Origin: a virus | Lineage: Duplodnaviria; Caudoviricetes | Reading direction: 5' to 3' (one strand) | DNA: 63,708 nt | Virus record (IMG/VR): IMGVR_UViG_3300028394_000003 | Coordinates: 1 to 63,708 of that record | Shown here: positions 1-63,708 of the stretch, piece after piece | Layout: the number at the start of each line of letters is the position of its first letter | How positions within the stretch are numbered: position 1 is the first letter of the stretch | Position numbers and translations under genes: made by a program | The notes under the pieces: model-generated | What the model was told of the DNA's origin: nothing | The model's database searches: none | What the model saw: the letters and a program-made list of their open reading frames with translations, nothing else

Positions 1-127
1 GTAACGCAGTTCCAGCGGAACCAATAGCATTTCCAGCTGCCCGCATTGGGTCAAGTAGCGCATTGGCATCTGCCATTGGGCCACTCATACCACCATCGGC
101 CATTTTCTTTACAGACTTACCACCACA
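1..127. repeat. Terminal direct repeat, identical to 63582-63708 (circular assembly overlap)
   Basis: gtaacgcagttccagcgg...cttaccaccaca occurs at both ends; 127 nt is a typical assembler k-mer overlap, and an ORF reads through the junction. Confidence 0.95.
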
Positions 128-529
128 AAATTTAGCGGGTGTGTTTGCAGGCTTACCAACGGGGGCGCTTTTTGCCGTTGCCTTAGTTGGCTTAATTTGT
201 TTTACTTTTTGAATTGCCTCTATGTCGCCAGATTTTTTCTTGGCTTCGTATACATTAGTTACGTTACCACCAGCTTTGTATTTTTTAACGGTTCCGCAGT
301 CTTTCTTAGCACGGCCACCTTTACGTAATTTGGATAGGTCGGTCTTTTCACCAGGGTGCTCTTGCTTATCATGCATGCCGATTGCTTTTTTAACAATCTT
401 TTTATCTAGAGCAGTATCAGCTTCATCTACCGTTTTACGATCGCGCTTAGTAAAGTTTTTTACTTCACGTTGTACTGAGCCGCCTTCTTTAAAGCACTGT
501 ATTTTAGGTAATTTGGTAAAGCCTTCCAT
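1..529 (-). CDS. 5' part of a ~286-aa basic virion-module protein with repeated xxGG motifs; continues across the junction into 63250..63581
   Basis: ATG at 529 (MEGFTKLPKIQCFKEGG...) is open and in frame with MADGG at 103 (=63684); lies downstream of the promoter motif at 581-610. Confidence 0.8.
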   Translation of the reverse strand, partial: MEGFTKLPKIQCFKEGGSVQREVKNFTKRDRKTVDEADTALDKKIVKKAIGMHDKQEHPGEKTDLSKLRKGGRAKKDCGTVKKYKAGGNVTNVYEAKKKSGDIEAIQKVKQIKPTKATAKSAPVGKPANTPAKFCGGKSVKKMADGGMSGPMADANALLDPMRAAGNAIGSAGTAL

Positions 530-580
530 GGTAAATCCTCGAGGTTAAGTTGTTGATTGGATTGATCAGATCCTATATAC

Positions 581-610
581 ATTAATGCATAAAATCAGGC
601 ATTTACGCCC
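581..610 (-). promoter_or_regulatory. Phage promoter motif GGGCG-N16-TGCATTAAT
   Basis: One of six copies with exact spacing. Confidence 0.8.
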
Positions 611-1131
611 TAGATTCCAGTTAAAAACAATGCTCTTTCACGCTTACGGCGGTTTTCTAATACCGCTGGTTTGTTCCACATCAGTATCGCGTCAGCCGCG
701 CCCGCGTAGTCATTTACATTGAGACGCTTTACTACGGTAGACTTCTTAAACTGAGTCTCGCCTATATTGAAGCAGAGGCTGTATAGGGCGTCGTATTGAG
801 GTTGTGTGAGGGGTACCCTTACCGAGTTGGCTACGGCCTCGTCACACCACCTTAAATCGCTTTCTAGGAGTTTATCTACGTCTTCTTGAGTAAGCGTTGC
901 CTTCATTAGGTGTGGCTCGTTGGATTTGATGAGATGGCCTACGCCAATCGTCCATAGCCCCTTGCTGTCCTGGTACGCCCTGTATCTGACGCCCTCTTCC
1001 TTGGTTATAAAGGATAGAGTCGACTTGGCTATTGCCATGATGTTCTCTTCTATGTGTGTATAGCGTTCGGTTAGGTGAATGGCCGCAAATATGCCTACCA
1101 CCCACAGTACCGCTACAATTGATCTGTTCAT
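610..1131 (-). CDS. Endolysin, GH24 phage lysozyme with N-terminal hydrophobic (SAR-like) segment
   Basis: EEGVRYRAYQDSKGLWTIGVGH catalytic E/D/T motif; QYDALYSLCFNIG; RRKRERALF. Confidence 0.92.
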   Translation of the reverse strand: MNRSIVAVLWVVGIFAAIHLTERYTHIEENIMAIAKSTLSFITKEEGVRYRAYQDSKGLWTIGVGHLIKSNEPHLMKATLTQEDVDKLLESDLRWCDEAVANSVRVPLTQPQYDALYSLCFNIGETQFKKSTVVKRLNVNDYAGAADAILMWNKPAVLENRRKRERALFLTGI

Positions 1132-1172
1132 AAATACTCCTTATTCCAAACCACTGGATTGGGGATTATATA

Positions 1173-1589
1173 CTACTTGGCTACTTGGTCGTATTGGGTG
1201 TAGCAGGCTTCGAGGGCTGTGCGGATGATGTCGGCTCTGGCAGCTTCCCTTGTAAGAAAGATTGCATCATCGGAGTAAAGGGTTGCCCCAGTGCAACTCT
1301 GTCCATTGCTGGTAATCGTTGCGGGCCGGCTGGGGCGCTTGCGCAACTCGCTAATAGCATCAAACAGCTTAGAGTTAATAGCAGCGATCTGTTCATCTTT
1401 GTTTTTCCTTATTACGTCTGTGGCAGTCTGGTGGGCTTGTTCTTGCTTACGAGCAAGCTCAGTCTGCTCTAGTTTATATTGGTTAAATACCGCCGCCTCT
1501 AGCTTGTGGCCTAGCGTAAAGCCACCGCCAAAAGATAGCGCTATGGCTACGGCGATTCCGATTAAGAAGTATGGGTTTAGTCCAAACAT
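1173..1589 (-). CDS. Inner-membrane spanin (Rz-like)
   Basis: N-terminal TM helix, coiled coil, C-terminal Cys; next to the endolysin. Confidence 0.75.
   Translation of the reverse strand: MFGLNPYFLIGIAVAIALSFGGGFTLGHKLEAAVFNQYKLEQTELARKQEQAHQTATDVIRKNKDEQIAAINSKLFDAISELRKRPSRPATITSNGQSCTGATLYSDDAIFLTREAARADIIRTALEACYTQYDQVAK
1181..1396 (-). CDS. Outer-membrane lipoprotein spanin (Rz1-like), embedded in the i-spanin gene
   Basis: Signal peptide with lipobox LLASC and Pro-rich mature part, in an alternative frame inside Rz. Confidence 0.7.
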   Translation of the reverse strand: MNRSLLLTLSCLMLLASCASAPAGPQRLPAMDRVALGQPFTPMMQSFLQGKLPEPTSSAQPSKPATPNTTK

Positions 1590-2146
1590 TATACGAACCT
1601 AATAGTAAAGGCAAAGGTTGCCGGGAAGTTCTTAATTAGCGCTGTATTGTCGTGCCACTGGTCTGGCGTAATGAACGCTGGGTCAACCAACGCACGAATA
1701 TTGTGCCCAAAGTTTAGGATCATCATCTTGCCAAAAACATAGTGGTATGAGTTGTACTGCCACAGGTTATGACCTTCAACACGGATGGTGCCGGGGTGTG
1801 TCTCGTTGCAATTAATATCACCAGCGTATGACATGCCGCTTGATCCGTCAATAAACTTGACATTAAAGCCGTAGAATGGATTACGCCAGAGCCACTGAAC
1901 CTTAGACCACCAGCATGGGTTGTGCTCAGCGCGGAATGTTTGGTCGCCGTCTAGGCTGTTGTCTGGCGTCTGAAACCATGATAGGAACGAGAACAGGCGC
2001 GGGCCTGATTGCCAAACCGTAGCGTTGTTGCACCAGCCAATTTGGGTGGAATACATGATGCCAATGATGAATGCTAACGGGAATGTAAGAATAGTCCCGA
2101 TCAGGTTAACTGGCACCAATACAAAGGCGTATAACAGTTTGTTCAT
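1589..2146 (-). CDS. Membrane protein of the lysis region
   Basis: N-terminal TM segment; FQTPDNSLDGD and WLWRNP motifs; overlaps both neighbours. Confidence 0.65.
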   Translation of the reverse strand: MNKLLYAFVLVPVNLIGTILTFPLAFIIGIMYSTQIGWCNNATVWQSGPRLFSFLSWFQTPDNSLDGDQTFRAEHNPCWWSKVQWLWRNPFYGFNVKFIDGSSGMSYAGDINCNETHPGTIRVEGHNLWQYNSYHYVFGKMMILNFGHNIRALVDPAFITPDQWHDNTALIKNFPATFAFTIRFV

Positions 2147-2346
2147 TTTTTGTCCAGTGGTAGTGTTGTCACGAAGCGCAATACAGCGCAGGTAATGCCA
2201 ATCGTGATCAGTATTACTCCGTAGTATTTTGGGTCGATGATGTTCTGCACGTACGAGAAGTTTTCATACACTGCGCCGACTATCATTAAAGCCAACGAGA
2301 ACCACATGGTCTTAGAGTGCATTGCACCCCGAGTAGTGCGTCTCAT
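2143..2346 (-). CDS. Putative holin (2 TM helices)
   Basis: Start at 2346 makes an ATGA overlap with the upstream stop; two hydrophobic helices; lysis cassette context. Confidence 0.6.
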   Translation of the reverse strand: MRRTTRGAMHSKTMWFSLALMIVGAVYENFSYVQNIIDPKYYGVILITIGITCAVLRFVTTLPLDKK

Positions 2347-2588
2347 TTTCTGGTTTCTAGTTCCATAACGCGGTCCATCTTGTCTTCTAGCCGGTGCAGT
2401 GACTTGAGCACTTCGTTCCACCGGTCGTTGAAGTCTTCCTTTGACACGTATTTTGATGGCAGATCCTCGCGCAGTTTAGCTACGTCATTTTTAAGTTCCT
2501 GAACCGCAGTCCAGAGTTCTCTGCAAAACCAACCGAGCACTCCGCAAACGATAGGGATGAATATGTTGAATACTTGTTGTAAGTCCAT
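2343..2588 (-). CDS. Small membrane-anchored coiled-coil protein
   Basis: N-terminal TM then LREDLPSKYVSKEDF coiled coil, typical of lysis-adjacent genes. Confidence 0.65.
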   Translation of the reverse strand: MDLQQVFNIFIPIVCGVLGWFCRELWTAVQELKNDVAKLREDLPSKYVSKEDFNDRWNEVLKSLHRLEDKMDRVMELETRK

Positions 2589-2590
2589 AG

Positions 2591-3673
2591 TTAGGCCGTG
2601 TAGGTGCCAGAGGCTGTGTATTTAAGAATAGTATTAGAACCGCTGGTTGTGATTGTTGGGCTGCCTGTGTATGTGCCTGTGTAGCGTGTTGTTGGGATAG
2701 ATAAAATAACAACGCCAGAACCACCAGCGCCGCCGGGATTACTAACGCCACCGCCAGATCGCTCTGAACCACCACCGCCTCCGCCAGTATTTGCTGTACC
2801 AGCAGTACCTATACCACCAGATCCAGCTCCACCACCACCTGATCCGCCTGCTCCCGGTGTTCCTCCAACTGCACAAACTGTAACTGCTGAACCACCACCA
2901 CCACCAGCGTAAGTTACTGCGGAACCTGTAATGCTTGATGAAGAACCTGCGCCGCCTGCTCCGCCAACTAATCCAGACCCAGCTCCACCAGCAGCACCAG
3001 ATCCACCACCACCGCCTTGTCCGCCGTTTGGAAGTTGTCCTGCGCCGCCCGCATTTCCTTGACCTGATGTTCCACTAGCCCCAGCGCTTGCCAATCCACC
3101 GCCACCGCCGCCTGAGCCACCAGATGTTGGGACTTGTCCTGAAACATATCCACCACCACCTCCACCACCGACTGCAGTAGTTAATCCTGTAATAGAAGAG
3201 CTTGATCCACTGCCACCCGTATAACCACCATTTCCAGCGCCCGCAGTGCCTCCTCCTCCAACAGTGACTGTATAGACTGATGATTGCAAAAGATTAGTAG
3301 TTCCTGATACAAAACCGCCAGCTCCACCACCTCCACCGACAAACGCCCCACTACCGCCACCGCCGCCAGCAACAATTAAATACGATACTGTGTAGCCTGC
3401 GCTTTTAACCGTTGTCCATGCGCCAGCAATATAACCCTCAATACCTAACACAGAACCATCTGTGTTGTATCGAATCATGCCGTTAATTGGGCTTGCTGGA
3501 CGTTGTGCTGTCGTGCCAACTGGCAGAGTAACGGCGCCAGTTGAATTAAGCGTTACGTTCTGATCTGTACCAATTGTAAGAGCAGCCGCACCACTAGTTT
3601 GTAGTTGCAATGCGCCACTGTTGTCAGCAGTCTCTACAATGCCTGTTGAATTTGCGTTGATAGTTGTCGTCAT
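2591..3673 (-). CDS. Glycine-rich tail fibre / receptor-binding protein
   Basis: PVGTTAQRP..NGMIRYNT shoulder plus GGGGG-rich domain ending GGSGVVIL. Confidence 0.8.
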   Translation of the reverse strand: MTTTINANSTGIVETADNSGALQLQTSGAAALTIGTDQNVTLNSTGAVTLPVGTTAQRPASPINGMIRYNTDGSVLGIEGYIAGAWTTVKSAGYTVSYLIVAGGGGGSGAFVGGGGGAGGFVSGTTNLLQSSVYTVTVGGGGTAGAGNGGYTGGSGSSSSITGLTTAVGGGGGGGYVSGQVPTSGGSGGGGGGLASAGASGTSGQGNAGGAGQLPNGGQGGGGGSGAAGGAGSGLVGGAGGAGSSSSITGSAVTYAGGGGGSAVTVCAVGGTPGAGGSGGGGAGSGGIGTAGTANTGGGGGGSERSGGGVSNPGGAGGSGVVILSIPTTRYTGTYTGSPTITTSGSNTILKYTASGTYTA

Positions 3674-4752
3674 GCTGTATAAGTTCCGCTTGATGTGAAT
3701 GTAATAATTGTGTTTGAGCCAGATGTTGTAATGGTTGGCGATCCAGTTGTTGTTCCTGAATAGTTTCCAGTAGGCACAGAAATAATGATCACACCAGAAC
3801 CGCCAAGACCACCGCCATATCCCGTAGCAATGTAATATGAACCTGCTCCTCCACCGCCACCAGTATTAGTTGTGCCAGCAGAACCAGCACCTGTACTTGA
3901 TCCATTTCCACCACCACCTGCACCGCCAGTGCCACCAGTGCCACCTAAATAAGTTCCTCCGCCACCACCACCTGCACGAGTTACGGATGTTCCTGTAATT
4001 GAGGATGCTGAACCTGCTCCGCCATTACCACCTGCAACAGCACTTCCATCAGCACCAACAGCACTTGCTCCTCCACCACCGCCACCACCATAAACTCCGC
4101 CAATATAACCTGTACCTCCAGCACTTCCTTGACCAGAAGTTCCAGCATATCCAGCGACAACACAACCGCCGCCACCTGAACCACCAGAACTTCCTGCTAA
4201 ACTTTGTCCTCCACCACCGCCACCACCTATAGAAGTTAAAGTGGTAATTCCCGTTCCTGAAAAAACAGAATTTGTTCCCTGAACGCCAGCGCTTACTCCA
4301 CTTACACCGCCAGTACCACCACCACCGACTGTTGCTGTAAAAACAGTACCGCCAGTAAAAGTAGCAGATGCAGTTAAATATCCACCTCCGCCTCCACCTC
4401 CACCATAAGCAGTACCGCCACCACCTCCGCCAGCAACAACTAGATAAGATGCTGTGTATGTGTATGAACCCGTAATTGGAGCCCATGCACTATTAATGTA
4501 ACCTTCTAATAGGTTATAGCCAGTGTTGTACCGAATCATTCCGTTTACTGGAGATGCTGGGCGTTGTGCTGTTGTGCCAACTGGGATGCCTAATGCGCCA
4601 GCGCTGTTGGCTGTGATGTTTTGTAACGTGTCAATGGTAAGACCGCTGACACTATTTGTCTGCAGCACCAACGTGCCAGTGCCGTCCGCCGACTTGGTAA
4701 TCGACGGGACTCTGTCAACTGCTGTACTCTTTACGTTAATGGTCGATGCCAT
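3670..4752 (-). CDS. Glycine-rich tail fibre protein, paralogue of 2591..3673
   Basis: Same length (360 aa) and architecture; shared C-terminus GSPTITTSGSNTI...SGTYTA. Confidence 0.8.
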   Translation of the reverse strand: MASTINVKSTAVDRVPSITKSADGTGTLVLQTNSVSGLTIDTLQNITANSAGALGIPVGTTAQRPASPVNGMIRYNTGYNLLEGYINSAWAPITGSYTYTASYLVVAGGGGGGTAYGGGGGGGGYLTASATFTGGTVFTATVGGGGTGGVSGVSAGVQGTNSVFSGTGITTLTSIGGGGGGGQSLAGSSGGSGGGGCVVAGYAGTSGQGSAGGTGYIGGVYGGGGGGGASAVGADGSAVAGGNGGAGSASSITGTSVTRAGGGGGGTYLGGTGGTGGAGGGGNGSSTGAGSAGTTNTGGGGGAGSYYIATGYGGGLGGSGVIIISVPTGNYSGTTTGSPTITTSGSNTIITFTSSGTYTA

Positions 4753-4761
4753 TGATTATCC

Positions 4762-5169
4762 TTAGCTAGACCACTGTTCAATTGGTGCAGTAGGGAATAC
4801 TGGGTTTTCTACTGGGTTAACCGCCAAGTTGCGTACAGTGCTACGGTAGCTAATAAAGGCTGCCTGATTAACTAGATATGGGTTTGACTTGGTAGGATCG
4901 CCAACGTCAGCAATAGAAGTCCAGTCGGTAGAAGCTAAAATTCCAGAAGCCTTTTGTTTGCACTGAGCAATTAACTCTTCGGGCGTTGGGGGTGGTACAT
5001 ATGGAGCAATAAATACTCCATCAACATAAGTCCATCCAATGCCCGCTGTGTCTGATTGAACAGCGATGATTGGTGCTTCAAATCCGGGAGGGGGATTAGA
5101 AGGAGCTGTATCGTAGTCGATGATGTTAACGACTGCTGTTAGGTCAATAATTGCGTATCTTTGTGTCAT
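4762..5169 (-). CDS. Tail fibre assembly chaperone
   Basis: AGIGWTYVDGVF and LASTDWT...YRSTVRNL...FPTAP motifs. Confidence 0.65.
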   Translation of the reverse strand: MTQRYAIIDLTAVVNIIDYDTAPSNPPPGFEAPIIAVQSDTAGIGWTYVDGVFIAPYVPPPTPEELIAQCKQKASGILASTDWTSIADVGDPTKSNPYLVNQAAFISYRSTVRNLAVNPVENPVFPTAPIEQWSS

Positions 5170-5178
5170 AATAAAATC

Positions 5179-5961
5179 CTAGAAGTATGCGTAAACAAGA
5201 ATTAATCCTGCGCTACCTGCTGCACCAGCATAACCACTAGTCCCTGCCGCACCGCCAGTGCCTGCGCCGCCAATTGCATAAGAATAAGTTGCTGCAGGGC
5301 TAGTAATAATTGCATTTATAAATCCTCCAGACCCACCACCGCCGCCTCCATAACAACCTGCAGCTCCGTTTGTTCCGCCGCCACCGCCTCCAGAACCACT
5401 GTTTGCAACAGATGCGCCACCAGCGCTATTTGCACTGCCGTTTCCGCAACCTCCAAAGGGGCTTGCCCCACCAGTTCCGCCAGAGATAAATGATGTGGTG
5501 TTATTGTTTGCCCAAAATCCAGAACCAAGATTTCCAGTTAAGGCGTATCCAATCATTCCAGAAGCAAGAGATCCAGCGCCTACTTGAGATCCTGTTGCAA
5601 GACCCCTGCCGCCAGAACAACTTGCTCCTCCAAAAGTAGAAGTTCCAGCTACTACTCCGTCGGCGCCTCCTCCAGCTACACCGCCGCCACCGCCACCGCC
5701 ACCACCGCCGACCATTAAAACCTGTAAATACTTAGCACCAGTAGGGGTTGTATAAGTACCAGAACCGCTTGTATATGTAGTTAGAGTAGGCGCTGCTCCA
5801 GTACCAGTTGAAACAGATTGCCACGCACTACCAACATACTGATCAAACAGACCTGTTGTGGTGTTGTAGCCCATCTGACCAACTGCTGGTGAGGCTGGGC
5901 GAGTGGCTGTTGTCCAAGACGGGAAGAATCCCCCGTTTGTGCCGTCGACTAAAAATGTCAT
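5179..5961 (-). CDS. Glycine-rich fibre protein
   Basis: WTTATRPASPAVGQMGYNTT; SGTYTTPTGAKYL..MVGGGGGG. Confidence 0.75.
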   Translation of the reverse strand: MTFLVDGTNGGFFPSWTTATRPASPAVGQMGYNTTTGLFDQYVGSAWQSVSTGTGAAPTLTTYTSGSGTYTTPTGAKYLQVLMVGGGGGGGGGGVAGGGADGVVAGTSTFGGASCSGGRGLATGSQVGAGSLASGMIGYALTGNLGSGFWANNNTTSFISGGTGGASPFGGCGNGSANSAGGASVANSGSGGGGGGTNGAAGCYGGGGGGSGGFINAIITSPAATYSYAIGGAGTGGAAGTSGYAGAAGSAGLILVYAYF

Positions 5962-5970
5962 GCTGTTTCC

Positions 5971-6237
5971 TTATTCTATATTTACAACAATGGTGTTATC
6001 TTCTAACGCCTCGATCTCATGCCACTCGTTGGCAGTTAAATCGACAGCATCGTCTGTTGGCGTTAAGATTAATTCTAAATTCTCTTTGCGTATTACACAT
6101 GAGCCCAATAAGCACATTGTTGCGTGGTTGTACTCATGCTCATGTCTTGGCAATCCCTCACCCTTATTCAGAACAAAATCACTAACTTTTAATCCTTTAT
6201 AGAAGAAAAGTTTTCTGATTGTGGCTGGGATTGTCAT
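5971..6237 (-). CDS. Cupin-fold protein
   Basis: LPRHEH..H and WHEIEALED metal-binding cupin motifs; start MTIPA assumed. Confidence 0.7.
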   Translation of the reverse strand: MTIPATIRKLFFYKGLKVSDFVLNKGEGLPRHEHEYNHATMCLLGSCVIRKENLELILTPTDDAVDLTANEWHEIEALEDNTIVVNIE

Positions 6238-6241
6238 CTTA

Positions 6242-6658
6242 TTATACCGACACAACACCTGAGGTTACTGGAACCCAAGATAGAGTTGCCTCATCCCACT
6301 CATAGGTTTTGCCGTCTGTAGGATATGGCACTGGGGCTTCCCAAAGGAATGTAGTTGTATTCAATATCCATGATGGATAAGGTTGGGGTGCATAAAATAC
6401 ACCAACATTACCGTTCAATGTGTAACTGGGGTCGTACGTGTAGCCAATGCCAGCGTAGTTAGCACGAAGGGCTTTAGACTGATCTGGATCAGGCTCTGGT
6501 GGATTGCTGTTAGGAATGTAGTACACGTTGCCGTAAGTGTTGTAGCTAGTCTGTATCCAAGTTCCCGGGGATGTGTCAACGAAGGTGTCGAAGAAACTTG
6601 CATCGGCTGCGATTACCTCCAAGACGATGTTGTTGTTGACTTTAGCGTAGTAACTCAT
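6242..6658 (-). CDS. Tail-fibre-associated protein
   Basis: WIQTSYN, RANYAGIGYTYD and PQPYPSW motifs common in fibre modules. Confidence 0.7.
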   Translation of the reverse strand: MSYYAKVNNNIVLEVIAADASFFDTFVDTSPGTWIQTSYNTYGNVYYIPNSNPPEPDPDQSKALRANYAGIGYTYDPSYTLNGNVGVFYAPQPYPSWILNTTTFLWEAPVPYPTDGKTYEWDEATLSWVPVTSGVVSV

Positions 6659-6662
6659 TTAT

Positions 6663-6830
6663 TTATGCTCCTGCTGGGGGAAGTGGTTGGTTGCCTTCAG
6701 ATAGCCATACTTGGTATTGTTGCCAGTCTGTGTTTTCTGGGTCGTTGGGGATACAAGCCATGTCTGGTAATCTCCAAACGCAACCGTCTGTTGATCCTCT
6801 AACTTCTACTAGTTGATAGTTGTATTCCAT
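6663..6830 (-). CDS. Small fibre assembly protein (55 aa, not in ORF track)
   Basis: MEYNYQ...IPNDPENTDWQQYQVWLSEGNQPLPPAGA; fills the gap between neighbours. Confidence 0.7.
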   Translation of the reverse strand: MEYNYQLVEVRGSTDGCVWRLPDMACIPNDPENTDWQQYQVWLSEGNQPLPPAGA

Positions 6831-7943
6831 TTATAACTCCGAAGAAAATGCACCGTAAGAAGTGGCGCTATTACTTCCACTCCATAAAGCGCCTGTGCCA
6901 GTAACAAATGTCCCTGCTGTTGAAATTCTTAAAAACATAGTATTGTAAGTAGACCCAACATCCGCAACTGACGTAACGGCATAGGGTGTTGCAGCAACTT
7001 GAACTGCAGTTACAGATGATGTTATCGTTGGTGTGGTTCTCATTGTTACTCTTAGAGGGACATATATATCACATTGTGTTGTACTAAATGCAAATCCATT
7101 TCCAATGATAGGGTAAAGAGGATTTCCACCAAAAGAATTTCCGCCAATTTGCTGGTAGTATCTTTGGCATTTAATTAATTCATTTCCAAAGTCCCTAAAC
7201 TCAAATCCAGTAGCAGAGCTACCTACTTCTAGTTGTACGCCTGTTATGTAGAATGTTGCGCCATTTGTGCCTACTACGCTTACTGCGCTTGTAACAGTAA
7301 AATATTGAGTAGCAGACCATGAACCAGCAGTTCCACTATAAGTTGAACCAGCTCCAAGGCTTAATCTAACCATTAACCCAATACCACTAGTTGTTAGCCA
7401 AGTTGCGGTTGTTGAACCAGCAATAGTAACACTAATTGTCGTCCATGTATTAGCAACGGAAATTGAATAACTAAATGGGTAATTTTGTGTGTTTGCGGAA
7501 TTATTTAATGAACCACCAAATGTTCCTGTAAGGCTTGAATATACTTGAAATGATAGAGTTACAGTTTTGGCATTAGCAGTTCCCCAAGCTAAATCTGCAA
7601 CATTGTACCCTTCAATGTATTGAAAAAACATAAAATAATCACTTGCACCTACTGTATAAGCAGAAGAAGATGTAAAGCCTAAATAGTTTGTATACCCTAC
7701 TGGCGGAGTTACAGAACCAGCATTTTGTTGCCAAGTTCCTTTAGATGATTGTGAAGCCGCATATCCCCATCTATCTACAGTATAAGAATTTATAGCGGTA
7801 CCACTAGCCCCAGCATTACGCTGGTCAATACGCATATCGCCGTTGATGATTCTGTTTTTAAAGACGGTAGCGTTACCAGCACCGAGGCTGACCCCCGTTA
7901 CGCTGCTTTGTATTACGTCTGCGTTGATTGTTCCGTATGCCAT
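6831..7943 (-). CDS. Tail fibre protein with carbohydrate-binding-like domain
   Basis: FKNRIINGDMRIDQRN, ITGVQLEVGS and EL..CQRYY motifs. Confidence 0.8.
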   Translation of the reverse strand: MAYGTINADVIQSSVTGVSLGAGNATVFKNRIINGDMRIDQRNAGASGTAINSYTVDRWGYAASQSSKGTWQQNAGSVTPPVGYTNYLGFTSSSAYTVGASDYFMFFQYIEGYNVADLAWGTANAKTVTLSFQVYSSLTGTFGGSLNNSANTQNYPFSYSISVANTWTTISVTIAGSTTATWLTTSGIGLMVRLSLGAGSTYSGTAGSWSATQYFTVTSAVSVVGTNGATFYITGVQLEVGSSATGFEFRDFGNELIKCQRYYQQIGGNSFGGNPLYPIIGNGFAFSTTQCDIYVPLRVTMRTTPTITSSVTAVQVAATPYAVTSVADVGSTYNTMFLRISTAGTFVTGTGALWSGSNSATSYGAFSSEL

Positions 7944-7952
7944 ACTTGTTCC

Positions 7953-8702
7953 TTAGAGAATAACCCAACGGCTGTTCGTTGGGATTGTAACTGTTACTCC
8001 AGTGTTAACCGTTATCGGTCCTACTGACTCGCCGTTATTGCCTACCGTCATCGTGTAGTTCACACTAATAATTTGATTGTTTTCAATAATTGGTCCACCT
8101 ACAATTGTACTAGATCCGCTGCCAATTGTGCCCCATCCGTCGTACACGTAGCTACCAACCACTGTAGCGATGCCGCCCGGGTTAGATAGCATGGTGTAAG
8201 TAAATGTAACGGTGTCTACTACTGTTACAACAAACGTGCCATTATACGCAGCTGGCGTGCAGCCAGACATGACAATTGTATCACCGCTTGTCAAGTTATG
8301 CGGGGTGTTTGTTACAGTTGTCGCCGTGGTGGTGACGTTAGTTAACGAGCCAATTGTAGCGCCGTTAATTGTCTGGTAACCTTCAAAGCCGGGTGTTGTG
8401 GTGTTGTAGCGAATGTCACCTAGCGCTGGCGTTGCTGGCCGTTGTCCGCTTGTTCCCAGCGCAACACGAAGCGCACCGGTTGCGTCAACAATCAGCGTGT
8501 TATTAGCTGCGTCCCATGTCAGGTGGCTGTCTACACCGCCCTCTGCTAAGACCTGAACAACGCCGCTGCTGTCCTTGTAATACAGAACACCGTCAGCGGT
8601 ATTAAGGGCCAACTCACCAGCAACTAAGTTAATTGCTAATGGTGCACTAGCAGCTGTTGTGCTGTGGTACAGCTGAATTGGTGTTCCGCCAACTGCCGCC
8701 AT
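7953..8702 (-). CDS. Tail fibre/structural protein
   Basis: GELALNTADG; QRP..GDIRYNT; C-terminal SVGPITV...RWVIL; start MAAVGG assumed. Confidence 0.7.
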   Translation of the reverse strand: MAAVGGTPIQLYHSTTAASAPLAINLVAGELALNTADGVLYYKDSSGVVQVLAEGGVDSHLTWDAANNTLIVDATGALRVALGTSGQRPATPALGDIRYNTTTPGFEGYQTINGATIGSLTNVTTTATTVTNTPHNLTSGDTIVMSGCTPAAYNGTFVVTVVDTVTFTYTMLSNPGGIATVVGSYVYDGWGTIGSGSSTIVGGPIIENNQIISVNYTMTVGNNGESVGPITVNTGVTVTIPTNSRWVIL

Positions 8703-8703
8703 G

Positions 8704-11700
8704 TTACAGCACCACCCAGCGCTGTCCACTGGTAATTGTTACCACAACGCCGCCAGATACCGTCATCGGCCCAACAGACATTGCATTTTGGCCAGCTGCA
8801 ACGGTGTAGCTTGTGCCAACTGTTGTGCTGTTAATTACTAATCCGTTTGATGCAATGGTTGCTGGCGATTGTAACTCACCAGTTGATGGCTTGTAAAGTA
8901 GCTTAGTGTTGCCAGTGTAGATTGTTGACACTGAGCCAGATGTTGCTGCAGCAAACGTTGGGTACAGATTTGTTGCTGTGGTTGTATCATTTGCTAACGT
9001 TACACCGCCCGCTGGAGTTACCCATGTAGGTGTACTGGCACCGTTTGATGTTAATACTTGGCCAGCGGTTCCTGCAGTTGTAAACGCATACGCTGTGCCT
9101 GTGCCGTAAGGAACTGCACCGGCTGTTGGTGCTGCTGTGCCGTTAGTACCGCCGTTAGCGATTGCTAATGTGCCAGCTAATGTGACTGCTCCAGATGTTG
9201 CCGTTGCTGGTGTTAATCCTGTAGTACCTGCACTAAATGTTGTTACACCAGTTGCTGGAGCTGCAACCCAAGATGGTATGCCAGCTGTTACTGTTAATAA
9301 CTGACCTGCACTACCAATTGGCAACTTAGACAATGTGTTGCTTGCTGAAGCGTAAAGAATGTCACCAGTGGTGTACGTCGACTGACTAGTACCGCCGCTT
9401 GTTGCACCTAACGTGCCAGCTAATGTTACAGCGCCGCTAGTTGCTGTTGCTGGTGTCAAGCCAGACAATGAAGTCTGGAATGTAGTTACAGCAGAGCCAG
9501 ATAAGCTAGTCCAAGTTGGCGTTGCAGCAGATCCAGCGGAAGTTAATACTTGACCAGATGTGCCGAAGTTTGTTGTGCCGCTTAATGCTGGAGTTGTGCC
9601 TAAGTTGGTGTTTAAACCAATCGCGCCTGAAGCATTAATTACGTGGGCTGATTGACCAGCGCTTCCCCAAGCTAAATAGGTCTTAAATCCGTTGCCCGAT
9701 CCGAGGGTTACATCACCGTCGTGGCTTGAGAAATAAACACCGCTGTTAATGCTAAAGAAGTCAACAGGAGTAGACGCGCTAAATGCCGATGAGTTCATAC
9801 CAAACTCACCGTAGTACGTGCTGTCTGTTCCTAAGTCATTACTTACTGCAAAGTTTGTAGACGCGCCAGCTGTGCCACTCTTATTTTGCATTACAGATTG
9901 CAAGTAAGTGCTTGCTACTGTTGCACCTAATGCTAAATTACAGTTAGAGGCGTTATAATTTAATACTGGTGTAGTGCTAGTAAATGAGCTGGTAGATAAA
10001 AAAGTAAACGCGCCGGTGGATGCTGTTGTAGCGCCAACTGTGCCGTTAATGTTAATGCTTGCGGTGCCAGTGAGGTTAGTTACTGTGCCGCTAGATGGTG
10101 TACCCAGTGCGCCGCCGTTAACAACAAACGCGCCTGCAGATCCAGTGTTAACAGCGAGCGCTGTTGCTACACCAGTACCTAAGCCGCTAATACCCGTTGA
10201 TACTGGCAGTCCTGTTGCGTTGGTTAACGTGCCGCTTGATGGTGTACCTAACGCGCCACCGTTAACAACAACTGCACCAGCTGATCCCGTATTAACAGCT
10301 AACGCCGTTGCTACGCCAGTTCCAAGGCCAGTAATAGAGCCAACTGCTGGGGTTACTGTTGTGTTGCCAGCTAGTGTTAGTTGGCCCTGAGCGTTAACTG
10401 TAAATGTACCAACTTGGGTGGCAGAGCCGTAAGCTGCTGCAGTAACCGCTGTGTTGGTAATACTAAACTGTGTGCCAGCTAAAGTTAATCCTGTGCCTGC
10501 AGTGTACGTGCCCGCGCCTGAGAACTGCACCCAAGGCATTGGTGTTACGTCAATTGTGCCGCCGTCGTTTGCTGTAGTTACCCAGCCTGTATCGGCTAGT
10601 GTAGTACCAGTTTGAATAAATACAAATGAGCTTGGAACTTCTGCCCACACGTTCATGTCAGCAGAACGGGCCCATGCACCAGCTGCAGCAACATAGATAC
10701 CATTAAACTGGCTTAGTGTTTGGTTTTTAACTAAAATACGATTGCCAGCGGTAAGGCTTAAAGACCAATCACCACCAGCTTGAGTACCTAAACCAGATAA
10801 AGTAATGTCGGCAGTTGTTCCGTATACGCAAGATGCTTTTACATTTAAGCCTTGAGCAATGTTATCTACGTATTGCTTAGTAGCAAGTTGTAGATCAGAT
10901 ACTGGGTCTTGCGTTACTGTAACGCTTGTTAAACCTGCTGGTGCTAACTCTGTGCCACCAAGGGCGATGTTGCTGGTACCTAAAGTAATTGAGCTGTTAG
11001 TTAACGAGCTGTTAGCAATGTTACTTAGTGTGTTTGTTGCACCGCTAATTGTCTTATTAGTCAGTGTCTGTGATGCTGTGTTAGTGGTAACTGTGTCGCT
11101 GCCAACTGTGGCAGTCGTCATGTTAAACGTGCCATCAGTTACTGTCTTACCAGTAAATGTTAAAGCCGTTGGTAGATTTAATGTAACTACAGTGCCAACT
11201 TGGGTAGAAGTAATCTCGTTAGCTGTGCCGTTAACTGCACTAATAGCGCCAATAGATGTTGGCGTAATAGATACGTTAGCCGCCGCAGTTAATTGACCTT
11301 GGGCGTTTACTGTGAATGTTGGTACAGCTGAAGATGATCCGTAGCTGGCTGCAGTAACTGCAGTGTTGGCAATGCTGATAGTACCAGTGGAAATAATTGG
11401 GCCACCAGTAAGACCAGTTCCTGTGGAAATAGATGTTACGCCGGAACCAATTGCAAACGCACTCCATGCGCTTACAGAATAACCTTCAAATAAGAATGTA
11501 TCCGTGTTGTAGCGGATCATGCCGTTTACTGGCCCAATTGCAGTACGCTCTAAATTGGTCCCCTTTGGAATTAAAACTGCACCAGTTCCCGGGAGAATAA
11601 CGTTGTCTACAATTGATATAACAGGAGCTGTTGATCCGTTTGCTACATTAATTTGATTTGCTGTGCCAGTTACAACAGATAAGTAAGTTGGCAGTGTATC

Positions 11701-12108
11701 CCAAGTTGTGTCGTAGTTAGTGCTTGACGCCTTCTTTAAATACTGACCTGCTGTACCACCTGCCGCTACACCGGGGCCAGTAGCTCCAGTTGCACCAGTA
11801 GCTCCAGTTGCACCTACGTCACCACGTGGGATGACAAAGTTAAACATGGCCGCTTGTAGCGAGCCAACGTTTGTCACACTTGCGTTTGTGCCGGGTGCAC
11901 CAGTTACAGTGGAGTTAACCTGAATGGTTGCGCCGGGACCTGTTGGTCCTGTTGGTCCTTGGGGACCGGGAGGGCCTGCAGGACCACCTAGGTTAGCAAT
12001 GTCTTGTAACTGGGTCTGCTTGGTAACGCCGTTTTGAACAACAACCGTAAGCTCATCGCCCGTTAGCGTTGTTGCTGTACCTAGTTGTGATATACTTTGA
12101 TCGGCCAT
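8704..12108 (-). CDS. Long tail fibre protein with collagen-like and internal repeats
   Basis: 1134 aa, Thr/Gly/Ala-rich; GPAGPPGPQGPTGPTG; ATKQYVD; duplicated GLGTGVATALAVNTGSAGA block. Confidence 0.85.
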   Translation of the reverse strand: MADQSISQLGTATTLTGDELTVVVQNGVTKQTQLQDIANLGGPAGPPGPQGPTGPTGPGATIQVNSTVTGAPGTNASVTNVGSLQAAMFNFVIPRGDVGATGATGATGATGPGVAAGGTAGQYLKKASSTNYDTTWDTLPTYLSVVTGTANQINVANGSTAPVISIVDNVILPGTGAVLIPKGTNLERTAIGPVNGMIRYNTDTFLFEGYSVSAWSAFAIGSGVTSISTGTGLTGGPIISTGTISIANTAVTAASYGSSSAVPTFTVNAQGQLTAAANVSITPTSIGAISAVNGTANEITSTQVGTVVTLNLPTALTFTGKTVTDGTFNMTTATVGSDTVTTNTASQTLTNKTISGATNTLSNIANSSLTNSSITLGTSNIALGGTELAPAGLTSVTVTQDPVSDLQLATKQYVDNIAQGLNVKASCVYGTTADITLSGLGTQAGGDWSLSLTAGNRILVKNQTLSQFNGIYVAAAGAWARSADMNVWAEVPSSFVFIQTGTTLADTGWVTTANDGGTIDVTPMPWVQFSGAGTYTAGTGLTLAGTQFSITNTAVTAAAYGSATQVGTFTVNAQGQLTLAGNTTVTPAVGSITGLGTGVATALAVNTGSAGAVVVNGGALGTPSSGTLTNATGLPVSTGISGLGTGVATALAVNTGSAGAFVVNGGALGTPSSGTVTNLTGTASININGTVGATTASTGAFTFLSTSSFTSTTPVLNYNASNCNLALGATVASTYLQSVMQNKSGTAGASTNFAVSNDLGTDSTYYGEFGMNSSAFSASTPVDFFSINSGVYFSSHDGDVTLGSGNGFKTYLAWGSAGQSAHVINASGAIGLNTNLGTTPALSGTTNFGTSGQVLTSAGSAATPTWTSLSGSAVTTFQTSLSGLTPATATSGAVTLAGTLGATSGGTSQSTYTTGDILYASASNTLSKLPIGSAGQLLTVTAGIPSWVAAPATGVTTFSAGTTGLTPATATSGAVTLAGTLAIANGGTNGTAAPTAGAVPYGTGTAYAFTTAGTAGQVLTSNGASTPTWVTPAGGVTLANDTTTATNLYPTFAAATSGSVSTIYTGNTKLLYKPSTGELQSPATIASNGLVINSTTVGTSYTVAAGQNAMSVGPMTVSGGVVVTITSGQRWVVL

Positions 12109-12112
12109 AGTC

Positions 12113-12511
12113 TTATATAATTATGTCGCCAGACTCGCCGGCGGTTGTTGACTGTTGCTGGTCCCGAGTAATAAATATTGAATTTCTTCTCGGGTTGTTT
12201 GGTCTGCGTACAAGCTCTTCGGGAGGGCTGTCAATTGGCCCTTCTGGTGCCTGCGCAGTTACAACTTGTTGTCCTGATACTGGACCAGTTGCAACAGATA
12301 CATCTGGGCGCGGAAAGCGTAGTGCAATGTTTTCTGTTTGAATAGCAGGAAGACGCCAAGGATCAAACTGATCTAGGTCTTCCCGACACACCCGCATTCC
12401 AGGGGAGTTTGGATCAGGCATTAAATCTGTGTACGCAAATTTCCTACTGCAGCGGTCACAGATCGCTACAGACAGGACTGAGTTACCTCGAGTATCAAGG
12501 TAAACAGGCAT
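12113..12511 (-). CDS. Hypothetical phage protein with CxxC
   Basis: AICDRC...VC...DQFDP...PRPD. Confidence 0.7.
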   Translation of the reverse strand: MPVYLDTRGNSVLSVAICDRCSRKFAYTDLMPDPNSPGMRVCREDLDQFDPWRLPAIQTENIALRFPRPDVSVATGPVSGQQVVTAQAPEGPIDSPPEELVRRPNNPRRNSIFITRDQQQSTTAGESGDIII

Positions 12512-12513
12512 TA

Positions 12514-12822
12514 TTAACCCTTAACGCCAGACTGGATAACTGTTAGTGTATCAGCTGCTGTTCCGCCAGAAATGCGAATTGCACGATAGGGTTGTGCTAA
12601 AAAACCAGCTGCATTTGGTGCAGTTGTTGGCGCAGTAACCCAAGTAAAACTTGCGGTTGTGAAGACACCGTTAACTAACGGATAGGGGTCTGTTGCAGAA
12701 ACTTGAACAGTACCAGATCCAGAGTTAACATAAGTAACTTGAAATGGTGCTTGATATTGATCAAGGATAACTGGGTCGGTGGTTGTTCCGGCTGTTGGTA
12801 TTGTTACGACTACTTGACGCAT
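12514..12822 (-). CDS. Hypothetical virion protein
   Basis: RBS aggag; beta-rich; structural context. Confidence 0.65.
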   Translation of the reverse strand: MRQVVVTIPTAGTTTDPVILDQYQAPFQVTYVNSGSGTVQVSATDPYPLVNGVFTTASFTWVTAPTTAPNAAGFLAQPYRAIRISGGTAADTLTVIQSGVKG

Positions 12823-12840
12823 GATTTCTCCTAGACGGTG

Positions 12841-12866
12841 AAAGAGGCGGGTTTCCCCGCCGTCTT
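12841..12866 (-). terminator. Probable intrinsic terminator
   Basis: ggcggg-gaaa-cccgcc hairpin followed by tcttt on the minus strand. Confidence 0.55.
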
Positions 12867-12868
12867 AA

Positions 12869-13330
12869 TTAGTTATTTGTATAACCAGAACCGTAGGCAG
12901 TGATTGTACCGTCAGCGTTGCGACCTGTGTACTGTACAGACAATGTACCAGCAGAAGCTGCTTCAGAGGCTAAAGTTACTGTGCAGTTATACGCACCAAC
13001 GTTAGCCAACAAGTTAGCTACAGCAGCAGAGGCTGTAAATACTACAGCAACTTTACCTAAAGCGGTAGTTGTCAGTGTGCCAACAGCAGTAGTTGTGCCA
13101 TTAACGGTCAAGCTAACAGCGCGTGAGGCTGCGCCAACTACGTTTAAGTAGCCGTCGATTGAGTGAATAATTGAACCAGCTGGGATTACATCAGTTGCTG
13201 CAGCACCGGCTACAATAGTAGTCTGCTGAGAAATCATTGCTGCGCCAGTGTTGTCGGCTGAAATTGTGCCGTCGTTACTGGTAGTTTGACGCGTATTTAA
13301 ACGCATTGGTACTGTAAATGTAGATGACAT
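12869..13330 (-). CDS. Virion structural protein (possible capsid decoration protein)
   Basis: Ala/Thr-rich; directly after the capsid gene, with its own promoter and structured leader. Confidence 0.7.
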   Translation of the reverse strand: MSSTFTVPMRLNTRQTTSNDGTISADNTGAAMISQQTTIVAGAAATDVIPAGSIIHSIDGYLNVVGAASRAVSLTVNGTTTAVGTLTTTALGKVAVVFTASAAVANLLANVGAYNCTVTLASEAASAGTLSVQYTGRNADGTITAYGSGYTNN

Positions 13331-13356
13331 TTGAGGTGTTTCCTTATCTTAGTGGG

Positions 13357-13414
13357 TATCCCAAACTGTCTCTAAGTCGTCATGCCGGGAAGGGTCGGCT
13401 GTCAGAGTGGGATA
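13357..13414 (-). ncRNA. Structured RNA element downstream of the capsid gene (Mu-gpT-DE-like)
   Basis: UAUCCCA/UGGGAUA closing stem with inner CUCU/AGAG and GCCG/CGGC pairs; 3' of a Mu-gpT-like capsid gene. Confidence 0.5.
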
Positions 13415-13429
13415 ATTCTTCCTATACAT

Positions 13430-13459
13430 ATTAATGCAAATAAGTCAGCCATTCCGCCC
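13430..13459 (-). promoter_or_regulatory. Phage promoter motif GGGCG-N16-TGCATTAAT
   Basis: Exact motif and spacing. Confidence 0.8.
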
Positions 13460-13467
13460 TAAAATGC

Positions 13468-13496
13468 AAAAAAGCCCACCTTGTGAGTGGGCTTTT
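13468..13496 (-). terminator. Intrinsic terminator after the major capsid gene
   Basis: aaaagcccac-loop-gtgggctttttt. Confidence 0.8.
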
Positions 13497-13517
13497 CTGT
13501 TATTACGAAGGTTTGTA

Positions 13518-14435
13518 TTACAAACCAGCTGTACCAAAGATGTTACGTGCATCATGCCAGCCGGTCGCATAGCGCTCGGTAGCTTTGTAACGCATGCTGT
13601 CTGTCTCGAAGTCACCTTCCATGGATTTCTCCATAGGACGACGCATTACGAGCATTAGACCATTCTCAGCATCAGTCTGAACCCACCAAGCCTTGCTGGA
13701 ACTCAAACGAGTTACAACATGGGTGCCCTTAGGCAACATGCCCGTGGATTTGATTGGGTTGAGATCATTGTCAGCTGTACCAGAACGGAGAACCGATTTC
13801 AGAATTACTTCTGCTTGGAACTCAAGTGCTGGAGGAACAACTAACTGCTCAGCTTTTAGACGGATACGCTTACCATTGTTGTCAATGGCTGAACGGATCT
13901 GAATAAGCATCTGCTCTACTGAAGTTTGTGACAATGAAGCAGCAGTGCTCAACTGATTGCTGTACGTTTGACCGTTAGCAATAGGGTGTGCAGTGTTGAT
14001 CAAGGTTACGCCGTCGCCACCAACATAGCCAGCTGTGAACGCAAAGTTCAACAAGTTAGCGCAGAGGGTTTCTTTGGTTTCAATCATTGACTGAGCCAAA
14101 TGTTTAGCGAAAGTGCTACCGATACGGATGTGATCGCCGTCTTCCATCAAAACTTTGGTCATAGCATAAGCCAAGCCATAGATTTGGTAGATGAAACGGG
14201 TGATGTACAAAGTACCACCTTGGTCATAGCTGACAGGAGTACCGTCAGGCATGGCTGGTGCAGCATTCATACCGAAGAGCATTACTTCTTCGTGATAGTT
14301 ACGTGGAATACCTTGGATCTGTTCTACAAATCCTTTCCACTCGTCAGCGCGTTGTTCATAAACGCCATCAAAGACTTCGTTGATAATCGGTTCGACTACC
14401 GCACGAAAGTCTGTACTACGCATTGGAGTTGCCAT
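13518..14435 (-). CDS. Major capsid protein (HK97 fold, Mu gpT-like)
   Basis: 305 aa; GGDGVTL...HP, LVVPPALEFQA, EGDFETDSMRYKATERY; follows the scaffold and precedes a terminator. Confidence 0.88.
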   Translation of the reverse strand: MATPMRSTDFRAVVEPIINEVFDGVYEQRADEWKGFVEQIQGIPRNYHEEVMLFGMNAAPAMPDGTPVSYDQGGTLYITRFIYQIYGLAYAMTKVLMEDGDHIRIGSTFAKHLAQSMIETKETLCANLLNFAFTAGYVGGDGVTLINTAHPIANGQTYSNQLSTAASLSQTSVEQMLIQIRSAIDNNGKRIRLKAEQLVVPPALEFQAEVILKSVLRSGTADNDLNPIKSTGMLPKGTHVVTRLSSSKAWWVQTDAENGLMLVMRRPMEKSMEGDFETDSMRYKATERYATGWHDARNIFGTAGL

Positions 14436-14457
14436 TGCTATTTCCTTTCGTTGTTAA

Positions 14458-15120
14458 TTAAACCGAGACCTTAGGAGCGCGGAATGTGTTGTTAGCAATT
14501 TCGACTTGAACGATGGTGTATGTGTCACCCCAGTTGTTCAATTCGCCCGATGGGAACGCTACTTCGCGACCCAAACCAACCACACGAACTTGACCTTGTG
14601 CACCACTAGCTGCGGCAGAAGCTGCCAAAGCTGTTGTGGAGAAACCAGCACCACCTGTACCAATGGTATAACCATCAGCGGTTGTTTGGTTAGTACCTGC
14701 GGAGAAGTTGTACTGTGAACCAATGGCTGCAGAAGTTACTGAGCCAGCTGCTTGGATTTCGTATACTAATGATGGGTCTTGGAAGATCCAGAATACGATA
14801 GCAGAAGCAGCATCCAAAGAAGCCTTGGAGATTGATTTACCTACTGTACGACGACCTTCAGCGGTTGTATATTCTACACCGTCAAATACGCCATATACTG
14901 GGCTTGTTGCAGCTGCGGTAGCAGCAATTGTTAATTGGCCTGAAGAAGTGATTCCCACTGGTTGATACTGGAAAAAAGACTGACCAGCGCTCAAAGAGTA
15001 AGGAGCAGTATACGTCACACCAGTGGTAAAGCTGTTCGTACCAGCGAATGGTACAGCACGGTCTAAACCGCTTGGGTGAAATATAGGCTTCATGCCAAAG
15101 GGACGTAATGTTGTTGACAT
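14458..15120 (-). CDS. Head-associated structural protein
   Basis: PFGMKP, GVFDGVEY, DPSLVYEIQ; lies between scaffold and capsid. Confidence 0.7.
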   Translation of the reverse strand: MSTTLRPFGMKPIFHPSGLDRAVPFAGTNSFTTGVTYTAPYSLSAGQSFFQYQPVGITSSGQLTIAATAAATSPVYGVFDGVEYTTAEGRRTVGKSISKASLDAASAIVFWIFQDPSLVYEIQAAGSVTSAAIGSQYNFSAGTNQTTADGYTIGTGGAGFSTTALAASAAASGAQGQVRVVGLGREVAFPSGELNNWGDTYTIVQVEIANNTFRAPKVSV

Positions 15121-15154
15121 TAGTTTATTTCCTTTGTTTTAATTTTGAAGATTG

Positions 15155-15721
15155 TTATTGAAAACGAATATTTTTATTATTCGCTCTTGCGGTTTCTTTT
15201 TCCATTTCCAGAGTACCACCTTCCAAGACTGAACGCCCGCCCTTATTACCCAATGCTGTATCACGCACGCTAGCAGTGATATTTTTTTGGTGCTCGAGTG
15301 GATCCTCGAGGTGGAGCATACGCATTACTTCTTGGTAAATGTCTTCTGGTAACTTGAAGAGAACCATTTCATTACAACTAATACAGCCTTCAAACTTGCC
15401 TGCGTTCATCTTGCCTAGTCCCTCAAAGCCTTTACCTAAATCACTAGCTTTAACTGGCTCATAACCCAATGCCATGCGTTTGTCGATACTGTCGTAAGTA
15501 TTGGTTGTTGACAACCAACACAAGTGAAATCCCGGAATAATACCTCCGGGTAAATCTGGCAACGCACTATTTGCCCACTTGTCTCTAAACGCATCAAGGC
15601 GTTCACGACGTGCAATGTCATCTGGAGCTGACGCTGTTGTACGCTCCAATACCTCTTGTGCCCGATCCGCCATGCGGTCATCTAAGTCACGTGATTCTCT
15701 TTTGATTCTTGTATTTGCCAT
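15155..15721 (-). CDS. Hypothetical head-module protein
   Basis: IPGFHLCWLS...GYEPVK; 188-aa ORF in operon. Confidence 0.7.
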   Translation of the reverse strand: MANTRIKRESRDLDDRMADRAQEVLERTTASAPDDIARRERLDAFRDKWANSALPDLPGGIIPGFHLCWLSTTNTYDSIDKRMALGYEPVKASDLGKGFEGLGKMNAGKFEGCISCNEMVLFKLPEDIYQEVMRMLHLEDPLEHQKNITASVRDTALGNKGGRSVLEGGTLEMEKETARANNKNIRFQ

Positions 15722-15726
15722 TTTGT

Positions 15727-16719
15727 TTATCCTTTATTAGCGCGGTCATACGATGCGTATGCCCGGATCATCTTATTTCGTTTTTCTACATTGTCCCAAG
15801 AACCAGAGTCTTTGATTGCTTGAACACGCTCGGGGCTTAATACGATTGTGTTCTTGTTTGTACTGGTTGTACTTGCTACACGACTAGAGGCCGTTGGGCC
15901 AGCTGATCGTCTTGTGTTTGAACCGCCCTTGCTAGTATAGCGGTGCGGCAAACGGGACTGCAAACGATTATCTAACTCTTCCCAGTACTCAGAATCACTA
16001 GGATCCCAACCATCTGAGGCAAGTTCTTGATCTATTACTTTGGCAATTCTACTATCTGTGTCTCGAGCCTGCGGGTCATACCAAGAGTTCTTCTTTAACC
16101 ACGATGTGGCATTTCTTTGTACTTCAGAAGACATCTCATTTGGCACATTTTGTCTAGGTGCCTTAGCCTGCTCAAGCTGTTGTTTTTTGTAATGCTGAGC
16201 TTGGTTAAGACGTTGCTTAGCGTCTGTTAACTGCTCTAAATACTCTACTTGAGATTCTGCGTCATTACTCTGAGCAGCTTGCAACATCTTCATTTTTGCA
16301 TACTCAACTCGGGTAGCCTCATCCTCAATGGCTTTATCGATTTGTGCAAACTGGTACGATGCTGCGGTGTTTTCTACTGCTGCCAAACGTCTGGCTAAGT
16401 CTTCATTTCGTTTCTCAAGCGCACTAATTTTGTGTTTAGATGACGCCTCACGCTGCTTAGATAATTCTTTCTTTAATCTACGCTCTTCACGTCTAGCTTC
16501 ACGAATCTTTTCGCGTTCATCTTCAGATTCGTCTGCGTTGTCTTCTGCATCATCTGCATCTTCTTGCGCATCTTCTTCTGATTGCTCGTCAGCAGCTTCT
16601 ACTTTGCCGCCTTCTTTGTGTTCTTCATCATCAAACTCTTCTGGAGTTTCGATTTTGGCTAAAACGGAGCCATCTGCTTGTTCCTTGATAGGAACGTCTT
16701 TCTTTTCATTATCTGCCAT
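15727..16719 (-). CDS. Scaffolding protein
   Basis: Acidic N-terminus, long coiled coil, W..KNSWY motif; upstream of the capsid gene. Confidence 0.7.
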   Translation of the reverse strand: MADNEKKDVPIKEQADGSVLAKIETPEEFDDEEHKEGGKVEAADEQSEEDAQEDADDAEDNADESEDEREKIREARREERRLKKELSKQREASSKHKISALEKRNEDLARRLAAVENTAASYQFAQIDKAIEDEATRVEYAKMKMLQAAQSNDAESQVEYLEQLTDAKQRLNQAQHYKKQQLEQAKAPRQNVPNEMSSEVQRNATSWLKKNSWYDPQARDTDSRIAKVIDQELASDGWDPSDSEYWEELDNRLQSRLPHRYTSKGGSNTRRSAGPTASSRVASTTSTNKNTIVLSPERVQAIKDSGSWDNVEKRNKMIRAYASYDRANKG

Positions 16720-16743
16720 ACTATACTTTCTTTTTTACAAAAG

Positions 16744-17193
16744 TTAATCTACAAACGATTTCATTTTCTGCGCATACTCAAACGACCTAATGCGAGAAAT
16801 GATTTCACGTGCCTGCAACGTAATAAAGACCACTGGTGATCCTTCGTCGTCTGGCTGTACAACAAACCGATCGCCGCCGTACTTAATGGTGCGAACTAGG
16901 TCACCTTCTTTACACCAAGGACCTTCGATCCAAGGGGTTAAATCTTCTGGTGATTTATATGCTAGAGGTCCAATTTGGATTACTTTAGCCACGGTCTCGT
17001 TGAAACGTAACGTCTGTCTGGTTTCATCAACTAAGATGATTCCGCCCTTGCTGGTGCTCTTTTCCCTGCGTAACTGAACAAGTACTCTGTCTCCAGCGAC
17101 ATCTAAACCTGGGTCAATCTCGGGAAAACACTCCGATTCTGATCTTAAATCCGGTTCATCTTTACTTTTACTATCAAATGCGTACGCTGCCAT
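16744..17193 (-). CDS. groES: GroES/Cpn10-like co-chaperonin
   Basis: GDRVLVQ...TSKGGIIL...AKVIQIGP...KEGDLV..KYGG. Confidence 0.8.
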   Translation of the reverse strand: MAAYAFDSKSKDEPDLRSESECFPEIDPGLDVAGDRVLVQLRREKSTSKGGIILVDETRQTLRFNETVAKVIQIGPLAYKSPEDLTPWIEGPWCKEGDLVRTIKYGGDRFVVQPDDEGSPVVFITLQAREIISRIRSFEYAQKMKSFVD

Positions 17194-17213
17194 TCGGCTG
17201 CTCTCCTTAACCT

Positions 17214-17405
17214 TTACAGGTCTTTTTCGTCTTCCGTCAATATCTCGTTAATAATGTCAAGTACCATTTTAAATCCTTCGTGTCTGCCAACTAAACGTTG
17301 ATAGTCATCAAATGAATTGACATTCATTCCAGCTGTGACGGTTTCAGCTATTGAATTTTGCTCAGTCTTTACACGACCGATAATTTCACTAATAAAGTCT
17401 TTCAT
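17214..17405 (-). CDS. Small head-module protein, probably leaderless
   Basis: SFDDYQRLVG..EG motif; ATG lies 6 nt after the TGCATTAAT motif. Confidence 0.7.
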   Translation of the reverse strand: MKDFISEIIGRVKTEQNSIAETVTAGMNVNSFDDYQRLVGRHEGFKMVLDIINEILTEDEKDL

Positions 17406-17411
17406 ACTCAC

Positions 17412-17441
17412 ATTAATGCAATATTGCGGATATTTCCGCCC
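17412..17441 (-). promoter_or_regulatory. Phage promoter motif GGGCG-N16-TGCATTAAT
   Basis: Exact motif and spacing. Confidence 0.8.
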
Positions 17442-17449
17442 TAAATTGC

Positions 17450-17668
17450 TTAATAAAAGTTGCCGCCGCCGATGTCGTTAAGGTTTTTACCTGGGCCAAC
17501 TTTGCTTGAACGAGCTGGTTTGCCTTTAACTGCGTTGTTAGGACGCTTAGAACCAGAAAGTCCTGCGTCAATATTTTTTTCGCCTGGGCCGCCACCAAAA
17601 CCTTGGTTTCCAGTTTGTTTGTAAGTCTGACGAAAACCTAATTCGCCTTCTTGTTTCTTATTTGCCAT
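17450..17668 (-). CDS. Small basic Gly/Lys-rich protein
   Basis: Abuts the portal stop codon; RBS aggag. Confidence 0.65.
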   Translation of the reverse strand: MANKKQEGELGFRQTYKQTGNQGFGGGPGEKNIDAGLSGSKRPNNAVKGKPARSSKVGPGKNLNDIGGGNFY

Positions 17669-20542
17669 TTAGATTGCTCCTGTTGGGGGTGTTGGTGGTA
17701 CTGCTGCCTGTTGTGCTAATGCTTGCTGATTTTGTTGATCATTTTGCTGCATAGTTGCGGCGTGTTCTAAGCCAGTTTGCTGGGCTTGTTGTGTTGCCTG
17801 CTGCTCAGCCTGTGCGGCTTGCTGTTGTGCTGCAATTTGGGACTGAACTTGCTGCGCTTGTTGCTGAAATGCCTGTTGTTCTATTTCTAAACCATGCTGG
17901 CGGATGTCTTGCTGTGCTGCATGTGACGCTGCCAAGGCTGTTTGGTTTTGCTCATGGGCCATAGCCATCTGATCTGCACCTAATTGAGCACCAGCATTAA
18001 TTGAGGCCACACGCTCACGCGATGCGTTGTTAATATCTGCCATTGCGATCTGTGTAGCGTTTTTGTTGGAGTCAATACTTGACTGGGTATGGTACTTAGT
18101 TTGTAGTTCTTGTACTTTTTGCTGTAACTCGGCAATTTTAAGCTGATATTCTTGCTGATCTTTTTGATTTTCAAGCTGCATACGTGCTTGGGACTCAGCT
18201 TGTTTGCGCTGAGTCTCTGCCATTTGCGTTTTGAGGATAACCTGAGCCGTAGGATCAGATTCAGCTGCTTGTTGCATTTTAGCTTGTTGGGCTTCCTGTA
18301 CTTTTTGTGCTAATCCTTGGATTTGCTGTACAAATGGTGCCATAGTTTGCTGCGAATCCTGAGCAACCAACTGTGACGCAATGACCAATGCTTGCTGTGC
18401 CTCTTGATCCAAGGGTTTTTCTTGGTGCAATTCAAGGGTATCGCGGCCACCTTGTGCTTCGGCCACATAAGCACGCATGGACTGCAGATAGTGCAACGTC
18501 AAATGCTGCTTAATATGTTCCAAAGCATGGGGCGCGAAAATGGGGCCAATTACGGGGTTTGCACCGTAGGCTGGGTTGTTAGCATACTCTAAATGAATCT
18601 TAATATGCGCAATGTGGTCTTGGTCAGGGTAAGCTGCAGCAGCTCTTCCCATAGTCATTGACACATTTTCTAACGCTGGGTTAGATTCTTTAGCACCCAA
18701 CGGATTTGGTAATACTTCGTCAATTGCTGGGATTTTAAGTTGACCTAAGACACGACGATACACCGCACGAATGTTAAACATTCCGGGAGGCGCACTGGTT
18801 GCCATTTGTAACAACGCTTGGTTTTGTGCAAGACGTTGTGTCTCAGAAAATATATTTGGATCGGATACTGGTCTTACGTCGTTGTTGTACGCAAAGTCAC
18901 GAACTTCAACTTCGGTACCAGACTGGTTATCCATGTCCTGCAGGTACCAGTGGTTTAACCTAGAGATAATTGCTAATGACTTAGCTTGGCTACGATGTAA
19001 ACGAGCATGAATGCTTGAGAATACTTTAGCACCCTGTTCAATTAACGCCTGAGTTGTTCCCACTGGCATGTTGCTAGTGGCATCACCAATCTTTTCTTCA
19101 GATGTAGTAACTACACCCTTAGCTGCGTCTGTTAACCAACCAAGTAAATTAAACAATACACTTGATGGTGGGTTAAACGGCATAGGCATTGCAATCTTAC
19201 GTACATCATCAACACCTGGTGCACCTTCAATTTCAATTACCTGTGTTGGTTCGATTCTGTCGCTTTGCCCACCAATGCGTCCACCCTTGAGTTTAAGCAT
19301 CGTCTGGCTGTTGTTGATATGTGCAGCATCAAGTAGAGCACGAAGAGAACCGGTAAGAGCAGCACTAAGGCCACCAATAAGCTGAGGTAGGCCAATAGCG
19401 TAAGCTCCACGCCAAGGAATAAACTTAAACTCGACATACCACTCCAGTTTTTCGAATTTTTCATCGTTACATTCCCAGTTGCGATACAAAGCAATAACTT
19501 TGCTTGTAGTCTCATCAATTGTCATGATGTACGGAGCACGACGACCTTCAGTTTCAGGATCGTCATCTAACCGCATAAAGCATGTTATTTCATAAACACG
19601 GCGAAGTCCGTCAATGTTCTTAGACGGCTCTTCTTTACCTTCAATTTTGTTGTTTGCTTTTTGTGAACTTGTCTGATCATTTAAAGGCGCGTCAGACGAG
19701 TAGACTGTATCTATGTCAATGTAGATACCCTGTTCAACACGTTGTAAAAACGTGTCTTCTGTAATGTCTTGTACTTCAGTTACACGTGGTGAAGTATAAA
19801 AATTGGTTGACGCGTATGGTAACAAAATGTTATCAATTGCAACCCACTCGCAGGTGGGTCTTGCTTGTTCACTGTCGTAACGCCATTTTAAAAACTGTGA
19901 GCCGCCAAGGGGTAGTTGTGTTAGCAACTGTTCCATTTCGTCGCGGTACTCTGGAATTTGTTCTGAGAGCTGCCAGTTAAGGAACGATACCTTACGATCT
20001 GCTACTTCTTCTTTTAAACGATCTGCATTACCCTTGATGTTTGACTTAACAACGCCCTCAGGTGGCAGTAATTCTTTTGATGATGAGGCAGCAAAGTCAA
20101 CACATGCCTCAGCCATGACGGGGTGCACAACTTTAGAGGCGCCATCAAACGTAGCACCGCCAGGTGCATCTTTACCTAGGCCAGTGCGCTTGAGTCCTTC
20201 TTCGTACTGTTTGTCGCGTTGCTTACGTGACTCTTGGTCAACGTCAATAAGGTCTAAATATTCAATAGCAAGAGATTGTAAAATACTATCTTCAAACTCT
20301 TCGGCTAAGTTTGCATAAAACTCAGGTGCTTCTTGTGGGCTTTTTGTGGGGATGAAGTTAACGACAACGGAACCATCTTCCATTTCAATAACTTCTTCTT
20401 CCACTTCATCTGACTCAAGACCTAATGCGTCTTCGTAATACTTCATATCAGCGTCTTGCGATTTCGCTTTTTGAATATCTTCTTCTACGTCTAAAGACGG
20501 AAGATAAGAGCCTGATTGAATTGGTATTTGGGGGTTCGCCAT
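17669..20542 (-). CDS. Portal protein with long Gln-rich C-terminal coiled coil
   Basis: 957 aa directly after TerL; GASKVVHPVMAEAC, PVGTTQALIEQG..VFS.IH.RLH; Q-rich tail. Confidence 0.88.
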   Translation of the reverse strand: MANPQIPIQSGSYLPSLDVEEDIQKAKSQDADMKYYEDALGLESDEVEEEVIEMEDGSVVVNFIPTKSPQEAPEFYANLAEEFEDSILQSLAIEYLDLIDVDQESRKQRDKQYEEGLKRTGLGKDAPGGATFDGASKVVHPVMAEACVDFAASSSKELLPPEGVVKSNIKGNADRLKEEVADRKVSFLNWQLSEQIPEYRDEMEQLLTQLPLGGSQFLKWRYDSEQARPTCEWVAIDNILLPYASTNFYTSPRVTEVQDITEDTFLQRVEQGIYIDIDTVYSSDAPLNDQTSSQKANNKIEGKEEPSKNIDGLRRVYEITCFMRLDDDPETEGRRAPYIMTIDETTSKVIALYRNWECNDEKFEKLEWYVEFKFIPWRGAYAIGLPQLIGGLSAALTGSLRALLDAAHINNSQTMLKLKGGRIGGQSDRIEPTQVIEIEGAPGVDDVRKIAMPMPFNPPSSVLFNLLGWLTDAAKGVVTTSEEKIGDATSNMPVGTTQALIEQGAKVFSSIHARLHRSQAKSLAIISRLNHWYLQDMDNQSGTEVEVRDFAYNNDVRPVSDPNIFSETQRLAQNQALLQMATSAPPGMFNIRAVYRRVLGQLKIPAIDEVLPNPLGAKESNPALENVSMTMGRAAAAYPDQDHIAHIKIHLEYANNPAYGANPVIGPIFAPHALEHIKQHLTLHYLQSMRAYVAEAQGGRDTLELHQEKPLDQEAQQALVIASQLVAQDSQQTMAPFVQQIQGLAQKVQEAQQAKMQQAAESDPTAQVILKTQMAETQRKQAESQARMQLENQKDQQEYQLKIAELQQKVQELQTKYHTQSSIDSNKNATQIAMADINNASRERVASINAGAQLGADQMAMAHEQNQTALAASHAAQQDIRQHGLEIEQQAFQQQAQQVQSQIAAQQQAAQAEQQATQQAQQTGLEHAATMQQNDQQNQQALAQQAAVPPTPPTGAI

Positions 20543-20589
20543 TATTTTGAATTTTCGTAGGGGATTTTTAAATTATTCATCCTAATTAC

Positions 20590-20619
20590 AATAATGCAAA
20601 TAAAGGGCACAATCCGCCC
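20590..20619 (-). promoter_or_regulatory. Phage promoter motif GGGCG-N16-TGCATTATT upstream of portal
   Basis: Exact motif and spacing. Confidence 0.8.
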
Positions 20620-22065
20620 CTATTGTGCATAAGGATTAGAAAATCGTTTGTTAGAGTCATCATCAGCGTAATCATAGTCTCTTGCTGGCAATGGATCAAG
20701 CTGCAGCCAGCCCGAATCCCTGAGTACCCTTAAGGCTTGGGACAGGGAGTCTACGTAGTCATCATGGCCCCCGGCTTCAGGAAACGAGCACACCTGACGC
20801 AGGAAGCGTTTTGCCCATGAGGCGTAGTCGCTCTTTTGTTCGGTGTCTTCTGGTATGAATACCTTGCCCTTGGATACAAGGGGTGCCACAATGTTAAGCC
20901 GTTGTACCTTGTCTGCTCTTCCAGGGTTGTACCCACGGACAGGAACGCCGGCCCGCTGTAGTTCTTGGATTAAAGATATGCCAGCTGACTTGTCTTCCAT
21001 TAAGATTTGGTCTGCCTTACGGCCCTTACCAAACTCGTTATCTGACCCGTAGACTACTTCCTTAAAATCACTGATAACCTTACGACGCAGCTCGGGATAT
21101 GACAGGTGTTCATCCCATGCGTCTAAAAGAATAACGGATGTGCCAGCGTCTTCTCGTTCAAATATTCCCCACACCGTGCAGGCTGTCGGGTCGTTCATTG
21201 TCTTTTCGCTAGTAGCTGGGTCATAACTGGCGATCACGTACTCAAGAACGGGTGTCGGCTTGTTAGCGGGCCACATCTTAAACTGCTTACGCTTGATGAT
21301 ACCAGTGGCCTCTGGGTCAAGGATCTCGCCGTAGATCTCTTGGCGGCCCATGTCGGTGCCATCATAAGTCTCGAGCTGCTTAAAAAACGTTTCTGATAAG
21401 TTGGCTCGGTTGTCATACGAGCTGGCGTTAACCATGTACACGTCACCACCAATCTTACCCTCAGCTAAGTCTACAATTAATTCTTTTGGCTTTGGTGTGG
21501 TGGTAATAATCTGCTGCACTCGAGAGATCCTGGGATCCTTGAGTCGGAGCGTAAACTGTACTCCGTCGTAGGCTTCATCGAGGTAATCAAACGCACACAG
21601 CTCGTCGAACCAAGCGCCATGGTATTGCTTACCACGATACCGTTCAGGTTCAGAGGCGGGAATGCCTTGAATGATAGAGCCGTTGGTAAGGGTGATCTCG
21701 AATAGAGACTTGTTGTAGTCGCGGATGAGTGACTTGGGGATGATATTGATAAGCCCTGAGTCTCCCTCAAAACAAGTTGCGCGTATATCGTTGGAAGTCG
21801 GGGCTGTGACCAGCCATCTTGTATTGTCATAAAGCCAAGCGCGGATACCAATCCAATGACTGGCAGTGTGCGTCTTACCTGATCCACGACCAGCAAGCAT
21901 AAGGAACGTGTCATACTCATTGTCGTCTGGTTCTTTCTGGTGGGGTAGTGCCTGTAGCGACCACCTGACCTGCCACATAAGGGCCTCGAGCTGCTGGTTA
22001 GGCCAATGCTTACGTGCATCTGCAAACTTCTTTAGTGTAAGTTCTTGTTTAGGTGTTAAAGACAT
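20620..22065 (-). CDS. terL: Terminase large subunit
   Basis: Walker A AGRGSGKT, Walker B AWFDE, TTTP motif, C-terminal nuclease HDDYVDS. Confidence 0.93.
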   Translation of the reverse strand: MSLTPKQELTLKKFADARKHWPNQQLEALMWQVRWSLQALPHQKEPDDNEYDTFLMLAGRGSGKTHTASHWIGIRAWLYDNTRWLVTAPTSNDIRATCFEGDSGLINIIPKSLIRDYNKSLFEITLTNGSIIQGIPASEPERYRGKQYHGAWFDELCAFDYLDEAYDGVQFTLRLKDPRISRVQQIITTTPKPKELIVDLAEGKIGGDVYMVNASSYDNRANLSETFFKQLETYDGTDMGRQEIYGEILDPEATGIIKRKQFKMWPANKPTPVLEYVIASYDPATSEKTMNDPTACTVWGIFEREDAGTSVILLDAWDEHLSYPELRRKVISDFKEVVYGSDNEFGKGRKADQILMEDKSAGISLIQELQRAGVPVRGYNPGRADKVQRLNIVAPLVSKGKVFIPEDTEQKSDYASWAKRFLRQVCSFPEAGGHDDYVDSLSQALRVLRDSGWLQLDPLPARDYDYADDDSNKRFSNPYAQ

Positions 22066-23048
22066 GATATGAAGCCTTCTCCTACGAGAATCGTGTTGTC
22101 TTCCCCAGTGGTTTCTATATAAACACAGGACTGGGGTTGAATGGGGTCTATGCTGCAGACATACCGTCTACTCTGATGCACCTTTATCGGCGGCGAGTTC
22201 TGGTTCTCTATCAGCTTGATGCGTGATTTAAAAAATAACGTGTAATGCTTAAACGTGTTCTCAAAATTTTGTGAGGTTTTTATGCCGAGTGACTCAACTA
22301 AGAACTGAATCTGAGAAATTAAATTTAACTGCTTAGAAGAAAACTGAAAACTGTCTTTCTTTTGTGAGTATACCCTACTCTTAGTACAAAAAATTCCCCT
22401 AAGCAGTTCAATTCGCTGCTCAGGTGAGCCAAGTAGGTAGTTGTTTGATATTTTTGTGGGGATGTTAGGCACAAGCTGTGACTCAATACTTGGACTAACG
22501 CTAAAATCTCTGGATCCTGTCTTTTGTTTCCTGCCAAATTTTGTTTTGTAGCCAAAGTCTTTGAACTGTTGCTCAACATAGTCCTGCATCCCACGCGCCG
22601 CCGACAGTTTGCCGTTGGTTTTTCTGGCAAAGAACCAGAACCCCATGATGAATGGCGGGATTGGTAGTACTTGGTGGGGTAGTTCCAGGGGTTGGGTAGT
22701 CGGAACGGAGTAGACGAGGCGGTTTCTTTTGCTTTTAAGCGGCAAAGAAAGTAGATCTTGGATATTAGTAGGCTTAAGTGGTCTCCTAAACGCCCTAGTG
22801 CCCTTGTATGAGTTAAGCCTGTTGCGATACTTTTGGTTTTCCAATGGAAGTTTAAGCGCACCATCGCCTTGGATGGTAAGCCAATCGCTAAAAGTAATCT
22901 TGTAGCACTCAGTTGCCTGATATTTTTGAACTAATTTGACACGAACAATCTTGCCGTTCCTATCGAATACATAGTCACCCTCAACCAAACTCCCAGCACG
23001 CTTCCAGTAATCAAGCGTTAGTACTTTTTCTGTTGCTAATATCGCCAT
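22056..23048 (-). CDS. Free-standing intein-like protein (Hint plus LAGLIDADG-like domain), degenerate
   Basis: MAILATEKVLT..W....L.EGDYVFD.NG (block A), CYKITFSD (B), YLLGSPEQRIELLRGI (EN), C-terminal blocks F/G lacking the terminal HN. Confidence 0.75.
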   Translation of the reverse strand: MAILATEKVLTLDYWKRAGSLVEGDYVFDRNGKIVRVKLVQKYQATECYKITFSDWLTIQGDGALKLPLENQKYRNRLNSYKGTRAFRRPLKPTNIQDLLSLPLKSKRNRLVYSVPTTQPLELPHQVLPIPPFIMGFWFFARKTNGKLSAARGMQDYVEQQFKDFGYKTKFGRKQKTGSRDFSVSPSIESQLVPNIPTKISNNYLLGSPEQRIELLRGIFCTKSRVYSQKKDSFQFSSKQLNLISQIQFLVESLGIKTSQNFENTFKHYTLFFKSRIKLIENQNSPPIKVHQSRRYVCSIDPIQPQSCVYIETTGEDNTILVGEGFISCL

Positions 23049-23319
23049 AAAAATTATTTAAGACCCATCGGTCCAGCCAACGCCCTAGCGGCGCCCTTAT
23101 GTTTGATTGTATTGAATACGGCAGCTTTTGTATTTCCAAAGCATCCGAAGACACCTTTAAACGAAACTGGATGTATTTAGCTGTTTCGTTGTTTAAAATA
23201 TCTGCCGGTACGTTTACCACCTCAAAGTTGTTAAGGTCACACACTAATACTTGGAATCCCTTGAACTCACCAACGGGACTTTCCAACGCACCTTTGATTT
23301 GGTAGACATAGTCATTCAT
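23011..23319 (-). CDS. Hypothetical protein, probably leaderless
   Basis: ATG at 23319 lies 6 nt after TGCATTAAT; start revised from the ORF track. Confidence 0.65.
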   Translation of the reverse strand: MNDYVYQIKGALESPVGEFKGFQVLVCDLNNFEVVNVPADILNNETAKYIQFRLKVSSDALEIQKLPYSIQSNIRAPLGRWLDRWVLNNFYGDISNRKSTNA

Positions 23320-23325
23320 ACTTAC

Positions 23326-23355
23326 ATTAATGCAAACAATCGTTGTTTTCCTTCC
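23326..23355 (-). promoter_or_regulatory. Variant phage promoter GGAAG-N16-TGCATTAAT heading the packaging operon
   Basis: Exact downstream element; variant upstream pentamer at the same spacing. Confidence 0.65.
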
Positions 23356-23374
23356 AATAATATAAATAAATGCC

Positions 23375-23535
23375 AAAGTGCAAGGGTTGCAAGGCTTAAT
23401 CAGTCCCTCCAGTACTTAATAATATTTTTTTAATTTTTTTTTTAAAAGAATAAAAAGGGGTTACAACCCTAGCAACCCAAGGACCTAGTTTGCAAGTGCT
23501 TGATTATATTGAATCTAGATGATAATGATTCTCAA
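23375..23535. repeat. Origin-like element copy 1 (inverted GGGTTGC repeats around an A/T core, IHF site, Fur-like box)
   Basis: Diverged direct repeat of 29238-29399. Confidence 0.7.
23520..23534. promoter_or_regulatory. Fur-like box
   Basis: TGATAAT-G-ATTCTCA, one mismatch to 7-1-7 TGATAAT-N-ATTATCA. Confidence 0.6.
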
Positions 23536-23919
23536 GTAATTTTATAAAAAAATTTTACAATATGAAATTATGTGATATTTGTAAAAAAATATAAAAACTC
23601 AGGCTTTGTGGGGCCCCCCGCCCCCTCCTCCCCGATGGGACCCTAAACGGGTGTATGGCTTTATAAAAAGACCCCTTGCCATTATGCCTCCTAGCGTATG
23701 TGAGTGCTCACTTACAGGCCGAGCTGGCGGATCGACCAGTATGCTGCACTGCACCACCCCCAGTGAGCGCTCACTTACATGCAGGCACACCAGGCGGCTT
23801 GGCACTCAGGCACATCGACTGCTGATAATGGGGACAGAGTGGAGAGCGGGCCAGTGTGTTGCGCTGCAGTAATGGGGACAGAGTCGACGTGCTGCACTGC
23901 GTCATTGCCAGTTAGGCAG

Positions 23920-23936
23920 TGCACCATGTTGGTGCA
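23920..23936. promoter_or_regulatory. NtrC-like binding site
   Basis: TGCACCA-TGT-TGGTGCA, a perfect 7-3-7 palindrome. Confidence 0.6.
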
Positions 23937-24118
23937 TCGGCATAGGGGCGCGTAGACGGGCCGCCATGACGCGATCGCCAGTTAGGCTACTAACGTATTA
24001 CCGCGCCGAGATCTCTAGCAATCCAGTAAACAGGAGGGTTGCGGGGAGAGGTTACGCGCAGGCGAGGCGATATGGGGCGGAGTACTTCCTAGTCAGTATC
24101 TACCAGGACGGCTGCCCT

Positions 24119-24153
24119 CCCACAATCCCCCACCGCGCCCCACTAATCACCAC
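24119..24153 (-). promoter_or_regulatory. MraZ-like direct repeats
   Basis: GTGGT-N5-GTGGG-N5-GTGGG-N5-GTGGG at a 10-bp period. Confidence 0.5.
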
Positions 24154-24220
24154 CAAACCCAGTAGCCAATTGGGCCCAAAAGATTGTCAGATTAGAGGGT
24201 AGTTTTTTTGTCGAAAGTTC

Positions 24221-24249
24221 TTGAGTATTTGCATACACTGGAATAAAGT
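24221..24249 (+). promoter_or_regulatory. Probable host sigma70 early promoter
   Basis: TTGAGT-N17-TAAAGT with a T-tract upstream; heads the plus-strand early region. Confidence 0.55.
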
Positions 24250-24372
24250 CTCTATATGGGATGTGCAGTGGCTAATCCACTCAGTAGTAGAAGGACTCAA
24301 ACCCAACCGAGATAAATAAGGGGGAGCCGGCAGAACCGGTGCTGTTATCCAACACAGCGTATGACGGACACA

Positions 24373-24541
24373 GTAGCGCAGTAGGCTACTGGATCACCAA
24401 GTAGGCAAGCAGGAAACGGGGTAAGCCCCGAAACGGGTGTCACGGTAGTATGCGAGTCAGCATCCAAACAAGCAAACCGAATAGTCTTGGCCAAGTGTGT
24501 GGACTAGCATATCCACTTGATCCAGTAGCCTACTGCGCTAC
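24373..24541 (+). ncRNA. Structured RNA closed by a perfect 24-bp inverted repeat
   Basis: 24373-24396 is the exact reverse complement of 24518-24541; internal hairpins; no credible ORF. Confidence 0.65.
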
Positions 24542-24616
24542 AAGATAGTAATGCTCATAGCTACTTGTTACCAGGTAGCTAGAGGCAGTACTAACCAACC
24601 ACCAAGGAGATACACC

Positions 24617-24847
24617 ATGACCACATTAACATTTAAAAACCTCAACACAATCCTCGAAGTATTGCAGGCCCAGCGTCATGCTCAGGCCAAGACAACACAC
24701 TTCCACGATGGTGTAGTTAAAGAGGCGTTAAGCGGTAATAAAGAGAAGCTGGACTTCTTAGTAGAGCAACAAAGCAAAAACTACGTGCGCAAAAGCGAGC
24801 TGGACTATGCGTATTTTGCAGTTAAGGAATTAGTAGACGCATTCTAA
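24617..24847 (+). CDS. Early hypothetical protein
   Basis: aaggagatacaccATG; start revised to MTTLTF. Confidence 0.75.
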   Translation: MTTLTFKNLNTILEVLQAQRHAQAKTTHFHDGVVKEALSGNKEKLDFLVEQQSKNYVRKSELDYAYFAVKELVDAF

Positions 24848-24850
24848 ACA

Positions 24851-24905
24851 GGTCGAAACCGCATGGACGTGCGGTCTGAGCGTTAGGCGCTCACTGATGA
24901 TGACC
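24851..24905 (+). ncRNA. Hammerhead ribozyme type II, copy 1 (predicted cut after C24876)
   Basis: GGUC-GAAA-CCGCAU/GUGCGG-UC-UGAGCG/CGCUCA-CUGAUGA-U-GACC. Confidence 0.9.
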
Positions 24906-24924
24906 AACCAATAGGAGATACACC

Positions 24925-25041
24925 ATGATCTATTTCAATTCTAAACAAGAAGTATCAGAGTTCTTGACCAACTTGCGTTCCGCAGGTATTCGTTGCGCTG
25001 TTACTCAGTGCAATGGACGTTACGTATTACAGATACGTTAA
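24925..25041 (+). CDS. Small early protein (38 aa, not in ORF track)
   Basis: aggagatacaccATG; MIYFNSKQEVSEFLTNLRSAGIRCAVTQCNGRYVLQIR. Confidence 0.7.
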   Translation: MIYFNSKQEVSEFLTNLRSAGIRCAVTQCNGRYVLQIR

Positions 25042-25049
25042 GTAAGACA

Positions 25050-25102
25050 GGTCGAAACAGCCTCACGGCTGTCTGCACGTTAAGCGTGTACTGATGATGA
25101 CC
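25050..25102 (+). ncRNA. Hammerhead ribozyme type II, copy 2 (predicted cut after C25073)
   Basis: GGUC-GAAA-CAGCC/GGCUG-UC-UGCACG/CGUGUA-CUGAUGA-U-GACC. Confidence 0.9.
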
Positions 25103-25120
25103 AACCAAAGGAGAACCACC

Positions 25121-25342
25121 ATGATCACGACAGGCAAAACAGAATACGACGTAGGGCTGAGCTGGAAAGCATACGAGCATCTCGGTAGCAAAGGCAAGCT
25201 GGCCCTTAAGCGGGAACATAACTTTAAGGAGCGCACGTTCAAAACAAAAAATGAGGCCGAGCAGTTTGCAGCGGCTGAACGCGAACGAACTGGGCTGGAG
25301 CTGCGCGTAGGTGAGTGCACTCCAATCTACGGCATTTTGTAG
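25121..25342 (+). CDS. Small early protein
   Basis: aggagaaccaccATG; MITTGKTEY... Confidence 0.75.
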   Translation: MITTGKTEYDVGLSWKAYEHLGSKGKLALKREHNFKERTFKTKNEAEQFAAAERERTGLELRVGECTPIYGIL

Positions 25343-25346
25343 TAAA

Positions 25347-25399
25347 GGTCGAAACAGCCGCCAGGCTGTCTACACGTTAAGCGTGTACTGATGATGACC
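25347..25399 (+). ncRNA. Hammerhead ribozyme type II, copy 3 (predicted cut after C25370)
   Basis: GGUC-GAAA-CAGCC/GGCUG-UC-UACACG/CGUGUA-CUGAUGA-U-GACC. Confidence 0.9.
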
Positions 25400-25418
25400 A
25401 ACCAATAGGAGAACCACC

Positions 25419-25556
25419 ATGATTACAATACAAGAGCTATGCACCCTGCTACCCACGCCCGTGTGGCGTGTGCAGGGTAGAGTAAGCTGGCAGGAATATG
25501 TAGCAATGAGCAAATGGCGTGCTAATGAGGGCGCACAATGGAAAGCAACATTTTAA
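25419..25556 (+). CDS. Small early protein (45 aa, not in ORF track)
   Basis: aggagaaccaccATG; MITIQELCTLLPTPVWRVQGRVSWQEY...; stop abuts the next ribozyme. Confidence 0.7.
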   Translation: MITIQELCTLLPTPVWRVQGRVSWQEYVAMSKWRANEGAQWKATF

Positions 25557-25609
25557 GGTCGAAACAGCCTCACGGCTGTCTCCACGTAAGGCGTGGACTG
25601 ATGATGACC
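25557..25609 (+). ncRNA. Hammerhead ribozyme type II, copy 4 (predicted cut after C25580)
   Basis: GGUC-GAAA-CAGCC/GGCUG-UC-UCCACG/CGUGGA-CUGAUGA-U-GACC. Confidence 0.9.
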
Positions 25610-25628
25610 AACCAATAGGAGATACACC

Positions 25629-25883
25629 ATGATCAAACTTAAATCAATTCGCGTGCCCCAATTTAAAAAGGGCCAGAGCGAGTGGCACGTAGTCAACCGC
25701 AGTGATTACCAGTTGGTAGGCTTTATTTGCTTCTACGGCTCTGACAACGACTACCATTACGTGGCCTATGTAAAGAACGACGAAGAGTCAAGCGACCACC
25801 TGTTAGGCCGGTCACTGAGCCAATCAGGGGCATTATCCTTGATCCGCAATTATTACAAGGCTAGGGAGGCTGTATGTTTATAG
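25629..25883 (+). CDS. Small early protein
   Basis: aggagatacaccATG. Confidence 0.75.
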   Translation: MIKLKSIRVPQFKKGQSEWHVVNRSDYQLVGFICFYGSDNDYHYVAYVKNDEESSDHLLGRSLSQSGALSLIRNYYKAREAVCL

Positions 25884-26011
25884 TGTTTTATAAAACCCGG
25901 GGCGAGGAATACAGCGCCTCGTTTGATGACATTAAACGGGCCCGGGCGTTTGCCCGGTTTGTAGGCGGCAAGCTGGAGAGCCGTCTGTCATGCATTTTTA
26001 ATAAACTATAA
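25874..26011 (+). CDS. Small early protein (45 aa, not in ORF track)
   Basis: RBS ggagg; MFIVFYKTRGEEY... Confidence 0.55.
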   Translation: MFIVFYKTRGEEYSASFDDIKRARAFARFVGGKLESRLSCIFNKL

Positions 26012-26023
26012 GGACACACCACC

Positions 26024-26362
26024 ATGTCACACCACGGAAACCACCACAAAGCGAGTGACACGCTTTTGTTTGTTTTTTGGTCAACGGTAATTTATGTAAT
26101 TGTCGGCTATGTCATAAAGCTAATCAAGCACTACCCGCTTTATGCTGCGGTGCTTGGCAGCTTGGCCACGGTCTCACTAATAGTGTGGGGCCTAGTAATT
26201 AACCCACTGTTTACCATCCAACTTATAGGCGCGTTGATTGGCATATTTATTGTATGCACCTTAATCGTATGCGTGCCGCTTTGGCTTTGGGCACGATTTA
26301 CCGCTTTACCAATAGTACAAAAGATCACTCAACTTAACAGGAGAATGCGCAATGATCACTGA
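26024..26362 (+). CDS. Early membrane protein (about 3 TM helices)
   Basis: Strongly hydrophobic segments; RBS aagga. Confidence 0.65.
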   Translation: MSHHGNHHKASDTLLFVFWSTVIYVIVGYVIKLIKHYPLYAAVLGSLATVSLIVWGLVINPLFTIQLIGALIGIFIVCTLIVCVPLWLWARFTALPIVQKITQLNRRMRNDH

Positions 26363-26540
26363 ACACTCAAAGAAAATCGCCTACGCTGAGGGCTATCACG
26401 AAGGCATGCTGGGCACGGAGTTCGACAACCCTTACGAGGACTTCGAGCTGCGCGTGCAGTTTAACTACGGTTACCGCTGTGCGACTGACCGTATCGATTC
26501 ATTAACCTCAAAACATTCCCAGGAGCTCTACTATGAATAA
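26352..26540 (+). CDS. Small protein with RMF-like motif
   Basis: AYAEGYHEGMLG...NPY....R.QF..GY. Confidence 0.55.
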   Translation: MITEHSKKIAYAEGYHEGMLGTEFDNPYEDFELRVQFNYGYRCATDRIDSLTSKHSQELYYE

Positions 26541-26748
26541 ATTTGATAAGGTATATAACGACCAATGCGCGCAGTTGTGGAACCCACCGGTAGATGCACC
26601 AGTGCATTATGAAGTCCAGGTGTGTCCATTCGGTGGTGGCACCTATGAGATATACAAGCGCAAGGGCGGCTTAGGTATGCCGTATGACCGTAAGCGTTTT
26701 AAAACCCGTGCTGAAGCGCAGGCACATTTTGAGGAGTTAGGACTATGA
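26533..26748 (+). CDS. Early hypothetical protein
   Basis: RBS aggag; overlapping gene chain. Confidence 0.65.
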   Translation: MNKFDKVYNDQCAQLWNPPVDAPVHYEVQVCPFGGGTYEIYKRKGGLGMPYDRKRFKTRAEAQAHFEELGL

Positions 26749-27014
26749 GCACCATGTACAACGTATTTACGATTGAGTTTGATAACAAAAAACCAAGCCG
26801 GGCCCAAGTGCTTAAAAAAGTACAGTCGGCCATTAAAGACGGCCACAAGGCCATAGAGGTCCTGTGGGGCGAGAACTGGTTACAGCTGGACTTCCACCCC
26901 AGCCACCACAAATGGTACGGCAGCGGCTGGATTAAAGACATTGGCGGGGACGCTATTGTCGACACGCTAAACGAGCAACATAAAAACGAATTACTTAACC
27001 TATGGAATACTTAA
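26745..27014 (+). CDS. Early hypothetical protein
   Basis: ATGA overlap with upstream gene. Confidence 0.65.
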   Translation: MSTMYNVFTIEFDNKKPSRAQVLKKVQSAIKDGHKAIEVLWGENWLQLDFHPSHHKWYGSGWIKDIGGDAIVDTLNEQHKNELLNLWNT

Positions 27015-27015
27015 A

Positions 27016-27324
27016 ATGATGACACTAAACGACATTGAGAAAATTGAAAACGGTAACGATGATGACACGCTTGAAGACCACTACCTTGCACTACAACGCA
27101 CCATTAACAGCGGTACGGCGTGGGCCATGCAGGGGTCTTATGGACGTGCCATGATGGACGCCATAGAGTACGGCCACTGTATGCTTGGGCGCGATCAGGC
27201 CCGTGACTACTACGGCCACACAATCCCATCACGGGACGACGTTAAGCAGGGCACCAAGGGGACGTACGAGTACGTCATTAAACATTCTGGCCTCGAGTGG
27301 GCCGAACTAATGCTGGAGGTATAA
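27016..27324 (+). CDS. Early hypothetical protein
   Basis: INSGTAWAMQGSYGRA motif seen in phage early proteins. Confidence 0.7.
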   Translation: MMTLNDIEKIENGNDDDTLEDHYLALQRTINSGTAWAMQGSYGRAMMDAIEYGHCMLGRDQARDYYGHTIPSRDDVKQGTKGTYEYVIKHSGLEWAELMLEV

Positions 27325-27325
27325 C

Positions 27326-27559
27326 ATGAGTAAATTAGAACCTTGCATTACATGCGAGAAAAAAAGTTTGTGTGGGTACGAAGACATGGCCTGCATGGCA
27401 TTTGTTGGATTTGTTTGTCGTGGTGACTACCATGAAGAGGACAAGCAAAACCCCAACGCATGGAATTATTTAATGATTTACCACCAAACATCCGAAGACC
27501 CAATGTACTGGATGTATAATGAGCACATGAGCAAGAAAAGGAAGGCAGCAAATGTTTAA
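27326..27559 (+). CDS. Small Cys-rich protein
   Basis: PCITC...C...C..F; RBS ggagg. Confidence 0.6.
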   Translation: MSKLEPCITCEKKSLCGYEDMACMAFVGFVCRGDYHEEDKQNPNAWNYLMIYHQTSEDPMYWMYNEHMSKKRKAANV

Positions 27560-27695
27560 TTACTACTGCAACAACCACGGCTTTGACTTGTACGAAGACG
27601 CACGCAGCTACGCGGACTTGTTACTAACTCGGTACCGCGTGTATAAATGCATCTTCACAAAAGCCGAGATGGAATCAATGACTGTAGAGGCATAA
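27552..27695 (+). CDS. Small hypothetical protein (47 aa, not in ORF track)
   Basis: Overlaps the upstream stop and fills the gap. Confidence 0.5.
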   Translation: MFNYYCNNHGFDLYEDARSYADLLLTRYRVYKCIFTKAEMESMTVEA

Positions 27696-27745
27696 ACCAA
27701 ACCAAGTATTTTTGATATAATTAACAACAACAAAAAGGAATCACC

Positions 27746-28012
27746 ATGAACATGACAGAAAAAATTGACGAGTTAGGTATTTTAGTAAAAGAGATTGCAC
27801 AGCGTGAGGCTGCAGCTCGGGCTATCAAGGCAGAGTTAATCGCCTTGGGCGCTGGCAAGTACGAGGGGCTACAGTTCTTTGCAGAGGTGCAGCACTACGA
27901 CCGCGCAACGATTAGCCCAACGCTAGTACGCAAGCTCAGCAATGAAGAGTTTGTTGCCAGTGTTACAGAGGTTAAGGCAATCGACGCCGTAGTAGTCAAA
28001 GCAATCGAATAA
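27746..28012 (+). CDS. Hypothetical protein
   Basis: RBS aagga; TATAAT just upstream; IDELG coiled coil. Confidence 0.7.
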   Translation: MNMTEKIDELGILVKEIAQREAAARAIKAELIALGAGKYEGLQFFAEVQHYDRATISPTLVRKLSNEEFVASVTEVKAIDAVVVKAIE

Positions 28013-28021
28013 GGAAAACAC

Positions 28022-28591
28022 GTGGCTGACAATGACATAAAGACGGACTACCTGCAGTCACTTTTTGGCATTGAGCCACTAACCATGAAAGAAGAGCACG
28101 CACTCGGTGCTCGCATAGCCAAGGGTGACAGCCTTGCGCTAGATAAACTTGTAACCCACAACTTACGCTTTGTGCCACACGTGGTCTGTAAGACTACGTA
28201 CTGGCAGCACGGCAAGATGCCGCTGGAGGACCTGCTCGCCATTGGTAATGAGCAGCTGCTCATCGCGGCCAAGCGCTGGAAGCCTATGAAGCATATTAGG
28301 TTCTCGGCGTTTGCCAGGTCATTCATACTGCGTGGACTACAGCGCGAGCTGGACAACACGGCAAACATCATCAGATTACCCATCAACATCATGGAAGAAC
28401 TAAAGCGCATGAATTATAACGAGCGCATGCTACTACAGGAACTGGGGCGTAAGCCACTGGTATCTGAGATAGCAAAGACGATGGACGTAAGAGAGTCAAG
28501 GATTCACCAGCTCAAAGGTTTTATAGCCAGAGAGCCAGTGAGTTTAGACAACATTGAGAATGACAAGTTTTTTGAGGAAAATGATGATTAA
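28022..28591 (+). CDS. Sigma70-family factor with regions 1.2-3 only (no region 4)
   Basis: LTMKEEHALG (1.2), LVTHNLRFV (2.1), EDLLAIGNEQL (2.2), RFSAFA (2.3), IIRLP, LLQELGRKP..EIA, PVSLD (3.2), then stop. Confidence 0.85.
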   Translation: MADNDIKTDYLQSLFGIEPLTMKEEHALGARIAKGDSLALDKLVTHNLRFVPHVVCKTTYWQHGKMPLEDLLAIGNEQLLIAAKRWKPMKHIRFSAFARSFILRGLQRELDNTANIIRLPINIMEELKRMNYNERMLLQELGRKPLVSEIAKTMDVRESRIHQLKGFIAREPVSLDNIENDKFFEENDD

Positions 28592-28931
28592 TTTGACAGA
28601 TAAGCAACTCCGGGCTTATCAGCGGTATATCAAGGCGCGTAACCGTGTTGGTCTTGTGCGTACCAAAGACTTTAACGCTAACAGCTACGTGCCACACCGG
28701 GACTACACTAGTACGGTGGACATAGTAGGAATGAATCACCCGTTGTTCGAGTTAAACGAGGAGTGGGCCGAGTACAAGGAGGCATCACAGATGTGGTGGG
28801 ACATAGAGCCAGAGTTCCGTAAAAGAGAGCGCATGAGCTCGATTAGGGGCGACTATGGTATACCAGACAGCTGGGAAGAGATAAACTCCCGGGTGCCGGA
28901 CATATTTTCAGTTATAAAGGACGAAAAATAA
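28581..28931 (+). CDS. Hypothetical protein
   Basis: RBS gagg before ATG at 28581. Confidence 0.65.
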   Translation: MMINLTDKQLRAYQRYIKARNRVGLVRTKDFNANSYVPHRDYTSTVDIVGMNHPLFELNEEWAEYKEASQMWWDIEPEFRKRERMSSIRGDYGIPDSWEEINSRVPDIFSVIKDEK

Positions 28932-29143
28932 TGAAACAGCAATCAGGCGGACTAGTTACACCGGTGGACGTGTACGACGCAGACGGTGCCCTATTAAGAA
29001 TTGAGGGGATTAATTCTGCAGGTGATACGGTGGTGGATGTAGTATGGGATCCACAGGACGAACAGACCAACGACAAGCGGGTCGAGTTTAGAAAGTGGGC
29101 TTACAGGATGTTAAACCAGATGGGCTATGAGGTAAAATCATGA
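28931..29143 (+). CDS. Hypothetical protein
   Basis: TAATG overlap with upstream gene. Confidence 0.65.
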   Translation: MKQQSGGLVTPVDVYDADGALLRIEGINSAGDTVVDVVWDPQDEQTNDKRVEFRKWAYRMLNQMGYEVKS

Positions 29144-29237
29144 GAAGGAATAACAAGGACTTGGCGTTTAAGCTGTTTTTGATGTTTACGGCGATCTATT
29201 TTCTGGGTCATTTGGCCCACGCGCTGTATAAAGTATA

Positions 29238-29399
29238 AAAGTGCAAGGGTTGCGAGGCTTATTTAGTCCATGTCACCCAATATAATATTTTTTTTAATTT
29301 TTTTTAAAAAAGAGTTAAAAGGGTCTACAACCCTAGCAACCCTAGCACTGGATTCATAAGCCATTGATTTTATTAGAAACAGATGAGAACCGTTATCAT
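29238..29399. repeat. Origin-like element copy 2, directly upstream of the primase-helicase gene
   Basis: Same layout as 23375-23535; IHF-like 29357-29369, Fur-like 29384-29398. Confidence 0.7.
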
Positions 29400-29441
29400 T
29401 CACCATAATTTGCATTAATATACCCAATTAGAGAGGGCAAA

Positions 29442-31742
29442 ATGAGCAACAAACCAATCTGCTTACCAGTTCAGTTTGACCAGATACCCATTGAACTCAA
29501 GCAAACCCCCAGATGGGTGCTATGGCGCCTTGTTGAAGTTGGCGAAGAGGGAAACAAGAGATGGTCCAAGCTGCCAACCCAAAACAACGGCCAGCCTGCC
29601 TCATCAACCAACCCCAGCACGTGGACTGACTTCGTTACCGTACAGCACGCCTACCAGACTAGCAACAACAAATACGACGGCGTTGGCTTTGTGTTTACCG
29701 ACGACGATGACGTCATTGGTGTCGACTTAGATGACTGCTATGACGCCGACATGGGCGTTTTCACAAATGCTGCACTGCAGCATATTGCGGACCAGATTGA
29801 TGGATACATGGAAGTCAGCCCGTCAGGGACTGGCGTAAAGATATTCACACGGGCCAACCTACCGGCCAGCCACGTTGACCACGCTATTGGACTGGAGATC
29901 TACCCTAAGTCACGGTACTTCACCGTCACGGGTCACTACATCAAGGGCCAGATACCAACCGAGCCGCAGAACTTGACCGAGATCGTGCCGCCGCGCACCA
30001 TCAGCCAGACTGGGGATAAGTTCGCTGACTATGTGGCGCCGCTAGAAGAGTACGACCTCAAGCGTGTAGAGGACGAGCTACTAGCCAAATACAGCGACTA
30101 CGGCTACGATAACTGGCTCAAGATAGGCATGATCCTGCACCACCAGTTTGAGGGCTCAGAGGACGCGCTAGAGGCTTGGGACCGCTGGAGTTCAAACGGT
30201 CCTAAGTACCACTTGAACGCGTGTGAGGATAAGTGGCGCGGGTTTAAGGGCACCGGTGCGACGTTACGCTCGCTGATCTTCATGGTCAACCAAGAGGAGC
30301 GCACTGAGGCCATGGCAGCGGGGACCATCATCCTTGACGCTGGGCCACTGAACCACGCCAGAACTTTTTTGGAGAACTTCTACACGGCTGAAGAAGGATA
30401 TAAATTAGTGCACTACTCAGACGAGTTTTTTGTGTACATGGGCGCTAACTACGAGATCATCGAAGAGCAGACCATTCGCTCTAAACTGTATACGTTCTTG
30501 GACAAGTGTAAGAAGTCGGGCAAGCAGGGATCGTTGGCGCCGTTTAACCCAACCCCCGCGTCGGTATCTGCAGCACTGGACGCGGTTAAGTCTATTGTGC
30601 ACCTGCCTAACCACCCGAACACCAAGCCACCGATCTGGTTAGATGGCTACGCAGCATCCAAGCCGGCGTCGTTTAAGTTGGTGAGTATGCTAAACGGTAT
30701 CTTTCACTTAGAGGACGGTATCTTGTTGCCGCACTCACTGGGCTTCTTTACACCAAACTCGTTACCGTTTGCGTACGACTCTAACGCTGAATGCCCAACG
30801 TGGATTAAGTTCTTGAAATCATTATGGCCAGACGACCAAGAGTCGATTGACTGCCTGCAAGAGATGATGGGCTACATCCTATCGGGTGACACGCGTCAGC
30901 AAAAAATGTTTAATATGATAGGCCCACGCCGTTCAGGCAAGGGGACGATTAACAAGGTGCTGGTATCGCTGTTAGGTCAGCACAATACCGTGGCGCCAGA
31001 ACTGGGAGAACTTTGTGATACTTTTGGTCTACAGCCTTGGATTAATAAGCTGCTTGCTTCTTTTACGGATGCAAGAGCACCCGAGCGCAATCGTGGCGCT
31101 GTTGTTAGTCAGTTGTTACGCATCGTTGGTGGCGATACTGTTACAGTCAACCGGAAAAATAAAGACGCTTGGAATGGTTATCTACCCACTCGTATCGTAA
31201 TCTATTCTAACGAGGCACTGCAGCTGACAGAGAACTCAAACGCCTTAACGGGTCGGATGATTGTCTTTAAGATGACGCACTCGTTTTGGAAGATTGAAGA
31301 TGCAGACTTATCACTTAAATTAGATAAGGAACTGTCTGGCATCTTTAACTGGGCCATGGAGGGATTAAAACGCCGTATAGCACGCGGTGGTTACTTTATC
31401 CAGCCAGAGACAGGTAGAGAGTACCTTGAACTGATGGCCGAGCTTGGCAACCCGATTGGGTCATTCGTAGAGGATACGTTGATCTTTGACAAGGAGTCCA
31501 GCGTTGAAAAGGATGACGTGTTTGCTTGTTACAAGCACTGGGCCCAGAGAAAAGGAATGCACCCAGGCGCGGAGCAGGCGTTTAAGCGTCGGTTCTTATC
31601 TGCCACACAGGAGCATTTTGTACGGGCCGAGCAGATGCAAAAGAACGGTGACCGCAACCAAGTGTATTTAGGTGTAAGATTCAACGATAAAGCCGAGAAG
31701 TATTTACAAAGTATAGTTTCATTTGACGAAGGAGTTTACTAA
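29442..31742 (+). CDS. Primase-polymerase / PriCT-2 / D5-type SF3 helicase
   Basis: GVGFV..DDVIGVDLDDC, EVSPSGTG, YDNWLKIGMILH, Walker A GPRRSGKGT. Confidence 0.9.
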   Translation: MSNKPICLPVQFDQIPIELKQTPRWVLWRLVEVGEEGNKRWSKLPTQNNGQPASSTNPSTWTDFVTVQHAYQTSNNKYDGVGFVFTDDDDVIGVDLDDCYDADMGVFTNAALQHIADQIDGYMEVSPSGTGVKIFTRANLPASHVDHAIGLEIYPKSRYFTVTGHYIKGQIPTEPQNLTEIVPPRTISQTGDKFADYVAPLEEYDLKRVEDELLAKYSDYGYDNWLKIGMILHHQFEGSEDALEAWDRWSSNGPKYHLNACEDKWRGFKGTGATLRSLIFMVNQEERTEAMAAGTIILDAGPLNHARTFLENFYTAEEGYKLVHYSDEFFVYMGANYEIIEEQTIRSKLYTFLDKCKKSGKQGSLAPFNPTPASVSAALDAVKSIVHLPNHPNTKPPIWLDGYAASKPASFKLVSMLNGIFHLEDGILLPHSLGFFTPNSLPFAYDSNAECPTWIKFLKSLWPDDQESIDCLQEMMGYILSGDTRQQKMFNMIGPRRSGKGTINKVLVSLLGQHNTVAPELGELCDTFGLQPWINKLLASFTDARAPERNRGAVVSQLLRIVGGDTVTVNRKNKDAWNGYLPTRIVIYSNEALQLTENSNALTGRMIVFKMTHSFWKIEDADLSLKLDKELSGIFNWAMEGLKRRIARGGYFIQPETGREYLELMAELGNPIGSFVEDTLIFDKESSVEKDDVFACYKHWAQRKGMHPGAEQAFKRRFLSATQEHFVRAEQMQKNGDRNQVYLGVRFNDKAEKYLQSIVSFDEGVY

Positions 31743-31891
31743 TGGAAAAGAATGACGAGAAGATGTTTTTTGCCGCGATGGCGTTAGTTGGTTTAGTTAT
31801 GCGTGGAGAATCACCCATTGAAACAGCCGAACGAGCTTGGGCTTATGCTGACGCGATGGTTGACCACAAACTAAAGGACGACAATGAATAA
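31742..31891 (+). CDS. Small protein (49 aa), FAAxA...AxxxADAM family (not in ORF track)
   Basis: MEKNDEKMFFAAMALVG...AWAYADAMV; RBS aggag. Confidence 0.65.
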   Translation: MEKNDEKMFFAAMALVGLVMRGESPIETAERAWAYADAMVDHKLKDDNE

Positions 31892-32060
31892 CATCGACCT
31901 GCGTGATTACATAGCAACACGATTAATGCAGGGCATCGTAACAGCCGATTGGAAGTTTGACATCAAAGATAAGACATGGGACGAACAGGCAGTAAAGCGA
32001 GCCTATGAGTTGGCAGATAAGATGCTGGCCGAACGCGAGATTACTAACGTACAACATTAA
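31884..32060 (+). CDS. Small protein (58 aa), LRDY...AYxxADxML family (not in ORF track)
   Basis: MNNIDLRDYIATRLMQG...AYELADKMLAER. Confidence 0.7.
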   Translation: MNNIDLRDYIATRLMQGIVTADWKFDIKDKTWDEQAVKRAYELADKMLAEREITNVQH

Positions 32061-32311
32061 TGTTAGAGTTTAATTTCCGTAAGACAGTTGCAAGAAATAA
32101 TTTTACTAAGATTTTTGGTAGGGTTGGTGCTCGGCGTACGGTCATTAGGCACCCTAAAAAGTGTCTAATGACCAAGCGTTTTAAGTTACAGGCGATACGC
32201 CGCGCCCACCAAGGATGGCGTAATGTTACGTTCAGCATGCTGCACGGTTTAAAAATCAGATTGAAGTACGGCAGACGCACGCCGATTAAGTGGTACGGGA
32301 GAACACCATGA
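32060..32311 (+). CDS. Very basic hypothetical protein
   Basis: TAATG overlap; Arg/Lys-rich. Confidence 0.55.
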   Translation: MLEFNFRKTVARNNFTKIFGRVGARRTVIRHPKKCLMTKRFKLQAIRRAHQGWRNVTFSMLHGLKIRLKYGRRTPIKWYGRTP

Positions 32312-32481
32312 GGTTTATTGTTTCAGATAATTTAGGTGAACTAAGACGCTTTAATTGGCTAGACGAAGCTAAACGTTTTGTGGGTGATGATCCTGAAATG
32401 TTTATTACCAAACTACCAACTCCAGTTAAACAAAATCCATACATAATGGCACAACAACTATTAGGAGCAGCACTGATATGA
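32308..32481 (+). CDS. Hypothetical protein
   Basis: ATGA overlap at 32308; RBS ggag. Confidence 0.6.
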   Translation: MRFIVSDNLGELRRFNWLDEAKRFVGDDPEMFITKLPTPVKQNPYIMAQQLLGAALI

Positions 32482-32663
32482 AAGAGAACTTATACAAGGT
32501 AGGACTAGGTGTACTTTTTGTCGCGTTGATTATTTCGTTTGGCACCCGCAACATTGGGCGCGAATGCCCCAAAGTAACAGTGGAGCCATACACGCAGAAT
32601 CAAATGGTTAACGGCTGCGTGATGCAGAAGTCAGGCGGCACATGGCTTAGGACATGCGGATAA
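32478..32663 (+). CDS. Small membrane-anchored protein
   Basis: N-terminal TM; RBS aggag. Confidence 0.6.
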   Translation: MKENLYKVGLGVLFVALIISFGTRNIGRECPKVTVEPYTQNQMVNGCVMQKSGGTWLRTCG

Positions 32664-32669
32664 ATAAAA

Positions 32670-32834
32670 ATGCAATTAACTAAAGAATATTTATACATGA
32701 GTCAGGATGAAGTTGCCGCGGCGTTGAACATTAACCGCAAAGCAGTTTTGGATGCAGAACGATCGGGCATTGAAAAAATCCGCAAGGCGCTTGAAGAACG
32801 TGGCATTGACATTAAAATGTTATTAGGAGATTAA
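32670..32834 (+). CDS. Stand-alone sigma region 4.2-like HTH protein (54 aa, not in ORF track)
   Basis: MSQDEVAAALNINRKAVLDAERSGIEKIRKAL. Confidence 0.7.
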   Translation: MQLTKEYLYMSQDEVAAALNINRKAVLDAERSGIEKIRKALEERGIDIKMLLGD

Positions 32835-33053
32835 ATGAAAATTATTAAGAGAATGTACAACGTAGTATTTAGCCCACCAAGTTCATTGGAGTTGGCTAGG
32901 GACGAGCTAGAAAAGTCACGTAAGGCTTTCCTATTAAACAAAACGCACACCGAGTTCTATGCCGCACAGGTAGACTTTGAGACCAAGCGCATCAAGCGGC
33001 TCGAGGAATACATTAGTGATATGGAACCATCGGCAAGGGCCAAATCAAAATGA
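32835..33053 (+). CDS. Hypothetical coiled-coil protein
   Basis: RBS aggag. Confidence 0.65.
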   Translation: MKIIKRMYNVVFSPPSSLELARDELEKSRKAFLLNKTHTEFYAAQVDFETKRIKRLEEYISDMEPSARAKSK

Positions 33054-33271
33054 GCTTTACAATATACCAAGCAGACGGGCTAAAAGTTATTCAATACTTC
33101 TTTAATATAGAAGAACTTATTAAAGCAATGCTTAATAACCCGCATGATGCGTATCACAGGAATGCAAAATGACACTAGAAGAAGCCCTACTACAAATTGA
33201 AGTATTAAAAAAGCAGCTCGAGCTGTATCAGTACAGCTACGGCCAAATGGTTAAACAGATGAAAGAACTAA

Positions 33272-33493
33272 ATGACAACACCAAAAAAGATTGAGTTTGA
33301 AGAGGGCTGCTTTGATAACCTCGAAGACGACCTGACTCAAGAGGAGATGGAGGCGCTAGTCCAAGGCATACACCAACTGCTCGAGACCGGTGAGATATTT
33401 GAAAACGCCATTCCAGTTGAGGACCTGCCTGAAGAAGAGCAGGAAGCAATTGCACGTATGTTTGAGCGCAAAGCAAAACGAACAAGGCACTAA
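33272..33493 (+). CDS. Acidic hypothetical protein
   Basis: Glu/Asp-rich ORF in operon. Confidence 0.65.
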   Translation: MTTPKKIEFEEGCFDNLEDDLTQEEMEALVQGIHQLLETGEIFENAIPVEDLPEEEQEAIARMFERKAKRTRH

Positions 33494-34078
33494 ATGCTAA
33501 AGAAAAAAAAGAAATACGACTACTACAAACTGGACGTTGGTTTTTATCCTGATGTGATGAAGCTATGCTTTGACAACAAGGTATTCCAAGAGATACTCAA
33601 AGACCACGACATCAAGCTAAAGACCAGCGCGTTAGATATTGGTATGGCCGAGACGCACCAGATTGGCGACGGCAAAGAGGGCATTATTATCTTGGTGTTT
33701 GACCTGACCGACATGGGCGATGATATGGCCCTAATAGTCGACACCATAGCGCATGAGGTCAGTCACGCAGTTGACCATTTGGCAGAGTTTATTGGTGAAG
33801 AGAACAACTTTGTCGGAGAGACACGGGCCTACCTAACTGGCTCATTGATGAAACAAATTTTTAAAATAACAATGAGCGAGAAAGATAAAAATGCTAGAAA
33901 AGCAAATCGAAAAGTTCTTAGTAAAAAGAGTAGTAGAGTCGGACGGGATAACGTTCAAGTGGATCAGCACGGTCTCGGGGGTACCGGATCGCATAGTGTT
34001 GCTGAACTCGAAAGTATTATTCGTAGAGCTGAAGACGGAGACGGGAAAACTGTCGGGTCGGCAGATCCTAGTATTTGA
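33494..34078 (+). CDS. HExxH zinc-metallopeptidase-like protein
   Basis: TIAHEVSHAVDH...ETRAY. Confidence 0.6.
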   Translation: MLKKKKKYDYYKLDVGFYPDVMKLCFDNKVFQEILKDHDIKLKTSALDIGMAETHQIGDGKEGIIILVFDLTDMGDDMALIVDTIAHEVSHAVDHLAEFIGEENNFVGETRAYLTGSLMKQIFKITMSEKDKNARKANRKVLSKKSSRVGRDNVQVDQHGLGGTGSHSVAELESIIRRAEDGDGKTVGSADPSI

Positions 34079-34169
34079 TCAAATAGGCGAACAGGGATTC
34101 CCCGTTCATATTCTACGTAGCTACGAAGACATCGAGGAGTTCATTCGTGAAGCGCTGCATAACTTGTAA
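33891..34169 (+). CDS. VRR-NUC domain nuclease
   Basis: EKQIE, GVPDRIV, FVELKT..GKLS..Q. Confidence 0.85.
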   Translation: MLEKQIEKFLVKRVVESDGITFKWISTVSGVPDRIVLLNSKVLFVELKTETGKLSGRQILVFDQIGEQGFPVHILRSYEDIEEFIREALHNL

Positions 34170-34758
34170 AATAAATAAGAAAAATTCTGAGTTTTATGAC
34201 AATCCTAGTAAAAAGGACAAGTTGCATAACGAATGCATTTTATGTCTTAATATAAGGTCAAAAAAATCTCAGCTTAAAAATAGATACAATCTTACAATGG
34301 AGCAAAAAGACAATTTAATATTGCAACAAAATAATTGTTGTGCGATTTGTGGTGAAAAATTTGTTTCTTCAAAGCACACACACGTAGACCATTGTCACAA
34401 AACAAACAAAGTACGTCAAATTTTATGCACTAACTGTAATAGAGGGCTTGGTTGTTTTAATGATGATCGAGAAATATTAAAAAAGGCAGACGGTTACTTG
34501 GAATACCATGATAAAGAGAACACAGCTGCACCAATACCAACAAGACCTAATAAAAAAGGCAAAGACGACACCCAACCTGGGACTATTCCTACCCCCCGGG
34601 CTGGGGAAGACGGCGACAACATTGACCATCATAGCGGAACAATTCGAAGGCAAGACGCTTATCATAGCCCCCAAGCGAGTAGCCCAGACGGTATGGGACG
34701 CGGAAATAAACAAGTGGCAACATCTCAGCAACTTGACCTGCTCGAAAATATTAGGTAG
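34147..34758 (+). CDS. Endonuclease VII-like HNH (homing) endonuclease
   Basis: CAICG...HVDHCHKT.KVR.ILC..CNRGLG; locally AT-rich. Confidence 0.85.
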   Translation: MKRCITCKINKKNSEFYDNPSKKDKLHNECILCLNIRSKKSQLKNRYNLTMEQKDNLILQQNNCCAICGEKFVSSKHTHVDHCHKTNKVRQILCTNCNRGLGCFNDDREILKKADGYLEYHDKENTAAPIPTRPNKKGKDDTQPGTIPTPRAGEDGDNIDHHSGTIRRQDAYHSPQASSPDGMGRGNKQVATSQQLDLLENIR

Positions 34759-35851
34759 TGAAAAGCAGCGGCTTGAGGCCCTCGCTGTTGATGCAGACAT
34801 ATACATCATAAACCTTGAAAACGTAGCTTGGCTTTGTGACGTTCAGCCTAAGTTAGTGTTCACTAACTTAGTAATAGATGAGAGCAGCCGGTTTAAGGAC
34901 CCCAGCACTAAGCGTTTTAAGGCGCTTAAAAAGCATTTAAAGGGCTTCTCACGGCGTTTAATCCTAACCGGCACACCCACCCCTCAGGGCATGGCTGATC
35001 TCTGGTCACAGGTGGGTATACTGGACTTAGGGGCGCGTTTAGAGACTAGTCTCACCAAGTTTAGGGATAAGTATATGCAGCCGGACCAGATGAACCGGCA
35101 CACAAGGGTAATATATTCATGGAAACTACAACCAAATGCAGACCAGATTATTAAAGACAAGATTGAAGATATATGCTTTAGTCTTAAAGCTGAAGATTAT
35201 TTGCAGCTACCTAGCTGTACGTCGCTTTATCACAAAATTGATTTAGACCCACAAGTAAAGAACAAATACAATGAGCTTAGAAAAGATATGGTCGTTGAGA
35301 TCGGTAAGGGGCAGATCACAGCTCCAACAGCAGCGACACTGGCGAACAAGTTACTGCAATTCACCTCGGGTGCAGTCTATGGCCAAGATGGAGAGCCGCA
35401 GGAAATACACCGTACTAAATTGGAATACCTTGAGTCGATCATGGAAGAATCTTCAAGCCCGACATTGGTTTTCTACCATTTCAAACACAGCCTCAACAGG
35501 ATATGCCTCCAGTTCCCGCAGAGTGTGGTGCTGGACGATGACAACATTGCAGCGTGGAATCGTGGCGAGATTCGTATGTTGCTTGCCCATCCGCAGAGTG
35601 GTGGTATCGGGATTAATTTACAGTGCAACGCTGGAGAGACAGCCCAAACGGTTTGGTTCGATTTACCATGGAGCTCAGAGAACTACATCCAAGCGAATGC
35701 CCGGGTCTACCGTCAAGGGCAAGAAGTGCCGGTTATATTACACCACCTAGTAGTGGCTAACAGCATAGACGAACAAGTTGTCAAAGTGTTAGAAGGAAAA
35801 ATAAATTTGCAGGAGGCCTTGTTAAATGCGCTAGATTTTGCATTAATATAG
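34508..35851 (+). CDS. SNF2-like superfamily II helicase
   Basis: PGLGKT, VIDESS, LTGTP, QANARVYRQGQ. Confidence 0.9.
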   Translation: MIKRTQLHQYQQDLIKKAKTTPNLGLFLPPGLGKTATTLTIIAEQFEGKTLIIAPKRVAQTVWDAEINKWQHLSNLTCSKILGSEKQRLEALAVDADIYIINLENVAWLCDVQPKLVFTNLVIDESSRFKDPSTKRFKALKKHLKGFSRRLILTGTPTPQGMADLWSQVGILDLGARLETSLTKFRDKYMQPDQMNRHTRVIYSWKLQPNADQIIKDKIEDICFSLKAEDYLQLPSCTSLYHKIDLDPQVKNKYNELRKDMVVEIGKGQITAPTAATLANKLLQFTSGAVYGQDGEPQEIHRTKLEYLESIMEESSSPTLVFYHFKHSLNRICLQFPQSVVLDDDNIAAWNRGEIRMLLAHPQSGGIGINLQCNAGETAQTVWFDLPWSSENYIQANARVYRQGQEVPVILHHLVVANSIDEQVVKVLEGKINLQEALLNALDFALI

Positions 35852-35853
35852 CT

Positions 35854-36165
35854 ATGAGAACAAAAACCAAACATAAGATTAATGCTGTAGCTCCCAGACT
35901 TAGCGATGAAGATATTGACCCGATTGAGCAGGATGATTCTGAAAATGTAACCATACCGTCTAACGACGGATGGCTGCCGTGGGATCCCGAAGATATATCT
36001 GACATTCGTAGATTAGTTACTGAGAGCATGCCAGAAAAACAGCGTCTTATTATAGAATCATTTTTGGATGGTTTGAGTTATGCAGATATTTATGTAACCG
36101 AAAAGTATTGGCGTTACCATTTTGTTAAGGGAATTGAATTTCTTAAAAAGGAGTTAAAGGTATGA
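35854..36165 (+). CDS. Protein with sigma region 4-like C-terminus, probably leaderless
   Basis: DIRRLV..MPEKQRLII..FLDGLSYADI...GIEFLKKEL; ATG lies 6 nt after TGCATTAAT (35839-35847). Confidence 0.6.
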   Translation: MRTKTKHKINAVAPRLSDEDIDPIEQDDSENVTIPSNDGWLPWDPEDISDIRRLVTESMPEKQRLIIESFLDGLSYADIYVTEKYWRYHFVKGIEFLKKELKV

Positions 36166-36356
36166 GCACGTTTGTTATTGAGCATATTTATAAGGGATAC
36201 CCTATGTTTGAAACTATTCGGGGAGTAGAAGACATTAACCTAGATTTGTTTGACCAGTTTCAAACAATTTGGGTATGTGACAATGAAGAAGAAGTTACGG
36301 CAGTTGAGAATGAGTTGCGGAGGAAACATGGTGAACGATCCAGTAAACAACCCTAA
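36162..36356 (+). CDS. Hypothetical protein
   Basis: ATGA overlap with upstream gene. Confidence 0.6.
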   Translation: MSTFVIEHIYKGYPMFETIRGVEDINLDLFDQFQTIWVCDNEEEVTAVENELRRKHGERSSKQP

Positions 36357-36537
36357 GCACTACACGGCACACCCCTCTGGCATTGACTGCATCCAGATTA
36401 CTGAGCACATGGGCTTTTGTTTAGGCAATGCGTTTAAGTATATCTGGCGAGCAGATTTAAAACATGACGCGATCGAAGACCTACGCAAGGCGCGTTGGTA
36501 CTTAGATCGTGAAATACAAAAAAGGACAAAGACATGA
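36328..36537 (+). CDS. DUF3310 / SaV-like protein
   Basis: DPVNNPKHY, GFCLGNAFKYIWR, EDLRKARWYL; RBS ggagg before 36328. Confidence 0.8.
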   Translation: MVNDPVNNPKHYTAHPSGIDCIQITEHMGFCLGNAFKYIWRADLKHDAIEDLRKARWYLDREIQKRTKT

Positions 36538-36752
36538 TATTAGAACTTGATGATGATTTTACAGACGATATTACCGTGGCCAACTTAGCAGAGAGCTACG
36601 TCTCAATATCTAAAAATATAAAAGACGGTAAAAATTGGGATGAGGATGACATAGCAGATTGGAAAGCATTATTGCCAGCGCTCATGGCCGTCGGTAAATG
36701 GTACAGCGTAGACTTTCAAGCTGACATTAAGAAAGCGATGAAGAAAAAATGA
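36534..36752 (+). CDS. Hypothetical protein
   Basis: ATGA overlap chain. Confidence 0.6.
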   Translation: MILELDDDFTDDITVANLAESYVSISKNIKDGKNWDEDDIADWKALLPALMAVGKWYSVDFQADIKKAMKKK

Positions 36753-37054
36753 ACGATAGAATTGATTTAGAATCCGCTGTTATGTTGATGTGGCAGACCA
36801 GCGATGACATTGAGTTGCTGTACAAGCATCACGGTGACGCGCCCAAACCAATGACAGAAGATGAAGTTGCTACTGCATTACTTGGAATTAAAGCATTGCA
36901 TAGTTTACGTTGCGCTGCGCTAGAAGACATGTATAGCCGCAAATTTGAATTAGATCAGTATTGCACCGACCCAGAAAAATTAGCCGCAAGAGACGACTGG
37001 TTTGATAAAGTATTAAATGAAGCTAGAACTAAGACAAAAGGAAAAAAGAAATGA
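36749..37054 (+). CDS. Hypothetical protein
   Basis: ATGA overlap chain. Confidence 0.65.
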   Translation: MNDRIDLESAVMLMWQTSDDIELLYKHHGDAPKPMTEDEVATALLGIKALHSLRCAALEDMYSRKFELDQYCTDPEKLAARDDWFDKVLNEARTKTKGKKK

Positions 37055-37275
37055 CCGAAGAACAAAAAATGAAGCAATTAGACGAGTTTGTAGTTCATAT
37101 TGAAGCACCAATTAGGGTAATGAACGCAACACTAAATGCGTTAAACATGCCGTCACAAACCCCTTCTTTGGTGTTTGCTGAACTTATTGCGTTTTACCAA
37201 AACCAAGCTGGCCCCCAAGCAGAAAAAGCTAAGGCTGCATTAGAAGCAGTAATGGAGAAACCGGCTGATGAGTGA
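37051..37275 (+). CDS. Hypothetical protein
   Basis: ATGA overlap chain. Confidence 0.6.
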   Translation: MTEEQKMKQLDEFVVHIEAPIRVMNATLNALNMPSQTPSLVFAELIAFYQNQAGPQAEKAKAALEAVMEKPADE

Positions 37276-37477
37276 TTTGTTTAACCGTATGATGGAGGCC
37301 AATAAGCTATCCAACGACGAGGCTAAGGCCAAGCGTGAGGCAGAGATTGAGGCCAAACGGCATGAGATGGCTGGGGCCATGACCCGCATGATGATTAATG
37401 AGGCACTTGGCCGCGTGGCCCAGACTAAGCAAGAAAATGAGGCTTTAGCCCAAAAAGCTAGGGCGGAAAAGAAGTAA
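37268..37477 (+). CDS. Hypothetical coiled-coil protein
   Basis: Overlap chain. Confidence 0.6.
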   Translation: MSDLFNRMMEANKLSNDEAKAKREAEIEAKRHEMAGAMTRMMINEALGRVAQTKQENEALAQKARAEKK

Positions 37478-37490
37478 TTGTTGCATTAAT
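37461..37490 (+). promoter_or_regulatory. Phage promoter motif GGGCG-N16-TGCATTAAT
   Basis: Exact motif and spacing. Confidence 0.8.
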
Positions 37491-37568
37491 GTATATAGGA
37501 GCAGTAGAACTCGTCGGGAAGACGCTTTGAACCTCCACCCACACTTTTACACACACAGGAGATTTACA

Positions 37569-37826
37569 ATGAACCCATTTGAAATTCGCAATAGCCTTTT
37601 ACTTACGGCAAAAGACTTTATGACCCAGCAGTACGACGCACAGATCAAGGTCTGGGAACTGGCAAGTAAGGCAACAGAAAAATTTGAAGCTGCAGCCCCT
37701 AGCTTTCCCACAATGGCAGAGATTATTGAGCATGCCATTGAGATGAACAAATTCATCAGCGGGACTGTAGAGACAGAACTAATCAACGGCGCCAAAAAAT
37801 TAGGCGGCATAACTAAAGTATTCTAA
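37569..37826 (+). CDS. Hypothetical protein
   Basis: RBS aggag; MNPFEIR...FPT..EII..A..M..F. Confidence 0.7.
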   Translation: MNPFEIRNSLLLTAKDFMTQQYDAQIKVWELASKATEKFEAAAPSFPTMAEIIEHAIEMNKFISGTVETELINGAKKLGGITKVF

Positions 37827-37856
37827 AACTTTACAATCATTTACGAGAACTTTACA

Positions 37857-38006
37857 ATGGCAACTAAACCCGGTTTGTACGCAAATATTCAAAAAAAGAG
37901 AGAACGCATCGCAGCGGGCTCAGGCGAAAAGATGCGCAAGCCGGGCGCCAAGGGTGCACCCACTGCAGACGCATTTAAACAATCAGCTAAAACTGCTAAA
38001 AAATAA
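37857..38006 (+). CDS. Small basic protein (49 aa, not in ORF track)
   Basis: MATKPGLYANIQKKRERIAAGSGEKMRKPGAKGAPT... Confidence 0.7.
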   Translation: MATKPGLYANIQKKRERIAAGSGEKMRKPGAKGAPTADAFKQSAKTAKK

Positions 38007-38281
38007 TGGCAACAAAGCACGACAAACCAATCCCACGTAAGACCACTGGCGTCGGTAAGACATACAACCCTATAGATAAGGGTGCAGGCATGACCGCTAA
38101 AGGTCGCGCAGAATACAACAGTAAGAACAACAGTAATTTAAAAGCACCAGCACCACATCCAAAGACAGACGCAGACAAAGGCCGTAAGGCATCTTTTTGT
38201 GCTCGCATGGAGGGTGTTGTCAAGAAATCAAAAGGCCCAGCTGAAAGAGCTAAGGCATCACTAAAAAATTGGAATTGTTAA
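38006..38281 (+). CDS. Small basic protein
   Basis: GAGMTAKGRA, RKASFCARM.G; TAATG overlap. Confidence 0.7.
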   Translation: MATKHDKPIPRKTTGVGKTYNPIDKGAGMTAKGRAEYNSKNNSNLKAPAPHPKTDADKGRKASFCARMEGVVKKSKGPAERAKASLKNWNC

Positions 38282-38658
38282 TGGCCAAAAAATTTAAGTT
38301 TAACGAAGATCTTGCCAAAGTTATATTAGAGCTGGGCCAACAGGGCGCGTCCCAAAAGGCGATGTATGCTGCTATTAACATTAGCAAAGACACGGCAGCA
38401 AAGTTAAAAAAAGAAGACCCCCTATTTGCAGAGACAATGTCTTTGGCCACAACTTACGGCCAAGCATTCTGGGAAAACATGATGTTAGCCAACATTGACA
38501 ACAAAACATTTAACTCCAGAGTTGCAGAAATTAGTTTACGTGGTCAGTATCCAGACGACTACCGCGAGCGTATGGATATAAAACAAGATATAAAACAAGA
38601 GGTTAAGATTGATTTCAATAAAGAAGTCGCAGAATTAATCGCCGCCCTAAAAACTTAA
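38281..38658 (+). CDS. Putative terminase small subunit
   Basis: HTH-like ELGQQGAS..AINISKDT...KEDPLF, AFWE, C-terminal beta strand; under the phage promoter. Confidence 0.55.
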   Translation: MAKKFKFNEDLAKVILELGQQGASQKAMYAAINISKDTAAKLKKEDPLFAETMSLATTYGQAFWENMMLANIDNKTFNSRVAEISLRGQYPDDYRERMDIKQDIKQEVKIDFNKEVAELIAALKT

Positions 38659-38686
38659 AAATATTTATTTTCATTTTTCTCTAAAT

Positions 38687-38712
38687 AGGGGTCCGAAAGG
38701 GCCCCTTTTTTT
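38687..38712 (+). terminator. Intrinsic terminator
   Basis: ggggtcc-gaaa-gggcccc-ttttttt. Confidence 0.8.
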
Positions 38713-38760
38713 GCATTATTATATATACGATTAAACAGATTAACAGATTAAAAGGCAAAA

Positions 38761-39894
38761 ATGACAGCTCACGCGATTTTATCAGCTTCAGGCTCCAAGA
38801 GGTGGTTATCATGTACACCCAGCGCACGCTTAGAGGCCACACTTCCAGAACAAAAAAGAAACAACGGGGCATTTGACTTCTCCCAAGAAGGCACCATGGC
38901 CCACTCACTGGCAGAGGTTAAATTACGGCATCATTTTGGTCAAATAGGAATTGAAGAATATGAAAAAGAATATGAAATCATTAGGGCAACACCCTACTAC
39001 AACGACGACTTTGAGGCTAACGTCGATAATTACGTTCTATATGTCCGCAGTCAAATCGGTGAGGGTGATACCCCGTTATTTGAACAGCGCGTGGATTTCT
39101 CTGACTGGGTTCCTGACGGTTTTGGTACAGCCGATGTGGTTATACTTTCTAAGCACGCCATTCGCGTCATCGACCTCAAGTTTGGAAAAGGAGTCCCCGT
39201 ATCCGCGCTCGACAACACACAGCTGCGACTATACGCGCTCGGTGCGTACAGCAAATTTAAAGAAGAATACCCAGACATTACAGAAGTCAGTTATACGATA
39301 CATCAGCCCCGACTTGACAGTATCAGTACCGATGGTACCACCGTCAGTAAACTGGTCGACTGGGCCAACTACTTCGTTAAACCAAAAGCCAAGAAAGCGT
39401 GGGCCGGCAGCGGTGAGTTCCTTCCCGGTGACTGGTGCCAGTTCTGCAAAGCAAAAGCGCAGTGCCGCGCCCGCAGTGATTTCAACTCAGAACTCGCCAA
39501 GCAAGACTTCAAAGCCCCAGCTCTCCTCAGTGAAGAAGAAGTCAGTGAAGTCCTCGTCAAAGCGCAAAATTTAAGGGCTTGGGCCAATGACGTAGAAGAC
39601 TATGCATTGACTAGAGCTGTTGAGCAAAGCATTATTCCACCCGGATTTAAACTATCAACAACGGTAACCCATCGCAAGATAACAGACCAAGCACTAGCCG
39701 CCGTGGTGTTAATAGAAAAGGGAATGGATGAGTCAATTATTTGGGAGCAACCAAAACTAAAGTCTATTGCTGCGCTTGAAAAGTTAGGCCCAAAGGGTCA
39801 ACTAACGGCATGGCTTGGTGATTTAGTTATTAGGCCGGATGGCGCACCTAAGCTAGTAAAAGAAAAAGAAAACGCCAAGGAAGACTTCGCATGA
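38761..39894 (+). CDS. DUF2800 Cas4-like PD-(D/E)XK exonuclease
   Basis: HAILSAS...W..C, EGT.AH, FGTAD, VIDLKFG, QLRLYALG, C.FC..C. Confidence 0.88.
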   Translation: MTAHAILSASGSKRWLSCTPSARLEATLPEQKRNNGAFDFSQEGTMAHSLAEVKLRHHFGQIGIEEYEKEYEIIRATPYYNDDFEANVDNYVLYVRSQIGEGDTPLFEQRVDFSDWVPDGFGTADVVILSKHAIRVIDLKFGKGVPVSALDNTQLRLYALGAYSKFKEEYPDITEVSYTIHQPRLDSISTDGTTVSKLVDWANYFVKPKAKKAWAGSGEFLPGDWCQFCKAKAQCRARSDFNSELAKQDFKAPALLSEEEVSEVLVKAQNLRAWANDVEDYALTRAVEQSIIPPGFKLSTTVTHRKITDQALAAVVLIEKGMDESIIWEQPKLKSIAALEKLGPKGQLTAWLGDLVIRPDGAPKLVKEKENAKEDFA

Positions 39895-40034
39895 GTACTT
39901 GGCTAATAGCGGCCATGGGCTTAGTTTATTTAGTTGTGGCTATTGATCAATTTATAAAAGGCGGTGTGGGCACTGGCATCATGTTTTTAGGGTACGCTAT
40001 TGGAAACGTGGGGCTGGTAATCGTAGCTAAATAA
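39891..40034 (+). CDS. Small 2-TM membrane protein (47 aa, not in ORF track)
   Basis: ATGA overlap; MSTWLIAAMGLVYLVV...GYAIGNVGL. Confidence 0.65.
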   Translation: MSTWLIAAMGLVYLVVAIDQFIKGGVGTGIMFLGYAIGNVGLVIVAK

Positions 40035-40052
40035 TAATTATAAAAGGCTACT

Positions 40053-40310
40053 ATGATGGTACAATGTTATGGTTCAGAATTTGAAATTCCAGACTTATTA
40101 ATAAACAAGTTTTTTAAAGATTTTGATGGGCTGCCCGGTAGCGGGCAACGAGAAAATATATGTAGTTTAAGAAATTCAGTTGATGAAATTCTAGATGTTG
40201 TAGCAGAAGACCCAGAGATGTTGCATGAGCCAGAGTACTTATCTGATTTTTTAAGGGCACTGGCAATGAAGCAAGCATTAGCAAATCATGGTATTCTGTA
40301 TGATTCTTAG
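40053..40310 (+). CDS. Hypothetical protein
   Basis: 85-aa ORF in operon. Confidence 0.6.
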   Translation: MMVQCYGSEFEIPDLLINKFFKDFDGLPGSGQRENICSLRNSVDEILDVVAEDPEMLHEPEYLSDFLRALAMKQALANHGILYDS

Positions 40311-40377
40311 TTATTTAAGGGTAGACGAACAGGCCCCTACTGAAGTCCTGTTCTACAGTTAAAAAGGTAATATCATC

Positions 40378-40905
40378 ATGGCAGCTAAATCAGTAAGAAC
40401 CAAACTAGTAACAAACAAAGTTCGTTTGTCTTTCGTTAACGTATTTGAACCAGCCGAGACATTAAACGGCGTACTTAAATATTCGACAATGGTATTAATT
40501 CCAAAGTCTGATAAAGAAGGTGTTGCCCGTTTTAATAAGGCATTTGAAGATACTAAGCAAGCCAATGCAGCATTCTTTGGTGGCTCAGTACCTAAGCTAT
40601 TAAAAGGTGGCTTACGTGATGGTGATGCAGAAAAAGAAGATCCAGAATTCGTGGGCCATTATTTCTTTAATGCTTACGCAAATATTGATCGTAAACCTGG
40701 CGTTGTAGACGCTGAAGTAAACCCAATCCTTGATAAGAATGAAGTGTACAGTGGTTGTTATGGTCGCGTGTCAATTGACTTGTTTCCGTATGACACAGCA
40801 GGCGCCCGTGGTATTGCTGTTGGCTTAAACAACGTTCAGAAGTTAGAAGACGGAGAACGTTTAGGTGGAGCTAGTACATCAGCAGCAACAGATTTTGCAG
40901 CATAA
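40378..40905 (+). CDS. Single-stranded DNA-binding protein (DUF2815 / gp2.5-like)
   Basis: VRLSF..VFEP, KYS..LIPK, LRDGD, YSGCYGR, GLNNVQK..DGE.L. Confidence 0.88.
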   Translation: MAAKSVRTKLVTNKVRLSFVNVFEPAETLNGVLKYSTMVLIPKSDKEGVARFNKAFEDTKQANAAFFGGSVPKLLKGGLRDGDAEKEDPEFVGHYFFNAYANIDRKPGVVDAEVNPILDKNEVYSGCYGRVSIDLFPYDTAGARGIAVGLNNVQKLEDGERLGGASTSAATDFAA

Positions 40906-40933
40906 GTAGTTCCTTTAGTAGTACCCGCAGTAC

Positions 40934-40969
40934 TGGGAGTGTCCATAGAAGCTGTGGCCTCCCTTTTTT
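40934..40969 (+). terminator. Probable intrinsic terminator after the SSB gene
   Basis: gggag...ctccc followed by tttttt. Confidence 0.55.
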
Positions 40970-40996
40970 ATCCACCAACTAACATAAAAAGAAACC

Positions 40997-42871
40997 ATGG
41001 ACCAATACCGTGAATACATTGCCGCCAGCCGCTACGCCAGATACATTGATGACAAAGGTCGTCGTGAAACTTGGCAAGAGACAGTACAACGATTTATAGA
41101 TTACATTTTTGAAAGAACGCCAGCAATAGCTGAAGATAAACAAACCAAAAAAGAATTATTTAACGCAATACTTAACCATGAACTAATGCCGTCAATGCGT
41201 GCCTTGATGACGGCAGGAAAGAGTGCCGACCGTGATAACACTTGCATCTATAATTGCTCGTATCTCCCAGTGGATGACCCCAAGTCATTTGACGAAGCCA
41301 TGTTCATCCTCTTGTGCGGAACTGGAGTTGGTTTCTCAGTCGAATCAAAGTATATTAATGATCTGCCGGAAGTGCCAGACCGTTTATTCGATTCCGAGCA
41401 TACGATTTCCGTCCACGACTCTAAAGAAGGATGGGCCAAATCACTACGTCTACTCCTCGCTCACCTCTACAGTGGCGAAGTCCCAAAATGGGACATCAGT
41501 AAAGTACGACCCGCCGGAGCCAGACTTAAAACATTTGGTGGAAGAGCTTCCGGGCCAGAACCATTAGTAGACTTGTTTGCGTTTACCGTGGCAATGTTTA
41601 AAAATGCTAAGGGCCGTAAACTTAACTCACTAGAGTGCCATGACTTAATGTGTAAGATTGGTGAGGTAGTTGTCGTTGGCGGTGTGCGAAGATCTGCTAT
41701 GATTAGCTTATCTGATTTAAATGACGAAAGGATTCGACATGCAAAAACTGGACCGTGGTGGGAAACCGCGCCTCACAGAGCGCTTGCTAACAATTCTGCT
41801 GTATATAACGAAACGCCAACCGTTGGTAAGTTTATGGAGGAGTGGGTCTCCCTTTACAACTCGCATAGTGGAGAGCGCGGAATCTTTAACAGAGAAGCTG
41901 CAAAGAAAACTGTGGCCAAATACGGTCATAGAGACGTTGATTATGATTTTGGTACTAACCCTTGTAGCGAAATTATTTTACGACCTTATCAGTTTTGCAA
42001 TCTTACAGAAGCTGTTATAAGACATGACGACACCAAAGAATCTCTCTTGCGCAAGGTTAGACTGGCAACAATCTTGGGGACAATTCAATCTTCGTTTACC
42101 AAGTTCCCTTATCTGCGAAAAGTGTGGCAACGCAATACGGAAGAAGAAAGACTTCTTGGCGTGTCCTTCACTGGAATCTACGACAACAAACTTACATGTA
42201 CTCAAGGAGAAGAGCTAAATGTTATCCTCACACAGTTACGAGAAATGGCTAGGGCAACAAATAAACAGTGGGCTGAAAGACTTGGAGTCCCTACAAGCGC
42301 AGCTATCACTTGCGTTAAACCTTCGGGAACAGTTTCCCAGCTTGTTGATAGCGCAAGTGGAATCCATCCTCGTCACGCTAAGTATTACATTAGACGAGTT
42401 AGAGGAGACAAAAAGGATCCTCTTAGCCAGTTCTTAATACAACAAGGAATACCAAATGAAGAGTGCGTCTATAAGCCAACCCAAACCGTCGTATTTAGCT
42501 TCCCTCAAAAAGCGCCTGACGGACTCACTCGCGATGATGTTACTCCGATTAAGCATCTGGAGCTTTGGCTTACTTATCAAAGACACTGGTGTGAGCATAA
42601 GCCTAGCGTCACAATCTCCGTCGAAGAAAAAGACTGGCCAAGTGTCGGCGCGTGGACGTGGGAAAACTTTAGCGAAATCAGCGGCGTCAGCTACCTCCCG
42701 TACGACGGCGGCACGTACCGCCAAGCCCCGTACGAAGAGTGCACCGAAGAAGAGTATAACGAGCTCAAAGCCAAGATCCCCACGATCAACTGGAGCGAGC
42801 TCAAAGAAGTAACAGATAACGTTGAGGGGGCGCAGATGTTAGCATGTAGCGCCGGATCCTGTGAGGTCTGA
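40997..42871 (+). CDS. nrdJ: Class II (B12-dependent) ribonucleotide reductase, monomeric type
   Basis: YNC, VVGGVRRSA, GTNPCSEI, TCVKPSGT, C-terminal CSAGSC; no NrdB gene present. Confidence 0.9.
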   Translation: MDQYREYIAASRYARYIDDKGRRETWQETVQRFIDYIFERTPAIAEDKQTKKELFNAILNHELMPSMRALMTAGKSADRDNTCIYNCSYLPVDDPKSFDEAMFILLCGTGVGFSVESKYINDLPEVPDRLFDSEHTISVHDSKEGWAKSLRLLLAHLYSGEVPKWDISKVRPAGARLKTFGGRASGPEPLVDLFAFTVAMFKNAKGRKLNSLECHDLMCKIGEVVVVGGVRRSAMISLSDLNDERIRHAKTGPWWETAPHRALANNSAVYNETPTVGKFMEEWVSLYNSHSGERGIFNREAAKKTVAKYGHRDVDYDFGTNPCSEIILRPYQFCNLTEAVIRHDDTKESLLRKVRLATILGTIQSSFTKFPYLRKVWQRNTEEERLLGVSFTGIYDNKLTCTQGEELNVILTQLREMARATNKQWAERLGVPTSAAITCVKPSGTVSQLVDSASGIHPRHAKYYIRRVRGDKKDPLSQFLIQQGIPNEECVYKPTQTVVFSFPQKAPDGLTRDDVTPIKHLELWLTYQRHWCEHKPSVTISVEEKDWPSVGAWTWENFSEISGVSYLPYDGGTYRQAPYEECTEEEYNELKAKIPTINWSELKEVTDNVEGAQMLACSAGSCEV

Positions 42872-42954
42872 CCCTTGGAAGTGCCCACCGCTTAATCTCT
42901 TTAATTGGAGTATTAGCTGGCGGTGGAAGAAATAGATTCACATGGTGGTGATAT

Positions 42955-42985
42955 TGGGGCGGCTTTTACAGCGCCCCTTTTTTTT
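42955..42985 (+). terminator. Intrinsic terminator
   Basis: ggggcg...cgcccc followed by a T run. Confidence 0.65.
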
Positions 42986-43002
42986 ATGGTATAACAGGTA
43001 AT

Positions 43003-43200
43003 ATGTCAAAAAGTGTATTTGAACCCTCTAACGATGAATTACCAAATTATTGCCTTGAGAAAGAGTTCCCACTGTTTAAAAAAAATGTTAGGGATATGTT
43101 TCCCTTAATAACAGTTTGTCCAAATTGCAAAAATTCTGTCTATAAATATAATAGAAAAAAATCATGCAATTTAAATCAGGAGTCAGATAATGATCTATAG
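43003..43200 (+). CDS. Small hypothetical protein with CPNC
   Basis: AT-rich ORF overlapping the polA start. Confidence 0.45.
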   Translation: MSKSVFEPSNDELPNYCLEKEFPLFKKNVRDMFPLITVCPNCKNSVYKYNRKKSCNLNQESDNDL

Positions 43201-45118
43201 CATCGACTTTGAAACACGTAGTTTTGCCGACTTGGCAAAGGTCGGACTTGATAAGTACGCCAACTGCCTATCCACCCAAGTAATATGTATTGCGTTCGGT
43301 ACTACACCAAACAATGTAGAAGTTGTCGGTTCAGACAACCCCAATTTCTCAAATGTAAAACCGTTAGATAAGCTGTTGCATCACGTCCGCAACGACGGCA
43401 AAATCCAAGCATGGAATGCCTTGTTTGAATACGCGATCTGGAACTGTGTCTGTGTGCCAAAATACGGCTGGCCAGAATTAAAGCTGGAGCAGTGTATTGA
43501 CACCATGGGCATAGCAGCAGCTAACAACATCCCTCAGGCGCTTGGTGACGCCGCCTTGTTTATGGATGCAAACCAGAAAAAGGACATTCGCGGCAGGCAA
43601 CTAATCCAGAAGCTATGCAAGCCAAATAAGAAGGGCCAATTTGATAATGACTTTTTACTGATGGATGAGATGTTTGAATACTGTAAGCAGGACGTACGTG
43701 CTGAAATGGCTTTAGGAAGCATTTTAAAGCCCATTAGCGACCTCGAACAGGAGGTATGGGTACTCACCCAACGGATCAATTTAAGAGGCGTACCGGTCGA
43801 TCCTGTTGAGCTGCGTAACGCCGTTACGGCGGTAGAGACTACCCAGGCTGCCATTGACGCAGAATGTATGGCCATAACTGGCTGTAAGCCATCTGAGCGA
43901 GCTAAGCTGCTTGAATGGTTAAACAACCGTGGCGCCAAGCTGGACGATTTGACCGCAGATACCGTTTCAAAAATGCTGCAGTGCAACATTCATAAGAAAA
44001 TACGCCGTGTGCTAGAGCTACGCCAAGATGGCACACAGACCTCAACGGCGAAGTTTGCCAAAATGCAGGAGATACAACGAAATGGCAGAATCAGGAACAC
44101 GCTCATCTATCACGGGGCTTCTACTGGCCGTTGGGCATCTAGGGGTGGTCTCAATCTTCAAAATCTGGCTCGTCCTACACTCACGGATAATGAGGTTGAG
44201 ATGGCGCTACCAAGGGTATTTACAGAAGCGACTGGTTCAATGGACGAACTGTCCTCACTCGTCCGCGCTGCTATTAAGGCTCCCGAGCAACAAACCTTTG
44301 TGGATGTGGATTTTAGCTCAATTGAAAACCGAGTTGGCGTCTACTTGGCTGGCCAGAAAAATAAGATCGAGTTATTCCGTAGTGGTCTTGACGAGTATAA
44401 GACGTTTGCATCTGAGTCGCTATACAATATACCGTACGAGGCGGTCACTAAGGAACAGAGGCAGATAGCCAAGTCAGCCGTATTGGGCGCGATGTTTGGT
44501 CAGGGCGCCAAGGGGCTGGTGAAGTATGCTAGTGGGATGGGTGTCGAGATGGATGAAGCGCAGGCTGAGCTATCAGTCAGCAACTACCGTTCATCGTATG
44601 TGATGGTAAAAAATTTGTGGGAGATGTTTGACCTTGCTGCTAAAAACGCAATAAAGGACCCCGGCAAAGCTCAGATGGTTGGTAAAAAGATTTTGATGAA
44701 GGTCGCCAACGGCGTTCTTTGTATGCAGTTACCCAGTAAGCGTGTCATCCGCTGGCAGAGGCCAAAGTTCGAGTTGTTCGAGACACCGTGGGGTGACAAG
44801 AGAATGTGCGTCACTGTTTACAGTCAGAATACTTTCACTCGGCAGTGGAGTACAAACGCTTTGATCGGCAGCAGTATGTTTCAGTCCGCCGTTCAAGCGA
44901 CTGCTAGAGATTTTCTTGCCGTGGCTATGCTTAATCTTGAGAAGGCCGGTTACAACGTGGTCAATAGCGTGCATGATGAAGTTTTACTCCTTGTGGAAGA
45001 ACAAAACGGGGAGTCCGCACTGGCCGACGTAATCAAAATTATGACTACACCGCCGGAGTGGGCGCCCGATTTTCCTCTTGCTGCGGAGGGGTGGCATGGT
45101 AAACGCTACCGTAAGTAA
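43190..45118 (+). CDS. polA: DNA polymerase family A with 3'-5' exonuclease
   Basis: DFETRS, TGRWAS, motif A DFSSIENR, motif B RQIAKSAVLG, motif C VHDE. Confidence 0.92.
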   Translation: MIYSIDFETRSFADLAKVGLDKYANCLSTQVICIAFGTTPNNVEVVGSDNPNFSNVKPLDKLLHHVRNDGKIQAWNALFEYAIWNCVCVPKYGWPELKLEQCIDTMGIAAANNIPQALGDAALFMDANQKKDIRGRQLIQKLCKPNKKGQFDNDFLLMDEMFEYCKQDVRAEMALGSILKPISDLEQEVWVLTQRINLRGVPVDPVELRNAVTAVETTQAAIDAECMAITGCKPSERAKLLEWLNNRGAKLDDLTADTVSKMLQCNIHKKIRRVLELRQDGTQTSTAKFAKMQEIQRNGRIRNTLIYHGASTGRWASRGGLNLQNLARPTLTDNEVEMALPRVFTEATGSMDELSSLVRAAIKAPEQQTFVDVDFSSIENRVGVYLAGQKNKIELFRSGLDEYKTFASESLYNIPYEAVTKEQRQIAKSAVLGAMFGQGAKGLVKYASGMGVEMDEAQAELSVSNYRSSYVMVKNLWEMFDLAAKNAIKDPGKAQMVGKKILMKVANGVLCMQLPSKRVIRWQRPKFELFETPWGDKRMCVTVYSQNTFTRQWSTNALIGSSMFQSAVQATARDFLAVAMLNLEKAGYNVVNSVHDEVLLLVEEQNGESALADVIKIMTTPPEWAPDFPLAAEGWHGKRYRK

Positions 45119-46513
45119 TTACTTTGGTATTGAGTAGTAACGGTCACCCGCTTTCACAATCTTAGATCCGCGTTCTTCTTCAGCGGCCTCTGCTTTGTGA
45201 AATGTTGGGTGACTTTTTCCTTTTAGCACGACATAACTATCTTCTGGTAAACCATGAAGCATACGTTCGTCATCCGATGTTGGAGCTACAGAACCCCAAT
45301 GGCCAGCATTTTCGCCAGTTCCATTGGGTCCCATACCATAAGCTGTGGCTGTTTGATAGTCATAGTCCTTACCCCGTGGGTTAAATACCAAACCACCGTC
45401 TGCGTGACCAATATCTTCCAAGCTACGCAAATATTTATCAGTAACTTGCTGGCTTGGAGTGGTTCGAACTAAATCATAGTAGCCAGGTTCGCGCCCTTTG
45501 AACTCTTTAAATTGATTAATAAAATCTGGTATACCATGTTCTTTCGGCACTGGAGCAAAAGCTACGCCTTTATCTTCACCTTTTAAAATGTAAGGGAATG
45601 CTGAATGCAAATCTGGGCGATGTTCAATTTCATTATTTAAAGTAAACAAACGAGTCCCTAATGAATGTGTTGGAGCACCAACAGTCATAGGGTCTGTCAT
45701 CTCTTGCATAATTCCAGGGTAGTCAATAATACGGCCTTTAGTACCACCAACACCTTTACCACTCATTAATGTAGATAAAGCCCCACGACGATTAAATGTA
45801 TCGCCATATTGTGCTAAATGCTCTGGATTACCAATGTCAAAATTTTCTGGAAACAATCCTTTAGTTTCTTTTCCAGTGGCCAATGTAGAATTTATTTTTG
45901 CTTGTAATTCAGGAGTTAAATTTCCCAATCTTGATTGTCGATTAAATTCATTTGTTAACATATCATAAACGTGCTGATTAGAATGGTGCTGTGTTTCGCC
46001 ACCAATCATGGGAGTCCAAATTGCTTGATCACCAAACTTTTTATTAACGTTAACAATCCCACTTGCTGTAGGCTTTTTTCCTACTCCCCATGCTGCTTGA
46101 GCTGCGGCGTATTCTGGCTTTTCTAATTGAAATTTTGAAAAACCAGGGCCACCTAAATCGCCTTCAGTAGAACGCATTCTATCTGATTGAGTTACATTAA
46201 GCCATTTACCCTCATGCGGAGCAAGTGCTTCACTAGCTTTTAAAACGTTAGTTGCTTTTGGTACAAATTTACTAATAGATCCCATTAAACCTGGGACCAT
46301 ATCCATAGCTTCTCTAGCAGCAGATTCATTTGGGGTGTAAAGCCCTTTATCCTTTGAGTAACCAATTGCATTATCAGTTACCCAACGCTGGTGCTCTAAG
46401 TTAGCTTTAGTTTTTTCTGGCAGCTCAGCGATATAGTCGCGTGCCATTGTGGACAGGTTTGGACCCCGCACTGGCCCGACTTTATTGAAAGTGCCAGCTA
46501 TGCTGGCGGGAAC
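45119..46513 (-). CDS. C-terminal extension ORF reached by -1 frameshift from 46498..47712
   Basis: Frame is open from the slippery site at 46513 to the stop at 45119; weak independent start. Confidence 0.7.
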   Translation of the reverse strand, partial: VPASIAGTFNKVGPVRGPNLSTMARDYIAELPEKTKANLEHQRWVTDNAIGYSKDKGLYTPNESAAREAMDMVPGLMGSISKFVPKATNVLKASEALAPHEGKWLNVTQSDRMRSTEGDLGGPGFSKFQLEKPEYAAAQAAWGVGKKPTASGIVNVNKKFGDQAIWTPMIGGETQHHSNQHVYDMLTNEFNRQSRLGNLTPELQAKINSTLATGKETKGLFPENFDIGNPEHLAQYGDTFNRRGALSTLMSGKGVGGTKGRIIDYPGIMQEMTDPMTVGAPTHSLGTRLFTLNNEIEHRPDLHSAFPYILKGEDKGVAFAPVPKEHGIPDFINQFKEFKGREPGYYDLVRTTPSQQVTDKYLRSLEDIGHADGGLVFNPRGKDYDYQTATAYGMGPNGTGENAGHWGSVAPTSDDERMLHGLPEDSYVVLKGKSHPTFHKAEAAEEERGSKIVKAGDRYYSIPK

Positions 46514-47712
46514 TTTTTTGGTTCACCACCTTCCGCCATGTGCCCAGTCATGTCGACATGGCCGCCTTTGCATAAATACTCAAATTCATCTTTACTTAAA
46601 CCAGCTGGCAAAGTATAGATCGTATGTAGTTTACGCTTAGGTTCTGGCTTGGGTTGAGGCGCAACATTACCACCTTTTCTATAGTTCAAGTGGTGTTGCA
46701 TAATTTCTTTAGCCATTTCGGGCATACTGATACTTCCGCCGTTAGCGCGTTTCTGTGGATATAATCTAGTTCCTTCTAATACACTTTGACCAGGTAAAAG
46801 ATCACGTTTTGGATTTAATGTAGCGTCACCTAGTTGTGATGGAGATAATGCCATACCAATAGGGCCCATAAAACCAGTTGCTAAATCAAATGCAGTGCCT
46901 GGCAAATCTGCAGCTGTTGCAGAACCTATCATTTGAGCACCCACTGGAGCCAATCCCAATCCAGTTGCAATTGCACGAACTTTTTTAGGCAAGAAGGGTG
47001 CAGCACCTGCTAAAACACCAGCTCCAATACTTCCAGTACCGGCGGCAACATCCCCAACTCCTTCTCCATTTGTTATTTGTTGTAGTCCACTACCAATATC
47101 ATATCCAGCTAATGCACTACGCAACGGTAATCCAGTGTGTTTCTTTAAATGGTAGCTCGGTGTTTTAACATAATCTTTTGGATCATATAATCCGGGTTTG
47201 GCAGGTGACCCCGGCGTTTTTTCTACATGACTCAATACTGTCTTTCCAGTTGCTGGATCTACTTTGTAAATTTCTTTAAAAGCATCTGGAGTAGCCTCTG
47301 CAGCACTAATTTTTTTTATTGCTTCCCAAGCCTGCTGTGAATTTTCTACAGGTATGTTACTTAATCTTGATAGCTCTTTAGCTGGCATATCAAATTTAGC
47401 GCCCAGCTGACTATTGATGTAGTTTTGAACACCCGGATGTGCTGATTTACTATCCAAAACATCATATAACATTTTTGTTTTTTGACCAGTGATTGCAGCA
47501 CCTGCAGCACCACCCCCAACAATTAATCCAGCTTGATTGGTTGTGTACGGTGACTTTTCTCTTTTATATTCTGGGCGTTCATTTGAAATTAATTTTTCTG
47601 GAACTTCAGTACCCGACAACGCACTAGGAGTAACTGTCGTTGGAACAGCTTGTTCTGAAGGCTTATGAGTTTGAAGTTCTGACGGAACTTCTTCGTATTG
47701 TTTATCTGACAT
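46498..47712 (-). CDS. Putative internal virion/ejection protein
   Basis: Hydrophobic Gly/Ala segments, four xxGG motifs, ends just after a slippery site. Confidence 0.7.
   Translation of the reverse strand: MSDKQYEEVPSELQTHKPSEQAVPTTVTPSALSGTEVPEKLISNERPEYKREKSPYTTNQAGLIVGGGAAGAAITGQKTKMLYDVLDSKSAHPGVQNYINSQLGAKFDMPAKELSRLSNIPVENSQQAWEAIKKISAAEATPDAFKEIYKVDPATGKTVLSHVEKTPGSPAKPGLYDPKDYVKTPSYHLKKHTGLPLRSALAGYDIGSGLQQITNGEGVGDVAAGTGSIGAGVLAGAAPFLPKKVRAIATGLGLAPVGAQMIGSATAADLPGTAFDLATGFMGPIGMALSPSQLGDATLNPKRDLLPGQSVLEGTRLYPQKRANGGSISMPEMAKEIMQHHLNYRKGGNVAPQPKPEPKRKLHTIYTLPAGLSKDEFEYLCKGGHVDMTGHMAEGGEPKKFPPA
46513..46519 (-). other. Programmed -1 frameshift site A_AAA_AAG
   Basis: In-frame CCA AAA AAG TTC; 3' stem-loops; upstream GGAAGG/GGTGG. 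Confidence 0.75.
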
Positions 47713-49760
47713 TATAAATAAATAGATTTTCCGTTAACAATAATATATGGCTTTTTATTTGCATCTTTTTTAACAAAATCAGCCTCCGGTACATCAATAA
47801 ACTTTTTACCCACATCTTTAGCAGCGTCTACTTTTGAACCAAATTCATAGTAAGGAGTTTGTTCAAATTGAGCTGCAGTACCATTGGGATTTTGTCTTGA
47901 CCATTTATCAAATTCTAATCCCCGGTAGTAGGCTGTGCGAATATCTTGCATATTTTTAGCCAAATTTTGCATATGTGAAGAATACGTTGTAGCAATACCC
48001 ACACCTTTAGCTGGTTCACCTAATGCTAAGTCAGCGTTGGTAAGTCGTCCGCCAGCGCCTTGAACTAAGTTTTTAGCCCAAGCTGCTTGCGCAACAGCGG
48101 CACCTTGCTCAATATTTTTAAAATCGGTATAAGAAGGATCAGATAAATATGTACGTGCTAAAGTATGGTTTTCTGTTTTATCGCCTTCCGCTTTAGGAGT
48201 AATTTTAGCACCTAAAACACCAACCCAATCTCTACCACTCAGATTAAATACATTCTTTTTGTCTTTTGAAGTTTTTAATAATCGGTCATATTCATCATAC
48301 GTTTTTGAAGTTGTTCCAATACTTTGTAAGTATTCGTTTTTCATATCAGCGTCTTTTTTAGCTAATTCAGTTGACGCCGTTCCAAGACCTTGAGCTTTTT
48401 GAGTTTGTCTTGCTTTCCAAGCATCCATAGCAGCAACATAGGCATCTTTGTTAAGACCATAGTTTTTAGCTTGTGGCATTGGTTCCATGGCTTGAGCAGA
48501 CTGAACCGCAGATGGCCCTTGAGCAGCAGGAGCTTGAGCAACAGGAGCTTGAGCAACAGGAGCTTGAGCAACAGGAGCTTGGGCAACAGTGACAGGGGCT
48601 TGACTAGTTGAAACTGGCAAACCACCAGATACAACGGGAGCTTTAACTTGAGGAAGCCCACCAACTGGTGCAACCGGAGCTTGTTCTACTTGAGCTGGTT
48701 TATTTACTAACTCCCAATGATTAGGATCTCTAGCAACAGTTTGCTTAAATCCCGCATCAATCAGTTGTTGACGTTGTGCAGGGTTAATTGGGCCAGCGTC
48801 AATTGCATAACCTGTTTGGTGTTTGCTTGTCCCTGGGAATGCTACAGGAGGACCCGAGTAATTTGGTTGTTTGCTGTTTAAATAGAGGTTGTATTGTTTA
48901 TCCCAATCACGATCACCGCTAATAAGCGGAATGTTTAATGCAGCTGCAATTTGAGCTGCGTTCCCACGTTCTCCAGTGGTTGTGGGCGCACTTAAAGACG
49001 AAGTTGGAACATTACCTTGTAGTGGTCCAGCAGCGCCAGTTTTAGTGCCCCCAAGTTCTTTATATGTGGCAATTTCAATTTCTCGTTTTAAATCTGGATC
49101 CATGTTCATCCATTGATTAGGCGTAATTGAAACAGGGCCTTTGGTTGGATGCATATAAGTCTTTGCGGTATTGGCTTCCGCGTCGTATTGAGCTTTAGAA
49201 GAACCAATAATTTGTTGCTCGTTATATTTGTCCATTAATGCCCGTTGAGCGCCAATGTTATTATCTAGATGGGTACCCATTGCATTTAAAACTTGTTGCT
49301 GTGCCGGAGTAACACCACCAACACCACTGACAATACCATTTTTAAAGCGAGCAATATTTGCCGCTTCAGCTGCAGCTTGTTGTTGTGCAATTTTAATTGC
49401 AGTTTGCTGTTGGGCAATATCGTATAAAGCCTTACGGTCAGTATTAGCTGCTTCTTCGCGCAATGCAAACGCTGGAGATTTATTATATTGGGTCCAAGCC
49501 TGAGCGTCTTTCATTCCCTCGTTAAACATACGTAAAGGATTGTTAATTTTATTAGCTAAATTTTGCATATTTTGCAAAACATTAGTTTCAGTTTCTTTAT
49601 CCATTAAGTAATTAGGATTAGCTTTTGTATAATCAAGCGCACCCTTAGATTGCTTTGTATTGGCGTACTGTACGGGCAAACCTGGAGTTAATCCGCTTTG
49701 AATTAAATCTGTGTTTTGGTCCGCTAATGATGATGTGCCTGCGTCGTTTGGACTTGACAT
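47712..49760 (-). CDS. Ejection protein with M15-like peptidoglycan peptidase domain
   Basis: ISGDR...Q, PGTSKHQTGYAID (SxHxxGxAxD), DPNHWEL. Confidence 0.7.
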   Translation of the reverse strand: MSSPNDAGTSSLADQNTDLIQSGLTPGLPVQYANTKQSKGALDYTKANPNYLMDKETETNVLQNMQNLANKINNPLRMFNEGMKDAQAWTQYNKSPAFALREEAANTDRKALYDIAQQQTAIKIAQQQAAAEAANIARFKNGIVSGVGGVTPAQQQVLNAMGTHLDNNIGAQRALMDKYNEQQIIGSSKAQYDAEANTAKTYMHPTKGPVSITPNQWMNMDPDLKREIEIATYKELGGTKTGAAGPLQGNVPTSSLSAPTTTGERGNAAQIAAALNIPLISGDRDWDKQYNLYLNSKQPNYSGPPVAFPGTSKHQTGYAIDAGPINPAQRQQLIDAGFKQTVARDPNHWELVNKPAQVEQAPVAPVGGLPQVKAPVVSGGLPVSTSQAPVTVAQAPVAQAPVAQAPVAQAPAAQGPSAVQSAQAMEPMPQAKNYGLNKDAYVAAMDAWKARQTQKAQGLGTASTELAKKDADMKNEYLQSIGTTSKTYDEYDRLLKTSKDKKNVFNLSGRDWVGVLGAKITPKAEGDKTENHTLARTYLSDPSYTDFKNIEQGAAVAQAAWAKNLVQGAGGRLTNADLALGEPAKGVGIATTYSSHMQNLAKNMQDIRTAYYRGLEFDKWSRQNPNGTAAQFEQTPYYEFGSKVDAAKDVGKKFIDVPEADFVKKDANKKPYIIVNGKSIYL
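48516..48600 (-). repeat. 15-bp tandem repeat encoding an (APVAQ)n linker
   Basis: acaggagcttgagca units. Confidence 0.8.
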
Positions 49761-49769
49761 AATTATTCC

Positions 49770-50654
49770 TTAATCGTTTCCGTAGTAATACTGACTTGAA
49801 CCATCTTCGCTAGGTGCCGTTACCTCTTCGTACGGAGAGGCTGGGCTTGGCATGTCGCTGTTAGTTGGTATTCTGTTAAACAAGTCCATTAATTTAGGAC
49901 CAACTTGTGTTAAATTACCAAGTCCTAAACTATTTAATACACTAGTGCCTAGTCCAGCTACTGCACCAATTTGACTAAACGGAGACATTTGATTTTGCTG
50001 TGCTACGAGACCTGGAACACTAACGTCATTAACTAAGTTTGCGTAACTTCCAAGGTTCTGGAATGGAGCGTTCATTTGAGTATTACCAGCTGTCATTTCG
50101 GTGCCCAGTTGTTGGTTAAGTACGTTACCCAATCCAGTGCCCGCCTGTACGCCAGTGGTTTGATTCTGTAGCGCAGACTGCATTTGCTGAGCCGATAAGT
50201 TAGCGAATGCGTCAGCTTTAGCTTTATTAAGCGCAGTTTCTCCGCGCAAACTGCCAAATTGACCAGACGCAATATTAGCACCTTGAACCGGGGCTGTATA
50301 ATTTGGCATCAATTGGTTTAGCTGTTGGTTTTGTGCTTGAAACAATCCGCCCATTGCCGTGTTGGTATTTGGGGTTACTTGGCCGTTGGCTCCAGTAATC
50401 CAAGGATTAGCCGCACCCTGAGCAATTTGACCTAACGCGCCTTGGGCTTGGTTAAATGAATTATTAGGGTTTTGCAAAGTATTAATAGCCTGCTGACCCA
50501 CCGTATTTTGAAAAGTTGGCGCATCGGCAAGTGCCTGATGTGCTCCACTTACAATACCTTTTTGCGCGTCAGTATACCACGCTGGTAATGTAGTTTCTTT
50601 TACGTATGTATCGGTTAAAAAGTTATTTAAACCAGTTGATCCTGTTGTTGCCAT
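49770..50654 (-). CDS. DNA transfer/pilot-like internal virion protein
   Basis: Q/N/A/G-rich; GQFGSLR; C-terminal amphipathic GAVAGLG. Confidence 0.65.
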   Translation of the reverse strand: MATTGSTGLNNFLTDTYVKETTLPAWYTDAQKGIVSGAHQALADAPTFQNTVGQQAINTLQNPNNSFNQAQGALGQIAQGAANPWITGANGQVTPNTNTAMGGLFQAQNQQLNQLMPNYTAPVQGANIASGQFGSLRGETALNKAKADAFANLSAQQMQSALQNQTTGVQAGTGLGNVLNQQLGTEMTAGNTQMNAPFQNLGSYANLVNDVSVPGLVAQQNQMSPFSQIGAVAGLGTSVLNSLGLGNLTQVGPKLMDLFNRIPTNSDMPSPASPYEEVTAPSEDGSSQYYYGND

Positions 50655-53600
50655 TATGCTCTCACTTTACGTTTTGCTTCTAATAAGTAACCTAGCGCAC
50701 CCTTACTATCTGGTGGCAGTCCATTTTTATTTGCACGGGTCTTGTGCGATCTAATTGTCTTTAAAAATTCGTCAAGTATAGATGCACCGCTGTCATTACT
50801 TCCATTGCCTAAAGATGATACCACATCGGCAGGTATTACAAACTCGCCGTTTGCTAACATTGCTGGAATGCTATCACTAGTTCCGTCACCGTCACCTTGA
50901 ACGTAACGATTTTCCATGGCGTTTAAACCACCTTCACTAAAGAACTGTGGGTTGTGGTTTATAACTTCTCCGCCAGTACTTAGCGCTGGTGCGTTAGCCA
51001 TTGTATTTAATCCAACAAAAGGCTTATGAAATGAAAATTGCTTACCCTTCATTTTGGTTTCAGCAAAAGACGGATCAAACGCAGGATTTGTATCTTGAGC
51101 ACCACCAACTGCCATGTGAACAACACCACCCTGAGCAGCGGCTAAAATTTGCTTTAGTACTGCATCTGGATTATATATAGGCTGTGCGTATGTATACTGT
51201 TGCAAGTCATACTTCCCTGGTAAGGCAGGATCTGTGGCCTTACCTTTAATAAAATTAGAAACCGGAGAGTATGAAGCGTCACCTGGGCCGACACTCATAT
51301 TTGAACCTGAGCTGGCACCTGCAGTGTTTGAACTAGAAGGATTCCCACCAGTTGCTAACCGCATTAGGCCACCTTCTTTAGCGGCTTTTAGTTGCTGTTC
51401 TAAATCCATTGGTAAAAACGGAGGGCTTATATAATTTTCCATAGGTATCACATTACTTGGTTTAGTTGAATCAATAACACGCATTAATTTGTCTAAAGGC
51501 AGTGCGTGCTTTCTACCTTTTGTAAAGTCTGCTATTAAATCCGGGGGAACTCGTTTTTTAAACTTACCCTTATCCACTGGTTTCTTCTTTATCGGTGGAA
51601 CTAATGTTGGTACGTTTGTCTTTGGCCCTTTTGACGGTTTTGTCGGGTCTTCCGGTGTAACTATAACAGGTGGGCTTATTGGTTCTATACTCGGTGGAAC
51701 TAGTTCTAACGGCGGTTTAACTTTCGATGGCGGATTAATTGATGTAATAACCGACGTCGGTGTTAGCGGGTCCAACACAGCAATATCCACTGGCACAGGT
51801 GTTGGGCTTACTGGCTCTAATTGTGTTAAGGTTTGTGTCTGAGGCTGTATTTTAGTTAAATCTTTTAATGCAATATCCGTTTTCGTTGGATTTTCTGTTG
51901 CAAGTTGTGTTGCAGTCTGCGTTTGCGGCGCTGTTATAGTACTTGTCAATGACCGTGGATCGGTAATTGTTTTTAAATTTGCGTCTGTATCTGTTACGGT
52001 CTGTGTAACCGGTTTTCCGTAAATCAATTCTCCGCGAGTCTTTGTTGCTGTATCTGTATCCGTCTGCGTATCTGTCTGTGTATTAGTTTCTGGTGCTGTT
52101 AAATCCGTACCAAAAAGAGTATTTTTGTTAAATAGTCTGTTAATGTCTGGTTTTTCAGCAAATGGCAATCCCTCAGTTTTTTGTGTTTCTGTGCTTCTTT
52201 GCATTTGAGGCACTAAATCATCATCACCCAATTTAAGACCAACCAAGTCGTTTAACGTTTTTTTAATATCTTCTATTAAAACTTGGTTGTGCTGTATGTC
52301 GTTTTTATTGCTAGTGGGAGTTTCACCAGAAGATTTAACAGAAGTAATATTACTTCCAAAATGAACAAATGGATTACCCCTTGCTTCACTGTCTGAATTT
52401 AATATTTCTACAGGAACCATACCTACTTTTGGAGTTGTTTCGTATGACGCTGTTCCTAATTTAGTTCCCGCTTTTAATGGGCCATAATCTTTTGTTAATT
52501 CAACCGATGTTTTTCCAGTGGAATTTCCTTCTGAGTCTACTTCAAACGTAAATTTTACGCCCATATCTGGGTTTTGAAAATACCCCCCAACGTTATTAAC
52601 AGTCGTCGGATCCATGAAAACAGTTTTTGAAGACCTCGGCTGAGTTTCTTGCCCAGTACCCGGCATATTGGAAGGTTCTCTAAATCCTACTGTAGTTCCG
52701 TCTGAATACTGTGAGTATGTAGACCCACGTGATGTTTCAAACTGGTAAGTTGCACTACTTGAAGTTTCAATTACTGGGGTGTGTGTTGCCAAAGCTCCAA
52801 ACACGCCAGAAATAGTAATATCATTTCCAGCGGCGTCAGTTCCCAATACTTTATTAGGATCTAACTTTCCTGCTTCCGTAGTGATGTTGTTATTAATTTG
52901 AGTTACCAACTCAGATCCAATAGTTTTAATCGCCATTGAATTTGCCTGGTCTGCAGGAATACCAGTTTGTTGCAACGTCTGCGAAATTGTATCTATTGTA
53001 TTTTGAACATTAACCATCTGTTCAGCAGAAGGTGCTGGTAATAATCTCTGCGGCCCTTCTAATAACTTAGGCGCTTCCCAAGAAAACTGGCTTTCAGTTT
53101 TCGGTGGTGCTAACTTTAAAAATTGATTTGTGTCTACTTCAGCTTTTGAATTTGCAAAACTTGCAATAACAAGTTGGTTAACTGCTGAAACAGCGCTAAT
53201 TGGTGCATCCATGGCGGCATTAGTATTCATCTTATTAAGATTAAAACTAAAATTAGCCATTGAATCTTTTGGATCGCCAGCAACCACAGCAATATCGCGT
53301 ACTCCGGTATTTAGGAAAGAACGGGTCCAAGCCCCAACATACGCAGCTGTGGCAAGTCCTGCCATTCCTTTTGTAGTGAACTCTACAATATCTCCAGAAA
53401 GTTGACGCATGATAGCTGCATCAACATGGCCCATGGTTGCTAAAGTTATGAAACCCTGTGCTATGCCACTGGCTACTGCAGGCGCAACTGCGTCTTCGTG
53501 ACTCACCTTTTTAGCTCGTAAATCGTCGTAGGATATTCCCAAACCACCAAGCGTGGCATCTAAAGTATCAAGTGCCAACTCTGTACCGATTGCAATTCTT

Positions 53601-56600
53601 AATGCGTTAAAACTTCCAGCAATCTTAGCGAAAAACCCAGCGGCCCCAGCTATGCCCATAAACATTGTGTCTTGAAGAATTTCTGGGCCAGCTATTTTAA
53701 CAAACGCGGCGGGATACTGTAAGTACGCCTTAATTGCCATTAATTCTTTTGTGCCCGCTGGTGCGTCTTCCACCATTTTCCTAGCAAGTGCGTAACCATC
53801 GTCCATTGCTTTTATTACAGCTGGGGGCACATTTTTATTAGCAAAATCATTAACTGCTTTGCCTGCCAAATACATGTCATTTTCTCTGCCATATGGTGAA
53901 ATTAAAAGAGCAGAAAAATTTTGTATTTGTTGACCTATCATGGTAACCGCAGCCCATTGCATCACACCGGGTGCGTATTTAGCCACATCAACAAGCGCGT
54001 CCATTACCTCTTTTGCACCGGTTAAAATATTTGGTTGTCCCGGTTCCGCGTTAGGTGATATAAAACTTTCCATTGACTTTTGAACAGCGTCAAACGTTGG
54101 AACACGGCTTTTAATATCTTCTAAACTTGGTAACTCTATTGCTGAAATATTTTTAGCTAAATTGTTTGCAGATGATTCTACTGTATTAGAAAGCCTATCA
54201 ATAAATCGTTTTGTGCTGCCCTCAAACATTGGGGCTGTGTCCTTAGCAAAATCTATAGCCTCTTGTAACGTCCTAGTTTTTGGTGTTAAACCTTCGCTTA
54301 AAACTTGCATAGCCGACTTAGGCGGCGCTTCTGGTGTAGCAGCAGAAGGAGGCGGCGCTAAGGCAGTTGTGTACTGTTTTCCGTTCCATTCAAACGCTTT
54401 AGCACCAGATGCCCTAGCTTCTTTAAACGCATCACCAAAATTGTCCGCAGTAGATACAATTGTCTTATCTTTTGAAACAGAACCCGTTGATATATAATTA
54501 GTATAGGCGTCTGCTTTATCTTTAGGAATTTGGTATAAATCTTGCAAATTACGAGAAATATCAGTTTTTGATAATCCTTGAGCTTGCATTTCTTTTGTAA
54601 CGTATTCTAAATTCTTTTGGTTATCGCCAGTTAACAATTTTGCAGCATTTAAAACACCAATTGGGTCACTAGAATTATTTGCTAATTTTTCTATTACATT
54701 GTTAGCAACAGTATTTTGGTAATACCCTTCTGCTGTTTTTGTGTCTATATTATATATAGCTGCTAAATTAGATACAATATCTTGTCTTGGTATGTTTTGG
54801 TCAACCATTTCATTGGTAACAATCCGCATATTTGAAATTGGATCACCAGTCCAATTATTTTGTGCTGCAAACATACCCAATGGATCTTTAGATGCATTTA
54901 CGTATGGATCAACAAGACCGCGTTGTAACACCGTATCTACTGCACCGCTAGTAAGTCCAACATTTTCTGTAAAGTTAGTTGGGTTTAAGGCGGCACGCTC
55001 AGCAGCAACTTCTCTTGCAGTATCAATAAAAAATCCAGCCACTAAAGATGGCATGTTATTCATCACTGCAGTTTGTACGTTTTGACCTTTTAACAAAGCG
55101 CTTGTTGCTATTTGACCTGCGGCCTGTGCGGCTCTTATTGCTGCCTGTAACGCATCTGGGTTTATTTGCTTAACTATGTCCCCTGCGTATTGCCCAACGC
55201 TACTAGCAGCTAAATTAGTAAACAACTCTGTCATGAAATTTTCTGAGCTTATTTTTCCAGCTACTACTGAAGCAAAAGTCATTGAAATTGTTCTGCCAAT
55301 TACATCCTGTACATTTTTAGTGGCTTCTGCAAAACTAAATGCTCCCGGAGGTATTCCCATTGCATCTGTTATTGACTGTATAGTAGCCTCGCCAACAAGG
55401 TTGGTTGCTACTTGACCCACTCCAGCGCTTACTAATGAACCCATACCACCAGTTACCGCGCCTATGATAGCACCCTTAGCAGCTGCTTGTGCTATGTCTC
55501 CACCGGTGCCTGCAGCCATTATTGCACCTGTAGCCGCCATTGTCATTGCCGTCGTTGCAGCTGCTGCGGCGGCAGCTCCTGCGGCACTAGTTCCAAATGC
55601 CGTTGCAAGTGCGGGTCCAAATTCGGCGGACACAACCGGGCCCATTGCCCAGCCAACAGAGGCCATAACAATTGCAGACGTTATTTGGAAACCAATTTGG
55701 TTTAAACCAGTGAAACCACCTGGGTCTTGTGGTGTAATATCTTGAATTGTAATTGGTAATTTTGAATCTTTAGTAAACAGTAAGTTACCAGTTTCTTTAT
55801 CTACCAAGAATTCAGGCGTAACTATTGGAATTCTAACACCACCACCAAGATCAATTGAATCTTTTCCACCATACTCACCACCAGAGTACACCGTATTACG
55901 ATAACCCATTCGTTGGTTTGCAATACCAGCGGGGCTAGTATAAGAGGACATTGCGGGCATAGCAAATATTCCGCTATCACTAACAACAACTGTTTCACCA
56001 GTTGGGGTTACGTAGACCTTATAGTCTCCAGTAACTCCCATTTCACGGGCGCCTCTTGCAGCTAAATTAGTGTAATACTCGTTGCCCTTCATATCCGGTG
56101 TTACTGGTGTTGCACCTGCAGTTACCTTATCAATAGCAAGTTTATTCATTTCTACTTGTTTTTGATACGCTTCTGAATCTGGTCCGTTTACTGCTTTTTC
56201 TCTATCACTTGTTGGGTTTCCGTCAGCGTCTCTCCAAAGATAAATATGGTTAGTTGATGTTAACTGACCAGTTTCTGGATCATACTGTGCTGCAGTTGGA
56301 AGCTCAGAATACTTTATTAATTTACTTTGATATTCGTCACTATTTATAATACCGGCTTTAACCTCTTCAGGTGTCTTGTCTTTCCATGTATCTAATCCGG
56401 TTTGATCCGCTGGACGGTCTAAGTAATATTGGTAAAGTGCGTTCACATCTGTCGGATGTGGCATTGACTTATACTCATCACTGGCCATAATACCTGCCGC
56501 GACTTCCTCTGGTGTTTTACCAGCCCATGCAGCTATTTCTCCTTGGCTTGGGGTGCGGCCAAGATTGTTCCTATAAAGATAGCTTGTAACAACAGGCGCA

Positions 56601-57307
56601 AATTCTGCGCTTGTTATAATTGATTGTTTAATTTCATCAGGTGTTTTACCAGCAAAAGTAGCTAAAGCTCCTGCATCTGGATTACGACCTAAGTACTGGT
56701 TAAAAAGTGAAGTTGTGTTATATGTTGAATACTCTGGACTGGCTTTAAGCGCATTGGTAACATCTTGCGTTGACATATTAGCAAAAGTTTGTGCACCAGA
56801 TTGATCAACATTTCGACCTAAATATTTTAAATAAAGCGCATTTAAATCTGCAGTGTCACCTTGGCCAGGACCAGTTTGAACTGGTGTGGCTGCATTTTGT
56901 GATGGTGTAATATTAAAATTAGTGTCACCAGTTGGCGTTATGGGGTTTCTTGATGCATATTCACCACTGTTTAAAATACCCTGAAGCACTGTGTTGTAGT
57001 CTTGACCAGTCCAAGTAGAAGCACCAGATTGGTCAACTCCACGGCCTAAATACTGTTGGTATAGCTGATCTAATCCTGCTTGGTCAACACCACCACCTCT
57101 ATTTGTATCGTATACTTGAGGTGGACTAGTTAAGCTGTTGTCACCACCGCCACCGCCACCACCACCACCGCCTTGATCTGGAGCAGGGCCAGTTTGAATT
57201 GGCGCGGCATTATTAAATTCAGGAGGTGCAGCTTCAACCGTTACAGAGCTTTCCGCTGGCGCGTCGTCTACCCAAGTTGCACTGTCTCCGCTATCTACCC
57301 AACCCAT
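50654..57307 (-). CDS. Giant internal virion/ejection protein (2217 aa) with DUF4214-like repeats
   Basis: Five LY..YLGR..D..G repeats; hydrophobic Ala/Gly region; C-terminal GDGTSDSIPAMLANGEFVIPAD. Confidence 0.75.
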   Translation of the reverse strand: MGWVDSGDSATWVDDAPAESSVTVEAAPPEFNNAAPIQTGPAPDQGGGGGGGGGGDNSLTSPPQVYDTNRGGGVDQAGLDQLYQQYLGRGVDQSGASTWTGQDYNTVLQGILNSGEYASRNPITPTGDTNFNITPSQNAATPVQTGPGQGDTADLNALYLKYLGRNVDQSGAQTFANMSTQDVTNALKASPEYSTYNTTSLFNQYLGRNPDAGALATFAGKTPDEIKQSIITSAEFAPVVTSYLYRNNLGRTPSQGEIAAWAGKTPEEVAAGIMASDEYKSMPHPTDVNALYQYYLDRPADQTGLDTWKDKTPEEVKAGIINSDEYQSKLIKYSELPTAAQYDPETGQLTSTNHIYLWRDADGNPTSDREKAVNGPDSEAYQKQVEMNKLAIDKVTAGATPVTPDMKGNEYYTNLAARGAREMGVTGDYKVYVTPTGETVVVSDSGIFAMPAMSSYTSPAGIANQRMGYRNTVYSGGEYGGKDSIDLGGGVRIPIVTPEFLVDKETGNLLFTKDSKLPITIQDITPQDPGGFTGLNQIGFQITSAIVMASVGWAMGPVVSAEFGPALATAFGTSAAGAAAAAAATTAMTMAATGAIMAAGTGGDIAQAAAKGAIIGAVTGGMGSLVSAGVGQVATNLVGEATIQSITDAMGIPPGAFSFAEATKNVQDVIGRTISMTFASVVAGKISSENFMTELFTNLAASSVGQYAGDIVKQINPDALQAAIRAAQAAGQIATSALLKGQNVQTAVMNNMPSLVAGFFIDTAREVAAERAALNPTNFTENVGLTSGAVDTVLQRGLVDPYVNASKDPLGMFAAQNNWTGDPISNMRIVTNEMVDQNIPRQDIVSNLAAIYNIDTKTAEGYYQNTVANNVIEKLANNSSDPIGVLNAAKLLTGDNQKNLEYVTKEMQAQGLSKTDISRNLQDLYQIPKDKADAYTNYISTGSVSKDKTIVSTADNFGDAFKEARASGAKAFEWNGKQYTTALAPPPSAATPEAPPKSAMQVLSEGLTPKTRTLQEAIDFAKDTAPMFEGSTKRFIDRLSNTVESSANNLAKNISAIELPSLEDIKSRVPTFDAVQKSMESFISPNAEPGQPNILTGAKEVMDALVDVAKYAPGVMQWAAVTMIGQQIQNFSALLISPYGRENDMYLAGKAVNDFANKNVPPAVIKAMDDGYALARKMVEDAPAGTKELMAIKAYLQYPAAFVKIAGPEILQDTMFMGIAGAAGFFAKIAGSFNALRIAIGTELALDTLDATLGGLGISYDDLRAKKVSHEDAVAPAVASGIAQGFITLATMGHVDAAIMRQLSGDIVEFTTKGMAGLATAAYVGAWTRSFLNTGVRDIAVVAGDPKDSMANFSFNLNKMNTNAAMDAPISAVSAVNQLVIASFANSKAEVDTNQFLKLAPPKTESQFSWEAPKLLEGPQRLLPAPSAEQMVNVQNTIDTISQTLQQTGIPADQANSMAIKTIGSELVTQINNNITTEAGKLDPNKVLGTDAAGNDITISGVFGALATHTPVIETSSSATYQFETSRGSTYSQYSDGTTVGFREPSNMPGTGQETQPRSSKTVFMDPTTVNNVGGYFQNPDMGVKFTFEVDSEGNSTGKTSVELTKDYGPLKAGTKLGTASYETTPKVGMVPVEILNSDSEARGNPFVHFGSNITSVKSSGETPTSNKNDIQHNQVLIEDIKKTLNDLVGLKLGDDDLVPQMQRSTETQKTEGLPFAEKPDINRLFNKNTLFGTDLTAPETNTQTDTQTDTDTATKTRGELIYGKPVTQTVTDTDANLKTITDPRSLTSTITAPQTQTATQLATENPTKTDIALKDLTKIQPQTQTLTQLEPVSPTPVPVDIAVLDPLTPTSVITSINPPSKVKPPLELVPPSIEPISPPVIVTPEDPTKPSKGPKTNVPTLVPPIKKKPVDKGKFKKRVPPDLIADFTKGRKHALPLDKLMRVIDSTKPSNVIPMENYISPPFLPMDLEQQLKAAKEGGLMRLATGGNPSSSNTAGASSGSNMSVGPGDASYSPVSNFIKGKATDPALPGKYDLQQYTYAQPIYNPDAVLKQILAAAQGGVVHMAVGGAQDTNPAFDPSFAETKMKGKQFSFHKPFVGLNTMANAPALSTGGEVINHNPQFFSEGGLNAMENRYVQGDGDGTSDSIPAMLANGEFVIPADVVSSLGNGSNDSGASILDEFLKTIRSHKTRANKNGLPPDSKGALGYLLEAKRKVRA

Positions 57308-57343
57308 TTATTAACCTTTTTAATGCACAATTGTTATACCTAT

Positions 57344-57373
57344 AATAATGCAAAAATAGGGCTCTATTCGCCC
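57344..57373 (-). promoter_or_regulatory. Phage promoter motif GGGCG-N16-TGCATTATT
   Basis: Exact motif and spacing. Confidence 0.8.
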
Positions 57374-57376
57374 TAT

Positions 57377-57628
57377 TTAGCTGCTTGGACCGTTGATAAT
57401 CATGGTAAATTCTAATGCCCAGTTTTGCCATTCTGTAAACAATGTGGGGTCGGGAACTGGGTATACTGAAAACGTTGGCAGCTGAGCTACGTTCTTTGCA
57501 GTTTCAAGCCAATTCTCTTCAGCGTTGTAAGGAATTAACTCTTGCGAGTAATACATAACCAAATTGCCGTTCCAATCTTCCCAACTCATATTGGTTGGGA
57601 TAAACGGAAAAAACTGTTGAAAAGCCAT
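57377..57628 (-). CDS. Hypothetical tail-module protein
   Basis: TAATG overlap; Trp-rich. Confidence 0.65.
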   Translation of the reverse strand: MAFQQFFPFIPTNMSWEDWNGNLVMYYSQELIPYNAEENWLETAKNVAQLPTFSVYPVPDPTLFTEWQNWALEFTMIINGPSS

Positions 57629-59766
57629 TACGGTCTTTCGTCGCCGTACTCTGCAGTAATTAGCAAACGACCCATTTCGTAATTGCCATCAATATCATTA
57701 GACTCAAACTTTAATCTAATTTCACGATGTTCAACACGCAAATCAATTTTGCCAGTGTCAGCATCAAACGCATAGGGGCCAGAATCTTCAGTAGTGCCAC
57801 GCGCAAATTTGCGGCCTAAGATAGTTAGATTTATTTCACCCGATTGTACAAAGTCTGGCTCAATACGACGCATGTGCATGCGGCGATTAGCGCCCTCTGG
57901 GGCATCTTGAGATGGTGTGCCACCAACCCAGCTAATGTCACAAGTTGTAAAGCTAGAAGTTACTGCTGTTTCGGCAATATATGAAACTTCATTTAGACCA
58001 AACTCATGCTGCCATAATGGATAGCCACCAGTAATACCGTAGACAGTACTACCAAGAGCCGGGTACGGGGACAGTGGTTCATCTAGTGTAATTCTAGTAA
58101 CACCAGGCGCTGGAACAAAAGCATTAAAAATGTGTACACTAGTTAATACTTTATACACAGTGGCCGATGGGCTTTGTGATAAAGTTAAATAGTTTCCCGG
58201 AGCAAATGTATTGGTAACGTCACCGTCGATGTACACCTGAGACGATGTAGGAGCTGGCTCACTAGCGGGGTTTGTAATGGTTGTAAATGCTTGACTGTAG
58301 GATACGTTATAGTCCCAACCAGCCCAAATAGGTGTTGGAAAAATCTCAGTAGTCCAACCACAAGAACGTCTAGCACCATCGGCTTCGCCAGCGTCATACC
58401 AAAGTTTATCTTTTACGTTGTAAATAATTGCGTCAGTAACTTCTGTTGCGCTGCCCCTAGGATAAAAGAACCAGATTTCATTGTAGCGTGGTACCTTAGT
58501 AGCCCATACTTTTTGGCGCTGTACAAAGTTCATGTTATCAAGCAGCCAGTTTATGTTTTTATCATTGGCTAAAACACTTACTACGCCGTTGTACTGATAA
58601 AAACGGTCAACGCCGAGCCAATAGTACACACCGTCCATCTCAACTACTGCAGATGAAGACATAATAGAAATCTGGCTAGAAATAATATCGTAACGCCAAT
58701 ATAGCGGGGCGCTACCTGTGAACGATACGCGAATCAGTGAGTCAGTGGCCCAAAACAAACCGGATGGTGAGTTTGTACCGCCTCGAACTGGCACGCCTTT
58801 AACAATCTTGGAGGAAGACATGTTGACTTGGTTGGCTGTTGCGCCGTTCCAATCGCTTAGTGTTTGACTTCCATAAGTAGATTCCACATGATTGTTGGCA
58901 ATATAACCGTTATCACCATACACAAAAATATAAGGATAGAGTACACAAACTCCACCGGAAACGCTGATCGGTCTGTATGTAGGGTTTTGACCCGTTGTAT
59001 CAGCCAAGCCATAAAAGTTCCAAATGCCCGGCGCATCTTCTGTAACGTTACCATAAAGGACCTGAGAAGGAACTCCGTTGTCAATGTTTGCTAAGTTTAA
59101 ACCGGGATGAGCTAATACTTTTAGCTCTTCACCAGATGGGGAGTACTGTAAATCAAACTGCCATAAATGGCGGATGTCATAAGAAAACGTATCGTTTGCA
59201 ATCCAAACGTTTGTTGGTGTTCCGGTATACGCTGGTGTAAATGTTACTGTCGTTACCGGCGATGCAAATGTAGGAGTTCCTACTGTTGTATAAATAGTAG
59301 GATTAGCTGATTGATCAAATATAACTTGAGTGCCAGCTGGGTATACTGAAGAGTAGTCAACGATTGGTACGGCTGTGCTAGTTAACTGAAACGTAGTTGT
59401 AGAGCCGCCAGTTGGAACTTGCTGTGCGTAACCTTGATTAATAACAGCTGGATAGGGGCCACTACCAACACCGAATGTTGTGCCAGTTGTAAACACATCA
59501 ATACCACCAGCGTTACCAACATAAATATAGTTAATGCCGTTAAAGGCGTTGGTGACCATGCCGCGAGGAATACCATTAAACGAGCCAAACAACTGACGAT
59601 AACCGCCCATTTTCTTTGGTGTGCCACGTTGAAAACGGCACCACTCTCCGTCACTAAATTCACGTGACTCAAAGATTGTACCGTCACGTTTAATACCAGG
59701 TTCTACACGAAGGGTATAAACAACGTTGTACTGTTGTGGTGCTGATTGTACTGGGTTGTCAGCCAT
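57628..59766 (-). CDS. Tail nozzle/stabilisation protein (P22 gp10-like)
   Basis: PGIKRDGT, RF..G.PKKMGG, YWLG.D.FY.YNG, EIWFFYP. Confidence 0.7.
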   Translation of the reverse strand: MADNPVQSAPQQYNVVYTLRVEPGIKRDGTIFESREFSDGEWCRFQRGTPKKMGGYRQLFGSFNGIPRGMVTNAFNGINYIYVGNAGGIDVFTTGTTFGVGSGPYPAVINQGYAQQVPTGGSTTTFQLTSTAVPIVDYSSVYPAGTQVIFDQSANPTIYTTVGTPTFASPVTTVTFTPAYTGTPTNVWIANDTFSYDIRHLWQFDLQYSPSGEELKVLAHPGLNLANIDNGVPSQVLYGNVTEDAPGIWNFYGLADTTGQNPTYRPISVSGGVCVLYPYIFVYGDNGYIANNHVESTYGSQTLSDWNGATANQVNMSSSKIVKGVPVRGGTNSPSGLFWATDSLIRVSFTGSAPLYWRYDIISSQISIMSSSAVVEMDGVYYWLGVDRFYQYNGVVSVLANDKNINWLLDNMNFVQRQKVWATKVPRYNEIWFFYPRGSATEVTDAIIYNVKDKLWYDAGEADGARRSCGWTTEIFPTPIWAGWDYNVSYSQAFTTITNPASEPAPTSSQVYIDGDVTNTFAPGNYLTLSQSPSATVYKVLTSVHIFNAFVPAPGVTRITLDEPLSPYPALGSTVYGITGGYPLWQHEFGLNEVSYIAETAVTSSFTTCDISWVGGTPSQDAPEGANRRMHMRRIEPDFVQSGEINLTILGRKFARGTTEDSGPYAFDADTGKIDLRVEHREIRLKFESNDIDGNYEMGRLLITAEYGDERP

Positions 59767-61025
59767 TAAAACGTTCCGCCGCTAATAAGTGCTGCTGTAA
59801 ACGTGGCTGGTGTAGATATTTGGGGATCAAATGGATTTGAGTTGTCAATGTTAATCATCTCAACGCCGTTTGCTGTTAAGCCAAGCACACCAATATTGGC
59901 CAAGTACATGCCAGTGGTGGTGTCATTTAAAAATGAAAATGACGGTGTGGCAGCGGCACCATCGTTTGCAAAAAATGCCGTTGTGGCGCTTTGAGAAATA
60001 ACATATAAGTTATTACCATCACTTAACACTAAAACAACCGAACCAGGGGTTACTGGAGTTGGTGGTTGTGATGTGCCCGATACTTCAAAAAACAGATTGT
60101 ATGGGCCTAGTGTATCATTAGCCAGAATATAAATCTGTGTTGTTGCAGGCAATATAACTGTTAAGTCAGTTGTACGAGTGCCTGATTGTGCAACATAAGT
60201 TTGAATAATTGGTGCATAGGATACCAAGCTAAATGTAGCACCCACAATGGAGTCAACGTCGTAAGACGCTGATGTAAAGGTTACGTTTGATGGTGTTGCA
60301 AGTCCAACGGTAAAAAAGTTACCCGTGGATTGCTGGAACATAATAATACCTGAATCGCCCGGATTAACGGTAAGATTAGAGATATTATTTATTTGGGAAA
60401 TGCCGTTAGGCACAATGTTTAACGCGCCAGTTCCGTTGTTACGGAAAGAGATAAACCAACCCGCTGTTAATCCCGCCGTCGCTGGTAGGTTAAACGTGCC
60501 GTTGCCACCAGTCCAAACAAAGGTTGTTGCCCTGTCTGTGTTTAACGCAGTTGTTGTGGTGGAGATTGTTTGAACGTTTTGGGTAACGTTGAGCTTACCA
60601 GAAAGAGCAGCTAATCCGTAACCAGCCAATGTGGCCGCGTCAGCAGATGATGTGCCAGTGCCAAACGTAACGTTTTGCCAGACACCTGCTGTGGTGCTGT
60701 TATCAGAAAGATAAAAATAAACAGATGTGCCAGATGGTATAGATACAGAAGAACCACCGTCAAAGTCATTTACAAAGAATGTTACGGCACCAAAGTTACG
60801 GAACAAAATGTCTATACCAACAGAACCTTGTTGTGCGTTTGGTAATGTTATATTAAGCCCTGCGCCATCGGGTGTGCAGTCCATAATGCGGGCTGCAGGA
60901 ACCTGAGTTGGGTTTATAACAAGGGGCCAGTATAAGTCTACATCTGCATCAAAATTAAGGTCAAAGTATGATACATCAGTTTGTTGGATGACGTCCCCAG
61001 TAAACGGCGATGTGTATGTCGGCAT
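59766..61025 (-). CDS. Tail structural protein
   Basis: Beta-rich; DG.AATPSFSF..DTTTGMY motif. Confidence 0.7.
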   Translation of the reverse strand: MPTYTSPFTGDVIQQTDVSYFDLNFDADVDLYWPLVINPTQVPAARIMDCTPDGAGLNITLPNAQQGSVGIDILFRNFGAVTFFVNDFDGGSSVSIPSGTSVYFYLSDNSTTAGVWQNVTFGTGTSSADAATLAGYGLAALSGKLNVTQNVQTISTTTTALNTDRATTFVWTGGNGTFNLPATAGLTAGWFISFRNNGTGALNIVPNGISQINNISNLTVNPGDSGIIMFQQSTGNFFTVGLATPSNVTFTSASYDVDSIVGATFSLVSYAPIIQTYVAQSGTRTTDLTVILPATTQIYILANDTLGPYNLFFEVSGTSQPPTPVTPGSVVLVLSDGNNLYVISQSATTAFFANDGAAATPSFSFLNDTTTGMYLANIGVLGLTANGVEMINIDNSNPFDPQISTPATFTAALISGGTF

Positions 61026-61028
61026 TTA

Positions 61029-61649
61029 TTAAGGCTCCTGTACAGTCGTATTTCTATCAATACGACGTGAATTGTCTTCTTTCTTAAGCGCAGATAATGA
61101 ATCTGTGTAGTATGTTTTCCAGATTGGTAGCTTATCAATTGCCTTGAGGTAGCCTTGGGCCTGTAACAGTGCACCAAATAACATTGCTTGGGGACATTGT
61201 TGTGTAAACAAATTAGTTTGATTGGCTGTATCCAATGGCTGAACCAAGCTGTAATAAATAATTTCTACAGGATATGAGGCATCTGGAACTGGTGCAATAG
61301 CCCAGTTGTTGTAGTCGTACTCAGCGTAATATTTTGGTTGACCGGGATCGGATTCAGATTGATATTGGGCCACATAGTCCTGTGAACGTATTAGAATTGG
61401 CTTACCGTTTACCTTCATGGAGACAGTTTTTCTCCAGCGAGTTGGCTTTTCAAGAATGTCTTGGGCGGCTAGTATATTGGTTTCAACTACAATTAACTGT
61501 AGCAGTGTCTTTAACTCAGAGGCAATTGCAGACTCAGCTAAACCAATTAAGGCCGGGATCTGGGCCACAAATTCAGCGTCGTCGCGCTCCATGTAGTTGA
61601 TTATATCAGCTACTAAGTTGTCATACGTCATTACGTAAGCGGCTGTCAT
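61029..61649 (-). CDS. Head-tail adaptor / tail tubular protein
   Basis: MTYDNL..DI.NY.ER, GQPKYYA, IAPVPD..Y. Confidence 0.7.
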   Translation of the reverse strand: MTAAYVMTYDNLVADIINYMERDDAEFVAQIPALIGLAESAIASELKTLLQLIVVETNILAAQDILEKPTRWRKTVSMKVNGKPILIRSQDYVAQYQSESDPGQPKYYAEYDYNNWAIAPVPDASYPVEIIYYSLVQPLDTANQTNLFTQQCPQAMLFGALLQAQGYLKAIDKLPIWKTYYTDSLSALKKEDNSRRIDRNTTVQEP

Positions 61650-62728
61650 TATCGTGTGTAGTAAGAGATATTAGGTTGGAAGTAGATTGGTGACTTGTCA
61701 CGGTCTTCTTCTTCAAATTGGGTGCGTAAATCTAGCGCCATCTTTTCCAAATAACCAATACGCGCCATATCTACACCGGGTAATTGCATAGACAACTTGT
61801 GTGATAACGCTGCTTGGAAGTAAGCAATGGCGCGATCCGGCATGTACAACTCATTTGTTAGTGATCCGACGTCCTGTGGTTGACATTCAATAATCAATGA
61901 GAATGCTTGGAAGTTATTGTTTGGAACAGGCCATAGATACATCTCTGGGTCGATCTGACGATTGAACCAGTATTGTAGTGAGCGTTGGCTTGGGAATTGC
62001 TTGTTAGGTAAGGAAAAGTAATCGGTACGATTGAGTCGTGCCATTGGGATTACTTGTTGTGACTGAGCAAATTGAATTGCACGCATTGACATAGTAGAGC
62101 CAACGGTGCGGTTGTTTAGGCGATAATAGTTAAACGCCTGAGTAGTGTTAATGCCATAGTACTGCCATTGACGATCAGCTAATGTAACTGTTGGGAATGA
62201 TTCCCAAGTAGTCCAAGTGATGCCGTCATCACTTACCTCGAAATCCAAATCATAAGTAATACTGCCAAGAGGAGCATAAGCATTAAAGCCAACATAGAAT
62301 AACCTCGTCGCTTGAGAATAAGCTGCACCAAAATAGTTATCGAGTAATGTACTGGTTCCGTACTGATTAAGATCAGCGTTTGCACTTTGATCAAACATTG
62401 GAGGAACTGTTGTATTACTTACCGGCAGTGTGTCGGAGAACGTTGGATTAATAATGTAAATCCAGTTTGCCTCTAAAACATCAACGCAGTTGATTGGCAT
62501 TGGAAGTACTTGCTGGTTTGTTTGAGCACCTAGAACCACAACCTCTTGTAGCCAGATATTAATGCCACGGTTTACAGAGTTTTGAAGCACATAAAATAAT
62601 GCTTGTTTTCCAGCATCAATATATTCTGGGGTGATTTCTTCTGCTGTCTTACCAGCATCACGAAAAGCATACGAGATCAACTGATCTACGTTGATCTTTG
62701 TTTGATTATAGGTGCCAGAGTAGGACAT
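61649..62728 (-). CDS. Neck/tail adaptor protein with inserted carbohydrate-binding-like domain
   Basis: NRGINIW, EVSDDGITWT...YYRL, Y.SLPNK, YLWPVP. Confidence 0.7.
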   Translation of the reverse strand: MSYSGTYNQTKINVDQLISYAFRDAGKTAEEITPEYIDAGKQALFYVLQNSVNRGINIWLQEVVVLGAQTNQQVLPMPINCVDVLEANWIYIINPTFSDTLPVSNTTVPPMFDQSANADLNQYGTSTLLDNYFGAAYSQATRLFYVGFNAYAPLGSITYDLDFEVSDDGITWTTWESFPTVTLADRQWQYYGINTTQAFNYYRLNNRTVGSTMSMRAIQFAQSQQVIPMARLNRTDYFSLPNKQFPSQRSLQYWFNRQIDPEMYLWPVPNNNFQAFSLIIECQPQDVGSLTNELYMPDRAIAYFQAALSHKLSMQLPGVDMARIGYLEKMALDLRTQFEEEDRDKSPIYFQPNISYYTR

Positions 62729-63078
62729 TATTTTTTATTTCCGCGTTTTGTTTTTCCGCCTTTTTTAAGCAGTAACAAATTGCCACGTATTTGTGGGGGC
62801 GCCATTTTTTTTAATTTTCCATCGACAGGAGAAGTCATCATGTCAGTTGGTTTTTTATATGGCATTTCCACTGGTTCCATAATAGTATTATCTGGAGCAC
62901 CCATAGCCCGATTTAAATTAACATCTGGTGTAGCTGGGCGTGGAGCTCTTTCAAACGCCGTGGGTTTACTAGGATTTTTTTTAAGATAAGCAGTAAGGTC
63001 ATCCATAGTAACATCGCCACCGGCTTGATAGTGTTTACCTTCACAAGCCATCTTGGTGTTTTGTTTAAAGTCTTTCAT
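62728..63078 (-). CDS. Small xxGG-motif virion-module protein
   Basis: YQAGG and KKGG motifs. Confidence 0.65.
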   Translation of the reverse strand: MKDFKQNTKMACEGKHYQAGGDVTMDDLTAYLKKNPSKPTAFERAPRPATPDVNLNRAMGAPDNTIMEPVEMPYKKPTDMMTSPVDGKLKKMAPPQIRGNLLLLKKGGKTKRGNKK

Positions 63079-63079
63079 A

Positions 63080-63247
63080 TTAACGTCCTCGGCCTGCGGC
63101 CCGTTTCATTACTTTATTAGGTAGCTTGTTGGATGCAAAGCCCGACTTAACAAACTCTTTGCCAACCTTTTTAGGAATGCCTAAGGTGCTCTTGCCTTCA
63201 GCTGCGGCATACATAGCACCTTGTTGTGCCTTTGATTTAATTGGCAT
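63080..63247 (-). CDS. Small basic protein (55 aa, not in ORF track)
   Basis: [13 protein letters not shown]......[11 protein letters not shown]. Confidence 0.7.
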
Positions 63248-63249
63248 GA

Positions 63250-63708
63250 TTAACAGCTCTTTTTAACTTTACCACCACGTTTTTGCATTGGCACGCCAGC
63301 GTTTGGTCTCATTTCTGGGTGATTAGCATATTCTTTCAGTATGTCTTCCTGTGACTGCATTTGTGGCAATCCTTTAGCTTGTGCGGCGTACTGCATATCT
63401 GCGTTACTAAGTCTACCACCACCTAATCCTGCTGCCACACCAGATTGCATGGCGGCACCACCAATACCACCGGCGCCGGCGCCTTGCATTGCTGCAGCGG
63501 CCATTGCTTTTTTCTTGGCAATCATGTCCATACGTTCTTTTGCAATACGGTTCTGTTCTGGTGTGCCCATTACATTGTCACGTAACGCAGTTCCAGCGGA
63601 ACCAATAGCATTTCCAGCTGCCCGCATTGGGTCAAGTAGCGCATTGGCATCTGCCATTGGGCCACTCATACCACCATCGGCCATTTTCTTTACAGACTTA
63701 CCACCACA
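63250..63708 (-). CDS. 3' part of the junction-spanning xxGG-motif protein (starts at 529)
   Basis: Frame is open to the window end and continues at window base 128. Confidence 0.8.

Follow-up and report, generated by a model that had tools for sequence, protein, structure and literature searches.

A gene-free divergence tract in a freshwater phage with conserved NtrC-consensus boxes and an origin-like iteron module

Sites for host regulators are known in phage genomes, with NtcA and Pho boxes in cyanophages and LexA and Fur boxes in prophages. At the enterobacterial glnAp2 promoter, an NtrC enhancer lies about 100 nt from the −24 element; the iteron-type plasmid origins R6K γ and pSC101 carry an IHF site; the satellite phage P4 has an ori/crr pair that is read by its primase-helicase, the α protein; and the MraZ operator consists of three GTGGG-type repeats with a 10-bp period between the promoter and mraZ. 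In marine cyanophages, promoters with NtcA boxes occur before many genes, at 1–16 sites per genome (Sullivan et al. 2010, PMC3037559).

We describe here a gene-free tract in a virulent freshwater phage with a genome of about 63.6 kb. The window, by which we mean the whole stretch of DNA that was analysed, is 63,708 nucleotides long. The initial annotation of the window saw in this tract a combination of sites without any described counterpart; this went too far, since described precedents exist for each part. Searches of open-access text turned up no report of a virulent phage whose control region carries NtrC boxes or sigma-54 enhancers. The cyanophage case and the present one are alike in that lytic phages carry consensus sites of the host nitrogen regulator, read as exploitation of nitrogen stress on computational evidence in both. 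They differ in that NtcA is a CRP-type activator acting with sigma-70 while NtrC is a bacterial enhancer-binding protein (bEBP) acting with sigma-54, and in that the cyanophage sites are scattered, whereas here the boxes are confined to one tract with a fixed grammar.

The tract shares with glnAp2 the identical 17-bp palindrome and an IHF consensus within one intergenic region, and in relatives also box pairs on one helical face (40–41 bp) with textbook −24/−12 elements nearby. The exact box is single in this genome, however, where strong −24/−12 elements are missing; the target is a phage control region, and the nearest box of the relatives lies 10 to ~30 nt from the −24 element, not ~100 nt. 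The likeness to R6K γ, pSC101 and P4 consists of specific short repeats that flank an A+T stretch and an IHF site, in two related copies a few kb apart; here, by contrast, the iterons form inverted blocks, the spacing between the IHF site and a Fur-like palindrome is fixed, and the initiator is only putative. An array at the right end resembles the MraZ operator in its pentamer, its 10-bp period and its three to four copies in one orientation, but has ATT-rich or G+C-rich rather than A-rich spacers and lies upstream of an early leader.

Extent and composition of the tract

The gap without a credible gene extends from 23320 to about 24550–24613 (~1.3 kb), between leftward packaging genes on one side and rightward early genes on the other. 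Minus-strand genes stop at 23319 and plus-strand genes begin at 24551 or 24614, so that the strands of the flanking genes place the tract exactly at the transcriptional divergence point, as had been proposed. The ~660 bp given in the initial annotation is indeed non-coding, but understates the size. Two open reading frames of 88 and 78 aa within the gap are not credible genes, because their proteins are less conserved (56% and 74%, respectively) than the gap DNA (84%), and a tRNA scan of the gap found none. The G+C content is 0.267 between 23320 and 23600 and 0.587 in the G+C-rich island, compared to 0.448 for the genome; the GC skew flips sign at the tract, yet it also tracks the direction of transcription. 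The suggestion that the tract lies near a genome end was not borne out: it is ~23 kb from the record ends, which share a 127-bp exact terminal repeat, and nothing else, resembling an assembly overlap.

The features of the gap and of one related segment are collected in Table 1. All motifs of the initial annotation were present where it had placed them, except that the first TGYTGCRCTGC copy starts at 23742, not 23741. The TTTGCATTAATG motif, which precedes gpL, the first leftward gene, has nine matches in the genome at ≤1 mismatch versus 1.34 expected, six of them directly upstream of genes and on the correct strand. gpL was also tried as a DNA binder or small terminase, for which neither a Pfam or PHROG hit nor a Foldseek PDB match at E ≤ 0.001 was found in support. 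A promoter scan of the gap found no plus-strand sigma-70-like site; the end of the A+T-rich promoter-like stretch that runs into the next element is kept in relatives.

Table 1. Positions in the window of the features of the gene-free gap and of the second module copy.
Feature	Positions	Strand	Remarks
Promoter-like 12-nt motif TTTGCATTAATG	23325–23336	−	6 nt upstream of gpL ATG (23319)
Left iterons	23378–23397	+	two overlapping TTGCAAGG-type units
A+T-rich core	23414–23456		candidate DNA-unwinding element
Right iterons	23457–23484	−	inverted relative to left iterons
IHF-consensus match	23493–23505	−	13-nt consensus, beside A+T tract
Fur-box-like 7-1-7 palindrome	23520–23534		TGATAATGATTCTCA
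A+T-rich promoter-like stretch	23540–23600		four minus-strand sigma-70-like sites, no plus-strand site
12-mer TGTGGGGCCCCC	23607–23618	+	start of G+C-rich part; conserved
Palindrome GTGAGTGCTCAC + TTACA	23700–23716		copy 1 of GTGAGYGCTCAC pair
TGYTGCRCTGC copy 1	23742–23758		overlaps decayed NtrC-type box (left half intact)
Palindrome GTGAGCGCTCAC + TTACA	23763–23779		copy 2 of GTGAGYGCTCAC pair
Inverted repeat	23801–23840	+	7-nt arms, 9-nt spacer holding GGCAC, then TAATGGGGACAGAGT
TGYTGCRCTGC copy 2	23857–23884	+	with second TAATGGGGACAGAGT
TGYTGCRCTGC copy 3	23890–23917	+	with GCCAGTTAGGC copy 1
Exact NtrC-consensus box TGCACCATGTTGGTGCA	23920–23936		TGCACCA-N3-TGGTGCA
GCCAGTTAGGC copy 2	23977–23987	+	poorly conserved
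Four GTGG(G/T) pentamers	24119–24153	−	10-bp period; starts 24119, 24129, 24139, 24149
Short hairpin block of early leader	24262–24283	+	outside the finding; 24255–24283 93% match
Long hairpin of early-leader RNA	24373–24541	+	outside the finding; perfect 24-bp outer stem
Second module copy (iteron, A+T, inverted iteron, IHF, palindrome)	29238–29400	+	77% identity

Chance expectations were obtained from 1000 first-order Markov simulations of 23493–24153. The segment has eight repeated 11-mers versus 0.06 expected and a longest direct repeat of 15 versus 8.4 expected, neither of which was reached in any of the 1000 simulations, and five close palindromes versus 1.1 expected (21 of 1000 simulations). 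Among the repeats are the direct copies of TAATGGGGACAGAGT at 23826 and 23870 and of GCCAGTTAGGC at 23907 and 23977; the two TTACA-tailed GTGAGYGCTCAC palindromes were confirmed at 23700 and 23763. The claim of a dense packing of motifs stands for repeats and palindromes, but not for the NtrC-type box in this genome alone, where one match at ≤2 mismatches compares with 3.07 expected and is not significant; the IHF consensus, for its part, is matched five times in the genome. The weight of the case comes from the relatives.

Persistence and order of motifs in relatives

IMG/VR contains 345 related terminase stretches. The closest TerL proteins of cultured phages are ≤52% identical, and the 13.5 kb read around the terminase of the nearest record, MW202545.1, contain no tract of this kind; BLAST against 50,697 phage records gave no match for the tract or for the 13 kb around it. 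Upstream regions of at least 1200 nt were compared for 42 loci and the window (n = 43): ~300 nt of A+T-rich sequence is followed by ~500–600 nt of G+C-rich sequence, and no conserved open reading frame was found in them. To measure the retention of motifs, we took 32 non-redundant relatives and compared their 1300-nt tracts (41.6 kb) to the rest of their loci as background (385 kb). The prediction that motifs persist while the spacers diverge held for most of them.

At 23920, the palindrome agrees in every letter with the published NtrC consensus, TGCACCA-N3-TGGTGCA, as given in PMC8743547; the consensus is also available from PMC4987338. The match proposed initially is exact. Within ≤1300 nt upstream of gpL, 67 loci (70,210 nt) hold 101 exact boxes, and the remaining 687,213 nt of the same loci hold none. 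The box is present in 27 of the 32 non-redundant relatives (58 sites versus 0 in the background) and missing from the other five. The 66 NtrC-type sites comprise 53 exact ones, 11 that differ at one position and two that differ at two. None of the 13 variants is compensatory, the centre is occupied by 16 different triplets, and the flanks read R...Y, a combination to be expected if a protein recognises the half-sites, but not of an RNA stem. The early genes beside the tract are not conserved (the first one has a homologue in 5 of 80 loci) while the box next to them is invariant, which makes a reader that is itself conserved, for instance a factor of the host, more likely. The phage encodes no homologue of NtrC, IHF, Fur or MraZ, the Sigma54_activat, HTH_8, HU/IHF, MraZ and Fur families all being absent. 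Box pairs 40–41 bp apart occur in 9 of 33 tracts. Those tracts have the two or more boxes that would allow cooperative binding, whereas this genome has one exact box and one decayed box, of which only the left half is left (~23747); a perfect box occupies the position aligned with it (23742–23758) in one relative (L008).

Other landmarks were retained to different degrees. The TGTGGGGCCCCC 12-mer was found in 21 of the 32 relatives (21 sites versus 0 in the background), the GTGAG..CTCAC palindrome in 14 (18 versus 2), GGGGACAGAGT in 16 (18 versus 2) and TGYTGCRCTGC-type words, which overlap NtrC half-sites, in 13 (18 versus 9), while GCCAGTTAGGC was found in just three (3 versus 2). The TGC-rich words had been likened to PhaR sites, which a passage in PMC10888616 describes as "repeated TGC", with no precise motif; we found no support for the likeness. 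The inverted-repeat element is 93–96% conserved in otherwise diverged relatives, and is flipped in eight non-redundant ones.

The phased pentamers read CCCAC or ACCAC on the plus strand, that is, GTGGG or GTGGT on the minus strand. Two periodic pentamers occur in 17 of the 32 relatives (30 sites versus 2 in the background) and three in 10 (13 versus 0), and the orientation of the array and its location, tract position 770–940, are constant in all 18 tracts that have it. As a short word, the pentamer carries little information. In the G+C-rich part, all three landmarks are present together in 14 tracts, and 13 of these follow the order 12-mer, NtrC boxes, phased array.

Five of 33 tracts contain perfect (7/7) −24/−12 elements of the sigma-54 type, 10 in total, compared to none in the 62 kb of this genome beyond the gap. 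At the looser 6/7 level, their density is 0.40 per kb in tracts and 0.19 per kb in the background, a difference of only about twofold. In relatives, several perfect elements have an NtrC box at a distance of 10 nt or ~28 nt; in classical NtrC enhancers, the box is farther from the −24 element. The perfect elements of relatives are often arranged face to face, which is odd for promoters. No element scoring at least 6/7 was found in the gap of this genome. The best candidate, at 23808–23823, has GG at 23809–10 and GC at 23821–22 in the correct spacing and scores 5/7 by hand count, below the 6/7 threshold, and would make a weak sigma-54 promoter at best. The same nucleotides serve as spacer and arm of the conserved inverted repeat, and in relative L036 a 2-nt shift of the GG breaks the sigma-54 spacing but leaves the repeat arms intact. 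In three relatives (L078, L080 and L076), a sigma-54-consensus element directly adjoins the NtrC box; the segment 23890–23917 corresponds to this element in decayed form.

The iteron module

The IHF site and the Fur-like box form the left edge of the tract and belong to an iteron module that is duplicated in each genome. Here, the second copy ends 42 nt before the ATG (29442) of the gene for a D5/P4-alpha-like primase-helicase. The initial annotation had picked out the IHF and Fur-like matches correctly, but overlooked both the origin-like duplicated module and the fixed order of the motifs. The module is found upstream of the primase in 13 of 13 phages examined, with the A+T-rich core kept in all 13 of these copies. 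Relatives carry phage-specific repeats of 9-bp period at the place of the left iterons, and in L008 both iteron arms have changed together. Iteron words vary from phage to phage. By eye, they recur in both copies, the most frequent words having been taken from both copies pooled.

The genome has five matches to the 13-nt IHF consensus, of which one, at 29357, belongs to the second module copy. The IHF-like site proposed initially gains from this comparison, since the consensus is kept in both copies with different N4 bases, and a match in the same orientation is found at tract position 174–275 in 15 of 33 tracts. The Fur-like palindrome agrees with 13 of the 14 defined positions (one mismatch) of the 7-1-7 Fur motif. 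When ≤2 mismatches are allowed, it follows the IHF site by 26–27 nt in 8 of 33 tracts, and when ≤3 are allowed, in 11 of 33; one relative (L059) has a near-complete longer Fur-type box. This fixed distance speaks for the Fur-like assignment; against it, the family consensus departs from the Fur motif by a G in place of T at one position per half-site.

From its layout, we consider the iteron module to be probably a replication origin. Among 13 phages compared, the C-terminus is the most variable part of the primase-helicase (mean pairwise identity 0.44–0.65, versus 0.92 for the core), and two pairs of phages with similar primase N-termini and different iterons diverge at the C-terminus. This gives only a hint that iteron specificity may be linked to the primase C-terminus.

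Candidate mechanism and competing readings

We lean, if not by much, towards the view that the tract is a cis-acting, protein-binding DNA hub that recruits host NtrC and IHF and forms the core of a single divergent control region. Its first part (23378–23534) would be the putative origin, with inverted 9-bp iterons around a ~45-bp A+T tract, the IHF site and, 27 bp on, the Fur-like palindrome; host IHF would bend the DNA and a phage protein would read the iterons. The second part (23600–24160) would be a G+C-rich, enhancer-like array whose phased GTGGG end adjoins the early leader. Host NtrC bound to the box or boxes would couple phage transcription to the nitrogen state of the host, either by activating sigma-54 promoters within the tract (textbook in some relatives, weak here) or by blocking sigma-70 transcription that crosses it. 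Sites that match host regulators in a conserved control hub suggest that the phage may read the state of its host. A wider proposal, which we put forward only tentatively, is that of a master control region, possibly including an origin, by which an abundant freshwater phage family is wired to NtrC and sigma-54, IHF, a Fur-type repressor and perhaps MraZ. Host nitrogen, iron and growth state would in that case feed into the onset of infection, into replication or into the switch from early to late genes. Titration of regulators, shielding, and pulling in of entering DNA had also been suggested, but nothing was found in their favour.

The candidate host lineage is betaproteobacterial, as we infer only from metagenomic binning, which placed three related contigs in a betaproteobacterial metagenome-assembled genome (MAG), and from similar G+C content. 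This MAG has two bEBP genes and, in a glnA–bEBP locus, a box with one mismatch that lies ~85 nt upstream of glnA. It also has GTGGG-N5-GTGTG-N5-GTGGG upstream of mraZ, an array of the same form as that in the phage, in keeping with the MraZ likeness noted initially. An exact NtrC-type box at MAG locus L098 was not counted because it lies inside a bEBP coding sequence. Bfd domains, searched for in the MAG as a lead to the form of its Fur boxes, occurred only inside reading frames of 821 and 974 aa, which are presumably of the nitrite/nitrate-reductase type.

If NtrC does bind, a widespread group of lake phages would sense the limitation of nitrogen, an important condition in freshwater, by a bEBP enhancer mechanism that we did not find described for lytic phages in open-access text. 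The defined grammar would permit a search for similar hubs in other uncultured phages, and the duplicated iteron–IHF module provides an uncultured phage family with a candidate origin.

The palindromes and repeats could instead be operators of phage-encoded regulators, with their likeness to NtrC, Fur, IHF and MraZ sites due to coincidence or mimicry. At least one phage-encoded reader of sequence must exist, since the iterons are phage-specific and vary between relatives. Most early proteins and gpL are without family assignment, the gpL model (pLDDT 86) has no fold match in the PDB and may represent an unrecognised DNA binder, and the Fur-like consensus of the family deviates from the Fur motif. 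This explanation deserves to be taken seriously, yet we consider it rather unlikely. The NtrC-type box, were it an operator of the phage's own, would hardly be expected to remain invariant (53 exact sites) beside early genes that are not conserved, or to equal the published consensus at its 14 positions in a phage that encodes no HTH_8, Fur, MraZ or HU/IHF homologue. Textbook sigma-54 elements beside the boxes, seen in five tracts, are sensible only with host machinery.

Far less probable is transcription of the G+C-rich tract into a structured non-coding RNA or a long leader in which the palindromes form hairpins. The richness of the island in G+C and in close palindromes, the conserved A+T-rich promoter-like stretch upstream and the genuine covarying hairpin in the neighbouring 24373–24541 would all agree with this, but folding of the whole tract gave no thermodynamic signal (z = +0.68 for the plus strand and −1.17 for the minus strand), and the 7-nt arms of the inverted repeat vary only by pair-breaking changes, just as the variant boxes lack compensation. 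Several palindromes are loopless, moreover, and conserved modules are found in either orientation. Rfam 15 gave no match in the gap at the gathering threshold, and its best hits at the E-value level were microRNA models of ≤21 bits. N4-type hairpin promoters for a virion RNA polymerase were considered because extrusion of the NtrC-type box might give a 7-bp stem and a 3-nt loop; they were rejected because the loop is unconstrained (16 triplets) and the 2217-aa protein shows no polymerase family. We give about as little chance to the tract being a pac or cos region, recognised for packaging by the terminase encoded at its left with IHF as a bending cofactor. It does lie directly upstream of gpL, an endonuclease-like 330-aa protein, TerL and the portal protein, much as λ cosB has an IHF site beside the small-terminase gene. 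However, gpL has neither the family nor the fold of a terminase small subunit, and the duplication of the IHF-bearing module upstream of the primase in 13 of 13 phages fits replication better than packaging.

Beyond the tract proper, the early leader has structure of its own. The block at 24255–24283 matches at 93% in the loci of nine listed relatives, and the long hairpin has 48 predicted pairs, 16 of which show compensatory changes among five sequences.

A gene-free tract of clustered, conserved motifs

The most plausible reading of the tract around 23493–24153 is a conserved cis-regulatory hub linked to a probable origin, and this reading can be tested directly. The initial annotation had described the tract as non-coding and densely packed with motifs. 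The dense packing was confirmed, and the gene-free stretch is even longer than originally stated: gpL, the first leftward gene (102 aa), starts at 23319 on the minus strand, and on the plus strand genes begin at 24551 or 24614. Two ORFs within the tract have protein identities of 56% and 74% in the closest relative, compared to 84% for the DNA. All reported motif positions were recovered with two corrections: the first TGYTGCRCTGC motif is present, but starts at 23742 instead of 23741, and the four phased pentamers are present, but GTGG(G/T) reads on the minus strand. Compared with 1000 Markov simulations, the tract contained eight repeated 11-mers (0.06 expected) and a longest direct repeat of 15 nt (8.4 expected), neither of which was reached by any simulation (0/1000), and five close palindromes (1.1 expected), a number reached by 21 of the 1000. 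Within the window alone, the NtrC-type box (TGCACCA-N3-TGGTGCA, 23920–23936) was not significant, with one occurrence at ≤2 mismatches against 3.07 expected.

The gpL start was located in 67 loci from related phages. Forty-two of these and the window had at least 1200 nt upstream of gpL, giving 33 non-redundant tracts. All 43 tracts share a composition profile of ≈300 nt at 25–45% G+C followed by ≈500–600 nt at 45–65%, and none has a conserved ORF. BLAST showed a mosaic of short conserved blocks within diverged spacer. Motifs were counted in the tracts of 32 relatives (41.6 kb) and in the remainder of the same loci (385 kb). The NtrC-type box was found at 58 tract sites and no background sites (27/32 relatives), and the 12-mer at 23607 at 21 and none (21/32). 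Runs of two phased pentamers gave 30 tract and 2 background sites (17/32), and runs of three gave 13 and none (10/32); GTGAG..CTCAC and GGGGACAGAGT each gave 18 and 2 (14/32 and 16/32, respectively), the TGYTGCRCTGC type 18 and 9 (13/32), and GCCAGTTAGGC 3 and 2 (only 3/32). The order 12-mer, NtrC-type boxes, phased array was kept in 13 of the 14 tracts having all three, and the array had the same orientation in every tract bearing it. Because of these counts and the fixed order, the proposed check that motifs persist while spacers diverge was positive for most motifs.

NtrC-type boxes and sigma-54 elements

The palindrome at 23920 equals the NtrC consensus given in two papers (PMC8743547, PMC4987338). 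In the 67 loci, the stretches up to 1300 nt upstream of gpL (70,210 nt in total) contained exact TGCACC-N5-GGTGCA 101 times, and the other 687,213 nt not once. The 33 tracts hold 66 sites: 53 are exact, 11 have one change and 2 have two, and no variant preserved complementarity. The centre triplet took 16 forms, and the flanks were purine on one side and pyrimidine on the other (R...Y). Such variation is the signature of a box that would be read by a protein at two half-sites in duplex DNA, rather than of an RNA stem. Pairs of boxes 40–41 bp apart were present in nine tracts. At ≈23747 the window has the left half-site only, while its closest relative has a perfect box there. Four loci (L024, L051, L055 and L068) carry 2–6 direct repeats of GCGGTGCAAC, which contains one box half-site, at tract positions ≈490–770, and have few or no full boxes.

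NtrC-type sigma-54 activators (bEBPs) normally act with sigma-54. Scoring used a simple −24/−12 pattern in which GG and GC were obligatory and seven more positions counted. Perfect elements numbered ten, in 5 of the 33 tracts, with none in the window's 62 kb outside the gap; at six of seven positions, the enrichment was only about two-fold, and the window gap had no such element. Elements present singly are oriented to gpL and have an NtrC box 10 nt before the −24 element; plus-strand elements have the box ≈28 nt upstream. Perfect elements are often paired face to face; the two 16-nt elements are then separated by 1 nt and their TTGC cores by 3 nt, a layout that we cannot explain as promoters. 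In the window, the counterpart beside the NtrC-type box carries a 2-nt insertion, and the best candidate matches five of seven positions inside a conserved inverted repeat. The block formed by this repeat and TAATGGGGACAGAGT is 93–96% identical in several otherwise diverged relatives and 80–87% identical in L041 and L044, and is inverted relative to gpL in eight non-redundant relatives; loci with the inverted block include L026, L028, L031, L041, L043, L044 and L047. Another group has the TAATGGGGACAGAGT 11-mer alone ≈60 nt upstream of gpL, and in one relative the GG is shifted by 2 nt with the inverted-repeat arms kept.

An origin-like module and the reading of the tract

Two module copies, 77% identical over the aligned part, flank the entire early-gene cluster. 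In each, short repeats lead into an A+T tract of ≈45 bp, the repeats recur in inverted form on its other side, and an IHF-consensus match follows; 27 nt beyond it stands a 15-bp palindrome, one mismatch from the 7-1-7 Fur motif. The IHF match is retained in both copies despite differences at four free bases, and lies at the equal relative place in 15 of the 33 tracts. The palindrome follows it by 26–27 nt in 8/33 tracts at ≤2 mismatches and in 11/33 at ≤3; the family consensus has G in place of T in each half-site. The relatives' repeats have a 9-bp period and phage-specific sequence; by eye, the repeat words appear in both copies, the commonest words having been derived from the pooled copies. 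The module lies upstream of primase in all 13 phages with a readable primase upstream region. It has the anatomy of iteron origins that carry an IHF site, such as R6K gamma, pSC101 and P4 ori/crr, and is probably an origin. The C-terminus of the primase-helicase, its most variable part, differs between phages with different iterons (13 phages), a hint that it may be tied to the iteron sequence.

The main rival is that the motifs are operators for phage proteins, as the iterons surely are. However, the phage encodes no Sigma54_activat, HTH_8, HU/IHF, MraZ or Fur family member, and the early genes adjoining the tract are unconserved among relatives, yet the NtrC-type box is invariant. Three related contigs were binned in a metagenomic bin (MAG) labelled uncultured betaproteobacterium, with similar G+C, weak evidence for this lineage as candidate host. 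Two bEBP genes are present in the MAG, one of which lies downstream of glnA, and ≈85 nt ahead of glnA there is an NtrC-type box with one mismatch. Upstream of mraZ in this MAG stands GTGGG-N5-GTGTG-N5-GTGGG, which has the form of the phage array. The host-regulator idea is supported in part: among the regulators originally proposed, NtrC has the best case, IHF a moderate one, and Fur and MraZ weaker ones, while PhaR, whose likeness lay only in "repeated TGC", is unsupported. A structured RNA is unlikely, since the folding z values were +0.68 and −1.17, Rfam gave no match in the tract, and the boxes did not covary. A packaging site is possible and compatible with the position of the tract, but leaves the module copy at the primase gene unexplained. 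Nothing supported a location near a genome end, or the suggested titration of regulators, shielding or pulling in of DNA.

For the hub reading, the closest precedent, as described in PMC3037559, is the NtcA boxes of marine cyanophages, interpreted as tapping the host's response to nitrogen stress. The present boxes differ from these in matching another regulator family (bEBP), in being confined to one control tract, and in their setting next to an origin-like module, together with IHF, a Fur-type palindrome and a phased GTGGG array. In searches of open-access text, no paper was found that describes a phage with NtrC, sigma-54 or enhancer-binding-protein sites of this kind.

Early leader and genomic setting

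The long hairpin in the early leader, between the phased array and the early genes, is a genuine RNA (or cruciform) structure, since 16 of its 48 predicted pairs show compensatory changes (five phages), in contrast to the NtrC-type boxes, which show none. The second short leader block extends over codons 1–16 of the ORF predicted from 24551, and the real start may therefore be the ATG at 24614.

Features of the window and of related tracts (L-numbered loci, tract coordinates in window orientation)
Feature	Position	Strand	Remarks
Face-to-face sigma-54 pairs	L010 440–472, 528–560; L078 462–494, 550–582; L080 549–581
Inverted repeat + TAATGGGGACAGAGT block	23798–23842		Contains putative sigma-54 candidate, 23808–23823
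Module copy 1	23375–23525		Includes the left edge of the tract
Module copy 2	29238–29400		Aligned part 29238–29389; ends just before primase-helicase ATG
Long hairpin	24373–24541		Early leader; perfect 24-bp outer stem
Short conserved leader blocks	24255–24283; 24544–24600		Each an imperfect hairpin
330-aa protein	22056–23048	minus	Between gpL and TerL
DUF2815 RNA motif	40318–40380	plus	Rfam RF03084, 76.9 bits; directly upstream of gp2.5-like SSB gene
2217-aa protein	50654–57307	minus	DUF4214 the sole match; no PHROG family
12-nt motif TTTGCATTARTA	13429–13440(−), 23325–23336(−), 29409–29420(+), 35837–35848(+), 38710–38721(+), 57343–57354(−)		Near gene starts

The 63,708-base window is itself a complete virus record in IMG/VR, and its ends share a 127-bp exact terminal repeat that looks like an assembly overlap. 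Judging by its gene content, it is a virulent tailed phage: the plus strand encodes DNA polymerase, helicase, exonuclease, a gp2.5-like SSB, ribonucleotide reductase, a D5/P4-alpha-like primase-helicase and a sigma-70-like factor, and the minus strand portal, terminase large subunit (TerL) and structural genes. The phage collection held no DNA-level match, and the closest TerL proteins are ≤52% identical. A related TerL is encoded in 345 IMG/VR stretches, the best 80 of which were fetched. Runs containing the window sequence are freshwater or lake metagenomes. The 330-aa protein is kept in 78 of the 80 loci. Its sole matches are to the insert of long, intein-bearing PHROG models for TerL and helicase loaders, and it looks intein- or homing-endonuclease-derived.

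The sigma-70-like protein (28022–28591) matched Pfam regions 1.2, 2 and 3, with no match for region 4; an ORF at 28554–28931, without a family match, overlaps the 3′ end of its gene by 38 nt. TTTGCATTARTA has nine copies at ≤1 mismatch (1.34 expected), six of them directly upstream of genes on the correct strand. It may serve as promoter for the sigma-like factor that the phage itself encodes.

Follow-up and report, generated by a model that had tools for sequence, protein, structure and literature searches.

A covarying RNA module closed by a long perfect helix in the early leader of a group of uncultivated tailed phages

Why should a tailed phage place a perfect 24-bp inverted repeat in front of its early genes, in a stretch with little room for a protein? 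The question is raised by IMG/VR record IMGVR_UViG_3300028394_000003, a viral record that is complete, spans 63,708 bp and bears direct terminal repeats (this whole stretch of DNA is called the window hereafter), in which an ORF-poor gap of ~1.5 kb separates two gene blocks. On one side of the gap lies a minus-strand structural block, which ends in a two-part large terminase (22056-23048 + 20620-22065), and on the other a plus-strand block of small early-type genes, which starts at 24617. The first of these early genes (24605..24847, + strand, including the RBS AGGAG and an ATG at 24617) encodes 76 aa and has no PHROG match. By terminase, the closest cultured relatives are Caulobacter phages (43% terminase identity), and a DNA similarity search against 50,697 phage records returned no match. 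A first-pass annotation, made from the letters of the window, had proposed that the gap holds a structured non-coding RNA of a family it did not recognise (24256-24541), closed by the repeat and lacking any credible ORF. The last point agrees with what we see, as the overlapping ORFs are all ≤49 aa, and because copies of the element differ by 15- and 20-nt indels, a conserved reading frame is unlikely. The repeat is best explained as the closing helix, P1, of a structured RNA module of ~170 nt that forms part of the 5′ untranslated leader of the early operon.

The repeat is as exact as had been stated: its 5′ arm, GTAGCGCAGTAGGCTACTGGATCA (24373..24396, + strand), is complementary at 24/24 positions (100%) to its 3′ arm (24518..24541, + strand, also placed in the 9-copy alignment), and 121 nt lie between the two arms in the window. 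Among the eight inverted repeats of at least 18 nt found within 400 nt in the 63.7-kb window, P1 is the sole case of 100% complementarity, the others reaching 76-85%, and by chance 9e-8 perfect 24-nt pairs would be expected at a spacing of up to 400 nt. Folded as RNA, the stretch 24256-24560 reaches -105.9 kcal/mol (z = -3.99), a stability equalled by 0/100 shuffles, and the P1 duplex appears in the MFE as well as in the centroid structure; the interior alone has no extra stability over shuffled sequence (z -0.3 to -1.05). An operator or iteron role, suggested by a palindrome in each window arm (CAGTAG-G-CTACTG), was also considered and rejected as coincidence: the window shows no enrichment of the motif (3 matches vs 1.8 expected, and 20 vs 15 allowing 3 mismatches), and the palindrome is missing from the other eight copies of the element.

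Relatives were recovered from viral contigs with a terminase probe and a conserved-leader probe, and further copies (L080-L083, L085, L086, and L091) were recovered with probes from the interior. Together with the window, eight loci (L011, L080, L081, L082, L083, L085, L086, and L091) make up nine distinct copies; L084 reads like L080 and is not counted as a separate copy. The carriers are a group of uncultivated tailed phages, mostly freshwater. All nine copies share one slot and one orientation, with the order early promoter, leader, module, hairpin, RBS, and variable first gene, and the gene 3′ of the element is small and differs from copy to copy; L011 holds a diverged copy at the same site as the window. 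In addition, the window-type element occurs nearly unchanged in two contigs from public freshwater/lake runs (X4 and X6), in the second of which it precedes a different gene. Of the 24 runs in which the stretch occurs, none is recorded as RNA. The exact 24-nt arm had 0 matches in viral contigs, while the 67 loci obtained with a 14-nt arm probe, none of which has the element, and L090, obtained with a 17-mer probe, were chance hits. A covariance model built from eight copies (effective sequence number 0.74) found one copy per locus, at 159-195 bits on the + strand vs 40-52 bits on the reverse strand, and found none in 67 control loci or in L007-L009, L012, L004-L006, and L010. The annotated relatives, MW202545.1 and Caulobacter phage RW, have no element.

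With nine copies in hand, covariation, named at the outset as a check on the structure, could be assessed, and P1, P2, and P3 covary. Compensatory changes have preserved all three helices, and the structure belongs specifically to the + strand, on which the early genes lie. P1 is 24-25 bp long and mismatch-free in 9/9 copies, its sole non-Watson-Crick cells being 2 G-U; in the 9-copy alignment, its 25 pairs are 99.6% paired, and 10/25 have changed on both sides. A 46-pair model of the whole element pairs 99.5% of 414 cells across the 9 copies, with 17 pairs changed on both sides; its covariation score was reached by 0/500 column shuffles, and sliding the partners by 1-3 columns lowers the pairing to 27-39%. 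Because the copies are related (effective number 0.74, and seven P1 changes that separate the window copy from all others), these counts correspond to fewer independent events than the cell numbers suggest. As for the strand, a G-U pair reads as an A-C mismatch on the complementary strand, so pairing can be compared between the two: 418/424 cells are paired on the + strand vs 380/424 on the − strand. The interior helices give 219/224 (+) vs 183/224 (−), and P1 alone, with 199 (+) vs 197 (−) of 200 cells, carries almost no strand information. We consider it very probable that these copies form a real structured RNA family.

Inside P1, the P2 hairpin CGGGG-TAAG-CCCCG (24417..24430, + strand) has 2/4 stem pairs changed on both sides, a G-U pair in 7/9 copies, and a loop that reads TAAG or TTCG. 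The P3 hairpin GGGTGT / GCATCC (24435..24465, + strand) has 6 pairs, 100% paired, 4 of them changed on both sides, and its loop, 4 nt long in other copies, is expanded in the window copy alone. These hairpins are followed by a near-invariant 53-nt core (24465..24517, + strand) with a 10-nt palindrome, CTTGGCCAAG; in eight copies, 50/53 of its columns are invariant, even though identity to the window in the terminase and primase genes of the carrier phages is no more than 65-78%, and the ninth copy, L091, has two further core changes that compensate each other. Because the stems around the core have diverged, the core reflects constraint rather than recent transfer. Two more helices would involve it. 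P5 is a hairpin within the core (GTGGA-CTAGCATA-TCCAC, 24499..24516, + strand, with arms 24499-24503 / 24512-24516), has 5 pairs, 100% paired, and keeps its pairing in L091 through an A-U to U-A swap; P6, which would stack on P1, joins CCAAG (24397..24401, + strand) to its proposed partner CTTGG (24486-24490) through 5 pairs, 100% paired, one of which alternates C-G / U-G with no two-sided change. Given such limited variation (one compensatory and one one-sided change), P5 and P6 are tentative, and two interior models compete: P5/P6, and an RNAalifold alternative (P1b + P4) that does slightly worse, being 98.3% paired and breaking precisely at the two L091 differences. The short inner stems listed in the first-pass annotation had mixed fates. 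CGGGG/CCCCG is P2 and covaries, whereas ATGC/GCAT and CGGT/ACCG are not conserved because they involve a 15-nt stretch peculiar to the window copy, and TAGTC/GACTA is invariant except in L091, where its pairing breaks and that of the competing GTGGA/TCCAC is kept.

Does the module belong to a described family? A 2.5-kb scan with Rfam 15 reported nothing that overlaps 24256-24541 at E<=10, Rfam 15 on eight related loci (seven with copies) gave no element match at E<=0.1, and the whole window at Rfam gathering scores yielded the DUF2815 RNA alone, located elsewhere. Ribozyme models likewise failed to match the element in the same scan that finds hammerheads 500-1000 nt downstream. The core strings are absent from a text collection of 8.4 million papers and preprints, and a term search for structured phage RNAs, at the level of titles and abstracts, yielded nothing that names such a motif. 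We also considered 6S RNA, phi29 pRNA, and Y RNA, and set them aside: Rfam reported none of the three, the interior is branched, unlike a bubble-containing rod, and phages can do without the module. The initial view of a structured non-coding RNA outside any recognised family is thus borne out by the + strand-specific covariation of P1-P3 and by the empty Rfam scan, and the description that fits the element best is that of an RNA family not yet described, resembling an rRNA-type processing stem that encloses a functional RNA, in a phage early leader.

The module is optional, its slot being empty in some close relatives and filled by a type III hammerhead in another. At the empty sites (L007, L008, L009, and L012, where the sequences of L007 and L009 agree over the part compared), a leader segment of type A runs directly into a hairpin, M4, and then the RBS, and a contig from a run that is probably DNA (X24) joins 24363 to 24543, i.e., has the empty form. 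In L006/L010, which are ~88% identical to the window, homology extends from the terminase to 24373, ending where the left arm of P1 starts, and resumes at 25048. Their slot holds, directly 5′ of the first gene, a type III hammerhead candidate (RF00008, 33.7 bits, E = 4e-4) with the three-stem fold expected, which replaces both the module and the downstream hairpin M4; the hammerhead form is also seen among assembled contigs, as a loose end of X4. Close relatives without the module indicate that it is dispensable.

Hammerheads recur further along the operon. A 79-nt repeat precedes each of the four genes after the first gene (24851, 25048, 25345, and 25555), and each repeat folds as a type II hammerhead, with GAAAC + CUGAUGA cores, ~20 nt before the start codon. 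The first candidate (24851..24905, + strand) has a three-stem fold with GAAAC/CTGATGA cores (z = -2.43) and no Rfam report; the other three, all on the + strand, match RF02276 at 25050..25110 (32 bits, E = 5.6e-4; fold z = -3.19), 25347..25407 (30.4 bits; fold z = -3.80), and 25557..25617 (30.8 bits; fold z = -3.94), scores of 30-32 bits that lie below the gathering score of 37 for this model. Hammerhead-II cores lie downstream on the same strand in 13/13 related loci, and none was found in the examined stretches of MW202545.1 and Caulobacter phage RW. The phage has no RtcB ligase, which would circularise hammerhead products. Perreault et al. 2011 (PMC3088659) describe hammerheads that flank single genes in prophages. 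In a haloarchaeal virus, they further describe one that lies 13 nt ahead of the opening ORF in an early polycistronic transcript, whose mapped 5′ end is at the cleavage site; this haloarchaeal arrangement is the same as that of the hammerhead in L006/L010.

Upstream of the module, the first-pass annotation had placed a sigma70-like promoter and additional hairpins. A putative early promoter is found on the + strand at 24221..24249, where TTGAGT (24221-24226) and TAAAGT (24244-24249) are 17 nt apart, and its hexamers match at 8/12 positions, a weak match that falls below the threshold of a promoter scan in which the window had no + strand site. The promoter fares better in three relatives, where sites of 9-11/12 precede the element by 114-141 nt on its own strand. 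The 5′-proximal leader hairpin GTGG-CTAAT-CCAC (24268..24280, + strand, arms 24268-24271 / 24277-24280) is present in the 7/8 other copies whose flanking sequence extends to it (all but L082), and reads GTAG/CTAC in L081, L085, and L086, a two-sided change. Next comes the type A leader segment (24323..24359, + strand), with the hairpins CCGG-CAGAA-CCGG and GCTGT-TATCCAAC-ACAGC; it is an identical 37-mer in 6 related loci, and L080, L081, L083, L085, and L091 have another leader, type B, in its place. Because they are invariant, the type A hairpins (24327-24358) carry no covariation information. Hence, GTGG/CCAC stands among the upstream hairpins first proposed, as it is kept in relatives with a two-sided change, and CCGG/CCGG and GCTGT/ACAGC are neither supported nor refuted. 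Downstream of the module, M4 (24546..24593, + strand) folds at -24.0 kcal/mol (z = -5.15, 0/200 shuffles as stable) and occurs in element-bearing and empty-site relatives alike, with upper stems that differ yet stay complementary; it is missing from the hammerhead-III form.

How might such a module work? The first-pass annotation had suggested RNase III as the agent, which is plausible. This enzyme accepts duplexes of ~20 bp or more (about two helical turns) as substrates, and it sets free rRNA and the early RNAs of T7. In 9/9 copies, P1 offers uninterrupted dsRNA beyond the ~20-22 bp that RNase III calls for, and, judging from helix length, we put the chance that RNase III processes P1 at about even. 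Our best explanation overall, in which we have the same divided confidence, is that RNase III cuts P1, trims the leader, and frees a small RNA. Host RNA polymerase would start ~115 nt upstream of the element, and host RNase III would then cut both strands of the uninterrupted 24-25-bp P1, detaching the 5′ leader from the first cistron with the same outcome as the hammerhead would have in the relative. The cut would also free a stable RNA of ~120-150 nt, the conserved core of which may act in trans on a host or phage partner, although we find trans action of the released RNA rather doubtful. The early transcript could accordingly be pictured as a string of self-contained cassettes between processing sites, with the element as a gene-free cassette. 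Since neither RNase III nor a dsRNA-binding domain is encoded by the phage, the host enzyme would be needed; in control runs for these families, Caulobacter vibrioides, the host of the closest cultured relatives, has matches. A search for an antisense target within the phage gave chance-level matches of the interior only (10-16 nt).

The proposed processing has familiar counterparts. Like the RNase III stems of 16S/23S rRNA and the T7 R sites, the element presents a long duplex in a polycistronic transcript, and in the stems that flank rRNA, the duplex is formed by sequences on either side of the functional RNA. T7 R sites are short hairpins with an internal loop, whereas the element is a perfect duplex that encloses a conserved RNA of 106-126 nt and whose cleavage is predicted.

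P1 might instead stay uncut. An uncleaved leader structure could act in cis, by stabilising or insulating the mRNA 5′ end, by modifying the polymerase, or by binding a host protein, and this would suit an element that, in every copy, occupies the part of the 5′ leader separating the promoter from the first RBS and is flanked there by other conserved leader hairpins (M4 and the 5′ hairpin); the cleavage with which it would dispense is itself a prediction from sequence. The put RNAs in the early leaders of HK022 modify the transcribing polymerase. Like the element, putL/putR are structured, non-coding, and directly downstream of a phage early promoter, and, in a comparison by description only, they differ in consisting of two short stem-loops of ~70 nt with no long closing duplex. 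We judge such a cis-acting leader unlikely for three reasons. First, a stabiliser or insulator needs no invariant core of 53 nt. Second, close relatives do without the module. Third, a duplex of 24-25 bp that is mismatch-free in 9/9 copies would, in most bacteria, be difficult to protect against RNase III.

Alternatively, the leader could be processed by the module itself, as a new self-cleaving ribozyme class (or other catalytic RNA) that takes the place of the hammerhead. Earlier ribozyme classes were discovered by searching beside known ribozymes, a precedent that speaks for this reading in an operon full of hammerheads. The slot, moreover, is common with the type III hammerhead of the relative, and the conservation is ribozyme-like, with near-invariant junction or core nucleotides and variable, covarying peripheral helices (P2 and P3). 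Like the hammerheads that punctuate phage polycistronic transcripts (PMC3088659), the element belongs to an operon with hammerheads and, in one relative, to the very slot of one, and the presumed shared role is to separate the leader or the cistrons; unlike them, it has no CUGAUGA/GAAA core arrangement and is ~3x larger. A ribozyme nevertheless appears quite improbable to us, as no known family matches at E<=10, a perfect closing helix of 24-25 bp is neither needed by nor typical of small ribozymes, and the empty-site relatives have no ribozyme of any kind in the slot. Since the hammerhead replaces the module and M4 together and the empty sites do without a ribozyme, the slot need not be cleaved.

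A further rival moves from RNA to DNA and holds that the element is a MITE or an invertible segment, with repeats kept identical by its own mechanics and no RNA function. Like such segments, the element ends in perfect inverted repeats and is present in some phages and absent from others, with sharp borders; the sub-types here differ in sequence and their left and right repeats still match. P1 alone carries almost no strand signal, and an inverted repeat at the DNA level would likewise show perfect Watson-Crick pairing. MITEs, however, come in many copies at different sites with target-site duplications, whereas the element is present as a single copy per locus, with none elsewhere in the window and no convincing target-site duplication at its borders. 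Invertible segments bring a recombinase and occur in both orientations, whereas all nine copies, like the X4 and X6 contigs, keep to a single slot and orientation, and the complete phage record has no match to a resolvase or a tyrosine recombinase (phage integrase), no transposase, and no reverse transcriptase. Nor are there host copies, two core probes having given 0 matches across 185,579 prokaryote species, each represented by one genome. Finally, the interior hairpins covary in a strand-specific manner, and their G-U pairs exist solely on the + strand. We regard a purely DNA-level element as very improbable.

The weakest reading, a retron-type msr/msd RNA with P1 as the a1/a2 arms, to which the first-pass annotation had seen a resemblance, has a negligible chance of being right: the likeness is one of overall layout alone, inverted repeats closing a structured RNA of roughly the right size, and the a1/a2-like repeats that the P1 arms do form do not by themselves define a retron, whereas a search of the complete 63.7-kb record for RVT_1 gave 0 matches at E<=0.1 (4/14 control genomes matched), so that, with no reverse transcriptase, the element is not a retron, and the gene that follows it is small and varies from copy to copy.

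Returning to an RNA module with P1 as a possible processing stem, what would it mean for these phages? Early phage transcripts carry tools for host takeover and counter-defence, almost all known ones being proteins. Here, a non-coding module behaves as a swappable early cassette: phages can lack it, its borders are sharp, a ribozyme can stand in its position, and its conservation exceeds that of the phage's own genes. A bolder proposal, which we think unlikely, is that the module is a new catalytic, self-processing RNA class or an excised RNA that acts in trans against a host factor as infection begins. The first-pass annotation had floated a decoy RNA against host defence, which stays speculative. 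A trans-acting RNA may, e.g., be an agent of counter-defence or host takeover in the form of a swappable gene-free cassette, and the self-complementary CUUGGCCAAG of the invariant core could pair with a second copy of the element. If P1 is an RNase III site, these phages would free their first cistron in two ways, by a host enzyme or by a ribozyme, and would thus offer a natural comparison system. Should the released RNA prove to have a target of its own or to be self-cleaving, we would be dealing with a new class of functional RNA, discovered, as earlier classes were, by looking next to ribozymes. The family is small (nine copies), shows strong covariation, and is directly testable with a 300-nt transcript.

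Within the near-invariant core of the structured RNA element lies a perfectly self-complementary 10-mer, CTTGGCCAAG (24486-24495, plus strand), which reads CTTGGCTAAG in four of the nine element copies, with self-pairing retained through G-U pairs. This core 10-mer could pair with the CCAAG adjoining the closing helix P1, or could mediate RNA dimer formation.

The sequence 5' of the element comes in more than one form. In place of the 'type A' leader of the window, a 'type B' leader of ~110 nt, containing …CAACAGGTGACTAAGTACCAGCCTGT…GTGGCAGACCTAG…, stands at the related loci L080 (~1930-2036), L081, L083, L085, and L091 (e.g., 6140-6255 in L091). It is conserved among a number of phages, seems to have a structure of its own, and had no Rfam match at E<=0.1. 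In a relative that does not carry the element, the element's slot is occupied by a candidate type III hammerhead (L006 4675-4733, minus strand; the same as L010 ~7460-7520, plus strand), which scored 33.7 bits, under the gathering score of 48.5, and which lies immediately 5' of the first early gene.

Candidate hammerheads of type II were also found between the early genes of the window, where a 79-nt intercistronic repeat occurs in four plus-strand copies (24851-24929, 25048-25126, 25345-25423, and 25555-25633), each made up of the candidate ribozyme followed by a ribosome-binding site. Three of the copies fell slightly under the Rfam gathering score, and the first (24851-24929) had no Rfam match. 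Contigs from public runs revealed that cassettes between these repeats are gained or lost, e.g., 24849 is joined to 25049 in X4, a public freshwater/lake run. The entire block of small early genes is itself flanked on both sides by a direct repeat of ~175 nt (23360-23540 and 29225-29400, plus strand; mean column identity 84%), both copies of which carry a G+C-rich inverted repeat with an A/T-rich centre. One copy scored as a terminator-like site on the minus strand (23478-23458) and was also matched, weakly, by miRNA-precursor models.

Elsewhere in the window, a DUF2815 RNA motif (40318-40380, plus strand; RF03084) scored 76.9 bits, far over the gathering score of 41.2, and its 3' end lies at the start of the ORF at 40378-40905. 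On the minus strand, the large terminase is divided between two ORFs (20620-22065 and 22056-23048) with a 10-nt overlap, one holding the ATPase-like N-terminal part and the other the C-terminal part; Caulobacter phage RW likewise has two genes annotated 'large terminase subunit', in its case with a methyltransferase gene between them. A 2217-aa ORF (50654-57307, minus strand) had no PHROG family at E<=0.001.

Finally, the small-gene early block is closed by a phage-encoded sigma-factor-like gene (28022-28591, plus strand; phrog_351, E = 1.6e-22), which suggests that, after the early phase, the phage turns away from host sigma-70 promoters.

What the first reader, a model, noticed from the sequence alone, without database searches (positions are those of the whole stretch)
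24851..25631. Array of four hammerhead ribozyme-RBS cassettes that would cut the early transcript into single-gene mRNAs
Seen: four units GGTC-GAAA-stemIII-TC-stemI-CTGATGA-T-GACC at 24851, 25050, 25347 and 25557. Each starts 0-8 nt after a stop codon and is followed by AACCAA(T/A)AGGAGA..CACC-ATG-AT. Stem I covaries (UGAGCG/CGCUCA, UGCACG/CGUGUA, UACACG/CGUGUA, UCCACG/CGUGGA) and stem III differs in copy 1, while the core is invariant. Known: this is the type II hammerhead arrangement, with a GUC cleavage triplet and one extra U after CUGAUGA; hammerheads do occur in phages. Inference: self-cleavage releases monocistronic units of 197, 297 and 210 nt with a 5'-OH hairpin and a 2',3'-cyclic phosphate. 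This would be a protein-free analogue of RNase III processing of T7 early RNA. Such ends are RtcB-compatible, so circular mRNAs are possible. The repeats could also act as recombination points for swapping early gene cassettes.
Basis: partly seen in the sequence, partly recalled or inferred. Interest (0 to 1): 0.9.

Follow-up and report, generated by a model that had tools for sequence, protein, structure and literature searches.

The report
Four hammerhead ribozymes between phage genes
Four genuine self-cutting hammerhead RNA motifs sit between the first small genes of a freshwater phage and probably chop one long message into single-gene messages, an arrangement first described for prophages in 2011.

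Summary
Four about 57-nt units lie at 24850-24906, 25049-25103, 25346-25400 and 25556-25610 (+ strand). Each has a full hammerhead core, type II topology, a GUC cleavage triplet and one extra U after CUGAUGA. Each fills the gap between a stop codon and the next gene's Shine-Dalgarno site.

Rfam's Hammerhead_II model scores 3 of the 4 below its cut-off (30-32 bits against 37), and unit 1 is not listed. The comparative evidence is strong. The same subclass occurs in at least 119 viral and at least 120 bacterial or archaeal contigs. All three stems covary, the base at position 17 is never G, and 168 of 226 units sit between a stop codon and a Shine-Dalgarno/start pair.

About 11% of the unbiased set carries the extra U. 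A close relative has a canonical hammerhead without the U at the same gene junction. Cleavage itself is not shown, and no RNA data exist.

Clustered hammerheads that flank single genes in prophages are in print (Perreault 2011, PMC3088659). This scan has already reported larger arrays (5 to about 30 units) on other DNA. This is a new member of a known kind.

The modest extra finding is that related lake phages carry the ribozyme-bounded genes in another order or with other content, with joints inside the units.

The parts
24617..24847 (+). g1, 76-aa ORFan, first gene of the rightward operon, upstream of unit 1
   Evidence: An ORF with AAGGAGA 6 nt before the ATG at 24617. No PHROGs family.
24850..24906 (+). 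Hammerhead unit 1 (type II). A, then GGUC, GAAA, the stem III hairpin (ACCGCA/UGCGGU), GUC with cleavage after 24876, the stem I hairpin (UGAGCG/CGCUCA), CUGAUGA, an extra U, GACC, then A.
   Evidence: 82.0 bits with R1; minimum-free-energy fold is a three-way junction. Not listed by Rfam up to E 10.
24906..24924 (+). Unpaired A/C-rich tail with the Shine-Dalgarno site AGGAGA (24913-24918) for g2
24925..25041 (+). g2, 38-aa ORFan
25049..25103 (+). Hammerhead unit 2; cleavage after 25073; stem I has one G-U pair
   Evidence: RF02276 32.0 bits, E 4e-4; 80.3 bits
25121..25342 (+). g3, 73-aa ORFan, conserved in related phages at 81-97% amino-acid identity
25346..25400 (+). Hammerhead unit 3; cleavage after 25370
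   Evidence: 30.4 bits; 81.6 bits
25419..25556 (+). g4, 45-aa ORFan. The last A of its stop codon is the invariant A of unit 4.
25556..25610 (+). Hammerhead unit 4; cleavage after 25580
   Evidence: 30.8 bits; 81.2 bits
25629..25883 (+). g5, 84-aa ORFan, last gene preceded by a ribozyme. g6 (25874-26011) overlaps its end and no ribozyme follows.

Best explanation
The four units are genuine cis-acting type II hammerhead ribozymes. They belong to a widespread phage and prophage subclass with a 4-bp open stem II, a 6-bp stem I closed by a U-N-A-N-G loop, and an invariant A 5' of stem II. This lineage carries one extra U between A9 and G10.1.

The units lie in the intercistronic gaps of the first five small ORFan genes of the rightward (presumably early) operon of a complete 63.7-kb freshwater phage. 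The following mechanism is inferred. Each unit folds as it is transcribed and cleaves after C17. [quoted passage not shown]

The upstream mRNA ends in the stem III hairpin with a 2',3'-cyclic phosphate. The downstream mRNA starts with a 5'-OH on the stem I hairpin, followed by an unpaired tail with the Shine-Dalgarno site. One transcript would thus become single-gene mRNAs with hairpin-protected ends and a context-independent ribosome-binding site.

Shown here: sequence, fold, family membership by covariation, and genomic context. Inferred: cleavage in vivo, product stability and effects on translation.
For: - **Core and topology.** They are complete in 4 of 4 units.
- **Rfam.** RF02276 matches 3 of 4 units at E 4e-4 to 1.1e-3 in a 1.8-kb search.
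- **Covariation in near relatives.** An alignment of 47 distinct units, 45 of them with the extra U, has 98.3% of 746 cells paired. 11 of 16 pairs show double changes. 0 of 500 shuffles reach this, and slid registers give 23-45% paired.
- **Unbiased pattern search.** A pattern that left stem II and the insert free hit at least 119 viral and at least 120 genome contigs, both capped. Stem II covaries there, for example GGUC/GACC, GGCC/GGCC, GGAC/GUCC, GAUC/GAUC, GAGC/GCUC and AGGC/GCCU.
- **The insert.** Of 247 unique units, 206 have no insert, 27 have a U insert, 3 have another insert and 11 are unclear.
- **Stem I.** All 5 free pairs are paired in 231 of 235 units, with 117 different 5-mers.
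- **Position 17.** It is C in 283, A in 11, U in 2 and G in 0 of 296 units, as the NUH rule demands. C is favoured by the way the loci were fetched.
- **Link to the curated family.** Three units of the same subclass in L040 pass Rfam's gathering score.
- **Context.** 168 of 226 units have both an ORF ending within 30 nt upstream and a Shine-Dalgarno site plus start within 60 nt downstream. On the opposite strand the figure is 7.
- **Orthologous site.** Next to the g3 homologue, L269 has a canonical hammerhead without the U and with a GAUC/GAUC stem II. L275 and L276 have GUA triplets.
[quoted passage not shown] One case is CChMVd(+) A10, with a moderate loss of rate (PMC1636495). Another is Penelope-like element hammerheads (PMC4209133).
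- **Activity of relatives.** Type II hammerheads near phage genes cleave in vivo in Desulfovibrio vulgaris (PMC8782182).
- **Co-transcription.** No terminator-like site lies on the + strand between 24600 and 26047.
Against: - No unit reaches Rfam's gathering score of 37 bits, and unit 1 is not listed even at E 10.
- Sub-threshold RF02276 matches at E <= 1 also occur in 6 of 14 control genomes, so the Rfam scores alone are weak evidence.
- The extra U lies in the catalytic core. Its effect in this scaffold is untested. I could not read the 2001 paper that measured such insertions.
- The loop I/3'-tail pseudoknot reported for most type II hammerheads is absent. Four or more contiguous pairs occur in 50 of 235 units, against 41.7 in controls. 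The tertiary contact needed for fast cleavage at low Mg2+ is therefore unidentified.
- Nothing here bears on RNA ends or expression.
- In L270-L274 the same gene lacks ribozymes and is followed by a promoter-like site, so ribozymes are not required for its expression.
Confidence: 0.8

Rival explanations
1. The units are hammerhead-derived but catalytically weak or conditional because of the extra U. They would act mainly as paired hairpins that stabilise or insulate the cistrons, or would cleave only under particular conditions (regulated processing).
For: The insertion lies between A9 and G10.1. The CChMVd A10 insertion lowers the rate moderately (PMC1636495). No pseudoknot or other known tertiary contact was found. 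Perreault et al. suggest that slower phage variants may be regulated.
Against: All catalytic-core letters stay invariant in the U-insert lineage while the stems covary. That is not expected if only the hairpins mattered. U inserts recur with at least five different stem II sequences. The orthologous site carries canonical copies.
Confidence: 0.12
2. The main selected role is at the DNA level, and this does not exclude cleavage. The conserved ribozyme-plus-RBS units would serve as homology patches at which early ORFan genes are gained, lost and reordered as cassettes.
For: - L021 shares g3, g5 and g6 at 91-97% amino-acid identity but has other genes in place of g1, g2 and g4. It has no ribozyme before g5, only the tail and ribosome-binding site.
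- Contigs of two lake runs (X4 and X6, two studies, possibly one campaign) join 24849 to 25049 and 25372 back to 24879. That gives the order g1-g3-g2, with both joints inside units and 100-255 letters on the shorter side.
- Among pairs of units from different viral contigs, 39 of 59 share only one flank. At positions shifted by 260 nt the figure is 45 of 96.
Against: Conserved linkers between unrelated genes will mark mosaic boundaries whether or not recombination there is selected. The pairs are not independent, and the shifted controls may hit neighbouring units. The joints come from contigs laid at 85% likeness, so they describe relatives and not necessarily strains.
Confidence: 0.3
3. The units are an ordinary intergenic repeat, such as a terminator, an RNase III site or a REP-like element, that resembles a hammerhead by chance.
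For: Rfam's curated threshold is not reached.
Against: The pattern has 4 matches against 0 expected. All 11 core letters, the A15.1-U16.1 pair and the NUH site are conserved across hundreds of units whose three stems covary. The stems are 4-7 bp, too short for RNase III, and no T-run follows them.
Confidence: 0.02

Closest known systems
Type II hammerhead ribozymes (Rfam RF02276; Perreault et al. 2011, PMC3088659: passages and section 8 read)
   Same: Same permuted topology, with stems I and III closed and stem II open. Same core, a short stem II, a conserved A at the 5' end, and occurrence in phage and prophage DNA.
   Different: One extra U lies between A9 and G10.1. No loop I/3'-tail pseudoknot is present. 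Scores are 30-32 bits, below the 37-bit cut-off.
Clustered hammerheads flanking single genes or short gene blocks in prophages (Perreault 2011, Fig. 3 legend and text; Agrobacterium tumefaciens triple arrangement cleaves when expressed in E. coli)
   Same: Several co-oriented ribozymes bracket individual small genes of changing identity. The proposed role is processing of long phage transcripts into single-gene mRNAs.
   Different: Here the array is in a complete, apparently lytic-type phage genome at the head of the rightward operon, with four uniform units each fused to a conserved ribosome-binding tail.
Three type II hammerheads of Desulfovibrio vulgaris, shown active in vivo and in vitro (cyPhyRNA-seq; PMC8782182, abstract and passages read)
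   Same: Type II units lie near hypothetical and phage-like genes, two of them about 250 nt apart. Their cleavage products carry 2',3'-cyclic phosphate and 5'-OH ends.
   Different: I did not compare the sequences. Those are prophage-region copies in a cultured bacterium.
[quoted passage not shown]
   Same: The insertion is at the same position, in ribozymes regarded as functional.
   Different: Those are type III or type I ribozymes of a viroid and of eukaryotic retroelements. The effect of a U in this type II scaffold is unmeasured. I recall that De la Pena and Flores 2001 tested a U there, but I could not read that paper.
RNase III processing of T7 early mRNA (recalled, no call)
   Same: The outcome is the same: an early polycistronic RNA is cut between genes and leaves hairpin ends.
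   Different: That system depends on a protein and uses long imperfect duplexes. Here the stems are 4-7 bp and the cut would be made by the RNA itself.
PeSL mobile regulatory cassettes of T4-type phages (PMC2839356, PMC4122927: search listing and start of abstracts only)
   Same: A repeated short regulatory motif flanks ORFan genes at the sites of insertion, deletion and replacement between close relatives.
   Different: PeSLs are promoter-terminator motifs that act on transcription. Here the motif is a ribozyme plus a ribosome-binding site. In L270-L274 the g3 homologue is followed by a hairpin plus a TTGACA/TATAAT promoter-like site instead.

Membership tests
Hammerhead ribozyme (structural definition) | Core boxes CUGANGA (C3-A9) and GAAA (G12-A14 plus A15.1) | tested here: met
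   Both boxes are present and identical in 4 of 4 units. They are invariant columns in the 47-unit alignment, but the search pattern had fixed them.
Hammerhead ribozyme (structural definition) | A15.1-U16.1 pair and a cleavage triplet NUH (position 17 not G) | tested here: met
   GUC in 4 of 4 units. Family-wide, position 17 is C in 283, A in 11, U in 2 and G in 0 of 296 units.
Hammerhead ribozyme (structural definition) | Three helices around the core, supported by compensatory changes | tested here: met
   Stems I and III: 10 of 12 pairs show double changes. Stem I is fully paired in 231 of 235 units with 117 distinct 5-mers. Stem II: 19 distinct 4-mers pair with their partners.
Hammerhead ribozyme (structural definition) | G10.1-C11.1 pair next to the core | tested here: met
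   The C before GAAA pairs with the G of GACC in 4 of 4 units.
Hammerhead ribozyme (consensus, not obligatory) | A9 directly followed by G10.1 with no inserted nucleotide | tested here: not met
   One U is inserted in 4 of 4 units. This is a consensus trait, not a defining one. Natural hammerheads with a nucleotide there are in print. 27 of 247 units of this subclass carry the U.
Type II hammerhead (Rfam RF02276) | Stems I and III closed by loops, stem II open | tested here: met
Type II hammerhead (Rfam RF02276) | Score at or above the curated gathering cut-off (37 bits) | tested here: not met
   Units 2, 4 and 3 score 32.0, 30.8 and 30.4 bits; unit 1 is not listed. Three units of the same subclass in L040 pass at 37.3-39.3 bits.
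Type II hammerhead (majority form of Perreault 2011) | Pseudoknot of four or more pairs between loop I and the 3' tail | tested here: not met
   No such pairing exists in the window's units. Family-wide, 50 of 235 units reach 4 or more pairs, against 41.7 with tails dealt to other units. The paper says a majority, not all, have it.
Hammerhead ribozyme | Site-specific self-cleavage that gives 2',3'-cyclic phosphate and 5'-OH ends | not testable with these tools
   It needs transcription and cleavage assays or end mapping.
Clustered phage/prophage hammerheads (Perreault 2011) | Several co-oriented units flanking single genes in phage DNA | tested here: met
   Four units bracket g2, g3 and g4 and separate g1 and g5. 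The record is a complete virus genome with a large terminase, family A DNA polymerase and a primase.
RNase III processing sites (T7 type) | Long duplex of about 20 bp or more as substrate | tested here: not met
   The stems are 4, 6-7 and 6-7 bp.
PeSL-type mobile regulatory cassettes | The motif holds an early promoter and a terminator-like stem-loop | tested here: not met
   No promoter-like site on the + strand lies within 24600-25900. The resemblance is in behaviour only.

The most novel reading that the evidence does not exclude
The ribozyme-plus-RBS unit may be a portable gene boundary. At the RNA level it would make any inserted ORF independent of its neighbours. At the DNA level its conserved letters would give the homology by which early ORFan genes are reordered, swapped and lost as ribozyme-bounded cassettes, a ribozyme counterpart of the PeSL cassettes of T4-type phages.

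All units of an array tend to keep the same stem II while stem I diverges. Among 77 within-locus pairs, 62 share stem II and 27 share stem I; 23% of between-locus pairs share stem II. The 3' half left on one mRNA could therefore pair with the 5' half of any other. This would allow trans-assembled hammerheads and ligation into circles or shuffled RNAs.
Probability: 0.2. Interest if true: 0.6.

Novelty: new member of a known kind. Interest (0 to 1): 0.3.

Why it matters
The biological role of bacterial and phage hammerheads is still called largely elusive in a 2019 review (PMC6765202). This array is small and regular and lies in a complete phage genome. Close relatives carry three alternatives at the same gene junction: a canonical hammerhead, a U-insert hammerhead, or no ribozyme, with a promoter-like site after the gene.

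That natural comparison could be used to test what ribozyme processing adds to early gene expression. It could also test whether the extra U tunes the rate. The array does not change what is known about the kind of system.

Tried and rejected
- **Rfam at gathering thresholds on the whole window.** No hammerhead was found, only the DUF2815 RNA.
- **blastn of 24400-26000 against 50,697 phage records.** No match.
- **Search for sequencing runs.** No RNA holder is listed, so transcript ends could not be examined. Read laying used DNA contigs only. Bins without cover in X4-X6 say nothing.
- **PHROGs on seven small ORFs.** Two weak hits to families of unknown function (E about 1e-3) and nothing else.
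- **Loop I/tail pseudoknot.** Not supported. Mutual information between loop letters and tail letters was weak (z 3-6) and looks phylogenetic; that script stopped on a division by zero at the invariant column.
- **Mosaic-boundary statistic.** Only a modest excess over imperfect controls, so I treat it as weak.
- **Shared stem II within arrays.** It cannot separate selection from recent duplication.
- **Rfam E-value scan of L021 7200-8600.** It listed the type III match but neither of the two type II units there. Rfam detection of this subclass is therefore erratic.
- **Rfam E-value scan of the leader 23400-24650.** Only chance-level miRNA matches.
- **Paper look-ups.** De la Pena and Flores 2001 is not held. 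Supplements of Perreault 2011, which hold alignments and figures S1-S8, were not seen; they may already contain this subclass and the U insert.

Full report
**What is there**

The window is a complete virus record of 63,708 bases with direct terminal repeats. It encodes a T4-type large terminase, a family A DNA polymerase, a D5-type primase, DUF2800, an Enc34-type ssDNA-binding protein, a ribonucleotide reductase and a sigma-like protein.

Genes run leftward up to about 23.0 kb and rightward from about 24.6 kb. The rightward block opens with five small ORFs: g1 24617-24847, g2 24925-25041, g3 25121-25342, g4 25419-25556 and g5 25629-25883. None has a known family.

Each reads GGUC, GAAA, a 6-bp hairpin ending in GUC, a 6-bp hairpin, CUGAUGA, one U, then GACC. 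The pattern occurs 4 times against 0 expected.

**Is it a hammerhead?**

Rfam with curated thresholds reports none. With E-value reporting, the type II model RF02276 matches units 2, 4 and 3 at 32.0, 30.8 and 30.4 bits (cut-off 37; E 4e-4 to 1.1e-3 for 1.8 kb). Unit 1 is not listed. Sub-threshold matches at E <= 1 also turn up in 6 of 14 control genomes, so I did not rest the case on Rfam.

Each unit alone folds into the expected three-way junction.

An exact pattern modelled on the window found 29 other IMG/VR contigs, many with 2-3 units. The 47 distinct units, 45 of them with the extra U, align with 98.3% of cells paired. 11 of 16 pairs show changes on both sides. No shuffle out of 500 reaches this, and shifted registers give 23-45% paired.

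That pattern had fixed stem II. I therefore scanned with a second pattern that fixes only the core, the GUC and the U-N-A-N-G loop, and leaves stem II and whatever follows CUGAUGA free.

In these unbiased sets:
- Stem II is a covarying 4-bp helix (GGUC/GACC, GGCC/GGCC, GGAC/GUCC, GAUC/GAUC, GAGC/GCUC, AGGC/GCCU and others).
- Of 247 unique units, 206 have no insert, 27 have a U insert like the window, 3 have another single insert and 11 are unclear.
- Stem I is fully paired in 231 of 235 units with 117 different sequences.
- The base 5' of stem II is A in 235 of 235, and the base 3' of it is A in 186 of 235.
- With position 17 left free, 296 units have C in 283, A in 11, U in 2 and G in none. 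This is what the hammerhead NUH rule demands, although C is favoured by the way the loci were fetched.
- Three units of the subclass in L040 pass Rfam's own threshold, which ties the subclass to the curated family.

I conclude that the four units are real members of the type II hammerhead family.

**The extra U**

It lies between A9 and G10.1. An extra nucleotide at that place is in print for the CChMVd(+) hammerhead, where A10 causes a moderate loss of rate (PMC1636495, discussion). It is also a conserved trait of hammerheads in Penelope-like elements (PMC4209133, discussion). I could not read the 2001 paper that measured such insertions.

Here the U-insert lineage keeps every core letter while its stems covary. 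The insert recurs with several different stem II sequences. At the orthologous junction beside the g3 homologue, L269 carries a canonical hammerhead without the U and with a GAUC/GAUC stem II, while L275 and L276 carry GUA triplets. This argues that the variant is functional. Its rate is unknown.

The loop I/3'-tail pseudoknot described for most type II hammerheads is not present in this subclass. The tertiary contact is therefore open. The invariant A, the A after stem II and the U-N-A-N-G loop are candidates; this is inference.

**Context and mechanism**

Family-wide, 205 of 226 units follow an ORF of 30 or more codons that ends within 30 nt. 183 are followed within 60 nt by a Shine-Dalgarno site plus the start of an ORF. 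168 have both, against 7 on the opposite strand. The stop codon mostly ends -1 to 3 nt from stem II, and starts peak 17-26 nt after it.

The window fits this pattern. In unit 4 the invariant A is the last base of the stop codon. No terminator-like or promoter-like site lies on the + strand between the units.

In the type II topology both new ends carry closed hairpins, and only the 4-bp stem II holds the products together. Cleavage should therefore release single-gene mRNAs. Each would have a 5'-OH hairpin, an unpaired ribosome-binding tail, and a 3' hairpin ending in a cyclic phosphate. That such ends stabilise mRNA and insulate translation follows from general knowledge of RNase E and 3' exonucleases. 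It is inferred, not shown.

This is the reading Perreault et al. gave in 2011 for clustered hammerheads that flank single genes in prophages. It is repeated in reviews. Type II units near phage genes cleave in vivo in Desulfovibrio vulgaris.

**Relatives and cassette exchange**

L021 (also fetched as L267 and L268) is a close relative. Its g3, g5 and g6 homologues are 91-97% identical in protein. In place of g1, g2 and g4 it has a 117-aa and a 61-aa ORF. Its g5 homologue keeps the tail and ribosome-binding site but has no ribozyme.

Contigs from two lake runs of two studies (possibly one campaign) join 24849 to 25049 and 25372 back to 24879. That is the order g1-g3-g2, with both joints inside ribozyme units and 100-255 letters on the shorter side. 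These were laid at 85% likeness, so they describe relatives rather than proven strains.

Five further contigs (L270-L274) carry the g3 homologue with no ribozymes. It is followed by a hairpin and a TTGACA/TATAAT promoter-like site. A cruder statistic over viral contigs gives 39 of 59 homologous pairs sharing only one flank at units, against 45 of 96 at shifted positions; this is weak.

Whether that is a selected role cannot be told. Units within one array share stem II more often than stem I. This is compatible with trans-pairing of halves but equally with recent duplication.

**Novelty**

The kind is known. Arrays of 8 (L040), 5 (L006) and 4 (L035) units are in the fetched loci. This scan has already reported arrays of 5, 7, 9, 12 and about 30 units on other phage DNA (unchecked by me). 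This is a small, clean new member.

Its particular points are the uniform U insert, the natural series of alternatives at one gene junction, and the evidence for reordering of ribozyme-bounded genes.

Noticed in passing
window 24373-24541; L021 7460-7518: The window's leader holds a perfect 24-bp duplex closing about 120 nt (fold z -6.9). At the same place, just before its first gene, the close relative L021 has a type III hammerhead-like motif (RF00008, 33.7 bits against a cut-off of 48.5, E 4.4e-5). A contig of run X5 skips 24366-24542. The two elements may be alternative ways to trim the leader, for example RNase III against a ribozyme.
   Followed up: partly
window 40318-40380 (+): DUF2815 RNA (RF03084, 76.9 bits, E 9e-14) ends in the start codon of the Enc34-type ssDNA-binding protein gene 40378-40905.
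   Followed up: no
L270-L274, about 3222-3320: The g3 homologue (82% identity) is followed by a hairpin that overlaps a TTGACA, about 16 nt of spacer and TATAAT. Relatives have a hammerhead at this position.
   Followed up: no
all units of the subclass (loci L033 onward): The nucleotide immediately 5' of stem II is A in 235 of 235 unbiased units, although no search pattern required it. Loop I is always U-N-A-N-G by the pattern. Together these suggest a tertiary contact different from the published pseudoknot.
   Followed up: partly
L180, L200: Cultured actinobacteria (Phycicoccus jejuensis NRRL B-24460 and Streptomyces iakyrus NRRL ISP-5482) each hold three units about 1 kb apart. The stem II, start of stem III and stem I that I tabulated are the same in all six.
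   Followed up: no
window 23600-24150: A G+C-rich stretch without credible ORFs lies between the divergent gene blocks, with repeated motifs. Rfam gives only chance-level matches.
   Followed up: no
window 25094-25123: In unit 2 the two AUGs inside CUGAUGAUGA are in frame with g3, because the tail is 1 nt shorter. They are not in frame in the other three units, so this is probably coincidence.
   Followed up: no
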